In this document: positions 1 through 64,000 of the stretch, in pieces
Layout of the letters: every line of letters starts with the position of its first letter
How positions within the stretch are numbered: position 1 is the first letter of the stretch
Virus record (IMG/VR): IMGVR_UViG_2585427708_000005
Strand: one strand, 5' to 3'
From: a virus
Lineage: Duplodnaviria > Heunggongvirae > Uroviricota > Caudoviricetes
Length of the DNA: 64,000 nucleotides
Notes under the pieces: generated by a model
What the model was told of the DNA's origin: nothing
Database searches by the model: none
The model's input: only the letters and a program-made list of their open reading frames with translations
Position numbers and translations under genes: made by a program

Positions 1-1
1 C

Positions 2-1106
<1,105 letters not shown>

Positions 1107-1135
1107 GAAAAGCCCGGCGATCGGGCTTTTCTTTT
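1107..1135. terminator. rho-independent terminator between convergent genes
   Basis: hairpin aaaagcccg-gcgat-cgggctttt followed by T-run. Confidence 0.7.
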
Positions 1136-1151
1136 ATAATGGGTTCAATTT

Positions 1152-2150
1152 TTATCCGTTACCGCACGACGGTTTCTGCGTGATAAACGTCTCAAGCATC
1201 TTTTCCGCAATTGCCGACCAGGTGTGACACTGGACCTTTTCAGCATTTTTCACGCGATCAACGCGAGCAATAACCTCATCCCAATCAATCCGCGACTTGA
1301 TAACCATATGGTTCACCAAAGCCAGGCGATCTGGCGGAAGGCAATCGGGAGGCGTTAATACCAACGCCCCGCACATTGCCGCCTCAAGAACAGTTAATCC
1401 AAGGCTTTCGGGATGCGTAACGATAAAAACGTCACTCTTACGCAATTCAGCTGCAAATTCGGTTGCTGGCACCGGCGTCCGTCTGTATGGAGTTACCGAA
1501 ATATTCCCCGGATCAATGGTAACCAATCCATCATCAGTCAACGTTCTGGCCTCATACGGAACGGTCAGACGCTGAAGGTTCATAAGGATACTTAAGGAGT
1601 GATCAAAACCACTAACATCAAATGCAGCGTGGTCTACAAAAATACGCAGAACATCGTCTGTTTTGGTTTCCAGATGGAACAGATCCTGATTCGCTGCCCA
1701 TCCAACATGTTTGTTAAAGCGATTATGACGCTCTAACCTGCCGGGATTATCCAGGTACCGCCAGGTATCATCGCGGACAGTAAAAGTAATATCGACTGGT
1801 GCCGAATCCAGCATAGAACCGTCGTATACCTGGGCTACCCATCCAGTGAATCGACGACGCAGTTGCACTCCTATTTCCCTGGGCACCGTAGTAAAATACC
1901 GCAATCCTGGCGCTAAAATGGCTTTCGCAGAACACGAGGTCGCAGCGGTCAACACAGCTTCAACATAATCCTCCTGGCTTTCGACGCTGGGGGAATATGG
2001 ACGATGGTATTGCAATGTTACCCCTGCCTCACTAAAGGCGCAGGCCAGGTTATAAGCCCACATTTCCGTATATGTTTTCACATCACTGATAGCTTCAAAT
2101 TTTCGCCCAATGATCAGGATGTTCATCGGCTTTTCCTCATTCCATTGCAT
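1152..2150 (-). CDS. GT-B fold glycosyltransferase-like protein (332 aa), translationally coupled downstream of ban
   Basis: E-x7-E motif (ESLGLTVLEAAMCGALVL) typical of retaining GT4-type glycosyltransferases; start codon overlaps ban stop by 1 nt. Confidence 0.5.
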   Translation of the reverse strand: MQWNEEKPMNILIIGRKFEAISDVKTYTEMWAYNLACAFSEAGVTLQYHRPYSPSVESQEDYVEAVLTAATSCSAKAILAPGLRYFTTVPREIGVQLRRRFTGWVAQVYDGSMLDSAPVDITFTVRDDTWRYLDNPGRLERHNRFNKHVGWAANQDLFHLETKTDDVLRIFVDHAAFDVSGFDHSLSILMNLQRLTVPYEARTLTDDGLVTIDPGNISVTPYRRTPVPATEFAAELRKSDVFIVTHPESLGLTVLEAAMCGALVLTPPDCLPPDRLALVNHMVIKSRIDWDEVIARVDRVKNAEKVQCHTWSAIAEKMLETFITQKPSCGNG

Positions 2151-3520
2151 TAATAATCCTCTTGCCAGTCAGCACCGGCATAGTTATCAAACCGTGAGTA
2201 TTGGCCGTTAAAAGCCAATCTCACCGTGCCAATTGGGCCATTTCGTTGCTTACCGATAATCACCTCGGCAATGCCCTTCATTTCGCTATCCGGGTGATAA
2301 ACTTCGTCGCGATACAGAAACATGATCAGGTCTGCGTCCTGCTCAATTGCTCCTGATTCACGTAAATCTGAATTTACCGGTCGTTTGTCCGCACGCTGTT
2401 CAAGCGATCGATTAAGTTGTGACAATGCCACCACCGGTACTTGTAATTCCTTCGCCAAAGCCTTCAGTGAGCGAGAAATCTCGGCAATTTCCAGCGTTCG
2501 GTTATCTTGCAGCTCGGGGACGCGCATAAGTTGCAGGTAGTCGATCATAATCATGCTCAAACCACCATTTTCTTTATAAACACGACGAGCGCGGGAACGA
2601 AGCTCTGTAGGTGTCAGGGCGCTTGAGTCATCAATAAAAATATTCTGCTTGTCCAACAGAATCCCCATTGCGCCAGAAACCCGCGCCCAATCCTCGTCGT
2701 TAAGTTGCCCTGTTCGAATACGAGTCTGATCAACGCGTGCAAGAGAAGCCAGTGAGCGCATCATCAGTTGGTGGCTCGGCATCTCAAGGCTAAAAACCAA
2801 TACGGGCTTATCGTTACGGACTGCGGCATTTTCGACGAGATTCATCGCAAACGTAGTCTTCCCCATCGATGGGCGGGCGGCGACAATAATGAGATCGGAC
2901 GCCTGAAGTCCTGCCGTCTTCTTATTGAGATCGGTAAATCCGGTATCAAGCCCCGTTACACCATCATGCGGTCGCTGAAACAACTCTTCTATGCGAGATA
3001 CCGTTGCATCGAGAATGCTGGCGATATCTTTTGGACCACTACCGCTCTTTTGTCGTTTTTCAGCTATTTCAAAAACGCGGCGCTCGGCCATATCCAGCAA
3101 TTCATTGCTGCCCCTGCCATCCTGCGCATATCCAGCTTCAGCTATTTCATTTGCGACGGAAATCATTTCACGAACAACCGCGCGTTCACGAACGATATCC
3201 GCATAAGCACAAATATTTGCCGCGCTGGGCGTGTTCTTTGACATCTCCGCAAGGTACGCAAAACCACCGGCGCGTTCTAATTTACCGTTCTGTTCAAGTG
3301 CTTCAGCAAGTGTTATCAAATCAATCGGTTTGCCATGACTTAATAACCTCTCCATCTCACTGAAAATTTCACGATGAGCACTGGTATAAAAATCATCAGC
3401 AACTATACGATCTGCAACTTCATCCCAGCGGCAGTTATCAAGCATTAAGCCACCAAGTACAGCTTGTTCTGCACTAAGGGAATTTGGCATGGATTCAAGA
3501 GGGGATGCAGACATTAGCAC
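2150..3520 (-). CDS. ban: DnaB-family replicative helicase (Ban-like)
   Basis: 456 aa; N-terminal DnaB domain (AEQAVLGGLMLD), Walker A GKT (AARPSMGKTTFAMN), Walker B/arginine finger regions, C-terminal typical of DnaB; position after tRNA cluster as in P1. Confidence 0.9.
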   Translation of the reverse strand: MLMSASPLESMPNSLSAEQAVLGGLMLDNCRWDEVADRIVADDFYTSAHREIFSEMERLLSHGKPIDLITLAEALEQNGKLERAGGFAYLAEMSKNTPSAANICAYADIVRERAVVREMISVANEIAEAGYAQDGRGSNELLDMAERRVFEIAEKRQKSGSGPKDIASILDATVSRIEELFQRPHDGVTGLDTGFTDLNKKTAGLQASDLIIVAARPSMGKTTFAMNLVENAAVRNDKPVLVFSLEMPSHQLMMRSLASLARVDQTRIRTGQLNDEDWARVSGAMGILLDKQNIFIDDSSALTPTELRSRARRVYKENGGLSMIMIDYLQLMRVPELQDNRTLEIAEISRSLKALAKELQVPVVALSQLNRSLEQRADKRPVNSDLRESGAIEQDADLIMFLYRDEVYHPDSEMKGIAEVIIGKQRNGPIGTVRLAFNGQYSRFDNYAGADWQEDY

Positions 3521-3794
3521 TCCACCCAGGCGTGCTGAATGTCAGATATAATCGGCATACTCAAATCACTCCTAACGATATGAGTCATCACCAGAAAATC
3601 AGGATTAATGCGCCGGACTCTTCCCGGCTGTCACACCGAATCGCCAGGATGGTGAATCCGCAGTCCGACGCTATGAACGGGGCTTGCACATTCCGGCTAC
3701 CTGGTTTGTTGCCTGAGCTAGGGGAAAGGTTACCCCTTTAACGTCACCAGACCGCTAACGACGCATGTGCCAGACGCCGTGTTACAACCAAATA

Positions 3795-3870
3795 TGGTGG
3801 CCCCTACCGGACTTGAACCGGTGACCGTGCGATTATGAGTCGCCAGCTCTAACCACTGAGCTAAAGGGCC
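3795..3870 (-). tRNA. tRNA-Ile2-like (anticodon CAU, lysidine type; Met cannot be excluded)
   Basis: 76 nt, perfect 7-bp acceptor stem with one G-U, D-arm GCTCAGTGGTTAGAGC, anticodon loop CTCATAA, T-loop GGTTCAAGTCC, encoded CCA; near-identical in arms to E. coli ileX as remembered. Confidence 0.75.
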
Positions 3871-3897
3871 GGATTACTGCCAATTTTGCTTACGCTT

Positions 3898-4725
3898 TTA
3901 TTTCACCGGAACAAACGGAACAGCGGTATTACTGGTCATATACTGCGGTAATGTACCGTTCCATTTGTTGATCGCTTCCAAGTCCATAACACCGGGGTTC
4001 TGGCGCAGAGCTTCACCACGTAAACGAATGGCATCAGCTTCGGCCTGGGCTTTTGTGCGAATAGCATCAGCCTGTCCGGCAGCTTCCGCGCGCAGCATGT
4101 TGGCCTCTGCTTCACGTTGTTTGACCTCTTGCTCGCGTTGCAGGGTTTTTTGGTTTGCCGTGACTTTGGCGTTAATACTGTCAATAACTGTTGGCGGGTA
4201 TTCTGGCTTACCTACATAAGAGAGGCTCATCACCTGAATGCCGATTGGCGTCATTTCTTCCTGAATGTCTTTAAGGGCTGCATCAAGCAATTCAGATTTG
4301 CCACCGTCGATAAATTTGTCGGTGGTCATTTTGCTGGCTAATCGGTTCAGAGCATCTGCAACCTTCTGGCGTAGATCGGTATCAGTAATATCATCTACAC
4401 CTTTGCGATAGGTCTGAAATACCGTTGTGACTTTTGCTGGATCAACCTTGTAGGCTACGCCGATGTGGTAACCAATGGTTGTTCCGTCGCTCATCTGGAA
4501 GCTGAACGGCTCATCGTATGTCTTCATTTGCTTAAAGGTCGGGAAGATATAAACTTCAGTATTCAAGCCTGTCCAGTAGCGACCAACGCCAACTACTTCA
4601 CCGATACCTTTATCATCCCCCAGCTTATTTACTTTGATCCCTACGTTACCTGGCTCTACCCGATCGCATCCGGTCAGACATAAAGAACCCAAAATAATCG
4701 CTGCACTAATCAACGTTTTTTTCAT
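3898..4725 (-). CDS. SPFH/band-7 domain lipoprotein (275 aa)
   Basis: signal peptide with lipobox LCLTGC; SPFH-like core followed by Ala/Glu/Arg-rich coiled coil (QREQEVKQREAEANMLRAEAAGQADAIRTKAQAEADAIR). Confidence 0.65.
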   Translation of the reverse strand: MKKTLISAAIILGSLCLTGCDRVEPGNVGIKVNKLGDDKGIGEVVGVGRYWTGLNTEVYIFPTFKQMKTYDEPFSFQMSDGTTIGYHIGVAYKVDPAKVTTVFQTYRKGVDDITDTDLRQKVADALNRLASKMTTDKFIDGGKSELLDAALKDIQEEMTPIGIQVMSLSYVGKPEYPPTVIDSINAKVTANQKTLQREQEVKQREAEANMLRAEAAGQADAIRTKAQAEADAIRLRGEALRQNPGVMDLEAINKWNGTLPQYMTSNTAVPFVPVK

Positions 4726-4942
4726 TAATTAATTTCCTGGTTTTTTCACGAAAAAAGACTACTGCGAAAGCCGGGTAAATGAGCGCGAGAAGGACTCCCA
4801 ACAATACAAGTATTGTGCTGTTAGATGAGATCATATTTGGCAAAAGCCAAACATACAGAACCAGTGACACAATCAAACAGAGGACGGCATAAATATATAA
4901 CCGCACCCATAGCGTTCGACATTTGTTCGGATTGTTCTGCAT
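4706..4942 (-). CDS. small inner-membrane protein (78 aa, two predicted TM helices), overlapping start of SPFH gene
   Basis: hydrophobic segments YIYAVLCLIVSLVLYVWLL and ILVLLGVLLALIYPAFAVVFF; 20-nt overlap with downstream SPFH gene suggests coupling. Confidence 0.4.
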   Translation of the reverse strand: MQNNPNKCRTLWVRLYIYAVLCLIVSLVLYVWLLPNMISSNSTILVLLGVLLALIYPAFAVVFFREKTRKLINEKNVD

Positions 4943-5815
4943 CCTCTCACTCCATTATTTAACGAATAAAAAAGCTGCGGTGCCGGGTTCCTCCCGGTGT
5001 CCTTTGGCTGGTTATCCACCGTGGACGTGGAAACAAGGAGAAATAATGGACAGATATAACCATTTCCCCGCGTGCGCTTAGCCGCATTCACCGCAACGGA
5101 AAGAGCATTCTTGGTGGACCTGTAGATTGGGATATGAACCCGTTACAGGAGAATGCTCTTACCTGTTACGTGCTCCGTTTCGTGGAGCTAACGGCGGGTG
5201 ATCAGACCGCACCAGACTGGACTTATTTCAGCGTTATGCTCATGCCAGAGAATCAAACTGTGATGGTCGGTGCTGAACTCCGACACAGGGTTGTAGCAAG
5301 CCCCGCAAAGCGCGCACTACTGTAGTTGCGGCACATCAGCCTGTGCATTCACCACAATGTTGAGAACACTGGTTGTCACGCGGCAACGCAACATTTATTC
5401 GTAGATTGGGATATGACCCCGTTACGCCAGTGTTCTCAACGTTGTAGTTGTTATGCGTATTCTCTTACTAACCGCACACCAATACATTTCCCATCACGTT
5501 CATTTGTCTCGAAACGTGAATACTTAAGTTCGCCGTTAATAATCGCTGTTACAACCCGTATCCCGTTAAACGCCCACATATTTCGCTCCATTTACACACA
5601 TTACCAGTCGCCGGTTACGGTTCCGGCCAGGCCTCTTCCTCAACGGGGTGTTCTCCATACGGACTACCGTTTATTGGTCGTTCCTGCGGTTTATGTTGTG
5701 AAGCCAGATGCTTATCTTCTGGTTGCTTCTAAGATCTGCACTTCATCACAACGGTAAGAGCACTCGATGCATTTAAGCCAGGCCCCATAAGGGAGAATGC
5801 TCTTACCTGTTATGT

Positions 5816-5891
5816 TGGTGCCGATTAACGGGATCGAACCGCTGACCATTCGCTTACAAAGCGACTGCTCTACCAACTGAGCTAAATCGGC
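5816..5891 (-). tRNA. tRNA-Thr (anticodon UGU)
   Basis: 76 nt; acceptor GCCGATT/AATCGGC, D-arm GCTCAGTTGGTAGAGC, anticodon loop TTTGTAA, T-loop GGTTCGATCC, encoded CCA. Confidence 0.75.
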
Positions 5892-5895
5892 AATG

Positions 5896-5982
5896 TGGTG
5901 GGGAGTGATGGAGTCGAACCACCCGAGTCGCAATGACAGTAGATTTACAGTCTACCCCGCTACCCCTACGGACTAACTCCCC
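5896..5982 (-). tRNA. type II tRNA-like gene, tRNA-Tyr (GUA)-like, D-arm atypical
   Basis: 87 nt; perfect acceptor GGGGAGT/ACTCCCC, anticodon stem-loop GTAGA-CTGTAAA-TCTAC, long variable arm resembling E. coli tRNA-Tyr, T-arm GGTGG-TTCGACT-CCATC, encoded CCA. Confidence 0.5.
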
Positions 5983-5987
5983 TAAAG

Positions 5988-6062
5988 TGGCGATGGTGGG
6001 TGGATTCGAACTACCGACCAGTTGGTTAACAGCCAACTGCTCTACCGCTGAGCTACACCATC
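5988..6062 (-). tRNA. tRNA-Asn (anticodon GUU)
   Basis: 75 nt; acceptor GATGGTG/CACCATC, D-arm GCTCAGCGGTAGAGC, anticodon loop CTGTTAA, T-loop TTCGAAT, encoded CCA; one A-C mismatch in T-stem. Confidence 0.7.
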
Positions 6063-6727
6063 ACTTGCCGGGTACGTCTCCGGCGAGGGCTTCCACCTCC
6101 GTATGCTTTTCGGCGCACCGCGCCCTGGCTGCAATTCGGTAACAGGGGATGCATAACCCTGGCTTCCAGCGTGATTAGCGCCTTCAGCATGACGGGATAT
6201 ACCCGTAAATTCGTGGAACTGTACCCAAAGTGCTGTTAAGCACCGCTGTTACGCTGAAAAGAAAACGCAACAGGAAAGGACGCTGACCAACAGATGGCCC
6301 CTTCTCGTTCATCTGGTTAATCACACCAGCGCCCTTACCTGTTGTGCCTCCCCGTTCCCTAATACACAGACGGGGACACTCTGCGGTCGATTTTTTGACG
6401 GGGGACGACTCATACCCCATGGCATCTGGCTTCTTAGGCCGCTACCATCATCAGATCATCGTTTGCATTTACTTTAATGGTCAGTTTCTAAACCGCCGCA
6501 AAGTCGCTAACCATGACGAAAACCCTGAAAAAAACGCCCACCCGAAGATGGGCAAACTGGACGCTCGTAACGCACTTCGGCGTTGCCACTTAGGCGCATG
6601 GTCAACCTGGCAACTCGGTGGTTTGTCTGGGAGGACTAGGCCCAGCCATGCTTACCGCCGCGCCTGTCGCGGCTAACAGCTAAATCGCTCTATAAATCAC
6701 GATTCATTGAGGTGATATTACACTAAT

Positions 6728-6744
6728 AAATTTATTAGAGCAAT
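6728..6744. promoter_or_regulatory. C1 repressor operator-like site (AAATTTATTAGAGCAAT), upstream of tRNA-ban operon
   Basis: 17/17 match to reverse complement of P1 C1 operator consensus ATTGCTCTAATAAATTT. Confidence 0.6.
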
Positions 6745-9700
6745 ATACCCAAAACGTCATGAGCTACACCTCGAGTGTCCCCCTTACAAGACACAGAACG
6801 TCTGGCAAAAAGAGGTTCCACTCTGAAGCCACTGTCATGATAAAGCTCTCTGATGTTTGGCGCGCCACTGTTAGTAATGAGAACCTTTGCACCTCGACGA
6901 TGAGCATCCGTCAACAGAGACACCAGGCGTTTTTGCTCTTCAAACTTAAAGTCATGACCGGAATAGTTCGTGAATCCCTCTGTATTTGGAAGCGGTTCAT
7001 ACGGCGGATCGCAAAAGATGACATCTCCTTCTCCGGCAGCTTCAATCACCGCTGCAAAATCACCGCATACAAACTCAGACCGCCCTTCCGCACCGAGGAA
7101 GGCTTCCATCTCCTGTAATGGGAAATACGGAGTTTTATACTTCCCATAACCGACATTGAACTCACCGGCCTGGTTGTAACGCGTCAATCCGTTAAAACAA
7201 TGTCGGTTCAGGAACAAAAACGCCGCTGCGCGATGTAAATCATCATAGACTTGTTTGTTAAACGCATTCCGTACTGCCAGGTATCCTTCCTGTGTGTTGT
7301 AGTCCTGGAAGAAACGATGTGCCAGAGTGATAAGTGAATGCGCCTCGCGTTGCAGAGTCTTGTAAAAGTTAATCAGGTCAGCATTCACATCATTTAGCAG
7401 ATTTTCCTGGTATCCGGCATTCATGAAGACAGCTCCGCCACCAACGAAAGGTTCAATCAGGCGCTTCCCTTCTGGCAAATAGCGAAAGATTTGTTCCAGA
7501 ACACCAAATTTTCCACCAGCCCATTTGAATATGGACCGTTCGAATTCTGCCGCTGGTTTAACTTTTCGCTCTTTTGTTTCACTTCCTTCTTTCTGCCGAC
7601 ATACGGCCTTAGTAATCCGATCGCCAATCCAGCGCATTACTGGTATTGCCATACTATTGCCGATCGCTTTGTAACGCGGTCCGTCAGCTGCAAGCATCGC
7701 GGCCTCTTCTTCGCTTAAATCTGGATAGTGATTGCGAAGGTATGCCAGTTCATCTGAAGAAACTTTTTTACGCTTTTCCGTCGGGATCAACGTATGCCCC
7801 TCAGGAAAACCTTGCAGCCTTTCACATTCGACAGGGGTAAGACGGCGGACAGCTACTTCTGCGTTTCTTACTTCATAGCAAACAGCTGTTGGATTTTTAG
7901 CCATTAGAGATGGTGAAGTATTCTTAGTTGCAGCATGTTGTGTACCGCTCATACGCTCAGGAAAAGCCAATGTAACAAGATGCTCATGGCTTTCTTGCTC
8001 ACGTGCCCGCAATGTACCATGCCCTTCTGACCAAAAACCTGCTCCTGTGCTGCTAAAAACGGCAAGGTCAGTGGCATCTTTAAAATCTCTTGCCTTTACT
8101 GTCGATGCGGTTTCATCGTCAATATATTCCCCAAATGCTGCCATCCTGAAAGCGTTTACGGCTTTCGTCGATTTCATACCGGGTGGCATGTCAGCGTGTA
8201 GGCATGGATTTAGGCTTTCGCCACTGATTGCAGCGCCATTTGCAATAATGGCGGAAGCGATTTCCTTCTTTTTTCGGCTCGGCGCAATATTCCGGCGCAC
8301 GCCTTCGAACTCAAAAAGTACCGTTGCGGGATCGAGATCTGTTCGAGCACTTGCGACAACAAACACGCGTCGGCGTCGTTGTGCCACTCCGAAGTATTGG
8401 GCATCAAGGATTCTCCAGGCCACTTTTCGCTGCGGTCCATAAATACAACCACACTGCGGCCACTTTGGAACATGGCAACCGGTTTTGCCATCCCACCGCC
8501 AGAACGCGTTGCTTTTTCCTGATTCAGGTCGATCACCTGGTTCAAATGGCACATCTTCTCCAGCCAATCCGGCAAGGAAACATCCGAAGGCGTTATCTGC
8601 CGATGACAAGACTCCTGGGACATTTTCCCAGACGATAACGGCTGGTTTGAGAAATGACTCAGCCCGTTTGTCGTCAATTGCATTTGCAAGCTCCACATAC
8701 TTTAAAGTTAGCGCGCCACGCTCATCATCAAGCCCACCACGTAATCCCGCGATACTGAATGCCTGACAGTTATGGACCACCGCACCATTGAGGATATAGG
8801 AATGATCACCTTCGACTTCTATGTTGTATACAGTATCTAGGCCTACCGATTTAAACTCTTTGACTGTTCGTAAAAGCATTCCATGAGCCAATCTTGATTT
8901 ACGTGACAATTTCTGCGGGCAGATTGTTACCTGATAATAATTCCGTTGATTTACCACGCGATCCTCGATCACTTTTTTGGGCTCAACTTCAATAAAGCTG
9001 ACCGAAGAAACATAACCACAAGTCTGTGACAACCCCGCAACGCCCCAAGCAAGCGCAGAACTAACACTATTAATTCTAAATCCCGCTTTACCACTTGGTG
9101 TCCCATCAGTATCAAGATAGCCTTGTAAAAACACATGACGCAATGGATGCGACATCACCCATGCAGGGATACGCTTAGCATGGCTTAACTCGCCAAAATG
9201 TTCATTAAGCCAATTGGCATAACACGTATCATTCAAGGTTACTTTGATGCTCCCTCGGATTTCGCTTGCCACGGAAAATATGTTTTCTGGTATGCGGCAA
9301 TGAAACTTTCTCAATTTCTGGCAATTTATGCCAAAAACAACCGCCTTCTTAGATTTACCTCTCCATCTCCTAATATATCCATCGCCAACATAAGCGCCCG
9401 CAAGATACATAGCCTGTTCTTCAGACAAGAACCGAGAACAAATATCTGGAAATGCAATATTGAAATTAGTTAGAGCGCACCATTGATATCCCGGCATATC
9501 ACATGCTGCTCGCCATTCCGGTTCAGACAACAACTCTCTCTTAAAATATGTGCCATTTTTCCGGGTGTTTTGGGCTTTCCACCGAACAGCCAGGAAGGGA
9601 TGGTCATTGGTTGTTCTTATACCTAAAGGCTGCCCAACGGCATTAAGTAACCCCGTATTAGCTATTTTTGAACCAACTCTTTTTACTTGTTGTAACCGCC

Positions 9701-10022
9701 CGAGATGACTGACTACGTAATCACCAGGGCAAACATTTTCTATTGGTTTATAGCCATTTTTACAAAGAACCATATGCCCCGCGGTAAAACATGGTGTTCC
9801 CCCGACGAGCACGTCAGGGGATTCGATTTCCCCAGCCAAGACTTTTTTGGCAAGTTTTTTCATGTCGCCAAGGTTGGCAACATGGGGCCAGCGGAGCGCA
9901 AGAACGGCCGATGGAAAAGGCTCGATTTCAGCAAACCACGCCGGACGCATACCCAACGGTTCCCAGGCAATACTCGCGGCTTCAATTCCACTGCAAACAG
10001 ATCCATAGCACAGCTCTTTCAC
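6735..10022 (-). CDS. dmt: bifunctional DNA methyltransferase (N-terminal C5-cytosine MTase, C-terminal Dam-like N6-adenine MTase) interrupted by an intein
   Basis: GTG start overlapping rdgC stop; C5 motifs ENV (VIVWENVPG), [10 protein letters not shown], split PC-Q motif; Dam motifs [10 protein letters not shown] and DPPY; 1095 aa = ~754 aa extein + 341 aa insert. Confidence 0.85.
8769..9791 (-). other. intein (341 aa) with LAGLIDADG homing-endonuclease domain inside dmt
   Basis: insert begins CFTAGHMVL (Cys1), contains TxxH block (TTNDHPF), two LAGLIDADG motifs ([13 protein letters not shown]; [13 protein letters not shown]), ends ...[20 protein letters not shown] followed by Cys+1; excision restores [12 protein letters not shown]. 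Confidence 0.75.
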
Positions 10023-10924
10023 TGCTTAGCCTCTCCGCCAAGGGCATTTACCAGAGCATCAACCAGGCACGAAATTTCACTGGTCAACAGGAAGAAATCT
10101 GCGTCCAGTCGCTGCGCAACATCTTCACTATCAATATCAGAGTTCTGCTCAAGCAATTCATCCGCAAATTTGACGCTGGTAAGGCTGAAGTTATGGTCCA
10201 GTGTAAATTTAATGCGGTTCTGCCAGTCGAGTGCCAACTTAGTGACGAGCTTGCCAGCTTCCAGGTGTGTGGAAATTTCATCGCTTCCCAAATCCTGCTT
10301 TTTCACTCGGGCAATACCGCCATCCTCAAGCACTGCCTTAAGTTCTGCCGCATCCCCCATTTGAAATCCCTGTGGAGCACTACCATCACGTACCCAGTCG
10401 GTCAGCGTTAATTCAATGGGATTTTCAACACTCAGGGGAACAGCAGGAAGAGAACCCAGAGACTTACGCATAAGCGCGAGCATATCCTCTGCCTGCCGCG
10501 CGCTGGCATTGATATAGATACGTTTAGTTGAACCGTCGTAGATCGCCTGGATAACAGAAAACTTTGAAAAAGCCCGTGGCAGAAGAGAATGCAGAACTTC
10601 GTCTTTCAGGGAGTCCTTCTCTGTTTTCTTCAGTTTACGCGCTTGTTCTTGCTCAAGTTTTTCAATTTTTTCTTGAATAGCTCGCTGGATAACCGGCGGG
10701 GGAAGAATTTTTGTTTCGCGCTTTGCTTCAACAAGGATAAAACCATTTCCATGCATAGCGATAACTTCAGAATTATCACCAAATGGCGATACAAAACCGA
10801 ACTTGGCCATATCCTGACTACCGCATGGCGTGAAAAGGAGCATTTTCTTTTTATCTTCTAAGTCGGTCAGATCCGCCTCACGAGAAAGTTTATAAATAGT
10901 AATGTTTTTCCAGTGCTTAAACAT
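10019..10924 (-). CDS. rdgC: RdgC-like recombination-associated protein
   Basis: ~301 aa from internal Met ([13 protein letters not shown]...), length and N-terminus typical of RdgC; the ORF-track 5' extension from TTG is probably not translated; coordinates near 10920-10981 uncertain by 1 nt. Confidence 0.75.
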
Positions 10925-11273
10925 GTTGTAACCCTTGAATATCAACCACAGAAAGCTCGTCTTTGTAGAAAAAGGCCAGGTTGTGGCACCCCCTCGTTTG
11001 AGCGTATGAGCTGGGACCAATTTCGTTCTTCCAGACAAATGGCTTCAAATCCGTACGGCGAAGCATAAAAACGCGATTTATTCCGCTCTGATTCCCAATG
11101 AGGCAAAAGCCTTCTTTCACCTTGATAGCCTGCAAGTTGTCGAGTTCACCGCTGGTTACACGGCTATCGAACTCTTTGCGGCTTATTAGCTCCATCTGCA
11201 TCTGACGACTCCAAACAAATGCCCATTGAAGGGCGATGGCTGAATGGTACCGAAAATACGACATAAAAAACAA
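10917..11273 (-). CDS. hypothetical protein upstream of rdgC (118 aa)
   Basis: ORF overlapping rdgC start by a few nt; start region coincides with C1 operator-like site; no motif. Confidence 0.35.
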
Positions 11274-11289
11274 TATTTATTAGAGCAAT
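11273..11289. promoter_or_regulatory. C1 operator-like site in divergent promoter region
   Basis: ATATTTATTAGAGCAAT, 16/17 to consensus. Confidence 0.55.
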
Positions 11290-11370
11290 TTTGCGATAAG
11301 TAAACGCCATACAGACCACAAATAACCTAAGTTAAAATAACGAAAATCAGAGCAAATAATTGGTGATGGC

Positions 11371-20181: not shown

Positions 20182-21771
20182 ATGTCTCAATATTCAATTC
20201 AACAGTCATTAGGTAATGCATCCGGCGTCGCGGTTAGCCCGATCAATGCCGATGCGACGTTATCTACCGGTGTTGCATTAAATAGCAGCTTGTGGGCTGG
20301 TATTGGCGTATTTGCGCGTGGCAAGCCGTTTACTGTTCTTGCGGTTACTGAGTCCAATTACAAAGATGTTCTCGGCGAACCGCTGAAGCCGTCTTCCGGC
20401 TCACAGTTCGAACCAATTCGCCATGTATACGAAGCTATTCAGCAAACGTCAGGTTATGTTGTTCGTGCTGTTCCGGATGATGCGAAGTTCCCGATTATTA
20501 TGTTCGATGAATCAGGCGAACCGGCTTACAGTGCGTTGCCATACGGTTCTGAAATTGAACTTGATAGTGGCGAAGCCTTTGCTATCTACGTTGATGATGG
20601 TGATCCGTGTATTTCACCTACCCGTGAGTTAACCATCGAAACGGCAACAGCGGACAGCGCGGGTAATGAACGCTTCCTCTTAAAACTGACCCAGACGACT
20701 TCGCTCGGCGTGGTAACGACCCTGGAGACACACACTGTGTCTTTGGCGGAAGAAGCGAAAGATGACATGGGCCGCTTGTGTTATCTGCCTACGGCTCTGG
20801 AAGCCCGTTCTAAATATCTGCGCGCGGTTGTTAATGAAGAGCTGATTTCGACGGCGAAAGTAACAAATAAAAAATCGCTGGCGTTCACTGGTGGTACCAA
20901 CGGTGATCAGTCGAAAATCTCAACCGCTGCGTACCTGCGTGCGGTTAAGGTGCTGAACAATGCGCCGTACATGTACACCGCTGTTCTCGGCCTGGGTTGC
21001 TATGACAATGCGGCGATCACCGCGTTAGGTAATATCTGTTCTGATCGCCTGATTGATGGCTTCTTTGATGTCAAACCGACATTGACGTATACGGAAGCGC
21101 TCTCTGCTGTTGAAGATACCGGTTTACTTGGTACCGATTATGTAAGCTGTGCTGTCTATCACTACCCGTTCTCCTGCAAAGACAAATGGACCCAATCCCG
21201 TGTGGTCTTTGGTCTGTCTGGCGTGGCGTATGCGGCGAAAGCTCGTGGCGTCAAGAAAAACTCTGATGTCGGCGGTTGGCATTACTCACCGGCTGGTGAA
21301 GAACGTGCCGTCATTGCTCGTGCGTCAATTCAACCGCTGTATCCGGAAGATACCCCGGACGAAGAAGCAATGGTCAAGGGCCGTCTCAATAAAGTATCTG
21401 TTGGCACCTCTGGCCAGATGATCATCGACGATGCTTTAACTTGCTGCACGCAGGATAACTATCTGCACTTCCAGCACGTCCCATCCCTGATGAATGCAAT
21501 CAGCCGTTTCTTTGTCCAGTTAGCCCGACAGATGAAGCATAGCCCGGACGGTATTACTGCGGCTGGCCTGACTAAAGGGATGACCAAACTTTTAGATCGC
21601 TTTGTCGCCTCCGGCGCTCTGGTGGCTCCTCGTGATCCTGATGCTGACGGTACAGAACCGTATGTGCTGAAAGTTACGCAGGCGGAATTCGATAAATGGG
21701 AAGTAGTCTGGGCCTGCTGCCCGACTGGCGTAGCCCGTCGTATCCAGGGCGTACCGCTGCTTATTAAGTAA
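20182..21771 (+). CDS. tail sheath protein candidate (gp22-like by position)
   Basis: 529 aa; size and position consistent with contractile sheath; no motif verified. Confidence 0.55.
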   Translation: MSQYSIQQSLGNASGVAVSPINADATLSTGVALNSSLWAGIGVFARGKPFTVLAVTESNYKDVLGEPLKPSSGSQFEPIRHVYEAIQQTSGYVVRAVPDDAKFPIIMFDESGEPAYSALPYGSEIELDSGEAFAIYVDDGDPCISPTRELTIETATADSAGNERFLLKLTQTTSLGVVTTLETHTVSLAEEAKDDMGRLCYLPTALEARSKYLRAVVNEELISTAKVTNKKSLAFTGGTNGDQSKISTAAYLRAVKVLNNAPYMYTAVLGLGCYDNAAITALGNICSDRLIDGFFDVKPTLTYTEALSAVEDTGLLGTDYVSCAVYHYPFSCKDKWTQSRVVFGLSGVAYAAKARGVKKNSDVGGWHYSPAGEERAVIARASIQPLYPEDTPDEEAMVKGRLNKVSVGTSGQMIIDDALTCCTQDNYLHFQHVPSLMNAISRFFVQLARQMKHSPDGITAAGLTKGMTKLLDRFVASGALVAPRDPDADGTEPYVLKVTQAEFDKWEVVWACCPTGVARRIQGVPLLIK

Positions 21772-21780
21772 GGGAATACA

Positions 21781-22596
21781 ATGAGCAAAAACTTTTTTCA
21801 ATCCGGGGCATTTTTGGGGAATGGACTGTCTCGTTTCGCTTTGAACTCTGATCCTGTGCAGCTGATGGAGTCTGCCCGAGCAAGCGCCGAACAGCCAACA
21901 GATCCGGTTATTAATAATAATCCGGAACCGGCGGCACAGACTAACGATAACGTTCCATCTGCCCCGGCTCCTGAGCAAATCCTGGAAGGGAAAGACGGTA
22001 AAGAATGGACCGTCGAACAGGCGCACCAGATGATTCTGGAAGCTGCAAATAGAAGTGCTATGCAGAATGCGTTGAGTGATGCGGCCGACGCCGTTTTCGC
22101 CTGGGCTGATAGCGGTGATCTGACTTTCGACTCCCTTGATGGTTTCGTTCAGGCTATCGCTGGTATCTCTGATGACGACGACTCCGAAGTTACAGAAGAA
22201 CAGGACGATGCCTATAACGAAGCATGGGCAAATGTTGCTGACTTCCTCGCAGCATGCGGTGTAGATGATGACCTGATCGAAGCACTGGCTGACGATGAAG
22301 ACGACGACGCAGCTGCTGATGTTGGTGCCTCTATCGCTGGTTTAGATAGCGACGACCGTGACGAACTGGAAGCGGCGTTTGTTGTTGCTGGCACTTCTGA
22401 TGAAATGCTGACTGAAGCATTTAAGAAGGTTGTTCGTAACGGTGAGATCAAACTCATCCGTAAACGCCTGCGTAAAAAACGTCTGACTGCGGCTCAAAAA
22501 TCGGCGCTGAAAAAAGCGCGTCGAAAAGCCCAGACGGGTGCGGCAAAACTTGCCCGCAAAAAGTCAATGAAACTGCGCCGTAAGCGCCTTGGCTAA
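21781..22596 (+). CDS. virion-associated protein with acidic N-terminal region and Lys/Arg-rich C-terminal tail (271 aa)
   Basis: D/E-rich middle, C-terminus KRLRKKRLTAAQKSALKKARRKAQTGAAKLARKKSMKLRRKRLG. Confidence 0.5.
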   Translation: MSKNFFQSGAFLGNGLSRFALNSDPVQLMESARASAEQPTDPVINNNPEPAAQTNDNVPSAPAPEQILEGKDGKEWTVEQAHQMILEAANRSAMQNALSDAADAVFAWADSGDLTFDSLDGFVQAIAGISDDDDSEVTEEQDDAYNEAWANVADFLAACGVDDDLIEALADDEDDDAAADVGASIAGLDSDDRDELEAAFVVAGTSDEMLTEAFKKVVRNGEIKLIRKRLRKKRLTAAQKSALKKARRKAQTGAAKLARKKSMKLRRKRLG

Positions 22597-22631
22597 AGGA
22601 GGAGGCCGGAGAACTCCGGCCTTTAACTTGA

Positions 22632-23213
22632 ATGGCACCTATACCTTATGGGGTTTACAGCCAGGCTGACGGTGTATCGCCATTTCTGAAAGTTACTTTA
22701 ACGAACTCTCAGTACCAGGTTACCGGATATATCAGCCAGGGGGCAGCAATGAACATGGCCCAGAATTGGGAAGCGCCGTTTACCGGTATGTCCATGGGGT
22801 CTGTTGCTGGTGCCTTCAGTGGTTTTGCGCAGGTTGGTACTGAAACAACGTCGGTGGCCCGTTGGAACAGCTTAATGGTTTGGGAGGGGGGAACACCGCC
22901 AACTTTCACGCTGCCAGTAACTTTCATCGCTTTGTTTGATCCATTCACGGAGGTTTCAGGAGCTATCGCCGCATTGTCAGCGATGATTAGCCCGGAACTT
23001 AAAGATGCCAGTATTGGTGGTCGAATCCCGGAGCGTGTGACGCTAAACATTGGTCGCCAGATCAACATCATTGATGTCGCTATCCAGGACATAAGTTTCG
23101 ATCTCGATGCGCCCAGGGACAGCAATGGGCATTTCCTGAAAAACACCGTCAACCTCCAGTTGACCGGTTCTTCGATATATAACAGCTCCGATATTGTTCG
23201 GGCGTTCCAGTAA
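22632..23213 (+). CDS. hypothetical tail protein (193 aa)
   Basis: ORF in structural operon; no motif. Confidence 0.5.
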   Translation: MAPIPYGVYSQADGVSPFLKVTLTNSQYQVTGYISQGAAMNMAQNWEAPFTGMSMGSVAGAFSGFAQVGTETTSVARWNSLMVWEGGTPPTFTLPVTFIALFDPFTEVSGAIAALSAMISPELKDASIGGRIPERVTLNIGRQINIIDVAIQDISFDLDAPRDSNGHFLKNTVNLQLTGSSIYNSSDIVRAFQ

Positions 23214-23224
23214 AAGGATTTTAT

Positions 23225-23734
23225 ATGGGGCACAATAACACTAACGGAAACCGTAAATTTATTAAGGGCCGCTATACTGCCAACGCGGCCAAAGGCGAAC
23301 GACTGGTATCTTCTGAATTCCAGCTCACTGTTGCAGGCCATGAAGATATCAGCGTACTGGTTCGCACGTCGCAAATTCCTGAAATGACCCGCGAGGATGT
23401 GGAGGACTATGGTCCGAATGGTGTGAAGTTCAACCAGCACGGTCCAATTCGAAACTCTGGGGAAATCCAGGTCCAGTGCGTGGAGACTATCGAAGGCGAT
23501 ATTCTTCAGTTCATTAAAGATCGCATTGCGGCGAAGGACTATGTTGATATCACGATGGCTGCTACCCCTGAATCCAAATCTTCCGGGGTTAACGCTGTGA
23601 CAAAAGCTGCTACAACAATTGAAATGTTGGACTGCAAAATCTACAGTGATGCAATCGACTTTAGTACCGAAGATGTGACTGCCGCTGTGCGCCCGTCACT
23701 TCGTATCGTTTACAACTGGATTGAGTGGGATTAA
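23225..23734 (+). CDS. hypothetical tail protein (169 aa)
   Basis: ORF in structural operon followed by terminator. Confidence 0.5.
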   Translation: MGHNNTNGNRKFIKGRYTANAAKGERLVSSEFQLTVAGHEDISVLVRTSQIPEMTREDVEDYGPNGVKFNQHGPIRNSGEIQVQCVETIEGDILQFIKDRIAAKDYVDITMAATPESKSSGVNAVTKAATTIEMLDCKIYSDAIDFSTEDVTAAVRPSLRIVYNWIEWD

Positions 23735-23753
23735 GAGTCATCCCTTGTATTTT

Positions 23754-23778
23754 AAAGCTCCTGCGGGAGCTTTTTTTG
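23754..23778 (+). terminator. rho-independent terminator
   Basis: agctcc-tgc-gggagct hairpin followed by TTTTTTTG. Confidence 0.8.
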
Positions 23779-23818
23779 TGCTTAAATTATGCTGGTATAG
23801 CGAAATTTTGAGCATATT

Positions 23819-24115
23819 ATGGAAATTGATTTTTCATACTCTCCTGAAACGATAGAACGAAGATTCGAAATAATTGGATGCAAAACTATTTCAGAGGAGC
23901 ATTATTGGATTCTCTATGATGCCAATACATGGTTATGTGCCTTAGCAGAATGTCGGTCATCGTTATGTGCAGGGGAGGGAGGACTTCGACATAAGGTGCT
24001 GGCTACACTTGAAGTGAACACGTTACGATATTGGTGTGTCGAAATACTTAGGAATAACAAAGAATTACATTTATTATTGCTGAATAAATGTGCACCTCTG
24101 CGCAGAAAAGCATAA
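23819..24115 (+). CDS. hypothetical protein (98 aa, Cys-rich)
   Basis: ORF with several Cys; no motif. Confidence 0.4.
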   Translation: MEIDFSYSPETIERRFEIIGCKTISEEHYWILYDANTWLCALAECRSSLCAGEGGLRHKVLATLEVNTLRYWCVEILRNNKELHLLLLNKCAPLRRKA

Positions 24116-24242
24116 GAAAACCCAACAGCCATACTGGAATTATCAGAAGAATATGTGCGGAAAGTTATAGCTAGCTATTGAAAAGCTAAAGTAGATCGGT
24201 TAGATTTGCCTTACTCATCTACCATGTGTAGAAAGAGCGATC

Positions 24243-24283
24243 GAACCCGATACATAGCAATATGTGTCGGGTTCAGCTTTTTT
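24243..24283. terminator. terminator-like imperfect hairpin with T-run between convergent genes
   Basis: gaacccgatacata ... tatgtgtcgggttc followed by TTTTTT. Confidence 0.5.
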
Positions 24284-24746
24284 ATGTCCCAAGCGCTCTT
24301 TTTCTGCTTTGTTTGAGTGTTCTGATTTTACTGTTATAGGTTACAACATAGGCTGTTTTAAGAAGCCAATAGTCTCTACGTGCGGATAGCACAACAACGT
24401 AGTTTTCACACTCGTTCCAGATTACCCATTCTTCAGTTGGTCCTCGTCTTTCAGACCAACATGATATATCGGAATGGTTATAATTCCTTATCATATGCGC
24501 GATCCAGCGGATCCGCTTACACCGTTCAAGATCAGGTATTCGTTCTTCTTCTATTTTTCCCTCTGATACTAAATGCCAAAATCCGAACTCTTTCCCATCA
24601 TATTCCGGTGAATAACGTAACCGAACAGGGAGACCCTTAAACGTTATATTAGAGATTAAAATGTCTTCTCTGACAACATAATATACATCGTCTATATACT
24701 CTTGCCAACTTCCATTGAAGTACAATAAATCTGGCATTTGAAGCAT
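24282..24746 (-). CDS. hypothetical protein (154 aa), second gene of AT-rich two-gene operon
   Basis: ATG overlaps upstream stop (TGATG) with GGGAGG RBS inside upstream gene; no recognised motif. Confidence 0.5.
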   Translation of the reverse strand: MLQMPDLLYFNGSWQEYIDDVYYVVREDILISNITFKGLPVRLRYSPEYDGKEFGFWHLVSEGKIEEERIPDLERCKRIRWIAHMIRNYNHSDISCWSERRGPTEEWVIWNECENYVVVLSARRDYWLLKTAYVVTYNSKIRTLKQSRKRALGT

Positions 24747-25450
24747 CAGCGAGCCTCCCACACGAAAATATTAAATTTACTTTCTGTTGGAAGAGTGCTT
24801 TTTAGTAAATCCCTGTTTGTATGTGATTTTATCCTGTTTATGACTTGGATTTTTCCCGCGTTGCTATTCATTCCTCGATGAACGTAGCCTAACGCACCAA
24901 TGAAAAGATCCGTTAGCTGCAATTGTTGCACTTCATGAGATCGTATATGTTGAATTCTGTTTATCGACTCATGATTGTAATCATAGCGATCATTGTGAAG
25001 AACTCCTCTTAATTTCTCAATTTTTTCAATGCCTAAAGTATCTTTTATATCTAGGTAGATATTGTATGTGTTGTTACTTTCTATTATGTTTTTTAAGACA
25101 TAAAAAAACATCTTATAATAGAAAGTATTATGATCTTGATGGAATCGAGCATGGTCCAGTTGCTCTTTATCAGGAACAACAACACCTCTAAAGCGCAATG
25201 CTGGGTTGCTGAAGAAGTAATCTACGACATCTAAGTAAAATTCAACCTTGGACGCAGATACTTTAGTCCACTTGATTTCGAAATCAGGTTTTAGATTGTG
25301 TTTTAATTTTAATTCCTTGATGTCTCTAGCAATTTTTTTTGTGATAGTGCCAGGGCACCAAAGCGCACCCAATACCATGACTTTATTATGATCATTTAGT
25401 AGGTGACAGGATTCATCGCAGAATACATTAAATGTTCTTCGGTTCAACAT
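24746..25450 (-). CDS. hypothetical protein, tentatively DUF3800-like (234 aa)
   Basis: N-terminus FNVFCDESCHL resembles the (Y/F)xDESG start of DUF3800 proteins; strongly AT-rich gene. Confidence 0.45.
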   Translation of the reverse strand: MLNRRTFNVFCDESCHLLNDHNKVMVLGALWCPGTITKKIARDIKELKLKHNLKPDFEIKWTKVSASKVEFYLDVVDYFFSNPALRFRGVVVPDKEQLDHARFHQDHNTFYYKMFFYVLKNIIESNNTYNIYLDIKDTLGIEKIEKLRGVLHNDRYDYNHESINRIQHIRSHEVQQLQLTDLFIGALGYVHRGMNSNAGKIQVINRIKSHTNRDLLKSTLPTESKFNIFVWEAR

Positions 25451-25618
25451 GTTAACTCCACTTATTGTTAGGTAGAATTGTCCGTTAGTTGTTTATTAAT
25501 TGCAATAATGGGACGTCCAGTTTTGGCAACAGTGCCCTCTTACCAGGACGCCTATGAGTTTGCCTCATGGCAAACTAGAGGCGTTGAAAGTATGCATGGT
25601 TATAATTAGAACAATTCA

Positions 25619-26464
25619 TTACCCTCTGAATCCCGCCGGTATACCCCATTGTTCGTTATCTTTATTTTTGGCTAAAACCGCATTAAGAGCTTCGTTTACC
25701 GTCATGCAATGCGGTAGGTTATCGAAGTTTGATATCCCGCCAATATCAGGCGAACGCTTGTTCTTCAGGTAAGCATATTTCCGCGCAGCCGCCTCTACTT
25801 TCTGCTTGAACTCATGTTTTTGAGTGCGTTTTTTGGATAACCGCAGATTGTCAGCCTTTGCTTTTGCCTCAGCGATCCATGAAGTCAATTTTTTGAGTCT
25901 GGTCGTTCCGGCACCGCCGGAAACTGATCTTTTTGTTTTTTTAACTTGTGACTTCTTATTCTTTATTGCCACGTCATCCTGACAGGGGGAGGGGGTATCA
26001 TTTTGATATGGGGGTGTGGTTAAAAAATCAAATAAAGCCAATGTCTTAGCGAGAACAGCTTTAACCTTGGTTGCGGCTGAAGAGATCTTTAATTTGCTTT
26101 CAGTCAGCGCGTTTTTAGCTTGTTGTGCGAAGGCCAAAAAGGATGGTGTAAACCGGTACAGGTTAGCGCGACGTTCACGGTGATCGCCGATAACAATCTC
26201 TACAGACAGAATTCCTTTGTTTACAGCTTCACGGAATGCACGAACGACGGTTGATTGGCTATAACCAGTTTCTGCCGCGATCAGGCGGTGAGGCTTGTGA
26301 ATGAAGTATTCACTGGTTGTTGCCGCGAGATTTGCACATTGCGACAGGATATGCCCGGCGCTACGGGATAGACCGGAGTGTGTTACAAAGCAGGCCAATT
26401 CATAGCCAGAAAAAGTAAAATCGCTCATCGTTATACAGCTCAGGAAAGTGACTTTAGCCAGCAT
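25619..26464 (-). CDS. repL: lytic replication initiator RepL
   Basis: 281 aa; position downstream of kilA; HTH-like segment STVVRAFREAVNKGIL; size matches P1 RepL. Confidence 0.75.
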   Translation of the reverse strand: MLAKVTFLSCITMSDFTFSGYELACFVTHSGLSRSAGHILSQCANLAATTSEYFIHKPHRLIAAETGYSQSTVVRAFREAVNKGILSVEIVIGDHRERRANLYRFTPSFLAFAQQAKNALTESKLKISSAATKVKAVLAKTLALFDFLTTPPYQNDTPSPCQDDVAIKNKKSQVKKTKRSVSGGAGTTRLKKLTSWIAEAKAKADNLRLSKKRTQKHEFKQKVEAAARKYAYLKNKRSPDIGGISNFDNLPHCMTVNEALNAVLAKNKDNEQWGIPAGFRG

Positions 26465-26493
26465 TACAATGCTGGTGGTTCTTACTACGTCTG

Positions 26494-27294
26494 TTAGCGC
26501 GTTGCCGCGACAGGTACCAGCACACCAGCATCAAGCAATCGCTTCATCAGCCACTGCTGACCTTTGCCGGTTATACGAGTCGTGAAAGAAATCCTGCTTC
26601 CATTGCTTGTATCGATCACGGTTTCTTTAAGGGTGAAATACCCACGGGATATGTATTCTTGTTTGGGGACGTTCCTGCGTTCACCGGTTGCGATCAGAAT
26701 TCCGTTATCACGCAACCAGGTGAAGAGATAGTTTTGGCCCAGGCCGAGCACTTTGGCATAGTTGCCGATTAGAACCCCGCTGGCGGTAGCAACGCGTTCG
26801 GCGAATTCGACTTTAGGTGCATCCATCAGCATTTTTTGCTCCAGCCGTTGCTTTTGCTCTGCCAGGTCAGCAGCCAAACGGAGAGCTTCTGGGAGGCTCT
26901 TCGGAATAGCAGGTTGTAATCTTCCGGCTCGATAGTCGATAAATGTCTGGTTTACCTTCAGCCGAAACGCGGGAGAAATCCAGCCTGCGTACTCCACTGC
27001 GAGCAATTCATGGGCAAAAGTGCCGCCGCCACGGCCTTCGAACGAAACTATGCAATTCTGCATAGTTTCTTTTTCAAGCTCTTCGATGAGCTGTTTGGCT
27101 GACAGCGTTCTTAGCCATTGAGCTGGCGCTTTATGGGCACCGAGTCCGCTCGCTCTGTGTAGAGCATTAAGGTTGTAACGGCCAGCGCGGTCGGTCGTAA
27201 TTTCAACACCACAAATAACAGGCAGAGTGGTTGAAGGATCGACATTTTGATGAAGGTTTGATATATTCATATCCGCATTGAATGTTTGTTGCAT
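26494..27294 (-). CDS. kilA: KilA (KilA-N DNA-binding domain plus KilAC/Ant-C domain)
   Basis: 266 aa; C-terminal 135 aa ~65% identical to C-terminus of adjacent Ant; preceded by C1 operator. Confidence 0.75.
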   Translation of the reverse strand: MQQTFNADMNISNLHQNVDPSTTLPVICGVEITTDRAGRYNLNALHRASGLGAHKAPAQWLRTLSAKQLIEELEKETMQNCIVSFEGRGGGTFAHELLAVEYAGWISPAFRLKVNQTFIDYRAGRLQPAIPKSLPEALRLAADLAEQKQRLEQKMLMDAPKVEFAERVATASGVLIGNYAKVLGLGQNYLFTWLRDNGILIATGERRNVPKQEYISRGYFTLKETVIDTSNGSRISFTTRITGKGQQWLMKRLLDAGVLVPVAATR

Positions 27295-27363
27295 TTTTTC
27301 TCCAAATTTGCATCAACCTTCAATCACCAGCTCGAAATGGTGATTCTTTGCACTTAGAAAACG

Positions 27364-27380
27364 AAATTTATTAGAGCAAA
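27364..27380. promoter_or_regulatory. C1 operator-like site upstream of kilA-repL (Op53-like)
   Basis: AAATTTATTAGAGCAAA, 16/17. Confidence 0.6.
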
Positions 27381-27458
27381 TTTTTCTAACTCGATCCAGA
27401 TCGGGTTGGACGATCTGCTCAGAAACCTGCCAGTTTGCTGGCAGGTTTTTTTCTTTTG

Positions 27459-28502
27459 TTAACCTATTGCTACTGGTTTTAACAAACCAGCATCAAGTAG
27501 CTTGCGAGTTAACCACTGCTGGCCTTTACCCGTTAATTGGGGCGTCAGCCGTATCTGGTAGCCATTTTCATCATCCAGCACCACTTCTTTCACCGTGAAA
27601 TACCCGGCGTTGATGTACTGTTGGCGCGGTACGTTTTTGCGCGCTCCAAAAGCCATGAGAATGCCATTCTGGCGCAACCATGAGAAAAGGGCGTTTTGCT
27701 TAAGTCCAACGACCTTTGCAAAGTTCCCGATCAGGATTCCATTAGCCACTGATACCCGGTCGGCAAAATCGACTTTAGGGGCAGCGGCCACCAGCTGTTG
27801 TTCCAGCTGCATTTTCTGTTCTGCTAACTCGGCAGCCAGGCGTAGAGCTTCTGGTAATGTTTGGGGGATCGATGGGGCAGGGGAGTTTGCCTGCTGCAAT
27901 TCTTCCAGTTTGTCGATCAGCGAACGGCGGACCGCTTTTGACTCGCGCGCGGCGACTCGCAAGGCTTGTTTGTAGGTCATGGTGATGACCTCAAAAGAGC
28001 GCCCAGCCCTTGTGCCATGGGATTTTGCACTTTTTGTGTAAAATTCACCTTCAAGTTCATCGAGTATTTTTTCGATGAATTTATTGTTTCTAACCTCTGG
28101 TTCTCCACATAACTTGCGTGCCTCATTGACCATCTTCAACAATGTTTGGCTGTCGATTGTGTCTCCGGTGTTGGGGATGACATTCACGGCTGGTGTTGGC
28201 GTAGCTGACGTAACAGGTGCTGGTTTCTCAACATTCAAATTTTTACCGGTCACTCTATGTGCCTCCTTTCTCATTTCTGCTGCCACCGTTGCGTAACGTA
28301 GACGTCCTTGTTCAATCAAATAATCCCTGATCTCGGCTATCAGTAGCCTGTTGATCACTGCCTTATCTGTTCGGGTATAAAAACGCCTGGTTATCATGAA
28401 ATAGTTGGCAATTGCGCCGGGGATCTCCCGCGTCGGCATACAGGCAGTATGCAGGGCGATTGCTTCGGCTATGTCATTACGGGTGACGAGAGGTTTTTTC
28501 AT
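27459..28502 (-). CDS. ant: antirepressor Ant (AntA N-domain plus KilAC C-domain)
   Basis: 347 aa; start codon overlaps icd stop (translational coupling); C-terminal KilAC domain. Confidence 0.8.
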   Translation of the reverse strand: MKKPLVTRNDIAEAIALHTACMPTREIPGAIANYFMITRRFYTRTDKAVINRLLIAEIRDYLIEQGRLRYATVAAEMRKEAHRVTGKNLNVEKPAPVTSATPTPAVNVIPNTGDTIDSQTLLKMVNEARKLCGEPEVRNNKFIEKILDELEGEFYTKSAKSHGTRAGRSFEVITMTYKQALRVAARESKAVRRSLIDKLEELQQANSPAPSIPQTLPEALRLAAELAEQKMQLEQQLVAAAPKVDFADRVSVANGILIGNFAKVVGLKQNALFSWLRQNGILMAFGARKNVPRQQYINAGYFTVKEVVLDDENGYQIRLTPQLTGKGQQWLTRKLLDAGLLKPVAIG

Positions 28503-28720
28503 AAAACCCCCTGAACGTCGGCAGAGAAGGGGAGGTTCCAGTAACTAAGTGAATTGCGCGAGTTAGTTGAAAAACGGGCAGTAAAAATGCAGGGGCCATC
28601 AGGCAATTGAGAGCGTGCTTCGTCTTCAGTTGCTGCGATAACGAAGTGATAGTGGTGTTTTTTACAGGAATAGAAACGCCAGATGAATTCTGGGCGTGTG
28701 CAAGGATTGGCATTAACCAT
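28499..28720 (-). CDS. icd: Icd-like small protein (73 aa) upstream of ant
   Basis: 73 aa, coupled to ant; paralogue at 63667-63888; SD embedded in c4 target box. Confidence 0.6.
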   Translation of the reverse strand: MVNANPCTRPEFIWRFYSCKKHHYHFVIAATEDEARSQLPDGPCIFTARFSTNSRNSLSYWNLPFSADVQGVL

Positions 28721-28769
28721 AGTTACGGCCTCACTAACAGGTTTAACAACCTGCTACCCGCTGTCAAAC

Positions 28770-28850
28770 AGGTGGCAGGACGTGACAGGGTTGACAGACT
28801 GGCGTTAGTGAAACCAGCAGGCCGAAGCCTCCCCATCACGCCCCACCATA
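28770..28850 (-). ncRNA. c4: c4-like antisense RNA region of immI module 1 (boundaries approximate)
   Basis: contains boxes CACTAA and CTGTCA complementary to TTAGTG/TGACAG targets found upstream and at the icd RBS; conserved with module 2 except in these boxes. Confidence 0.35.
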
Positions 28851-29033
28851 ATTCGGGCGTAACGCGGTTTACGGACACAAAAATACCGCAATATCGGAAA
28901 TCTGCGGTTGTCCGCACTAACATTCAGGCTGTCAAACCCGGTCGCAGAATTTGCTACGACGGCGGAACTATAAGCCTGAACGATTAAAAGGTCAATATGA
29001 TGCGAAAAGATAGCATTCGTGACTTAAAAATAC

Positions 29034-29050
29034 AAATTTATTAGAGCATT
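29034..29050. promoter_or_regulatory. C1 operator-like site upstream of c4-icd-ant (Op51-like)
   Basis: AAATTTATTAGAGCATT, 16/17. Confidence 0.6.
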
Positions 29051-29146
29051 GTTTGTTTAATAAATGCACAATTGGATCTAATAACCTCTTTTTTTTAAAG
29101 GCGAAAATATGTACCCTAAATGAGTTATAAGGCAGGTGAGGTTATA

Positions 29147-29794
29147 ATGAGAAAACTATTACTACCGTTATTATTTATGGCTGGGACTGTTAATGCAGCA
29201 TCAAGCGTAAAGGAGATTTGTACCGATTATACGAAATACCTTGGGCACGTTTACGGCTTTGCTGTCAGTGAAGACGAATCCATGCGCAAGAAGTTACTGT
29301 CAGATATGAAGCGCCTTAAACTTTCTGAAGCGATGGTGCAGCAGGAACTGTATAAAGTCTCAACCAACGCAAATGCTAAATACCAATATTCTCGCCTATT
29401 AAACCCCGATGCAAATGAGATCAATCGAAGCACTTTCGATTATATGGTAAAGGCATGCGAAACCGCTCCTGATTTTGCTATCCCTAGCTGGGGTGTGCTG
29501 GTGGCGAGCAATGCCGTTAATAAAGAAGATGTTGGAAGAAATGGCATTGACTCAATCAGAAATGCCCCAGGAATGCGCCATCAAAACGTGCAGGGTACGC
29601 TTGAAGAGCGGGCCAGGGGGCCGGGTACAAACTCCCCAATGGGAAACCTCTCACCAGAGGAATTGCAAGAGTATAACCAACGGATGGAGCAGTATGAGAA
29701 AGCGGCACGCGAACAAATGGAACAACAAAAGAACGGCTCACTTAATACCTTCCAGCAAGGTTTAAAAGCGCTTAATTTACCCTATGAATGGTAA
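29147..29794 (+). CDS. secreted periplasmic protein, Sim-like by position (215 aa)
   Basis: signal peptide MRKLLLPLLFMAGTVNAAS; shares GMRxxxVQGTLEERARGxGT motif with Sit. Confidence 0.5.
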   Translation: MRKLLLPLLFMAGTVNAASSVKEICTDYTKYLGHVYGFAVSEDESMRKKLLSDMKRLKLSEAMVQQELYKVSTNANAKYQYSRLLNPDANEINRSTFDYMVKACETAPDFAIPSWGVLVASNAVNKEDVGRNGIDSIRNAPGMRHQNVQGTLEERARGPGTNSPMGNLSPEELQEYNQRMEQYEKAAREQMEQQKNGSLNTFQQGLKALNLPYEW

Positions 29795-29855
29795 ATATAT
29801 TATGGATAACCAATTAAAATATTGATAATCGTTAATATCCAAAGGAGATAAATTA

Positions 29856-30332
29856 ATGCGCATCAAACGATTTTTTCTAATTCTTGCTTTGCTTACTCCA
29901 TTTTCATCAATGGCAAATGTAAGCAAATGGTCAACCGGCGAGACTCATGGTGTTCGTTCTTATGCTGTTTCCAGCAAAGATAATTATACGCTTACATTTG
30001 AGTGCGATGTTGGATTTAATAATACGGATCCCAATCAAGTAGGAACACGACTACTCACTCTCATGAAAACAGAACCTGGCGGTGAGTCATTTGATGCTAA
30101 AAAAGAACAAATAACGCTGAAAGTTGGTGATGATGAATATCCTATCAGTTCTATCGGTTCCTCTGTTGGTGATAGTTACTGGTATGGTTTTTGGTCAGAT
30201 ACCCCTGATATGGAAGTTAAAACATTCGATGCATACGTAGACGGAAAAAAAATCGCAACATTTACGCTACGTAAGGCCGCAGAGCTTTTCAACGCGGCAC
30301 CTGAAGATGGCTGCCTGAAGCGCGCAAAATGA
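29856..30332 (+). CDS. secreted protein (158 aa)
   Basis: signal peptide MRIKRFFLILALLTPFSSMANV. Confidence 0.5.
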   Translation: MRIKRFFLILALLTPFSSMANVSKWSTGETHGVRSYAVSSKDNYTLTFECDVGFNNTDPNQVGTRLLTLMKTEPGGESFDAKKEQITLKVGDDEYPISSIGSSVGDSYWYGFWSDTPDMEVKTFDAYVDGKKIATFTLRKAAELFNAAPEDGCLKRAK

Positions 30333-30366
30333 CCTGTCACAAATGACTACTCGTAGAATCGGTTAA

Positions 30367-30957
<591 letters not shown>

Positions 30958-30967
30958 GGGGGCTGAT

Positions 30968-31579
30968 ATGGGGCTTAATGTTGCTTCAGTAAAGTCTTAT
31001 GTATCTTCGGCATTAACGACGACATTATTTGGCTCCGGCGTTGGTGAGCGGGAAGTTGGTAAGCTGACGTCAATCATCATGAACAAAATGCTGTTCGCGC
31101 AAGGATGGCAGTTCTCTGTCGAAGTTGATGGTCTGGAGGGGGCAGACTTCTTTGCCAAAGACATTACCTACCACGATTACAGCATCGAATATGAAACGAT
31201 TAAAATAGGCGGAGGGAATATCCTTCAGCCAACGGTGCGTTCGCCTGGGCAGATAACAATGATGGTCAGGGATACCGTTGATGGCCTCGTTTTGGACTGG
31301 TTTAAGACGGCAAAAGGTCGGGTGATCAATCCGGACGGTACCGGGAATATACCGTCTAAATATTTGCTCAATGTGCGTATTTATCGGTTGCTGTCCTCCG
31401 GTTTAACCAAACTGGAAAATGAGATGACGGTATTCCCGGTCACTACCGGCGATGTCACCTATGCGCGGGATCAGGTTACGGAATTTAAGTCATTCCCAAT
31501 GACCTTCGCATTGCACAGCACGTTTAACCAATCCTCAAGTTCTTTAGCTTCCCTTCTGGGCTTTAGTTTTTCTCTTTGA
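30968..31579 (+). CDS. tail tube protein candidate (203 aa)
   Basis: size and position immediately upstream of chaperone-like gene and tape measure. Confidence 0.45.
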   Translation: MGLNVASVKSYVSSALTTTLFGSGVGEREVGKLTSIIMNKMLFAQGWQFSVEVDGLEGADFFAKDITYHDYSIEYETIKIGGGNILQPTVRSPGQITMMVRDTVDGLVLDWFKTAKGRVINPDGTGNIPSKYLLNVRIYRLLSSGLTKLENEMTVFPVTTGDVTYARDQVTEFKSFPMTFALHSTFNQSSSSLASLLGFSFSL

Positions 31580-31593
31580 ATTAAGGAGCAAGG

Positions 31594-32475
31594 ATGCTTT
31601 TACCTCTTTTCCCGCTACCATCGCGGCCAACTGAATTGATCCAGTTCCGTCAGCCAAATATTGCTGATGCGATGCGTTTCAACTCGATAACACCGGAGGA
31701 ACAAGAACAACAGACAACGGCGTATTTAAAAGCCTTGCTGGCTGAACCCGCGAAACATGATCCCCTGACATGGACGGCGCAGGATCGGATTACCGCGTTA
31801 TGGTGGATATTTACCGGCTCCCGTGAAACACCGGTCGAGACATTCACCTACACCTGTAAACATTGCGGTAAAGAGCATTATTACGATTGCGATATGAATG
31901 CTCTGGCTGAAGATATCCAGGTCCTGGAAGTGGAACCGTTCATTGACGATATTGAGGTGTCTGTAGAGGGAGTGCCTTATCAATGGCGTATCGTGCCGCT
32001 TGATGGCTGGGCAATGGAAATGCTGGAGATGCGCCGTGCTGCATTGCCACCTGAAGACGACGCGGAATTCAAAGAAGCGATCGTTGATTTGCGTTTTTGG
32101 GAATTCGCTTATCAGTGTGAGCTTTATAACGATGTTAGCGGTACTCGTGAAGATCAGGCTGAGCGTCGTTATGAAACGATTAAACGGATGGCCATTGATA
32201 CTGAATTTATGAAGCTGGCGGCACACATCCGACTGGCTCATGAAAAGCTCGAACATGGTTTACCGTGCTACATCGATAAAGGTGAAATGCGTCTTCGTCT
32301 CCCGCCGCATAAATGCCCAAATCAGGATAAAAAGGAGTCCACAGAGGGTGCATATACCCGTCTGTGGGTGCCCTTTCGGGCTACCGACTTCATTCCACAG
32401 GTGGGGATTGAAAAGCTATCAGACCTTAGTGTCCAACCTGGTTTTGTATGGGGGTATACCGATTCAGGACGCTGA
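31594..32475 (+). CDS. hypothetical protein upstream of tape measure (tail assembly chaperone position), has CxxC pair
   Basis: 293 aa; CKHCG ... C ... C; 3' end overlapped by a +1-frame ORF reaching 32545. Confidence 0.5.
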   Translation: MLLPLFPLPSRPTELIQFRQPNIADAMRFNSITPEEQEQQTTAYLKALLAEPAKHDPLTWTAQDRITALWWIFTGSRETPVETFTYTCKHCGKEHYYDCDMNALAEDIQVLEVEPFIDDIEVSVEGVPYQWRIVPLDGWAMEMLEMRRAALPPEDDAEFKEAIVDLRFWEFAYQCELYNDVSGTREDQAERRYETIKRMAIDTEFMKLAAHIRLAHEKLEHGLPCYIDKGEMRLRLPPHKCPNQDKKESTEGAYTRLWVPFRATDFIPQVGIEKLSDLSVQPGFVWGYTDSGR

Positions 32476-32556
32476 AAGGCTTACTGAATCCTATGCGTTT
32501 TTCCTGTTGGAGAAACTGGAAGAAAAACTTAAACCGAAACGGTAGGCGATAAGATC

Positions 32557-35500
32557 ATGGAAAGAAAAAACGCCAACATTGACGATGTTATAAGGACAGT
32601 TGAAACCGCCAGCGCAAAAGAGCTGGAAGAGCTTGCAGGTATCCGGGAAGCTGTTGAAGATTTGAAAGGGGGACGCGTTGCAACTGTTGATCCTGTCTCT
32701 CGCAGTGTGTCGGCATTAAATCGCACAATCGAAAATTCCCGGCCAGACTTTGTGGCCAATGCGCCATCAGTGGACCCTATTGTTGAGGCAATGAAACGGC
32801 TTAATTTAGGGGACGTTCCTCGTGTAGTTCAGGAGGATGTTGCTCTACAGGAACCGCAGGCCAAATCAACTACGCGAAAGGGTAAAAAACGAGGCAGGAA
32901 GGCTATAACAGAAGATGTAAAGGCGCAACGGACCGAAGCAGCCGAACACGCCCGCGAAATGTTCGGTCAAAAAGGCGGTACGCAAAAAAGCCAAAACCAA
33001 CGCGATGCGCGTGGTCGTTTTATTGGAAAGTCAGGGAGTAAGGCCGCAGCGGAAGATGCCCGTGCTGAACGCGCTGAAAAGACCAGGCGCAAAGAGGATG
33101 ATGAGCGTCTAAATGCTGAATCAGGTTTATTAAAAAAACTGTCAAAAGTAGCTGAAGGTATAGGTAACCCTTCAGAGACTCGTGCCGTCGATGCTTTAGG
33201 TTATGCCGTTGCTGGCCCATTGTGGGCAGCGGGAAAAGAGCTTGGCGGGATATCAAAAGAAGTTGGCGGATCGCTTAATGGTGCCAGAAAGTCTATTGCC
33301 GATGTGATTCGTGGCAATGACGATAACAGCCGTAAAAAAGGTTTTTTTAGGCGTAAATCGCAAAGTAGTGCCGATGTCGTTCAGGTTAACACCCAAAAAC
33401 GGACGGTTCAGGAACTTCAGGATCAGACCAGCGAAATTAAAGAGGGCAATGACAAGATTCTCAGCGCCCTTGATCAGATAGCCAAAAACACCGGGAAAAA
33501 GAAGGGCGGCTTGCTGTCCAAATTATTTAGCCTGTTAGGGAAGGGGGCCGGTGGTATTGCCTCCCTTATTTTTGGCCGTGGGGCACTAAAGAAAGTTGGC
33601 TCGATGGCACTCGGCGCTTTAGGTATTAAGGGGGTAGGGAAACTAGGGATTAAGGCGGTCGCAAAAGGCGCTTTACGTGCAATTCCGCTAGTCGGCACGG
33701 TGGCTGGAGGTATCTATGATGCGGTAACCGGTTGGAATGATATAGAAGCGCAACGCCGAGCGTTTGGGCTTAAATCAGGACAAGATCCATCATTCCAGCA
33801 AAAAGCCGCTTATACGTTAGCTAATGTTCTTGATATGGGGGGACTGGTATCTGGTATTAGCAGCGCCATTGGTGAGGTTCTCAAATCACTTGGATTTGAG
33901 GATATCGGCAATATGTTGCAATCATTTTCGACGGAAAGTATTGCCCAGGCCATTGATAGCGGGGTTACCAACTTAGAAACATATATTTCTAATCTTGGCG
34001 ACACCATTTCTACCAAGTTCGATGATTATACAGCAAAGATTGGTGATGCTATTTCTGCATGGTTCAGTGACACCACAAAGAATCTGAACGAAAAATTAGA
34101 CGCCATCAAAAACTTCTTTACTGTCGATAACCTGAAACAGGTTTTCAGTGATGCAATTGATAGTGCAATTGATTTCATTAAGAATCCTGGGAAATACATT
34201 AAAGAGGCTGGCAGTAATCTATGGAGTGCCGCAAAAGAGCTTTCAGGTGAGGTTGCAGATGCCGCTGTTCAGAGCACCCCTGTGGCCTGGGTTGCATCAA
34301 AGCTAGTCAACAAAGCGGATGCGAAAGAGGTTACACCTGAATTAAAAACACCAGCTAAAGAAAGTCAGGAGGACAATGCTCCTAAGACTGAATATACCCC
34401 TAAAAAGGCTAATATTGTCACTCGTGTTGTAAATGCATCCCTAGATACGGCGAAAGATAGCAATAAAACAGTTAAAGAAACTGCCAATCAGATTATCAAT
34501 GCAAATGCCGTAGAAACGGGCAATCGCGCGTTGCAGAAAATTGATAATGCTATTGGTCAAAATAGCTCATCATCATCGTCGCTTAATACTACTGGCACCA
34601 GGAATGACATTCAGAAAGCTGCGGATACCTACAACAATGGCAACTTAGATGTAAAAGTCGGAAGCCTTGGCGCTGAAGGTAAGGCAAATCTCGATAAGTT
34701 GGCTCCGTATTTTGCTGAACTAGAGAATAAATATGGCCTTCCTGAAGGTACTCTTTACGCGATCGCTGCAACTGAATCTGGTGGTGATCCTAACGCAAAA
34801 TCTACGCTTACAAGATCACCAAATGGAAAGCTAAGTGGTGGCGCTCTCGGAATGTTCCAGTTTACGAGCGTTGCTCGTGAGGAAACTGGATTATCCCGGG
34901 AAGATTCTTTTAATCCGGAAAAATCGGCAGAAGCTGCGGCTCTTCTCATGAGCAAGTATCTGAAGCAAGCCAATGGAGACTTAAACGAGGCCATCACTGC
35001 ATATAACGCTGGGTTTGGCACTATCAATAAGTGGAAAAAAGGCACAGGTGACTTATCGAAAGAAAACCGTGAGTACGCGATCAAGGTCAATACTCATCGT
35101 GCTCGCTATTTGGGTGGTGAAATCTATACACCTGGAGCAGGAGCACAGGGTGGGGCGCAATATGGAGTGAGGGGACCACTGCCTGATAACGCCGTTATCG
35201 ATCAGTCTACTGGCCTGGCGTTTACCCCTGGTGATAGCCCGTTTGAGAAAGGCGGTCTGGTAGACAAAATCGGCAATGCTGTTGGCGTTAACGATCTGGT
35301 CAACAAATTCATGAATGGCCGGGGGATGCGTCGGGAAGTCGTTCAGGGAACCCTCGAAGAACGTGCACGAGGAAGGGGAACCGCAACGGCAGCTGGCAAT
35401 GTGTATGTTGATACACCTATGCCAGTTGAAGAGGCACGTCCGGTAGCAAACAACTCAAGTTACTTTGACCAACTCGGTGCACAAATGGGGATTGATGGGC

Positions 35501-35889
35501 TGTATGACAAACTCATTAATGCCCGGGGAATGCGCTCAAATAATTCTCCTCAACCAGCCTCCACGTCCCAGGTGACGACTGCCGCCAACGATTTGCAGCA
35601 ACCAACCGGTCGTATGCAGATAGACGGACAGGTTATTAGTGACCTTGGCGGCTCCGGTGCCAAGCCGACAATGCAGTTGGCTGATAATACCGTTTCACTT
35701 GATGGTGAAACGAAGCGGCTGTTTGCGCAGATGACCTCATTGCTTGCCAGGATTGAAGAGCACACTAAAGACTCGGCGAAAGGCCAGGGAACTGTCGTAA
35801 AGGTCAGCACGCCTCAACCGGGCGTTATGCGCACGGTGCCACTGTCAATTGATGATCCGTTGATGAATGACTACGCGAGAGTTGATTGA
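32557..35889 (+). CDS. sit: Sit-like tape measure protein with lytic transglycosylase domain
   Basis: 1110 aa; Gly/Ala-rich TM-like segment (residues ~330-390); SLT motif block (ESGGDPNAKS...GALGMFQF); size matches P1 Sit. Confidence 0.85.
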   Translation: MERKNANIDDVIRTVETASAKELEELAGIREAVEDLKGGRVATVDPVSRSVSALNRTIENSRPDFVANAPSVDPIVEAMKRLNLGDVPRVVQEDVALQEPQAKSTTRKGKKRGRKAITEDVKAQRTEAAEHAREMFGQKGGTQKSQNQRDARGRFIGKSGSKAAAEDARAERAEKTRRKEDDERLNAESGLLKKLSKVAEGIGNPSETRAVDALGYAVAGPLWAAGKELGGISKEVGGSLNGARKSIADVIRGNDDNSRKKGFFRRKSQSSADVVQVNTQKRTVQELQDQTSEIKEGNDKILSALDQIAKNTGKKKGGLLSKLFSLLGKGAGGIASLIFGRGALKKVGSMALGALGIKGVGKLGIKAVAKGALRAIPLVGTVAGGIYDAVTGWNDIEAQRRAFGLKSGQDPSFQQKAAYTLANVLDMGGLVSGISSAIGEVLKSLGFEDIGNMLQSFSTESIAQAIDSGVTNLETYISNLGDTISTKFDDYTAKIGDAISAWFSDTTKNLNEKLDAIKNFFTVDNLKQVFSDAIDSAIDFIKNPGKYIKEAGSNLWSAAKELSGEVADAAVQSTPVAWVASKLVNKADAKEVTPELKTPAKESQEDNAPKTEYTPKKANIVTRVVNASLDTAKDSNKTVKETANQIINANAVETGNRALQKIDNAIGQNSSSSSSLNTTGTRNDIQKAADTYNNGNLDVKVGSLGAEGKANLDKLAPYFAELENKYGLPEGTLYAIAATESGGDPNAKSTLTRSPNGKLSGGALGMFQFTSVAREETGLSREDSFNPEKSAEAAALLMSKYLKQANGDLNEAITAYNAGFGTINKWKKGTGDLSKENREYAIKVNTHRARYLGGEIYTPGAGAQGGAQYGVRGPLPDNAVIDQSTGLAFTPGDSPFEKGGLVDKIGNAVGVNDLVNKFMNGRGMRREVVQGTLEERARGRGTATAAGNVYVDTPMPVEEARPVANNSSYFDQLGAQMGIDGLYDKLINARGMRSNNSPQPASTSQVTTAANDLQQPTGRMQIDGQVISDLGGSGAKPTMQLADNTVSLDGETKRLFAQMTSLLARIEEHTKDSAKGQGTVVKVSTPQPGVMRTVPLSIDDPLMNDYARVD

Positions 35890-36245
35890 TGGCCAACAAT
35901 AACGAAATTGATCCTTTACTGACGCTGGAGTTATCCGGCGTAAAAACGTATGAGTCCCAGGAGGAGGCCTGGGGCGCTCGTTTATATGAGTGGCTGAACA
36001 CTTATCAGGGTGAGGTATACGGAGATCCGTCATGGGGCAATGTTTTACCGCAGTTTAAACACGAACCGACCAACTTGTCGCATGTTCAAATTGCGGTTGA
36101 GGCAATGCTGTTGCAAAAACTGACGGTAGATTTACCTGACATACCGATTTCTGGCTTGTCAGTAGCCGAGGGAGATGCTTTTGATAAGTTGAAAATATCC
36201 ATTCGTATCAGGGATATAACTATCACACAGGACGTGGTGCTATGA
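35886..36245 (+). CDS. hypothetical baseplate protein (119 aa), coupled to sit (ATGA overlap)
   Basis: overlapping start/stop; no motif. Confidence 0.5.
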   Translation: MMANNNEIDPLLTLELSGVKTYESQEEAWGARLYEWLNTYQGEVYGDPSWGNVLPQFKHEPTNLSHVQIAVEAMLLQKLTVDLPDIPISGLSVAEGDAFDKLKISIRIRDITITQDVVL

Positions 36246-37675
36246 GTAAAACAACACCGACTAAAGACAGTATTCGTGCAGAGTTTGAAGAGCTTGTCGA
36301 GAAAGATTCATTCTGGTCGAAGTTTGTCGGCTCTCAATTTGTCTCGATGCTGACATTGTTTATTACCCAGATTGTCTACAGGTGCTTTCAGTATGCCGAT
36401 GCGGCGCTGGCTGAAGGCTTTATATCGACCGCGACGCGGCGTTCCTCTATCCTGGCAGCGGCAGAAACGAATAGTTACGTTGGTACCAAGCCAACACCGT
36501 CATCGGGGATGATTGAGATCACCGCCACAAGTGAAGATGCCCCAGCGGTAATCCCCAAAAACATGCCTTTAATATCTGACGACCAGTACCCTTACATGAC
36601 TATGGATGTATGCAGGTTGGTTGACGGCACCGGTACGGTAGAAGTGGCACAGTTGGAAATCCAGGAGGTGACATATACCGTTACGGCAGCCAAAGAATTT
36701 CTGGAAGTCGTGTTATCAAAGGCTCTCACTGCTGTCTGCTATAAGCTGGAAGTATTCGTGACGACCGATGGTAAGACCACGCAGTGGTCTTCCAGCACTA
36801 TGTTCCGGTTAGCCGGTAGTAAAAGCCAGGTCTACGTTGAGTTTTATAAACCATCCGAGCAGTTGGGGGTTCGATTCGGCGATGGGCTAATTGGGCAAAT
36901 ACCGCCAGAAGGCTCGACCATTACGCTTAAGGTATGGTGCACCAACGGCGATATAACCCTGGTTGCTGGCCAAAACCTGACGCCTGTCGATTCTGCGGCT
37001 AATTTAGCTAATTTGATTTCAGTTAAGACAACGACACCTATAACCGCAGGTACCGATGCCGAAACAACGGAGATCACACGTAACCGTGCACAATATTACC
37101 TTGCCTATGATGATCAGGTCGTATGGGGCGGGGACTATACGTATTTTCTGGTGCGTAACATCCCGGGACTGTCATGGGTAAAGGCATGGGGCGAAGGCCA
37201 GCAAGAGAAATTAGATGGTGCTTATAATGTTCGGAATATCAATAAGATATTTATTTCAGGGTGGCATCCAAATAAAAGCCAGTCAGAGCTTGAAGAAATG
37301 ATCCTGGCTGCCTTTAAGAAGGTGCCGAATGAGTTGAACAAGAAATTCTCGTATAAAGAGGTCAGAAAACTCCCCTTTAAGATCACCATCACTGGGCGGA
37401 TATCGGCAAGCCTGACCATTGAGAATGTGACCGATGAGCTGAAGTCGGCACTGGAAACAAAATTTGGGCGCGACTCAACTTTCTTTGATCCGAACCGCGT
37501 CGGGAAGTACATCCTGATTAAGAAAAAAGACGTTTGGGCGTTTATCGAAACGCTGGGTTATTTCCGCGACTTTTATCTGGAATTTGTCGAGTGGAATGAG
37601 TCCAACGGCTTTTACGATTTCGTTTATCTGGATACAGAAAACTCCACCTTTAATATTTCGTATGAGGAGGAGTGA
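36242..37675 (+). CDS. baseplate protein candidate (477 aa)
   Basis: position and coupling (overlapping stops/starts) in baseplate operon. Confidence 0.5.
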   Translation: MSKTTPTKDSIRAEFEELVEKDSFWSKFVGSQFVSMLTLFITQIVYRCFQYADAALAEGFISTATRRSSILAAAETNSYVGTKPTPSSGMIEITATSEDAPAVIPKNMPLISDDQYPYMTMDVCRLVDGTGTVEVAQLEIQEVTYTVTAAKEFLEVVLSKALTAVCYKLEVFVTTDGKTTQWSSSTMFRLAGSKSQVYVEFYKPSEQLGVRFGDGLIGQIPPEGSTITLKVWCTNGDITLVAGQNLTPVDSAANLANLISVKTTTPITAGTDAETTEITRNRAQYYLAYDDQVVWGGDYTYFLVRNIPGLSWVKAWGEGQQEKLDGAYNVRNINKIFISGWHPNKSQSELEEMILAAFKKVPNELNKKFSYKEVRKLPFKITITGRISASLTIENVTDELKSALETKFGRDSTFFDPNRVGKYILIKKKDVWAFIETLGYFRDFYLEFVEWNESNGFYDFVYLDTENSTFNISYEEE

Positions 37676-38511
37676 TGCAGCGTTCCTGGTTTAATAACCG
37701 GCTTACATCAGCTAAGCAAAAGTCATTGCTCTATAAATCATTGGCTGATTTGGTTCAGTCAATGATGGACACCTTTGTTGACCCATGGTTGGAGCGAATT
37801 ACCAACCGGAAGTCTATTTTCTCCATGAGCAAGGAGGATCTGGAGACCAGGACAAATGAACTTGGCCAGTTCTTTACTATCAGAACCTCGGACTCATCTT
37901 CCGTTCCGATGTTGTTACAACAGCGGCTTGATGAGATCCACTTTAAGGGAACTGAACGTCCTATAAACCAGACAATTTACCGCGAATTTAACGGTATTTC
38001 TGTTTTATGGGATCCGATATATGCACCGGTGGACCTTGAGCGTCATCCCTATGGCACAGTTCTAATACCAGAAAGCACATTGGAGACTACCGGCGGCACA
38101 TTCGGCGAGATGTTTCTGACTTCCAGAGGGATGATCAGTATTCCCATAAACGACCTGGCCCGGACAATGGGTATTACTGGCACGATAGATCAGTCCGCAA
38201 TTACAGAAGAAATTCTCAGAAAGTTTAATCAGTTCGTAAAGCCTCTACTGCCACTGCATATAGTGTTTGATGGGCTTACGCTCTATTTGTCGGTTGTTGT
38301 AAATGAACAGGCCGACATGATCACTTTGAACGAGATTTCTGATACCGAAAAAGCATTCTGCTGGTTTGAAACTTCGGATACAACTTCGCTTACTGGAGTT
38401 ACGTCGATTAGCGCCCCGATCACCGCAACGCCTGGTGGCACTATTGTGAAAGCGACACCTACGTTTGATCGCACCCGCGCAGATGATTTGTTGCTGGATA
38501 GCGACGCCTGA
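37672..38511 (+). CDS. baseplate/tail protein candidate (279 aa)
   Basis: coupled to upstream gene; followed by strong hairpin 38515-38539. Confidence 0.5.
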   Translation: MMQRSWFNNRLTSAKQKSLLYKSLADLVQSMMDTFVDPWLERITNRKSIFSMSKEDLETRTNELGQFFTIRTSDSSSVPMLLQQRLDEIHFKGTERPINQTIYREFNGISVLWDPIYAPVDLERHPYGTVLIPESTLETTGGTFGEMFLTSRGMISIPINDLARTMGITGTIDQSAITEEILRKFNQFVKPLLPLHIVFDGLTLYLSVVVNEQADMITLNEISDTEKAFCWFETSDTTSLTGVTSISAPITATPGGTIVKATPTFDRTRADDLLLDSDA

Positions 38512-38589
38512 CAATCACCCCGTCCGCAGGGCGGGGTGACAAGTTACTTCTCTTACAATGAGGCTTCACAACAGTGATTAGGGAAAATC

Positions 38590-39024
38590 ATGTCTGACGT
38601 CTCAACAAACCTCTATAAGAGTCAGTTGTTGGACTATTACTATCAGCGGCGCGCTGAATCGTCCATTAACAAAGGCTCTCGATTTTTAATCAGCAAGGCC
38701 GTTTTCGGTACCAGTTCTCTGGTTACTAAGAAAGGAGATGGCACTTATGAGATTGGAGAACTGCCAAAGGCTTTCGATCTGGCAGAACTGACCAGCCAAT
38801 TTTGTACCATCAACCTCGTGCCAACCTACTCAGGTGGGATAATTACTGTCCGAATGGACCTTGATCAAAGCCAGTTGCAGGAAGGGAAAAACTACCCATT
38901 CAACACTCTGGTTGTTCTGGATAACGAGAACAAGCCAATCGCCATTATTTGTGTCCAGGAAGACTCGCTGTATGTGGGCAAAACATATACCGCAGTTATG
39001 GCCATAAACACGACTACAGCATAA
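38590..39024 (+). CDS. tail fibre-associated protein (R-like by position), 144 aa
   Basis: immediately upstream of tail fibre gene. Confidence 0.45.
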
Positions 39025-39035
39025 GGATATGCTTG

Positions 39036-41885
39036 ATGAATGACGTTACAGTTGTTACATCGGTTACTTACCCATCACCCGAGTCGTTGGCTCTGGTTGC
39101 TGATGTGCAATACCACGAACCATATCTGTCAGCCGCGCTAAACCGAAAATTCAGGGGGATTGTTGACCCGGGATTTTATGCCGGTTTCTTACCTAAGCCT
39201 GGCGGTGGGATGAACCTGTTAATCACCTCAGTGGATGGAGATAAAACCGCAGGCGCGGCGTCGGTGGATATTGGTGAATTCTACCAGGTAACTATTCAGC
39301 AACGTACGGATATTCCTCTTGCACTTAGTGCAGGCAAGAAATATGCAATTGTGCTGAAGGGAAGATACCTCCTTGGAGAGGATACCTATCAGGTTAATAC
39401 CGCGTCACATATTCATGCGGCTGAATTTGTTACCAGAACCTATACCGATTCATATCAGTTAGGAGATGGGGAGCTGCTTGTTTGTACGGTGAATATCCCT
39501 GCTGGAGTATCAGCCATTACCCAGGAGATGATTGATACATCCGAGCGTATTAACCGCACGATCGGCATTGATATCTCAGACTCTGTAACCAGTAGCAGAA
39601 GTGATGTTGCTGCAAGTTCGCTGGCAGTTAAAAAAGCCTACGATCTGGCGAACAGTAAGTATACGGCGCAGGATGCAAGCACAACGCAAAAGGGATTAGT
39701 TCAGCTCAGTAGCGAAACTAACAGCGACAGCGAAACAATGGCGGCTACCCCTAAAGCCGTTAAGTCTGTAAAAGATCTTGCTGATACCAAAGCGCCAATA
39801 GAAAGCCCGAGTCTGACAGGAACGCCAACCGCGCCGACGGCAGCGCAAGGTACAAATAGCACGCAGATCGCAAATACAGCCTTTGTTAAGGCAGCTATAA
39901 CGGCACTTATCAACGGTGCACCTGGCACACTGGATACGCTTAAAGAAATAGCTGCTGCGATCAATAACGACCCGAATTTCAGCACAACTATCAACAATGC
40001 TCTGGCTCTTAAAGCTCCTTTAGCAAGTCCTGCATTAACGGGAATACCTACTGCGCCTACCGCTGCACAGGGTACGAATAACACGCAGATTGCTACGACC
40101 GCTTATGTAAGAGCTGCCATATCCGCATTGGTTGGTTCATCACCAGAAGCTCTTGATACCCTGAATGAGCTTGCCGCAGCACTTGGTAATGACCCGAACT
40201 TTGCGACAACAATGACAAATGCGCTGGCAGGCAAACAGCCTCTGGATGCAACTTTAACCGCGCTTGCTGGTCTTGCTACAGGCGCAAATAAATTGCCGTA
40301 CTTTACCGGTACAGACACTATTTCTCAGACTGACTTAACGTCAGTCGGTCGCGATATTCTGGCCAAAACAAGCGTCCTTGCTGTTATCCAATACCTTGAT
40401 TTAAGAGAACTTGGCACAAGCGGTGAAAAGATCCCCCTGTTGAGCACGGCTAACAAATGGGGTGCACGCCAGACTTTCAACGGTGGGATCACCGGGGCGC
40501 TGACAGGGAACGCCGACACCGCGACGAAATTAAAAACAGCCATAAACATTAATGGCGTCAGATTCGATGGTTCGGCTGACATTAATATCAATACTCTGGT
40601 ATCTCGCGGTCGCGTAACGGCCCTAGAGGCGAATGCACAGGGAACATCCGGGATTCAGCTGTATGAGGCATACAACAATGGCTACCCTTCCCCCTATGGC
40701 AATGTGCTTCACCTTAAAGGTGCCACCGCTGCTGGCGAAGGTGAGTTATTCATTGGCTGGAGTGGCACGAGCGGTGACCATGCGCCCGTACATATCCGTT
40801 CGCGGCGTGATACTGATTCTGCCAACTGGTCTGAATGGGCGCAGGTCTATACGTCAAAAGATTCAATTCCCGGCGTCAATGCCAAAGGGGATCAGGACAC
40901 CTCTGGTAATGCGGCTACAGCGACCAAGTTGCAGACAGCATGTACTATCAATGGCGTCTCGTTTGATGGTTCTACTGATATCACTTTAACCGCTGCGCAT
41001 GTTGCTGCTTTTGCCAGAAGAGCAACGGATACGTATGCCGATGCGGATGGGGGCGTTCCCTGGAATGCCGAATCAGGCGCTTACAATGTCATTCGCTCTG
41101 CCGACAGCTATATTCTGGTTAACTTCTATACCGGAGTCGGAAGTTGCCCGACCTTGCAGATGAAGGCGCATTACAGAAATGGTGGTCTGTTCTACCGTTC
41201 TTCAAGAGACGGTTATGGTTTTGAGGAAGACTGGGCAGAAGTTTATACCTCGAAAAATCTTCCACCAGAAAGCTACCCAGTCGGCGCACCAATCCCGTGG
41301 CCATCAGATACCGTTCCGTCTGGTTATGCCCTGATGCAGGGGCAGACTTTTGACAAATCTGCATACCCGAAACTTGCAGCGGCTTATCCGTCAGGCGTTA
41401 TTCCTGATATGCGTGGCTGGACGATTAAGGGCAAGCCCGGCAGTGGTCGTGCCGTATTGTCTCAGGAACAGGACGGCATTAAATCGCACACCCACAGCGC
41501 CAGCGCATCCAGTACGGATTTGGGGACGAAAACCACATCGTCGTTTGATTACGGTACTAAAACGACCAGTTCATTTGATTACGGCACAAAAACTACGAAT
41601 AGCGCTGGAAATCATTCACACAATATACCTGTTGGTCACACTGGCGCGGGGAATGGTGTATCAGCCGGTTTTAACGCTGCGTTAGGTACTGGTACCACGT
41701 CGAGCGCAGGCGAGCATGCTCACAATGTATATATCGGTGCCCATAACCACACTATCGGCATTGGTGCTCATGCCCATTCTGTCATTATTGGTCCCCACGG
41801 ACACACCATCACCGTTAACGCTACGGGTAACGAAGAAAACACCGTAAAAAACATCGCATTTAACTATATTGTGAGGCTTGCATAA
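39036..41885 (+). CDS. tail fibre protein (S-like), 949 aa
   Basis: ATG 39036 with RBS; tandem ~60-aa repeats ([28 protein letters not shown] / [28 protein letters not shown]); C-terminal [10 protein letters not shown] repeats and His-x-His motifs as in T-even fibre tips. Confidence 0.85.
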
Positions 41886-42463
41886 TGACATTCAGAATGA
41901 GTGAACAATCACGGACCATAAAAATTTATAATCTACTGGCTGGAACCAATGAGTTTATTGGTGAAGGTGATGCATACATTCCACCTCATACAGGTCTGCC
42001 TGCAAACAGTACCGATATTGCCCCGCCAGATATTCCGGCTGGCTTCGTGGCCGTTTTCAACAGTGATGAGGCATCGTGGAATCTCGTTGAAGACCATCGG
42101 GGAAAAACCGTCTATGACGTGGCTTCCGGCGACGCGTTATTTATTTCTGAACTTGGCCCATTACCGGAAAATGTCACCTGGTTATCCCCGGAAGGGGAGT
42201 TTCAGAAGTGGAACGGCACAGCCTGGGTGAAAGATGCAGAAGCAGAAAAACTGTTCCGGATCCGGAAGGCGGAAGAAACAAAAAACAGCCTGATGCAGAT
42301 GGCCAGTGAGCATATTGCGCCACTTCAGGATGCCGTAGATTTGGATATTGCGACGGAGGAAGAGGCATCGTTACTGACTGCATGGAAGACATATCGGGTA
42401 TTGTTGAATCGTGTTGATACAACAGTAGCATCGGATGTTGAGTGGCCAGTCGCCCCGCAATAA
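41885..42463 (+). CDS. tail fibre assembly protein (Tfa/U-like)
   Basis: 192 aa; coupled to S (ATGA overlap); N-terminal pattern typical of Tfa chaperones. Confidence 0.8.
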
Positions 42464-42506
42464 AAGGATAAAGCCATCGATAGAAATATTGATGGCTTCA
42501 TGTACT

Positions 42507-43079
42507 CTATTTATACAATACAACACCGCTCTTTTTTGTTATATATGTGCAGTTCGATGGTATATCTTTATTTATAAAAGACATTGCACCTATTTTTACA
42601 TTATCCCCAATTTTACGTGATAATCCAATGATGCAACAATTAGCTCCGATATCAACGTTATTACCAATTTTTACTCTTGAACCAGGCATGTCACCATCTA
42701 CCTGTCCAATGGTAGTATTCTGTCGCAAAACCAGATTTTCACCAGCATCAACAGCAAAATGAACAACAATTCCAGTATGATGGGGAATTGTTAAACCTTT
42801 TCCAATATTTGCGCCCAATCCAATTTCGCAACCAAATCTGTTAATTATATTATTGTTTAACTTTCTGGCTGCTTTCTTATGTAATTTATTGCCATTAATA
42901 TACATTTCATTAGCCAGTCTCCACCAGAAAAGGAAATTCCGATTGCGCTGCTTCTTCTCTCTTAATAGTCGCCAAACATCCATTTTTTCACGCCTGATGA
43001 TTTCAGCCATCCAGTAGCTCAATAGAGCTTTTGAATTCCCGAAGATGACAAAGTGAATAGCTATTAAGTAACATAACAT
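42507..43079 (-). CDS. hexapeptide-repeat acetyltransferase (left-handed beta-helix family)
   Basis: repeated [LIV]G-x-x-x-x-I hexapeptides (IGLGANIGKGLTI, VKIGNNVDIGANCCIIG, IGDNVKIGAMSFI); AT-rich; convergent with tail fibre operon. Confidence 0.7.
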   Translation of the reverse strand: MLCYLIAIHFVIFGNSKALLSYWMAEIIRREKMDVWRLLREKKQRNRNFLFWWRLANEMYINGNKLHKKAARKLNNNIINRFGCEIGLGANIGKGLTIPHHTGIVVHFAVDAGENLVLRQNTTIGQVDGDMPGSRVKIGNNVDIGANCCIIGLSRKIGDNVKIGAMSFINKDIPSNCTYITKKSGVVLYK

Positions 43080-43834
43080 ATTGCAACTGCCTATATTTTT
43101 TGGTTTCTATGTTTATATATTGACATTATAATTAAAACAATAATCATCAGTGTGTTACTGCGTTCCTGCTAAACTAAATCAACGCACAATGTAAACACAA
43201 ATGTTAATTTTAAACTGAGCGCTAAAGGGATGTCAATATTGTATTGATAATGAGTTGCAAGATTGCCAACACTTTCTATATTTTTGGATGTAATAATTTA
43301 TATTTTATCTATTTAGTGTTTCTTTAGACTTATTAAGGATGTCATTATTAATTTATGGCTTGCCATTTCTATACATATCTGTTAAAAATTTTGACTTGTT
43401 TGTTGAAAATAGATTTAATTGATTGGTTTATTTTTTACATGACGCTCTTTAATATAGCTTCAGGTATATATAAGCACAATGCATTATTTCCAGAGGAAAT
43501 TAACAAAATTGTTAGCTCTTATTTGTTGAGCTTATAGATATTAATTAAGGCCCGATTCCGGGCCTTTCCTCATTCCGGCTTTTCGGGAAACGTTACTGGA
43601 AGGATGGAGGTATCCGTGGATTCGACTTTCTGCGCATAGAGAATCCACTCGGTTAATTTTTGTTTACCCTGAACGGAAATAATGCCTAGCCGTAACTGTG
43701 AGTCCCAGAGCTGAGTTTTATCCCTGACGAGCTGTAGCAGGCTTTGCTTTTCTTTTTCCGCTTGTTGTCTTTGCATGACCGGTTGAGAAGTTACTTTGCA
43801 TACCATTACCTCCTGACAACGTAGGAGGGAACTT

Positions 43835-44164
43835 GTGCTTGACACACAGGAATTAGCTCCAGTTGCTATTGCGCTCCTGCTTTCAGTAATTGGTGGGATA
43901 GGCACGTTCCTGATGGATGTCCGAGACGGTCGCCAGTCTGGCAATTTGTTGGGATTGGTTACGGAGATCTTTGTTGCAGTGACAGCTGGCGCGGTGGCGT
44001 ACCTATTGGGGCAACACGAGGGCTGGGAGTTATCAATTACGTACTTAATGGTAACGATAGCCAGCAATAACGGTCATGAGGTGATTTCAGGGATGAAACG
44101 AGTGAATATCGATAGCATTCTGAATGTTCTTACAAGTTTGGTGAAAAAGGGAGGTGGGAAATGA
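43835..44164 (+). CDS. lydA: holin (LydA-like)
   Basis: GTG start after GGAGGG; 109 aa with TM segments (VAIALLLSVIGGIGTFLM; IFVAVTAGAVAYLLG); upstream of 147-aa LydB-like gene. Confidence 0.6.
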   Translation: MLDTQELAPVAIALLLSVIGGIGTFLMDVRDGRQSGNLLGLVTEIFVAVTAGAVAYLLGQHEGWELSITYLMVTIASNNGHEVISGMKRVNIDSILNVLTSLVKKGGGK

Positions 44165-44604
44165 TTGGCTGGGGTGTATGCGCTCTTGCGTTAGCCTTAG
44201 CCGATCGCTATTTGCTAAAACGCAAGGACATCACGCATTTAGAACTTGGTGATGTGGAAATTAAACCGGGTTTCATCCGGGTGCCGTTCAAATACCGGTC
44301 TAAATTCCCGTTTTTGCGCGGCGCAACGGTCAGATATTGGATCCGCGATGTTCAGAAGCCAACGACAGTGATTGAAGGCGAACAACGTTGTCTGACGTCG
44401 GCTGAACAGGGCGAAAACAGTGAATGGTTGTACATACCCACTGAATATATGGGTAAAGGAGAACGGCTGTGGCATTTCAACGTCATGGTTACGCATGGCG
44501 ACTCGTTCATTAACCCGTTGTATCGGATTTTCCCTGTTACTCAGCAAATCCGCAGAAGTTACGTAATAAATCTCGCACAGGATGTGTCAGATGACGAAAA
44601 ATAA
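44161..44604 (+). CDS. lydB: antiholin candidate (LydB-like)
   Basis: 147 aa, coupled to lydA by overlap; size and position match P1 LydB. Confidence 0.5.
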   Translation: MIGWGVCALALALADRYLLKRKDITHLELGDVEIKPGFIRVPFKYRSKFPFLRGATVRYWIRDVQKPTTVIEGEQRCLTSAEQGENSEWLYIPTEYMGKGERLWHFNVMVTHGDSFINPLYRIFPVTQQIRRSYVINLAQDVSDDEK

Positions 44605-45193
44605 GTATGCAACGGTCGATTTTGACCAGGTTAATGAAAAGGGGCTGAAATCCCTTATCGCGGCGATCAATAAAACCGGTGTTACGGTAATTGAGGTTGA
44701 CTCCAGCAACCGCGCAACAACGAAAGATGGTGTTAAAGTTAAAACCGCAAAGCTGGTTCTTAACGACGGACAAATTCTTGCCATACAGGTAAACGATACT
44801 GGCGATATATCGTCTGTGAGGCTGAATGGAAAAGCTATTCCTAACGCTCAGTCGCCGGATATCAAGACGCTTGGTACCGTCATGGGGCAAGCGGCCCGCA
44901 AAAACTCCGCAAAATTCCAGAAATCACTGATCGCCAAAGCGAAACGTGTTGCCAATCCGGTAGACAAGAAACCGGCAGTAAAATCCAACTTTCAGCGCCT
45001 GCAAGAGGCAAAACAGCGGAATGCTCAGGTGGTTGCCGCTTATAAATCAGCGCAGAACTCGGTGTCTTTCAATCAACAGCAGATCACTGATTTGCGGGCG
45101 AAGCTGGATAAGGAGACAGGCCGACTCAATAACGAAAAGGCCCGAAATGGCGAACTCAAACGCCGTCTTAAGCAACTGAAAGCAGGAAATTAA
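44591..45193 (+). CDS. Hdf-like protein (first gene of Dar operon by position), 200 aa
   Basis: overlaps lydB end; Lys-rich; shares with the DarA-like protein the segment L-A-x-K-N-S-A-K-F-Q-[KR]-[SA]-x-x-x-K-[AK]. Confidence 0.5.
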   Translation: MTKNKYATVDFDQVNEKGLKSLIAAINKTGVTVIEVDSSNRATTKDGVKVKTAKLVLNDGQILAIQVNDTGDISSVRLNGKAIPNAQSPDIKTLGTVMGQAARKNSAKFQKSLIAKAKRVANPVDKKPAVKSNFQRLQEAKQRNAQVVAAYKSAQNSVSFNQQQITDLRAKLDKETGRLNNEKARNGELKRRLKQLKAGN

Positions 45194-45194
45194 C

Positions 45195-47114
45195 ATGGAA
45201 CAGTTCAATATCAATAAAGGGGTGGCGATCAAGCCTGGGCTTGACGTGCTTCCCCCGCCAGTGACTGATGATGAATATCGCGCATTAATGGCCGGTGAGG
45301 ACCGCTATCTGATGACGGAATCCAACACCCTGGAGGAAATCGAGGCTACGTTCTTCTATGACACGCCGATCCACTGGTGTGCTACGGATTTACTGGAGGC
45401 GATTAGTTCTACTCGTTTGCAGCTACACCGGACCATGCAGGCATTTGTCCGGGCATTGAACCAGAAGCTGAATGGTACCGGAATCTCTGCGGGGAGTGAT
45501 AAAACGGGGGACGTGGCCCAGAACGGTGCACGCGCGATCGGCGGGGCTGAAATTGGCCGGGCGCGTAACGTTAACGGGCTGCCGGTTCTGCCAGCCATTA
45601 TTCCGCTCAGTGATGGTCAGACTATCAGCATTCTGTTTCATAGCCCGACAGCGGAAAACCGGATCACCAATAGCGATACGCTGATTGCTTTCCAGTTCTT
45701 ACTGAATAAAAAAGACGTTACTCATACCGTTGCTCCGATGAGTGGACGTGATATGACGCTGGCGCAGGTCACCATGAAACTTGCCAACCTTGCAGAGAAA
45801 AACTCGGCAAAATTCCAGCGTGCGCAGAAGAAGAAAAAAGCCCTGGTTGATGAAATAACCCAACTACAGGCTGACAGTGACCAGAAAGAGGATGCCATGA
45901 GCGACCTCGCGGATCAGGTGGCAGCGGTAGAAGGCCAGAAGGCAGATCTGGAGCAGAAAATTAACGTGGTTGCTTCGGAAGCGGATTCTCTTTATCAAGA
46001 AAATGAGCGTTTGCAGGCGGAGATTGATCAGCTCAATCGCACTGGTGGGCGCGATACCATTGCTCCTGCGGGGATGACTGGTGGGCACTCTCGCGTGCTG
46101 ACGGATCGCCTTGCCAGTATCAAAAATCGTATGCATATGGACGGGGAAGCGACGCTCAGTAATGGTGCATCAATGAAGCAATTCATTGGGGATGGCGAAG
46201 GGTATATCCAGTTAACCGATCCGGATGGCAGCGTATACATGATCAAGGCTAAATCCATACAGGGTGTGGACATGGCAGATGCGATCGGCAAGCTGTTTAA
46301 AGCCTATAAAGCGGGTAATGTATCGGAATACCTGGTCCAACCAGAAGAACATAAACCGGAAAACGTCGAACCTGAACCAGCGGAGGATACCGGTAGCTCT
46401 TCGCCTGAACCAGAAGTCTCTGTAGGTGCATATCGATATGCCCTGCAAATGCGTCCGGCGGCCCCTGGCGCAATACCTGAAGGTAACAAAGCAATTCTGC
46501 CGCGCCCTGATGAAGGTGACCCGTATTATGAATATGCACGCTACGGCATTGCTACTTACGATACCCCGCTTTCTGATCAGCAAATGAGTGAGTACGACCT
46601 GAAGTTATTGCCTCGCGAGGATTCTTTCGACTTCCTGGCGAAGACACTTACTAATGGTCCGTTTGGCAAATATGCACAAAAAGCTCTGGAGCTGGCCACC
46701 AGCTCACCAGACGAGTTCCGCGTAATGCTGAAGACTCAGTTTCAAAAAACTTTCCCCAATATTGCGTTTCCGGGGGGCGCTGGCACCGAGAAAATGGTGC
46801 AGAGCATGATCAATGCATTGCAGGCCGAAGTCGGTGAGATTACTCAGCCAGAACCGGCCCCGGCACAGCCTGATGAAACGGTTAGCGAAGCAGATGCAGA
46901 GGCTAATAAAGCCATTGAATATCTCAATAACGTGATGGATATGCAAAGCACTGACATGGCGGAGATCCGTAACGCCCGGGGCAATGTCCGGGAAGCGATT
47001 GCAGCCCTTCAGGCTGCCGGACGTTTTGAGGAAAACGAAGAGCTGGTTAATGGCGCTGCTCGCCACCTGGCTGATCTGCTGGTAGCAATCCAGAAAGCGG
47101 GGGTAGCGGCATGA
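45195..47114 (+). CDS. darA: DarA-like antirestriction/internal head protein precursor
   Basis: 639 aa, identical in length to P1 DarA as remembered; position after lydAB-hdf. Confidence 0.6.
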   Translation: MEQFNINKGVAIKPGLDVLPPPVTDDEYRALMAGEDRYLMTESNTLEEIEATFFYDTPIHWCATDLLEAISSTRLQLHRTMQAFVRALNQKLNGTGISAGSDKTGDVAQNGARAIGGAEIGRARNVNGLPVLPAIIPLSDGQTISILFHSPTAENRITNSDTLIAFQFLLNKKDVTHTVAPMSGRDMTLAQVTMKLANLAEKNSAKFQRAQKKKKALVDEITQLQADSDQKEDAMSDLADQVAAVEGQKADLEQKINVVASEADSLYQENERLQAEIDQLNRTGGRDTIAPAGMTGGHSRVLTDRLASIKNRMHMDGEATLSNGASMKQFIGDGEGYIQLTDPDGSVYMIKAKSIQGVDMADAIGKLFKAYKAGNVSEYLVQPEEHKPENVEPEPAEDTGSSSPEPEVSVGAYRYALQMRPAAPGAIPEGNKAILPRPDEGDPYYEYARYGIATYDTPLSDQQMSEYDLKLLPREDSFDFLAKTLTNGPFGKYAQKALELATSSPDEFRVMLKTQFQKTFPNIAFPGGAGTEKMVQSMINALQAEVGEITQPEPAPAQPDETVSEADAEANKAIEYLNNVMDMQSTDMAEIRNARGNVREAIAALQAAGRFEENEELVNGAARHLADLLVAIQKAGVAA

Positions 47115-47476
47115 CACTATCAGCTATTGAGTTAATGGATCTCAGCGATAAGTTGGATGCTCTGATGTCCAAAGCGGCTACCGCGAGTGGCATGGAGTTG
47201 CTGGATATCAGCGATGAAATTGACCAGATCATGCAACAGATGGGGTACGGCGCGTCCGGCGGCAGTAGTGGCGAGGAAAAACAACCTTCGGTACATGATG
47301 GTGTGCCAAAACTGGTTGCTGATTTCCTGGCTGATAAATTCGTCGATCAGAGCACAGATGCATTTATCGGTACCTTGCAGGACTTGAGTCAATATGTTGG
47401 CACATACATCGACCTGGACCAGGTTAAACAGCACACGGCGGCATGGATAGCCGCCAACATTAAAGAGGCAGCATAA
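47111..47476 (+). CDS. DdrA-like small protein (121 aa)
   Basis: coupled to darA (overlap); acidic. Confidence 0.5.
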   Translation: MTLSAIELMDLSDKLDALMSKAATASGMELLDISDEIDQIMQQMGYGASGGSSGEEKQPSVHDGVPKLVADFLADKFVDQSTDAFIGTLQDLSQYVGTYIDLDQVKQHTAAWIAANIKEAA

Positions 47477-47488
47477 GGCGTAACAGGG

Positions 47489-50476
47489 ATGAGCTTAAGC
47501 GATCAGGTGGTAATGGCCACCAGCATAGAAACGCTGATCGAGCTGCTAAAGAACCTGCCCGATTATGGGCGGGTTTCGTATGTGGTGACAGCGAAGGGAG
47601 ACGAGGTAAAAACAGCGTTTGATATCGTCGATGCCTCAGTTCTTTTGGTATCCAATACTCTGGATGGGAAAATTAATCCAGACTATCCCCAGGAACTTCA
47701 GCCGCGCGACCGGACCCGCGCATCCAGCCTTCTTCAGGTTAACCAGATATCCAAAGATTTGCGGCCTGCTCAGCTTACCGATTCCGGTTTATCCAGCCAT
47801 GGCGCGCCGATAATTGGTGAGGACAATGCCGTTGAGTCAGGTAATGGACGGACCATGGGGATCATCAAAGCCTATCAGGACGGCAATGCGGATCGGTATC
47901 GTGAGTACCTGATTGATCATGCGACCGAATTCGGCATACGACCTGAAAAGGTTGAATCAATGACGGCTCCGGTACTGGTGCGCCGCCGGTTAACTAAGGT
48001 TGACCGCGTTCAGTTTGCCAAGGACTCAAATATTTCTGATCTTCAGGAAATGGCAGCCAGTGAAAAGGCTTTTGTTGATGCCGACAGCATAACACCGGCG
48101 ATGATGGCGCTTTTTAACCCGTCAGAAAGCGGAGATCTGCTTAGCCGCAGTAATGACGCGTTTATTCGCGGATTTATGACGCAAGTTGGTGCCACACAGG
48201 CGGCTGGCCTTGTAACTGAAGATGGGCGACCAACACGGCAACTTGTTGACCGTATACAAAACGCGATCTTTGCCAAGGCATATAAGGATGCGCGCCTGGT
48301 AAGGATGGTTGCAGAAGAACCTGATCCGGATATGCGTAATGTTCTGACGGCGCTTAATGCGGCAGCCAATGATTTTGTCCAGATGCAGGCTTTATCAGGA
48401 GAAGCGCACAAGCAGGCTGTGACAACTATTGTTGATGGCATTGAGACATCGGATAGCCTCGATAAAAAGGCGCTGGCGGCATTGAAAGATGCGGTAGACC
48501 TGGTAAGGCAATCGAAGGAGTCAGGCCAGCATATTACCGATGTTATTGCTCAGGGGGATATGTTCAGCGAAACGGCCCCGGAAGTGAAAGCACTCGCGTT
48601 GTTCATCGTCGCGAATAACCGTAGCGCGAAGCGTATGGCCACCGCCTTTAAGTTGATGGCGCAACGTATCAATGATGAGTTACAGCACCAGGGCCAGGCG
48701 CTCGGGGATATGTTTGGCGGCGGCGATGTGTCGTTACAGGATATCCTTCGCCAGGTATCTCAGGAACTGGAAAACGAAGGTATGCAAGGGATATCTGGCG
48801 GTCTTTTCGAGTCAGCTTCTGGCGGTAGTTACAACGGTGTTGCTCCATATACCAGCTTGCTATTACATCGGGCATCCGGCATCAAAGACATTATTCATCT
48901 GATCAGGCTGCTTTCCCGTACAGATCCCCAGGATGAACAGCTTGTTCAAGTGCTTGCGCATTTTGTTCGAATGCCTGTTGCCGACGTGAAAAAATGGTGC
49001 CGATTATTCGGTATCAGCAATTCGTTACTTCGCGGCTTGTTAAATCACGCATCCTCCCTTGGGCGCGATGGCTTTGACGAGATAGCGCAGGCGATAAAAA
49101 ACGGAGATATGCCACCAGCTATTGACTGGTTTTCCATTCGCCCAACCAGGGTGAAAGCATTCCTTAGCGCGGCGCATTCGGCATCACCATTGGCAGAAAT
49201 GGTTCAGAGGTTATCGCTCATATTCACAGACCATACCGCGTTGGGTGATCTGACTCTGGACGAGATGAAGGAAGCCTCCATTCAGTGGGCCGATCAACAA
49301 AATGAGGTTAACTCAGACTTCTTGCCAGCATTCAGGAAGGCCGTTAGTAAAGCGGATGATGCCCGTGGAATTCTGAAGGCATTTAAGGCATTGCAAAGTC
49401 GTGTTAATAAACATGTCGGTGATATCGATGGGGTAACGGCGGAAGGCCGGGATATCCTTAAAGAGCACGGCATAACGCCAGAGTTTATTGATGAGATCAG
49501 GACTGATATGCAGCGTGAGGTCGTATCGTCCCTGCAAATCGTAGCCAGAGCGTTGGCGGATGCTAATCCGAAGAGTGCGGCCATTGTTAACCGGGTTATT
49601 GGTGATATTGAAGCATCGGAGGGCATGGGGGCGCTGAAACTCTTCCTTTCGCGAGCGTTTAATCCTAACGGCAATATTCTCCCTGGCATTATTGGTGAGG
49701 CTAAAAAGTATGTCAGTGAAGAAGAACTTGAGCAGCTTGACCAACTACTTAAGCGATTCTCATATAACCCGCAGACACGCTGGCAAATGAATCAGCGAAG
49801 TATGGGTTCGGTCCACGAGAAAGTGTTATCTGCCATGAACAGTGCGATCGCAAACTCATCCGTATCTGAAGAAAAAGCTCTTGAGTGGGCCGACTCTTTT
49901 ATCACAGAAGAAGTGGAAGAAGTCCGCGCTGGACAGAATGGTGGGATAGACCTGCGCAAGGAACTTGCTGATATTTATCGCCTGACCGGCGGGAAAATAT
50001 CGACCTTATCAAAGGTAGTTCACCACCAGGGAAGGGCATATGCAAATCTAAATGGTGTTGTTGCTGTCAATTTGAACGATAAAAATGCAAGTGCACTGTG
50101 GCACGAGCTGGGTCATCATCTTGAGTACAGTAACCCTGGTTTGTTAGAGAAAGCCCGGTCATTCCTGAAGGCCAATGTTGAAGGGGATAAGCCATCATTC
50201 GTCAATATCGGTGGGCGTGGCAAGCCTGAATGGTGCTTCAGATCTCGATTGAGTAATATTTATATGGCGAAAGTATACCCGCCAGCCTCAGTAAGTAATT
50301 CCGGGAAAATTCGGCAGAAATCACCGACTATTTCCAAAACGTCAGCAACGGAAGTATTCTCTATGGCTCTTCAGTTGTATCATGACAAAGAGGCCGCTGC
50401 CGCATCACTGATGAATGGTGACGGATTGCTGGAACTGTTATTAGGTGTGGCAAAGGAGCTAAATAATGCAGATTAA
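47489..50476 (+). CDS. DdrB-like large protein (995 aa)
   Basis: position in Dar operon; no catalytic motif recognised. Confidence 0.5.
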   Translation: MSLSDQVVMATSIETLIELLKNLPDYGRVSYVVTAKGDEVKTAFDIVDASVLLVSNTLDGKINPDYPQELQPRDRTRASSLLQVNQISKDLRPAQLTDSGLSSHGAPIIGEDNAVESGNGRTMGIIKAYQDGNADRYREYLIDHATEFGIRPEKVESMTAPVLVRRRLTKVDRVQFAKDSNISDLQEMAASEKAFVDADSITPAMMALFNPSESGDLLSRSNDAFIRGFMTQVGATQAAGLVTEDGRPTRQLVDRIQNAIFAKAYKDARLVRMVAEEPDPDMRNVLTALNAAANDFVQMQALSGEAHKQAVTTIVDGIETSDSLDKKALAALKDAVDLVRQSKESGQHITDVIAQGDMFSETAPEVKALALFIVANNRSAKRMATAFKLMAQRINDELQHQGQALGDMFGGGDVSLQDILRQVSQELENEGMQGISGGLFESASGGSYNGVAPYTSLLLHRASGIKDIIHLIRLLSRTDPQDEQLVQVLAHFVRMPVADVKKWCRLFGISNSLLRGLLNHASSLGRDGFDEIAQAIKNGDMPPAIDWFSIRPTRVKAFLSAAHSASPLAEMVQRLSLIFTDHTALGDLTLDEMKEASIQWADQQNEVNSDFLPAFRKAVSKADDARGILKAFKALQSRVNKHVGDIDGVTAEGRDILKEHGITPEFIDEIRTDMQREVVSSLQIVARALADANPKSAAIVNRVIGDIEASEGMGALKLFLSRAFNPNGNILPGIIGEAKKYVSEEELEQLDQLLKRFSYNPQTRWQMNQRSMGSVHEKVLSAMNSAIANSSVSEEKALEWADSFITEEVEEVRAGQNGGIDLRKELADIYRLTGGKISTLSKVVHHQGRAYANLNGVVAVNLNDKNASALWHELGHHLEYSNPGLLEKARSFLKANVEGDKPSFVNIGGRGKPEWCFRSRLSNIYMAKVYPPASVSNSGKIRQKSPTISKTSATEVFSMALQLYHDKEAAAASLMNGDGLLELLLGVAKELNNAD

Positions 50477-50786
50477 AATCGCAGCGCCATTAGGCGGAGA
50501 TGCCATTATCGAATTTGATGATAATGAAGAAGTTTCCGGGCGTTTGAGCATTATCTCCGGTGACATTACCGAGGACATGATCGCTGAAGCCATAGCTGGG
50601 GCAAATCCCAATAGCTATATGGGATTCGTTAACACCCTTGATGCTCCCGCAAGTGATGTTCTCCGAACGCTGCATCTTTACGCTGGCTGGTTTGTTGATT
50701 GGCCAGCAGTAGATGGTGGCGATGAGGATGATGATGACGATGAAGAGGTTTTTAGTGATGAAACAGTAAACCAACTCTTGTATTGA
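50466..50786 (+). CDS. small highly acidic protein (106 aa)
   Basis: start overlaps ddrB end; C-terminal DGGDEDDDDDEE run. Confidence 0.45.
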   Translation: MQIKIAAPLGGDAIIEFDDNEEVSGRLSIISGDITEDMIAEAIAGANPNSYMGFVNTLDAPASDVLRTLHLYAGWFVDWPAVDGGDEDDDDDEEVFSDETVNQLLY

Positions 50787-50915
50787 CAGGAATTGGCATA
50801 GAATTGATTGTTCAAATTTCATCCATCACATAGACGACTTCATGTTATTTGCTTGATAATTATGGCCTTAATAACCCATGTATATCTTTTGGGTTATATT
50901 CTTATCTTTAACAAG

Positions 50916-50961
50916 GTTATAAGAGCGACAATGATAAATTTATCACTATCGCTCTTATAAC
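50916..50961. terminator. bidirectional terminator-like perfect inverted repeat (13-bp arms)
   Basis: gttataagagcga ... tcgctcttataac between convergent genes. Confidence 0.6.
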
Positions 50962-50989
50962 TCTTTGTTAGCTATAGCTTTAAACAAAT

Positions 50990-51277
50990 TTAGTTTTGAG
51001 GCAATGCAACAAAAGTCAGCTCTTGATCTTTGATTAATGCTTTTGTTTGTTTGGATGTAATTCCCACTTTAGTTTTTACATCATTGTGGAGCTTCTTATA
51101 CGCTTTTATTTCATCTGCTGTATATCGGAAGCCATTTGCACTGTTACTGGACAGTTGAAGTGCGATTACGTCATCACTGACACCCGCATCGCTTAGCTTA
51201 GCTATGCGGGTAATAGTGTGGCCTGCGCGAGTGTTTGGGGTGGATATTTTGTCTAAGAAATTGTTCAGTTTTTCCAT
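50990..51277 (-). CDS. hypothetical protein (95 aa)
   Basis: ORF with upstream RBS; no motif. Confidence 0.45.
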   Translation of the reverse strand: MEKLNNFLDKISTPNTRAGHTITRIAKLSDAGVSDDVIALQLSSNSANGFRYTADEIKAYKKLHNDVKTKVGITSKQTKALIKDQELTFVALPQN

Positions 51278-51498
51278 TGTTTACAACCTCTTACTTGAGT
51301 TTATTGCCAGTAGAATTGCCACTATTCTTTTGCCTCAACGAATCACAATGTACTGGAATAAGAAACTATGAGCAATACTTACGCTTTGCGAATACAGAAG
51401 ATGAATAATCAACTTATTACTAAAATGTTAATAATATTATTCTGTTACATAGTGTTCGCTATAACAATCGGGAGTTGAATGCTAATTCAATAAATAAA

Positions 51499-51522
51499 GA
51501 ACCCGCCAATTGGCGGGTTCTT
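51499..51522 (-). terminator. rho-independent terminator
   Basis: gaacccgcc-aat-tggcgggttc hairpin adjacent to stop of gene 51524-52312, T-rich on both sides. Confidence 0.75.
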
Positions 51523-51523
51523 T

Positions 51524-52312
51524 TTAATCACTTTCCACTTCTCCCGTGGTGTTTTCTTGCAGTTCTGTTAATGCAGCACGACATAGGTTCCGGGCATTGG
51601 CTATAGCCACACTTTTGACTTCATCCGTCATCGTGCAGGTAATGTACTGATCGAGTTCTTCATCGCGGATGATGCTTTTGCCAATCAGAAACTGTATTTG
51701 CCAGAGCAGATCGGCATCCATAATCAGAATTTCTGCCGGGCCTTCAGGGCCAGCCGGGAAGGAAACATAAGACTGTTTGCCCAGGCCGACAACTCGACAA
51801 CTTGCTTCAAGAATTGCGCGCTTGAGGTCTGACTTTATAACGGAAACAGGTTGATTTTCACCAGTGATTACGCCGTTGACATGGAAAGGCATGTAGCTTG
51901 AAATTCGCTCTACTTTCCATACGCCAGCAAGCGATCCTTCATGCAGCACAATGGGGGTAACCGCGAGTTTCATCTCACCATATAACTGCTGGCAGATAGC
52001 TGGATTGCTGAATACATCCAAAGGTTCACACTCAAACAGCGGCGCAATCTGCATGAGGTCCATCATGGTCATCCCTGGGGTACGAGCAGTAATGAATCTG
52101 CGCATACCAGTATCCATTGCGCTCCAGATTGCTACACCATGCTTTTTGCTCACTTCTTCAGTAAAGCCAAGGTGGCACATGATGGTTTTTTCGATAGCCA
52201 GATCAGAGATAGAAACCTTTTCGCCTGGCACTCCATCATTATTGACGGTCACTTCGACACTCTGGCCATTACGTAGGCGGTATTGAATGGTTTTAGTATT
52301 TTGTGCTGTCAT
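51524..52312 (-). CDS. hypothetical protein (262 aa)
   Basis: ORF downstream of ssb on same strand; no motif. Confidence 0.5.
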   Translation of the reverse strand: MTAQNTKTIQYRLRNGQSVEVTVNNDGVPGEKVSISDLAIEKTIMCHLGFTEEVSKKHGVAIWSAMDTGMRRFITARTPGMTMMDLMQIAPLFECEPLDVFSNPAICQQLYGEMKLAVTPIVLHEGSLAGVWKVERISSYMPFHVNGVITGENQPVSVIKSDLKRAILEASCRVVGLGKQSYVSFPAGPEGPAEILIMDADLLWQIQFLIGKSIIRDEELDQYITCTMTDEVKSVAIANARNLCRAALTELQENTTGEVESD

Positions 52313-52509
52313 AGTCTTTTCTCTGCTTAAAAACTGATGTATTGCGCCTTCAGGTTGGTTAGGAATGTTTTCCCACCAGCGAAAGCAATATCTCGGGGTG
52401 TTCTATTCGTTAAAAGCGCGTGCCATTGCCAACTTTGGCGTTTTTGAGCGAGTTCGTGCTTTTGTCGGCGTCTGGACCACCGCTTTTTTTTCAGTCGTTT
52501 TTTACACAT

Positions 52510-52998
52510 TCAAAACGGAATATCGTCGTCAAAGTCCATTGGAGGTTCGTTATTAGCGTTGCTCTGAGGTTTACCGCCACCACTGTATTGCTGGTGGTTT
52601 TGAGGTTGGTTTGATTGCCCCCAGCCATTTGTGGACTGTGAATCGTCGCGACGAGCGCCGATCATTTGCATGGTGCCGCCCTGGCTGACGATAATTTCCG
52701 TCGTGTAACGTTCTACACCGGCGTCATCTGTCCACTTACGGGTTTTAAGTTTCCCTTCGATGTAGACCTGAGAACCTTTTCGTAAATACTCACTCGCAAT
52801 TTCAGCAAGTTTTCCGAACAAAACGACTTTATGCCATTCTGTTTGCTCTTTCTGTTGGCCCGTTTGCTTGTCGCGCCATGATTCATTCGTTGCGATGCTG
52901 AGTCTTCCGACCGCTCCGCCATTTGGTATATACCTGATCTCCGGGTCTTGCCCCAGGGTACCAATCAGGATGACTTTGTTTACACCGCGTTGTGCCAC
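52510..52998 (-). CDS. ssb: single-stranded DNA-binding protein
   Basis: OB-fold N-terminus ([15 protein letters not shown]), Gly/Gln-rich linker, acidic tip DFDDDIPF. Confidence 0.9.
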
Positions 52999-53017
52999 TT
53001 ATCTTACCTAATAAAAT

Positions 53018-53034
53018 AAATTAATTAGAGCAAT
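53018..53034. promoter_or_regulatory. C1 operator-like site upstream of ssb
   Basis: AAATTAATTAGAGCAAT, 16/17. Confidence 0.55.
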
Positions 53035-53167
53035 AATGTATATCTTTGAAACGTAGCTAACAAGTGATTTGCATTATCCTGTGCCTTCTAAAGGGATCGA
53101 GTCAGTCGGTATTGGCTGTGAATGGGTGTTTGTCCTGGAGCGTAAAAAATTCGCTTATGAGGTCTTT

Positions 53168-53725
53168 ATGAAGGGAAAAACAGCCGCAGGAGGCGGTGCA
53201 ATTTGCGCTATCGCGATGATGATTACCATCGTGATGGATAATGGCAATGTGCGAACCAACCAGGCGGGGCTTGAGCTTATCGGAAACGCTGAAGGTTGCC
53301 GACGTGATCCATACAAGTGCCCGGCGGGTGTATGGACCGACGGGATCGGTAATACACACGGGGTAACGCCTGGCGTGCGAAAAACCGACCAGCAAATCGC
53401 CGCTGATTGGGAAAAGAATATCCTGATCGCTGAACGCTGTATTAACCAGCACTTCCGGGGCAAAGACATGCCCGATAATGCCTTCAGCGCAATGACAAGC
53501 GCGGCATTCAATATGGGATGCAATAGTTTACGGACCTACTACAGCAAAGCGCGAGGCATGCGAGTCGAAACGTCCATCCACAAGTGGGCGCAGAAAGGGG
53601 AATGGGTGAATATGTGTAACCATCTCCCTGATTTTGTGAACAGTAACGGCGTCCCCCTGCCCGGGTTAAAGATTCGCCGTGAAGAAGAACGCCAGCTTTG
53701 CCTGACGGGGCTTGTCAATGAATAA
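53168..53725 (+). CDS. lyz: SAR endolysin (T4-lysozyme family)
   Basis: 185 aa from ATG 53168 (GAGG RBS); N-terminal weakly hydrophobic Gly/Ala-rich SAR segment (AAGGGAICAIAMMITIV); lysozyme core NAEGCRRDPY...GVWTDGIGNTHG. Confidence 0.85.
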   Translation: MKGKTAAGGGAICAIAMMITIVMDNGNVRTNQAGLELIGNAEGCRRDPYKCPAGVWTDGIGNTHGVTPGVRKTDQQIAADWEKNILIAERCINQHFRGKDMPDNAFSAMTSAAFNMGCNSLRTYYSKARGMRVETSIHKWAQKGEWVNMCNHLPDFVNSNGVPLPGLKIRREEERQLCLTGLVNE

Positions 53726-53972
53726 ACTCCGGCAGCTCCGCCGACTTTCGACAATGAAGTTATCGCTGGCGGCGATAGTTTTTGACTCGATTTTCATGGC
53801 GGTATATGTGCTCAATGAGACGTGGCCACTGGAACCACTATTATATGCCGGGCTTCGGCTGTGCCTGACATTTTTGAGCATGGCTGCAAGATTGATGCAG
53901 CAGAAAGAAACCGCTTCAGATTGCCCACGTCGCGCGGTGCGCAAATATATGGCACGCAGACGAAGGCGATAA
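53712..53972 (+). CDS. small membrane protein with basic C-terminus (holin-like candidate)
   Basis: 86 aa; two hydrophobic segments; C-terminus RKYMARRRRR; overlaps lyz end; followed by terminator. Confidence 0.4.
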   Translation: MSMNKLRQLRRLSTMKLSLAAIVFDSIFMAVYVLNETWPLEPLLYAGLRLCLTFLSMAARLMQQKETASDCPRRAVRKYMARRRRR

Positions 53973-53983
53973 TAGTTAAAGAT

Positions 53984-54011
53984 AACCCCGGCAGCCGCCG
54001 GGGTTATTTTT
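53984..54011. terminator. bidirectional rho-independent terminator
   Basis: aaccccggc-agcc-gccggggtt hairpin followed by ATTTTTGG. Confidence 0.8.
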
Positions 54012-54016
54012 GGTGG

Positions 54017-56747
<2,731 letters not shown>

Positions 56748-56867
56748 TTAATTAGAATAATTCGCATCGTGTTTGAACGGAATTTAACACTAGTCACTTG
56801 TTAATGATTACCAATGAACAAGCTATCTATGTGGGTGTTTCGCTGTTCAAGTGTCAGCGAAATATTG

Positions 56868-56884
56868 AAATATATTAGTGCAAT
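56868..56884. promoter_or_regulatory. degenerate C1 operator-like site in prt/lxc intergenic region
   Basis: AAATATATTAGTGCAAT, 15/17. Confidence 0.3.
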
Positions 56885-57050
56885 AACATTTCATCGGGCG
56901 CCGATTAGATACGGCGTGGAAAAGGTGGAAGGCAAAAGCTATGACCGACTACGCCGGACGTGAAATAATATGTCCACACTATCTGATACAATAAAACCGA
57001 ATAGGACATAACTTCGACGTCAAAGCCTTGGCACAGGCTGGAGAGAAAAC

Positions 57051-57299
57051 TTGAAAAAGCGATACTACACAGTAAAGCATGGGACGCTACGAGCATTACA
57101 AGAGTTTGCTGACAAGCATAACGTTGAGGTGCGCAGGGAAGGGGGAAGTAAAGCTCTGCGCATGTACCGTCCGGACGGGAAATGGCGTACGGTCGTCGAT
57201 TTCAAAACTAACAGTGTTCCCCAGGGGGTCCGCGATCGGGCATTCGAAGAATGGGAGCAGATCATTATAGATAATGCATTGCTTCTCAATGCGGATTAA
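57051..57299 (+). CDS. lxc: Lxc/Bof-like small protein (82 aa)
   Basis: 82 aa basic protein immediately upstream of mod, as P1 lxc. Confidence 0.5.
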   Translation: MKKRYYTVKHGTLRALQEFADKHNVEVRREGGSKALRMYRPDGKWRTVVDFKTNSVPQGVRDRAFEEWEQIIIDNALLLNAD

Positions 57300-57443
57300 A
57301 CTTCCCCAAATTATGGCTGTATGCTCGCCGAGCATCGCTCAAAGAAACACGATTATTCAAACATATAGATAGTGATAGTGCCCTCGCATAAGTGTGACAA
57401 CTTCTGGCTCTAGCGGGCTGGGGAGGCGGCGCTTTGTTGCTAA

Positions 57444-59429
57444 ATGATCTGGTTTAAAATGGATATGAAAAAAGAAACGATTTTTTCCGAAGTAGAAACG
57501 GCTAACAGCAAGCAACTGGCTGTGTTGAAAGCTAATTTCCCACAGTGTTTTGATAAAAACGGAGCCTTCATTCAAGAAAAATTGCTTGAGATTATTAGGG
57601 CATCGGAAGTTGAACTCTCTAAAGAATCATACAGCTTAAACTGGCTGGGTAAATCTTATGCCCGTTTGTTGGCCAATCTACCACCGAAAACGTTGTTGGC
57701 TGAAGATAAAACCCATAACCAACAAGAAGAAAACAAGAACAGTCAAAACCTGTTAATCAAAGGGGATAACCTCGAAGTATTGAAGCATATGGTTAATGCT
57801 TACGCTGAAAAGGTGAAGATGATTTACATTGATCCACCATACAATACAGGTAAGGATGGGTTCGTTTATAATGATGATCGCAAATTTACACCTGAGCAGC
57901 TTTCGGAACTGGCAGGTATCGATCTTGATGAAGCTACACGTATTCTCGATTTTACTGTAAAAGGCTCAAGTAGCCATAGTGCATGGCTGACATTCATGTA
58001 TCCTCGTTTATATGTAGCTCGTGAGCTCTTAAAAGATGATGGAATAATATGTATTTCTATCGATGAGAATGAACACTCAAACTTAAAAATACTGTGTAAT
58101 GAAGTATTTGGTGAGTTTAACTTTGCTGGCGAAATAGTATGGAAAAATAGCAGCAAAAACGACCAGGCCTATATTTCAATTCAGCATGAATACTTGTTAT
58201 TTTATGTTAAAAGTAAAGAGCATAATTCCGGTCAATGGAGTGAGAAAAAAGATGGATTAGATGAAATCTATAAGGCATTTGATGGCTTTAGAAAAAAGCA
58301 TGGTGACAATTGGGCTGCTATACATAAAGACGCTTTAGAATGGTTCAATCAATTCCCTGCTTCTAACCCAATAACAAATAGCAAACATTATAATTGGATG
58401 GATGAAAGAGGCATTTACTTCCCTGATAATATTTCTAAACCAGCTAATGGTTATTACTATGATATTGAACACCCTATAACCAAAAAACCTTGCAAAAAGC
58501 CTGCTGGGGGCTGGCGTTTTATTGAGGAAACAATGAAACATAAAATCAGTGAGAATAGAATACATTTTGGCAAAGATCACACTGTAGTTCCTAACAATAA
58601 AACCTATCTTAAGGATACTGAGTATCAGAGCCTGACCAGTATAAAATTTAAAGATGGACGCGTAGCATCAAATATGTTAAAAGAAATATTTGGTCAGAAA
58701 GACATATTTACAAACCCAAAGGATGTAGGGTTATTGTCTGAAATATTTAAGGCTTTAAATATTGAACATCGAGATATTGTGCTCGATTTCTTTGCTGGTT
58801 CGGCATCTACTGCCCATGCAATCTATAATATGAATTGCAATGAAGAGAAGGAACTAAAATTTATTTGCATCCAACTTCCAGAAGAGACTAAAGAAAAGTC
58901 AGAAGCCTATAAAGCTGGGTATAAAAATATCTTTGAAATTACAAAAGCAAGATTGCTCAAATCTTCTGAGAAAATTAAAAATGAAAACCCTGATTACAGG
59001 GGAGACCTAGGTTTTAAAATATTCGAAACAGTCAATGATTTTCGTACACAAGATGTGTCAGAACTTACGCTGTCTAATCATACATTCTTTGATGATGTGG
59101 TCTTGACGCCTGAACAATATGACACTCTATTAACTACATGGTGCCTGTATGATGGTAGTTTGCTAACAACACCTATCGAAGATGTTGATCTTAGTGGCTA
59201 CAAAGCACATTTGTGCGATGGTCGTCTGTATTTGATTGCACCTAATTTTACTAGCGAAGCATTGAAAGCGTTACTTCAAAAGCTGGATTCAGACAAAGAC
59301 TTTGCTCCAAACAAAGTCGTTTTTTATGGCAGTAACTTTGAAAGTGCAAGGCAAATGGAACTCAATGAAGCACTAAAAAGTTATGCTAATAAAAAATCTA
59401 TTGAGTTAGATTTGGTGGTGAGGAACTAA
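57444..59429 (+). CDS. mod: type III R-M methyltransferase subunit Mod (N6-adenine)
   Basis: DPPY motif (YIDPPYNTG), AdoMet motif; start may be at internal Met (MKKETIF, 57465); AT-rich. Confidence 0.9.
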   Translation: MIWFKMDMKKETIFSEVETANSKQLAVLKANFPQCFDKNGAFIQEKLLEIIRASEVELSKESYSLNWLGKSYARLLANLPPKTLLAEDKTHNQQEENKNSQNLLIKGDNLEVLKHMVNAYAEKVKMIYIDPPYNTGKDGFVYNDDRKFTPEQLSELAGIDLDEATRILDFTVKGSSSHSAWLTFMYPRLYVARELLKDDGIICISIDENEHSNLKILCNEVFGEFNFAGEIVWKNSSKNDQAYISIQHEYLLFYVKSKEHNSGQWSEKKDGLDEIYKAFDGFRKKHGDNWAAIHKDALEWFNQFPASNPITNSKHYNWMDERGIYFPDNISKPANGYYYDIEHPITKKPCKKPAGGWRFIEETMKHKISENRIHFGKDHTVVPNNKTYLKDTEYQSLTSIKFKDGRVASNMLKEIFGQKDIFTNPKDVGLLSEIFKALNIEHRDIVLDFFAGSASTAHAIYNMNCNEEKELKFICIQLPEETKEKSEAYKAGYKNIFEITKARLLKSSEKIKNENPDYRGDLGFKIFETVNDFRTQDVSELTLSNHTFFDDVVLTPEQYDTLLTTWCLYDGSLLTTPIEDVDLSGYKAHLCDGRLYLIAPNFTSEALKALLQKLDSDKDFAPNKVVFYGSNFESARQMELNEALKSYANKKSIELDLVVRN

Positions 59430-59431
59430 TC

Positions 59432-62356
59432 ATGTCAAAAGGGCTCACTCTCGAAAAGAACTTGCCGCATCAGAAAGCCGGAGTCGATGCGGTGATGAAT
59501 GTTTTTGTTTCCGCAATACCTCTCCTGACGGATAATGTTGCTATTCGCCTATTAGCTAATCCAGAACTGGAACTGTCTGAACAACAATACTATAACAATA
59601 TAAAAAAAGTTCAGGAGTTTAATGGTATTGAGCACTTAAAAGATAATTACGATGCTAAAAGCAACATCATTGATGTTTCTATGGAGACAGGTACAGGTAA
59701 AACGTATACCTATACCAAAACTATTTTTGACCTGAATAAATCATTTGGCATTAACAAGTTTATCATCATTGTTCCCACTCTATCGATCAAGGCTGGAACA
59801 GTTAATTTTTTAAAAAGTGATGCTTTAAAAGAGCATTTTCGAGATGATTACGAGCGTGAGCTGAGGACTTACGTTGTTGAAAGTCAGAAAAACGCAGGAA
59901 AAAATACAAAATCGTATATGCCACAGGCTATACATGATTTTGTTGAAGCAAGTAATTTCAATAAGAAATATATACACGTTCTTGTGATCAATTCAGGAAT
60001 GATCAATTCTAAGTCTTTAACTGACAGTTATGATGTTGGCTTGCTTGATAATCAGTTTGACACCCCATTCTCAGCTCTCAGAGCGGTAAGGCCATTCATT
60101 ATTATTGATGAACCACATAAATTCCCCACTGGCAAAAAGACATGGGAAAATATAGAGAAATTAAATGCTCAATATATTATCCGCTATGGCGCAACCTTTA
60201 GTGAAGGCTATAAGAATTTAGTTTATCGACTAACAGCCGTGGACGCATTTAACGAAGATCTCGTTAAAGGTATTGATGCATATATTGAGGATATAGTCGG
60301 CGATGGTAACGCAAACCTCAAATTCGTCAAATCTGACGGAAAAGAAGCTACATTTGAACTGAATGAAAATAGCAATAAAAAAACGTTCAAGTTAGCTAAA
60401 GGTGAATCACTATCTAAGACACATGGTGCTATCCATGATTTAACTCTTGAGGCTTTAAACAAAAATACAGCACTGTTGAGTAATGGTATTGAGCTAAAGA
60501 TTGGTAGCTCGATAAACCCCTATTCTTACGATCAGACTCTTGCTGATAACATGATGCGTAAAGCGGTCAAAGAACACTTTAAGTTAGAAAAGGAGTATCT
60601 GACACAAAGGCCACGCATAAAGCCTCTTACTCTTTTCTTTATTGACGATATTGAAGGCTATCGTGACGGTAATGATATTGCCGGAAGCCTGAAAACCAAA
60701 TTCGAAGAATACGTTCTGGCAGAAGCTAATGAACTGTTAAAAACAGAGCAAGATGCGTTTTATAAAAACTATCTTGAAAAAACAGTCAAAGATATATCTT
60801 CCGTTCATGGTGGTTATTTCTCAAAAGATAACAGTGATAAGGATGATAAAATCGAGCAGGAAATCAACGAAATCCTTCATGACAAAGAGCTTTTGCTGTC
60901 TTTAGATAATCCCCGTCGGTTTATTTTCTCAAAATGGACGTTGCGTGAGGGGTGGGATAATCCTAATGTCTTTCAGATCTGTAAGCTCCGTTCGAGCGGT
61001 AGTACCACATCTAAGCTTCAAGAGGTAGGGCGCGGTTTGCGTCTTCCTGTGAATGAATACATGTGTCGAGTGAAAGACCGCAATTTCACTCTCAACTATT
61101 ATGTTGATTTTACAGAAAAAGATTTTGTTGACTCACTTGTTAAAGAGGTCAACGAGAGTTCTTTCAAAGAAAGGGTTCCAAGTAAGTTTACTCAAGAGCT
61201 TAAGGAACAAATCAGGGCTCAGTATCCTGAGCTTTCATCCAGAGCACTAATGAATGAACTTTTCAATGATGAAATCATTGATGACAATGATAATTTCAAA
61301 GATTCAGATGCATATAGCCGCTTAAAATCAAAATATCCAGCAGCATTCCCTATAGGAGTGAAACCAGGTAAAATCAAAAAGGCTACTGATGGAAAAAGAC
61401 GCACTAAAATGCGTGTTGGTAAGTTCAGTGAGCTGAAAGAACTATGGGATTTGATCAATCAAAAAGCGGTGATTGAGTACAAAATAAACAGTGAAAGTGA
61501 ATTTTTATCCATTTTCAAGTCATTCATGCTCGAAGAAACAGAACGATTTACCAAATCAGGCGTTCATACTCGCATTGATAAAATTTACATCCGCAATGAT
61601 ATGGCAATGTCGAAAAGCATTGTTAGTGATGACGATGACTTTGCTAAGCTAAACACAATGAGCTATCGAGAGTTTCTCGATAACTTATCACAAACTATTT
61701 TTGTTAAACACGATACTTTACATAAAGTTTTTTGTGATATAAAAGACACTATTAATATCACTGAATACCTGAATATTCAAACAATCAGAAAAATTAAATC
61801 TGGTTTTAGTAAGTATTTGTTGAACAATTCGTTTAACAAATTCAGCCTCGGATATAATTTGATTTCGGGTTCAATTCATCCCACAAAGTTCACAAATGCT
61901 GATGGTAAGCCTCTAGACGAGGTATTATCAAGTGATCTTGGTGTATTGCAGGATAATTCAAAAGCACCATTAGATACTTATCTTTTTGAAGAAGTTTTTT
62001 ATGATTCAGAGCTTGAAAGGCGTAATATAACAGATAGAGAGATCCAGTCTGTTGTTGTTTCTGTTGTTGTTTTTTCAAAGATACCGAAGAATTCTATTAA
62101 GATCCCGGTAGCTGGTGGATACACTTACTCACCCGATTTTGCTTATGTTGTAAAAACAGCAGAAGGTGATTATCTTAACTTTATCATTGAAACAAAAAAC
62201 GTAGATAGTAAGGATAGTTTACGGCTTGAAGAAAAAAAGAAAATTGAACATGCCCAGGCGCTTTTCAATCAAATAAGTCAGTCTGTTAAAGTTGAATTCA
62301 AAACGCAGTTTGCTAATGATGATATTTATCAGTTAATCAAGAGCGCATTACCATAA
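59432..62356 (+). CDS. res: type III R-M restriction subunit Res (helicase-nuclease)
   Basis: 974 aa; Walker A TGTGKT, DEPH box (IIIDEPHKF), helicase motifs; follows mod with 2-nt gap. Confidence 0.9.
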   Translation: MSKGLTLEKNLPHQKAGVDAVMNVFVSAIPLLTDNVAIRLLANPELELSEQQYYNNIKKVQEFNGIEHLKDNYDAKSNIIDVSMETGTGKTYTYTKTIFDLNKSFGINKFIIIVPTLSIKAGTVNFLKSDALKEHFRDDYERELRTYVVESQKNAGKNTKSYMPQAIHDFVEASNFNKKYIHVLVINSGMINSKSLTDSYDVGLLDNQFDTPFSALRAVRPFIIIDEPHKFPTGKKTWENIEKLNAQYIIRYGATFSEGYKNLVYRLTAVDAFNEDLVKGIDAYIEDIVGDGNANLKFVKSDGKEATFELNENSNKKTFKLAKGESLSKTHGAIHDLTLEALNKNTALLSNGIELKIGSSINPYSYDQTLADNMMRKAVKEHFKLEKEYLTQRPRIKPLTLFFIDDIEGYRDGNDIAGSLKTKFEEYVLAEANELLKTEQDAFYKNYLEKTVKDISSVHGGYFSKDNSDKDDKIEQEINEILHDKELLLSLDNPRRFIFSKWTLREGWDNPNVFQICKLRSSGSTTSKLQEVGRGLRLPVNEYMCRVKDRNFTLNYYVDFTEKDFVDSLVKEVNESSFKERVPSKFTQELKEQIRAQYPELSSRALMNELFNDEIIDDNDNFKDSDAYSRLKSKYPAAFPIGVKPGKIKKATDGKRRTKMRVGKFSELKELWDLINQKAVIEYKINSESEFLSIFKSFMLEETERFTKSGVHTRIDKIYIRNDMAMSKSIVSDDDDFAKLNTMSYREFLDNLSQTIFVKHDTLHKVFCDIKDTINITEYLNIQTIRKIKSGFSKYLLNNSFNKFSLGYNLISGSIHPTKFTNADGKPLDEVLSSDLGVLQDNSKAPLDTYLFEEVFYDSELERRNITDREIQSVVVSVVVFSKIPKNSIKIPVAGGYTYSPDFAYVVKTAEGDYLNFIIETKNVDSKDSLRLEEKKKIEHAQALFNQISQSVKVEFKTQFANDDIYQLIKSALP

Positions 62357-62366
62357 TTCCAGTTTA

Positions 62367-62391
62367 AAAGGAGGTGAAAACCTCCTTTTTA
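62367..62391 (+). terminator. rho-independent terminator after res
   Basis: aaaggaggt-gaaa-acctccttt hairpin followed by T-run. Confidence 0.8.
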
Positions 62392-62431
62392 TGACATCCA
62401 ACACGACCTGAAAGACGTAGCGCTCAGGTCG

Positions 62432-63073
62432 TTAAAAATAGTTTCCCTTTCCAGTTAAGATTCCATGTGGAACGCTTTTTTCCGCAAGTCTCTGTGTTCC
62501 GCGAATTATGTTAATCAGTGGACTTAGTAACGATGGTTCCTGGCGTGCCTCAACTTCTCCAGCCATTGCCCTGATGTAGTCGGCGCTGGCAACGTTGTTG
62601 TATTCCGTCGCAAAGCAACATAGTAACGTCAGAACATGCTCTGTCGTTATTTCACTCCAGTTGATGTTGAAAAATTCATCGCCTTTTTTGTCGTGTTCGG
62701 AATCGAAGATGCTTTGGTGGAGGATGTATTTGCCGGATTCCTTGCGCGGTAACTTGATTGCTTTCTGGCGTTCCAGCTCCTTATAAATCTGCATTGCCTC
62801 AATTAGTACCGGCCTGCCGTTCATGAAGGGATCGCGCAACCTTACACGCTGGCCAACTCGACCGGTAATAAAGCTGTTTTCCTCTTCCACCAGCACGATA
62901 AACCCCTTTTCCTCTTTTTCTCGCAATTCGCGCAGCAGCTGGAGTTCCATATCGCGGCGGCGTTCAGGGTAGCTGGTCCGCTCAGCCATTATCAGCTCGT
63001 TATTGATCCATGCAGCAGTCATTGACGCCGGTTTGCCGACGCTCATCGAAACAACGCATATTTTCTTATCCAT
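62432..63073 (-). CDS. hypothetical protein (213 aa from MDKKICVV)
   Basis: ORF convergent with res; no motif. Confidence 0.45.
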   Translation of the reverse strand: MDKKICVVSMSVGKPASMTAAWINNELIMAERTSYPERRRDMELQLLRELREKEEKGFIVLVEEENSFITGRVGQRVRLRDPFMNGRPVLIEAMQIYKELERQKAIKLPRKESGKYILHQSIFDSEHDKKGDEFFNINWSEITTEHVLTLLCCFATEYNNVASADYIRAMAGEVEARQEPSLLSPLINIIRGTQRLAEKSVPHGILTGKGNYF

Positions 63074-63332
63074 AGCGCCCCTACAAAAAAGAAAAGCCAC
63101 CAGCGGCGGCTTAGCAATACAACTGAAGGTATCGCCCGGTACTCAGACTGTGCCGTCCATGGAATATTTGAAAAGGGATCCATCCGTACCGGGCGTGTGA
63201 TGATTCTGACTGAAGTCACTTGTCAGTTGTCAATCATTTATCATTAAAAATAATATATTTATTAGTGCATACAAATAAGACACTAAGTGTGCACATTGCA
63301 ACCTCAGAGAGGAAACATTCAACCAGATTGTT

Positions 63333-63349
63333 ATTGCTCTAATAAATTT
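63333..63349. promoter_or_regulatory. C1 operator, exact consensus ATTGCTCTAATAAATTT, upstream of second c4-icd-ant module
   Basis: 17/17 match; weaker second site at ~63255-63270. Confidence 0.65.
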
Positions 63350-63539
63350 GATTTATTGAAACAAATAAACTACTATTGGACGCCAGACTATTGATCTTCC
63401 TGTTGTTCAGGCTTATAGTTCCTACGTCGTAGCAAATTCTGCGACCGGGTTTAGCAGCCTGAATGTACATGCGGACAACCGCAGATTTCCGATATTGCGG
63501 TATTTTTATGTCCGTAAAACCGCGTTACGCCCGAATTAT

Positions 63540-63615
63540 GGTGGGGCGTGATGGGGAGGCTTCGGCCTGCTGGTTTCATGTACGCCAGTCTGCTAACCCC
63601 GTCACGTCCTGCCAC
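63540..63615 (+). ncRNA. c4-like antisense RNA region of second immI module (boundaries approximate)
   Basis: boxes CATGTA (63576-63581) and CTGCTA (63589-63594) complementary to TACATG/TAGCAG targets at 63452-63471 and 63620-63654. Confidence 0.35.
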
Positions 63616-63666
63616 CCGTTTAGCAGCGGGTAGCAGGTTGTTAAACCTGTACATGAGGCCGTAACT

Positions 63667-63888
63667 ATGGTTAATGCCAATCCTTGCGCACGCCCTGAAT
63701 TTATCTGGCGCTTTTACTCCTGCCAAAAACGTCACTATCACTTCGTTATCGCACCAACAGAAGATGAGGCACGTTCTCAGCTTCCGGATGCTCCCTGTAT
63801 TTTCTCTGCCCGCTTTTCTACCGATTTGCGCAATTCTCTCAGTTACTGGTGCCTCCCTGTTAACGCTTCTGCTCAGGAGGGGCTATGA
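63667..63888 (+). CDS. Icd-like small protein (73 aa), paralogue of 28499-28720
   Basis: 73 aa, ~80% identical to module-1 Icd; stop overlaps ant-like start (ATGA). Confidence 0.6.
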   Translation: MVNANPCARPEFIWRFYSCQKRHYHFVIAPTEDEARSQLPDAPCIFSARFSTDLRNSLSYWCLPVNASAQEGL

Positions 63889-64000
63889 GAACGTCATTAG
63901 TCACCCGTGAAGAGATGATCGAGGCAATTGAACAGCACACTGCCTGTATCAGTACCAGGGATATACCAGGCGTTATTGCCAACTACTTCATGATCACCAA
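63885..64000 (+). CDS. antirepressor Ant-like protein, N-terminal fragment (continues beyond window)
   Basis: MRTSLVTREEMIEAIEQHTACISTRDIPGVIANYFMIT aligns with N-terminus of Ant at 27459-28502. Confidence 0.6.
   Translation, partial: MRTSLVTREEMIEAIEQHTACISTRDIPGVIANYFMIT

Follow-up and report, generated by a model that had tools for sequence, protein, structure and literature searches.

The second c4–icd–ant locus (module 2) of the P1-like phage-plasmid described here is likely a self-contained immunity cassette of the P1 immI type, which has its own antisense specificity and is one of three such cassettes on the element. The window, i.e., the whole stretch of 64,000 nucleotides of IMG/VR record IMGVR_UViG_2585427708_000005 that was analysed, ends within this cassette; its part between 62000 and 64000 is 100% identical to plasmid unnamed2 of E. 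coli 2014C-3011 (NZ_CP027590.1, 92,449 bp), in which the cassette is complete. A sequence-only reading of the window had placed two operator–c4–icd–ant modules in it, and their coordinates and motifs agree with the sequence. In support of that, the Rfam search that this reading had proposed gave matches above the gathering score at both modules. The C4 family (RF01695, gathering score 45) matched module 2 at 63534–63619 (+) with 71.7 bits and module 1 at 28768–28853 (-) with 68.8 bits, while the c4-a1b1 family (RF03163, gathering score 46.7) matched at 63413–63465 (+) with 53.2 bits and at 28921–28973 (-), so that an a1b1 target element lies about 70 nt upstream of each of the two C4 genes of the window.

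A third icd–ant pair is located between pacB and c1 in NZ_CP027590.1, about 5.7 kb past the window end. No further C4 was found in the remaining 19.7 kb of NZ_CP027590.1, and thus the plasmid has three c4 modules in total. The count of two modules therefore held for the window, but not for the element, whose third module lies outside the window. Similarly, module 2 is on the plus strand with its operator at 63333, as had been described, but it directly follows mat and not res.

Architecture of the module 2 cassette and its origin

The similarity to P1 (res, mat) ends at window position 63271, directly 3' of the P1 Omat operator, and new DNA starts at 63272. The inserted cassette of 1,729 bp exactly replaces P1 ref, with the Omat operator on one side and the sequence upstream of c8 on the other: the flanking sequences (L001 8000–10271 and 12001–14067) match P1 on either side of ref, and the interval between them does not match P1 ref. 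The predicted order of parts in module 2 is that of P1 immI (Op51-P51a/b-a1b1-c4-a2b2-icd-ant1/2), namely the C1 operator and promoters, a1/b1, the 77-nt c4, a2/b2, icd and ant, and the c4 fold is the same as well (Table 1). Module 2 also keeps the positions of the operator, promoter, targets and icd/ant overlap, together with the leader backbone. It differs from P1 immI in adjoining mat, in place of ref, rather than kilA-repL, in the sequences of its boxes, in its upstream promoter region, which is unrelated except for the operator, and in the ORF6N central domain of its Ant. Module 1 is the P1 operon, its c4 and a2–b2 stretch being identical to those of P1.

As in P1-type immI, a predicted C1 operator for the outer promoter is accompanied in module 2 by a candidate inner constitutive promoter. 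Sites matching the C1 operator with at most three mismatches occur 8 times in the window, compared with 0.47 expected. Two overlapping matches on opposite strands at 6717–6744, one perfect and one with 2 mismatches, look like a bivalent operator. The GAGG Shine–Dalgarno sequence of module 2 icd precedes the ATG at 63667 by 11 nt. Module 2 Ant, which is 370 aa long in NZ_CP027590.1, contains ORF6N and KilAC domains (PF03374 at 1e-31). Unrelated to the c4 modules, the window also has a full-length match to Rfam IS009 RNA at 42228–42426 (+; 192 bits) and, at 3798–6062 (-), four clustered tRNA genes.

Table 1. Features of the three c4 modules. Positions are those of the window unless L001 (NZ_CP027590.1) is given.
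Feature	Position	Strand	Basis and remarks
Omat C1 operator of P1, retained	63254–63271	+	transferred from P1 annotation (L002 4244–4261); left edge of the cassette swap
Module 2 cassette	63272–64000	+	full 1,729 bp at L001 10272–12000; cut by the window end; replaces P1 ref
C1 operator (Op51/Oc4 equivalent) ATTGCTCTAATAAATTT	63333–63349	+	perfect consensus match; same position as annotated P1 Oc4
Sigma-70-like promoter TTGATC-17-TATAGT	63391–63419	+	promoter scan; aligns with P1 constitutive P1c4 (P51b); putative function
a1b1 leader element, module 2	63413–63471	+	Rfam RF03163; complementarity and covariation with c4
a1 TTAGCAG, module 2	63451–63457	+	
b1 GTACATG, module 2	63465–63471	+	
Terminator-like hairpin ACCGCA...TGCGGT, then U-run, module 2	63478–63507	+	between b1 and c4; MFE folds
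c4 antisense RNA, module 2	63540–63616	+	77 nt by homology to P1; Rfam RF01695; P1 c4 coordinates
b' CAUGUAC of module 2 c4	63577–63583	+	unpaired; hairpin loop of predicted fold
a' CUGCUAA of module 2 c4	63590–63596	+	unpaired; single-stranded junction of predicted fold
Downstream targets a2 and b2, module 2	63620–63658	+	100% pairing with c4; compensatory changes
a2 TTAGCAG, module 2	63620–63626	+	
b2 GTACATGA, module 2	63649–63656	+	overlaps icd Shine–Dalgarno GAGG (63655–63658)
icd, 73 aa, module 2	63667–63888	+	cell-division inhibitor homologue; annotation of identical record
ant, 5' end, module 2	63885–64000	+	first 38 codons in window; start overlaps icd stop (ATGA, 63885–63888)
Boxes of P1 and module 1 (target / in c4)			a TTGACAG / CUGUCAA; b GTTAGTG / CACUAAC
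Boxes of P7 (target / in c4)			a TTAGCAG / CUGCUAA; b GATTGTG / CACAAUC
Boxes of module 2 (target / in c4)			a TTAGCAG / CUGCUAA; b GTACATG / CAUGUAC
Module 1, P1-type immI	27459–29050	-	leader 98.9% identical to P1
Op51, module 1	29034–29050	-	C1 operator
a1b1, module 1	28921–28973	-	Rfam RF03163
Leader hairpin and U-run, module 1	about 28873–28902	-	by homology
c4, module 1	28771–28847	-	b' 28804–28810; a' 28791–28797
a2; b2, module 1	28761–28767; 28731–28738	-	c4 targets
icd; ant1, module 1	28499–28720; 27459–28502	-	
Op53-like operator	27364–27380		3' of module 1, followed by kilA
Module 3, operator–c4–icd–ant	L001 15670–17350	-	pacB–c1 interval; C4 match 75.9 bits
Leader hairpin and U-run, module 3	L001 about 17165–17190	-	canonical GACGC-loop-GCGUC-UUUUUUU

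Module 2 had been described as a duplicate of module 1. This description is wrong, since the homology to module 1 is limited to the leader and the start of icd. In a per-100-nt identity profile, nucleotides ~100–500 of the cassette, which comprise the leader, c4 and the icd start, are 76–98% identical to module 1. From about icd codon 10 to its end, the cassette shares 94% identity with module 3, rising to 100% across the rest of icd, and most of module 2 ant is 33–67% identical to module 1 and 83–100% identical to module 3. The profile places the recombination joint to the module-3-like body near icd codon 10. Moreover, Ant of module 2 shares about 93% identity with Ant of module 3, and both have ORF6N and KilAC domains, whereas the P1-type Ant1 of module 1 has KilAC only, without ORF6N. 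These comparisons show module 2 to be a recombinant, in which a P1/P7-like leader is joined to the icd–ant body of the pacB–c1 cassette. As judged from the sequence, one effector pair sits under two different RNA locks, those of modules 2 and 3.

Each of the three leaders has, between b1 and c4, a hairpin with a U-run after it, which could release a short a1b1 RNA. A possible attenuator, in which c4 pairing with b1 would switch an anti-terminator to a terminator, was rejected, as MFE folds keep the hairpin and U-run whether a1/b1 are blocked or not. The a1b1-equivalent leader of module 3 (L001 17167–17244, minus strand) matched the Rfam isrK family (RF01394) with 60.8 bits at a gathering score of 50. 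IsrK has been described as a short RNA acting on its own long mRNA. Like the module 3 leader, IsrK of the Salmonella Gifsy-1 isrK-orf45-anrP region lies 5' of an anti-repressor gene and ends with a terminator-like hairpin. The match suggests that IsrK and the a1b1 leaders of anti-repressor operons of the c4 type may be homologues; we know of no c4 role described for IsrK.

Box changes and specificity of the c4 RNAs

The leaders of modules 1 and 2 can be aligned almost without gaps from the P51b-like promoter to the icd ATG. Of the 27 differences in this 279-nt alignment, 15 fall in six 7-nt boxes, which occupy 42 nt (Fisher p=2e-7); their names, a and b, are taken from the annotation of the P1 record. 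At a1/b1, TTAGTG of module 1 is replaced in module 2 by TACATG, and TGACAG by TAGCAG; the same changes are found at a2/b2, and their complements inside c4. Thus, the leaders are indeed near-identical except for boxes that changed together, as the sequence-only reading had claimed, and the alignment with P1 and P7 c4, which it had proposed, places the differing boxes in c4 itself, where they make up its two unpaired stretches, and in the c4 targets. The proposed structure prediction fits this as well. In the predicted fold of module 2 c4 (-45.3 kcal/mol, z -5.5, MFE structure equal to the centroid), which consists of a long closing stem and two internal elements, both variable boxes are unpaired. 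Moreover, the c4 RNAs of all three modules have one Y-shaped predicted fold, in which b' lies in a 9–10-nt hairpin loop and a' in a 7–8-nt junction. In module 3, the c4 loop box is CCUUGGAC and the junction box AGGCCAA, and the targets are GUCUAAGG and UUGGCC/UUGGUC.

The a' and b' boxes of module 2 c4 form 7/7 and 8/8 Watson–Crick pairs with their own a2 and b2, and match the upstream copies a1 and b1 just as perfectly. One target copy had been noticed immediately 5' of the icd Shine–Dalgarno sequence, and b2 does overlap it. The covariation of c4 boxes and targets with 100% pairing supports the proposal that antisense c4 would occlude the icd ribosome-binding site, each with a specificity of its own. 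The boxes of modules 1 and 2 are distinct in both a and b, as had been stated, but with respect to P1 and P7 together only the b box of module 2 is new: its a box is the P7 allele, while its b box is found in neither phage and differs from that of P7 at 4/7 positions (CAUGUAC versus CACAAUC). P7, with its single module, follows the same principle, by which a few compensated base changes give a new immunity specificity.

P1 and P7 are heteroimmune (PMC12197685, PMC6906374) with two base differences in each box. Modules 1 and 2 differ at 5 of the 14 recognition bases of c4, compared with 4 for P1 and P7, which makes it sound to infer that they do not cross-react. The predicted duplex energies of cognate c4–target pairs range from -20 to -22 kcal/mol, whereas the values are -6.7 kcal/mol for module 1 c4 on the module 2 target and -14.8 kcal/mol for the reverse combination. 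In the heteroimmune P1/P7 pair, the corresponding energies are -9.3 kcal/mol for P1 c4 on the P7 target and -14.3 kcal/mol for P7 c4 on the P1 target. By this comparison each c4 should control only its own ant, and modules 1 and 2 should not cross-repress. Unconstrained duplex prediction found a 6-bp match (UAGCAG) for module 2 a' in the module 1 leader, and partial cross-talk via a single shared a box is possible, the a box of module 2 being common to P7 and to co-resident modules elsewhere.

c4 cassettes in related plasmids and phages

The multi-module arrangement is absent from P1 and P7, each of which has one module; the statement that P1 has one immI locus was correct. Two modules in one element, which had been called unusual, are unusual against P1 and P7, but many of the P1-like plasmids sequenced have icd/ant in several copies. 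In PLSDB, icd occurs at 1,134 places in 690 plasmids, and in an evenly spread sample of 60 of them two copies were found in 21, three in 6 and four in 1, so that about 47% of the sampled icd-bearing plasmids have two to four copies. The exact mat–module 2 junction is present in 49 PLSDB records and in 41 of 5,426 complete E. coli genomes, as well as in phage vB_EcoM-Ro157c2YLVW; several of the E. coli strains with the junction are O111:H8 or come from cattle or veal.

Extra icd/ant genes at the same loci as here are known in the P1-/D6-like elements pTZ20_1P, RCS47, pSvP1 and pYU39_89, in the form of ant in pacB–c1, icd–ant homologues near res/mat and a second c4–icd region. Within the literature examined, these were described as ORFs and homologies, without c4 box specificity, target covariation or orthogonality. 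Venturini et al. 2019 mentioned ant between pacB and c1 and icd–ant homologues near res (PMC6906374), the mat–c8 and pacB–c1 intervals are known variable regions (PMC6906374), a D6-like plasmid has a second c4–icd without ant (PMC6799933), and multi-copy icd/ant is mentioned in passing at the ORF level (PMC6906374, PMC6799933). A full-text literature search, with several classical P1 papers outside its reach, found no paper analysing the c4 specificity of the extra cassettes. The mechanism is thus one already known, here stacked and combinatorial; its arrangement is common among sequenced plasmids, but we found it barely described.

A c4 scan of IMG/VR gave at least 156 distinct c4 genes on at least 134 contigs. 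The c4 genes listed represent at least 13 box combinations, built from seven b' alleles, two a' alleles and the module-3 class, and each of the five main b' alleles was found with both a' alleles. For each of the 119 listed P1-backbone genes whose flanks are complete, all four target boxes (a1, b1, a2 and b2) can pair with the c4 of that gene, whereas non-cognate loops passed the same test in only 5 of 1,672 control trials. Likewise, in an alignment of 19 leaders, standard pairs occupy 285/285 cells for a2/b2 and 266/266 for a1/b1, as opposed to 27–48% in slid controls, eight pairs have compensatory changes in both partners, and no pair has a change in just one of them. This comparative evidence strongly supports the predicted c4–target pairing, including that at the a1/b1 sites, which are still labelled putative in the P1 record.

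Among the multi-c4 contigs listed, 13 of 14 carry distinct types only. The only identical c4 types on one contig, among the matches listed, are those of a tandem duplicate in IMGVR_UViG_2698536372_000019 (L059, L210), with module-3-type c4 genes about 1.6 kb apart. The 97-kb P1-like contig IMGVR_UViG_2703718869_000013 (loci L018, L023, L098, L133, L181, L203) has five c4 genes, all with different combinations, two of which have the b box CATGTAC in common and differ only in the a box. The types are also distributed by site: among the c4 genes listed, CATGTAC was found in 13/16 at mat–c8 and in 0/66 at the primary immI, and the module-3 class in 28/29 at pacB–c1. Avoidance of identical co-resident types was not significant (about 15 pairs, expected identity 0.13 per pair, p about 0.13). 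As the pattern of distinct types is confounded with the insertion site, shared ancestry could explain it without selection for orthogonality among co-resident cassettes, which is plausible but unproven. Full icd and ant are intact in 13/13 mat-side and 23/24 pacB–c1 cassettes of those listed. At least 17 IMG/VR c4–icd loci in an "other/unknown" context have an intact icd without an overlapping ant ORF.

Proposed function and alternative explanations

In P1, the operon transcript yields c4, which keeps the anti-repressor silent (P1 record annotation; PMC8198154; PMC12197685). In module 2, one transcript starting from the promoters at the C1 operator would carry a1/b1, c4, a2/b2, icd and ant, and c4 would be cut from it as a ~77-nt RNA. 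The processed c4 would then pair with a2/b2 and block the translation of icd. Since icd and ant are translationally coupled, this block would also turn ant off, leaving the anti-repressor silent in the lysogen and unable to inactivate C1. All sequence requirements of the P1-type mechanism are present in module 2. Work of the Schuster laboratory on P1 reportedly concerned the RNase P processing of c4 and Rho-dependent polarity.

As to why several cassettes are carried, the most far-reaching interpretation, which we consider less likely than not, is that they form a combinatorial two-box antisense code, with up to five orthogonal cassettes stacked at the immI, mat–c8 and pacB–c1 hot spots, acting as a shield and as skeleton keys in contests between related elements. 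The placing of the same Ant under different RNA locks in modules 2 and 3 would, as a part of this reading, be deliberate. A resident with stacked orthogonal locks would silence the ant of incoming relatives that have the c4 types carried by the resident, and an invader would express Ant unless the resident matched every lock; this advantage of stacking to either side is offered only as a hypothesis. The a1b1 leader, which has a terminator-like hairpin at its end and, in module 3, scores as IsrK, might also be released as a short RNA and titrate c4.

Alternatively, the extra cassettes could be neutral recombination debris of heteroimmune P1-like phages, deposited at hot spots and tolerated, without benefit, because each brings its own c4 and silences itself. 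Such an origin would fit the known variability of the mat–c8 and pacB–c1 intervals (PMC6906374), the visibly recombinant structure of module 2, the partition of types by site, as expected from cassette ancestry, and the lack of a statistically demonstrable avoidance of identical types in the listed contigs. However, all parts are intact in the 13/13 and 23/24 listed cassettes, the box complementarity is perfect at 119/119 listed loci, and the arrangement occurs widely, with as many as 5 cassettes on a contig, and we regard neutral debris as rather unlikely. As an unrepressed ant would kill lysogeny, purifying selection on c4 is expected even in a selfish cassette; since it is expected either way, this explanation differs from our main one, of self-contained cassettes with their own specificity, with respect to benefit only, and not to mechanism.

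The c4 RNAs could also partly repress one another's targets, via the shared a box and short matches, and so form a cross-regulating network tuning total Ant, in which the modules would act as a hierarchy or buffer. In the P1-backbone class, only two alleles of the a box occur, and co-resident modules often have the same one, e.g., the three CTGCTAA modules on contig 651053023_000001, and non-cognate duplex energies reach -14 to -17 kcal/mol. Against that, two base differences per box suffice to make P1 and P7 heteroimmune (PMC12197685, PMC6906374), modules 1 and 2 differ in both boxes, and the b box, which overlaps the ribosome-binding site, differs in all listed co-resident pairs but two, namely the tandem duplicate and the CATGTAC pair on the five-c4 contig, which differs only in the a box. 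A network of this kind thus seems improbable to us. Even harder to reconcile with the data is an addiction or abortive-infection module, with Icd as the toxin and c4 RNA as the antitoxin, in which extra copies would stabilise the plasmid or kill superinfected cells. In type I toxin–antitoxin systems, a labile antisense RNA and a stable toxin mRNA are made from separate promoters. The c4 RNA, unlike labile type I antitoxins, is predicted to be very stable (-45 kcal/mol), and it shares one promoter and transcript with the icd mRNA, so that plasmid loss would remove both. Furthermore, icd is coupled to a full-length ant in NZ_CP027590.1. The c4–icd loci without an overlapping ant ORF in IMG/VR (at least 17), the second c4–icd without ant in a D6-like plasmid (PMC6799933) and the inhibition of division by Icd, which targets FtsZ (PMC11897509), would suit such a role, which we nevertheless consider highly improbable.

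P1/P7 heteroimmunity, the textbook example of phage immunity whose specificity is set by an antisense RNA, has been treated as a matter of a single locus and two alleles. In the element described here and its relatives, natural alleles are numerous, their targets are perfectly compensated, and one genome may hold several cassettes. The c4 cassettes amount to a natural collection, ready for use, of RNA repressor/target pairs that are predicted to be orthogonal. Many such plasmids are found in Shiga-toxin-producing E. coli strains, and P1-like plasmids can, according to the literature, carry resistance genes. Taken together, these cassettes provide a tractable system for studying how RNA-based immunity diversifies, and whether stacked locks decide the contests of related phage-plasmids.
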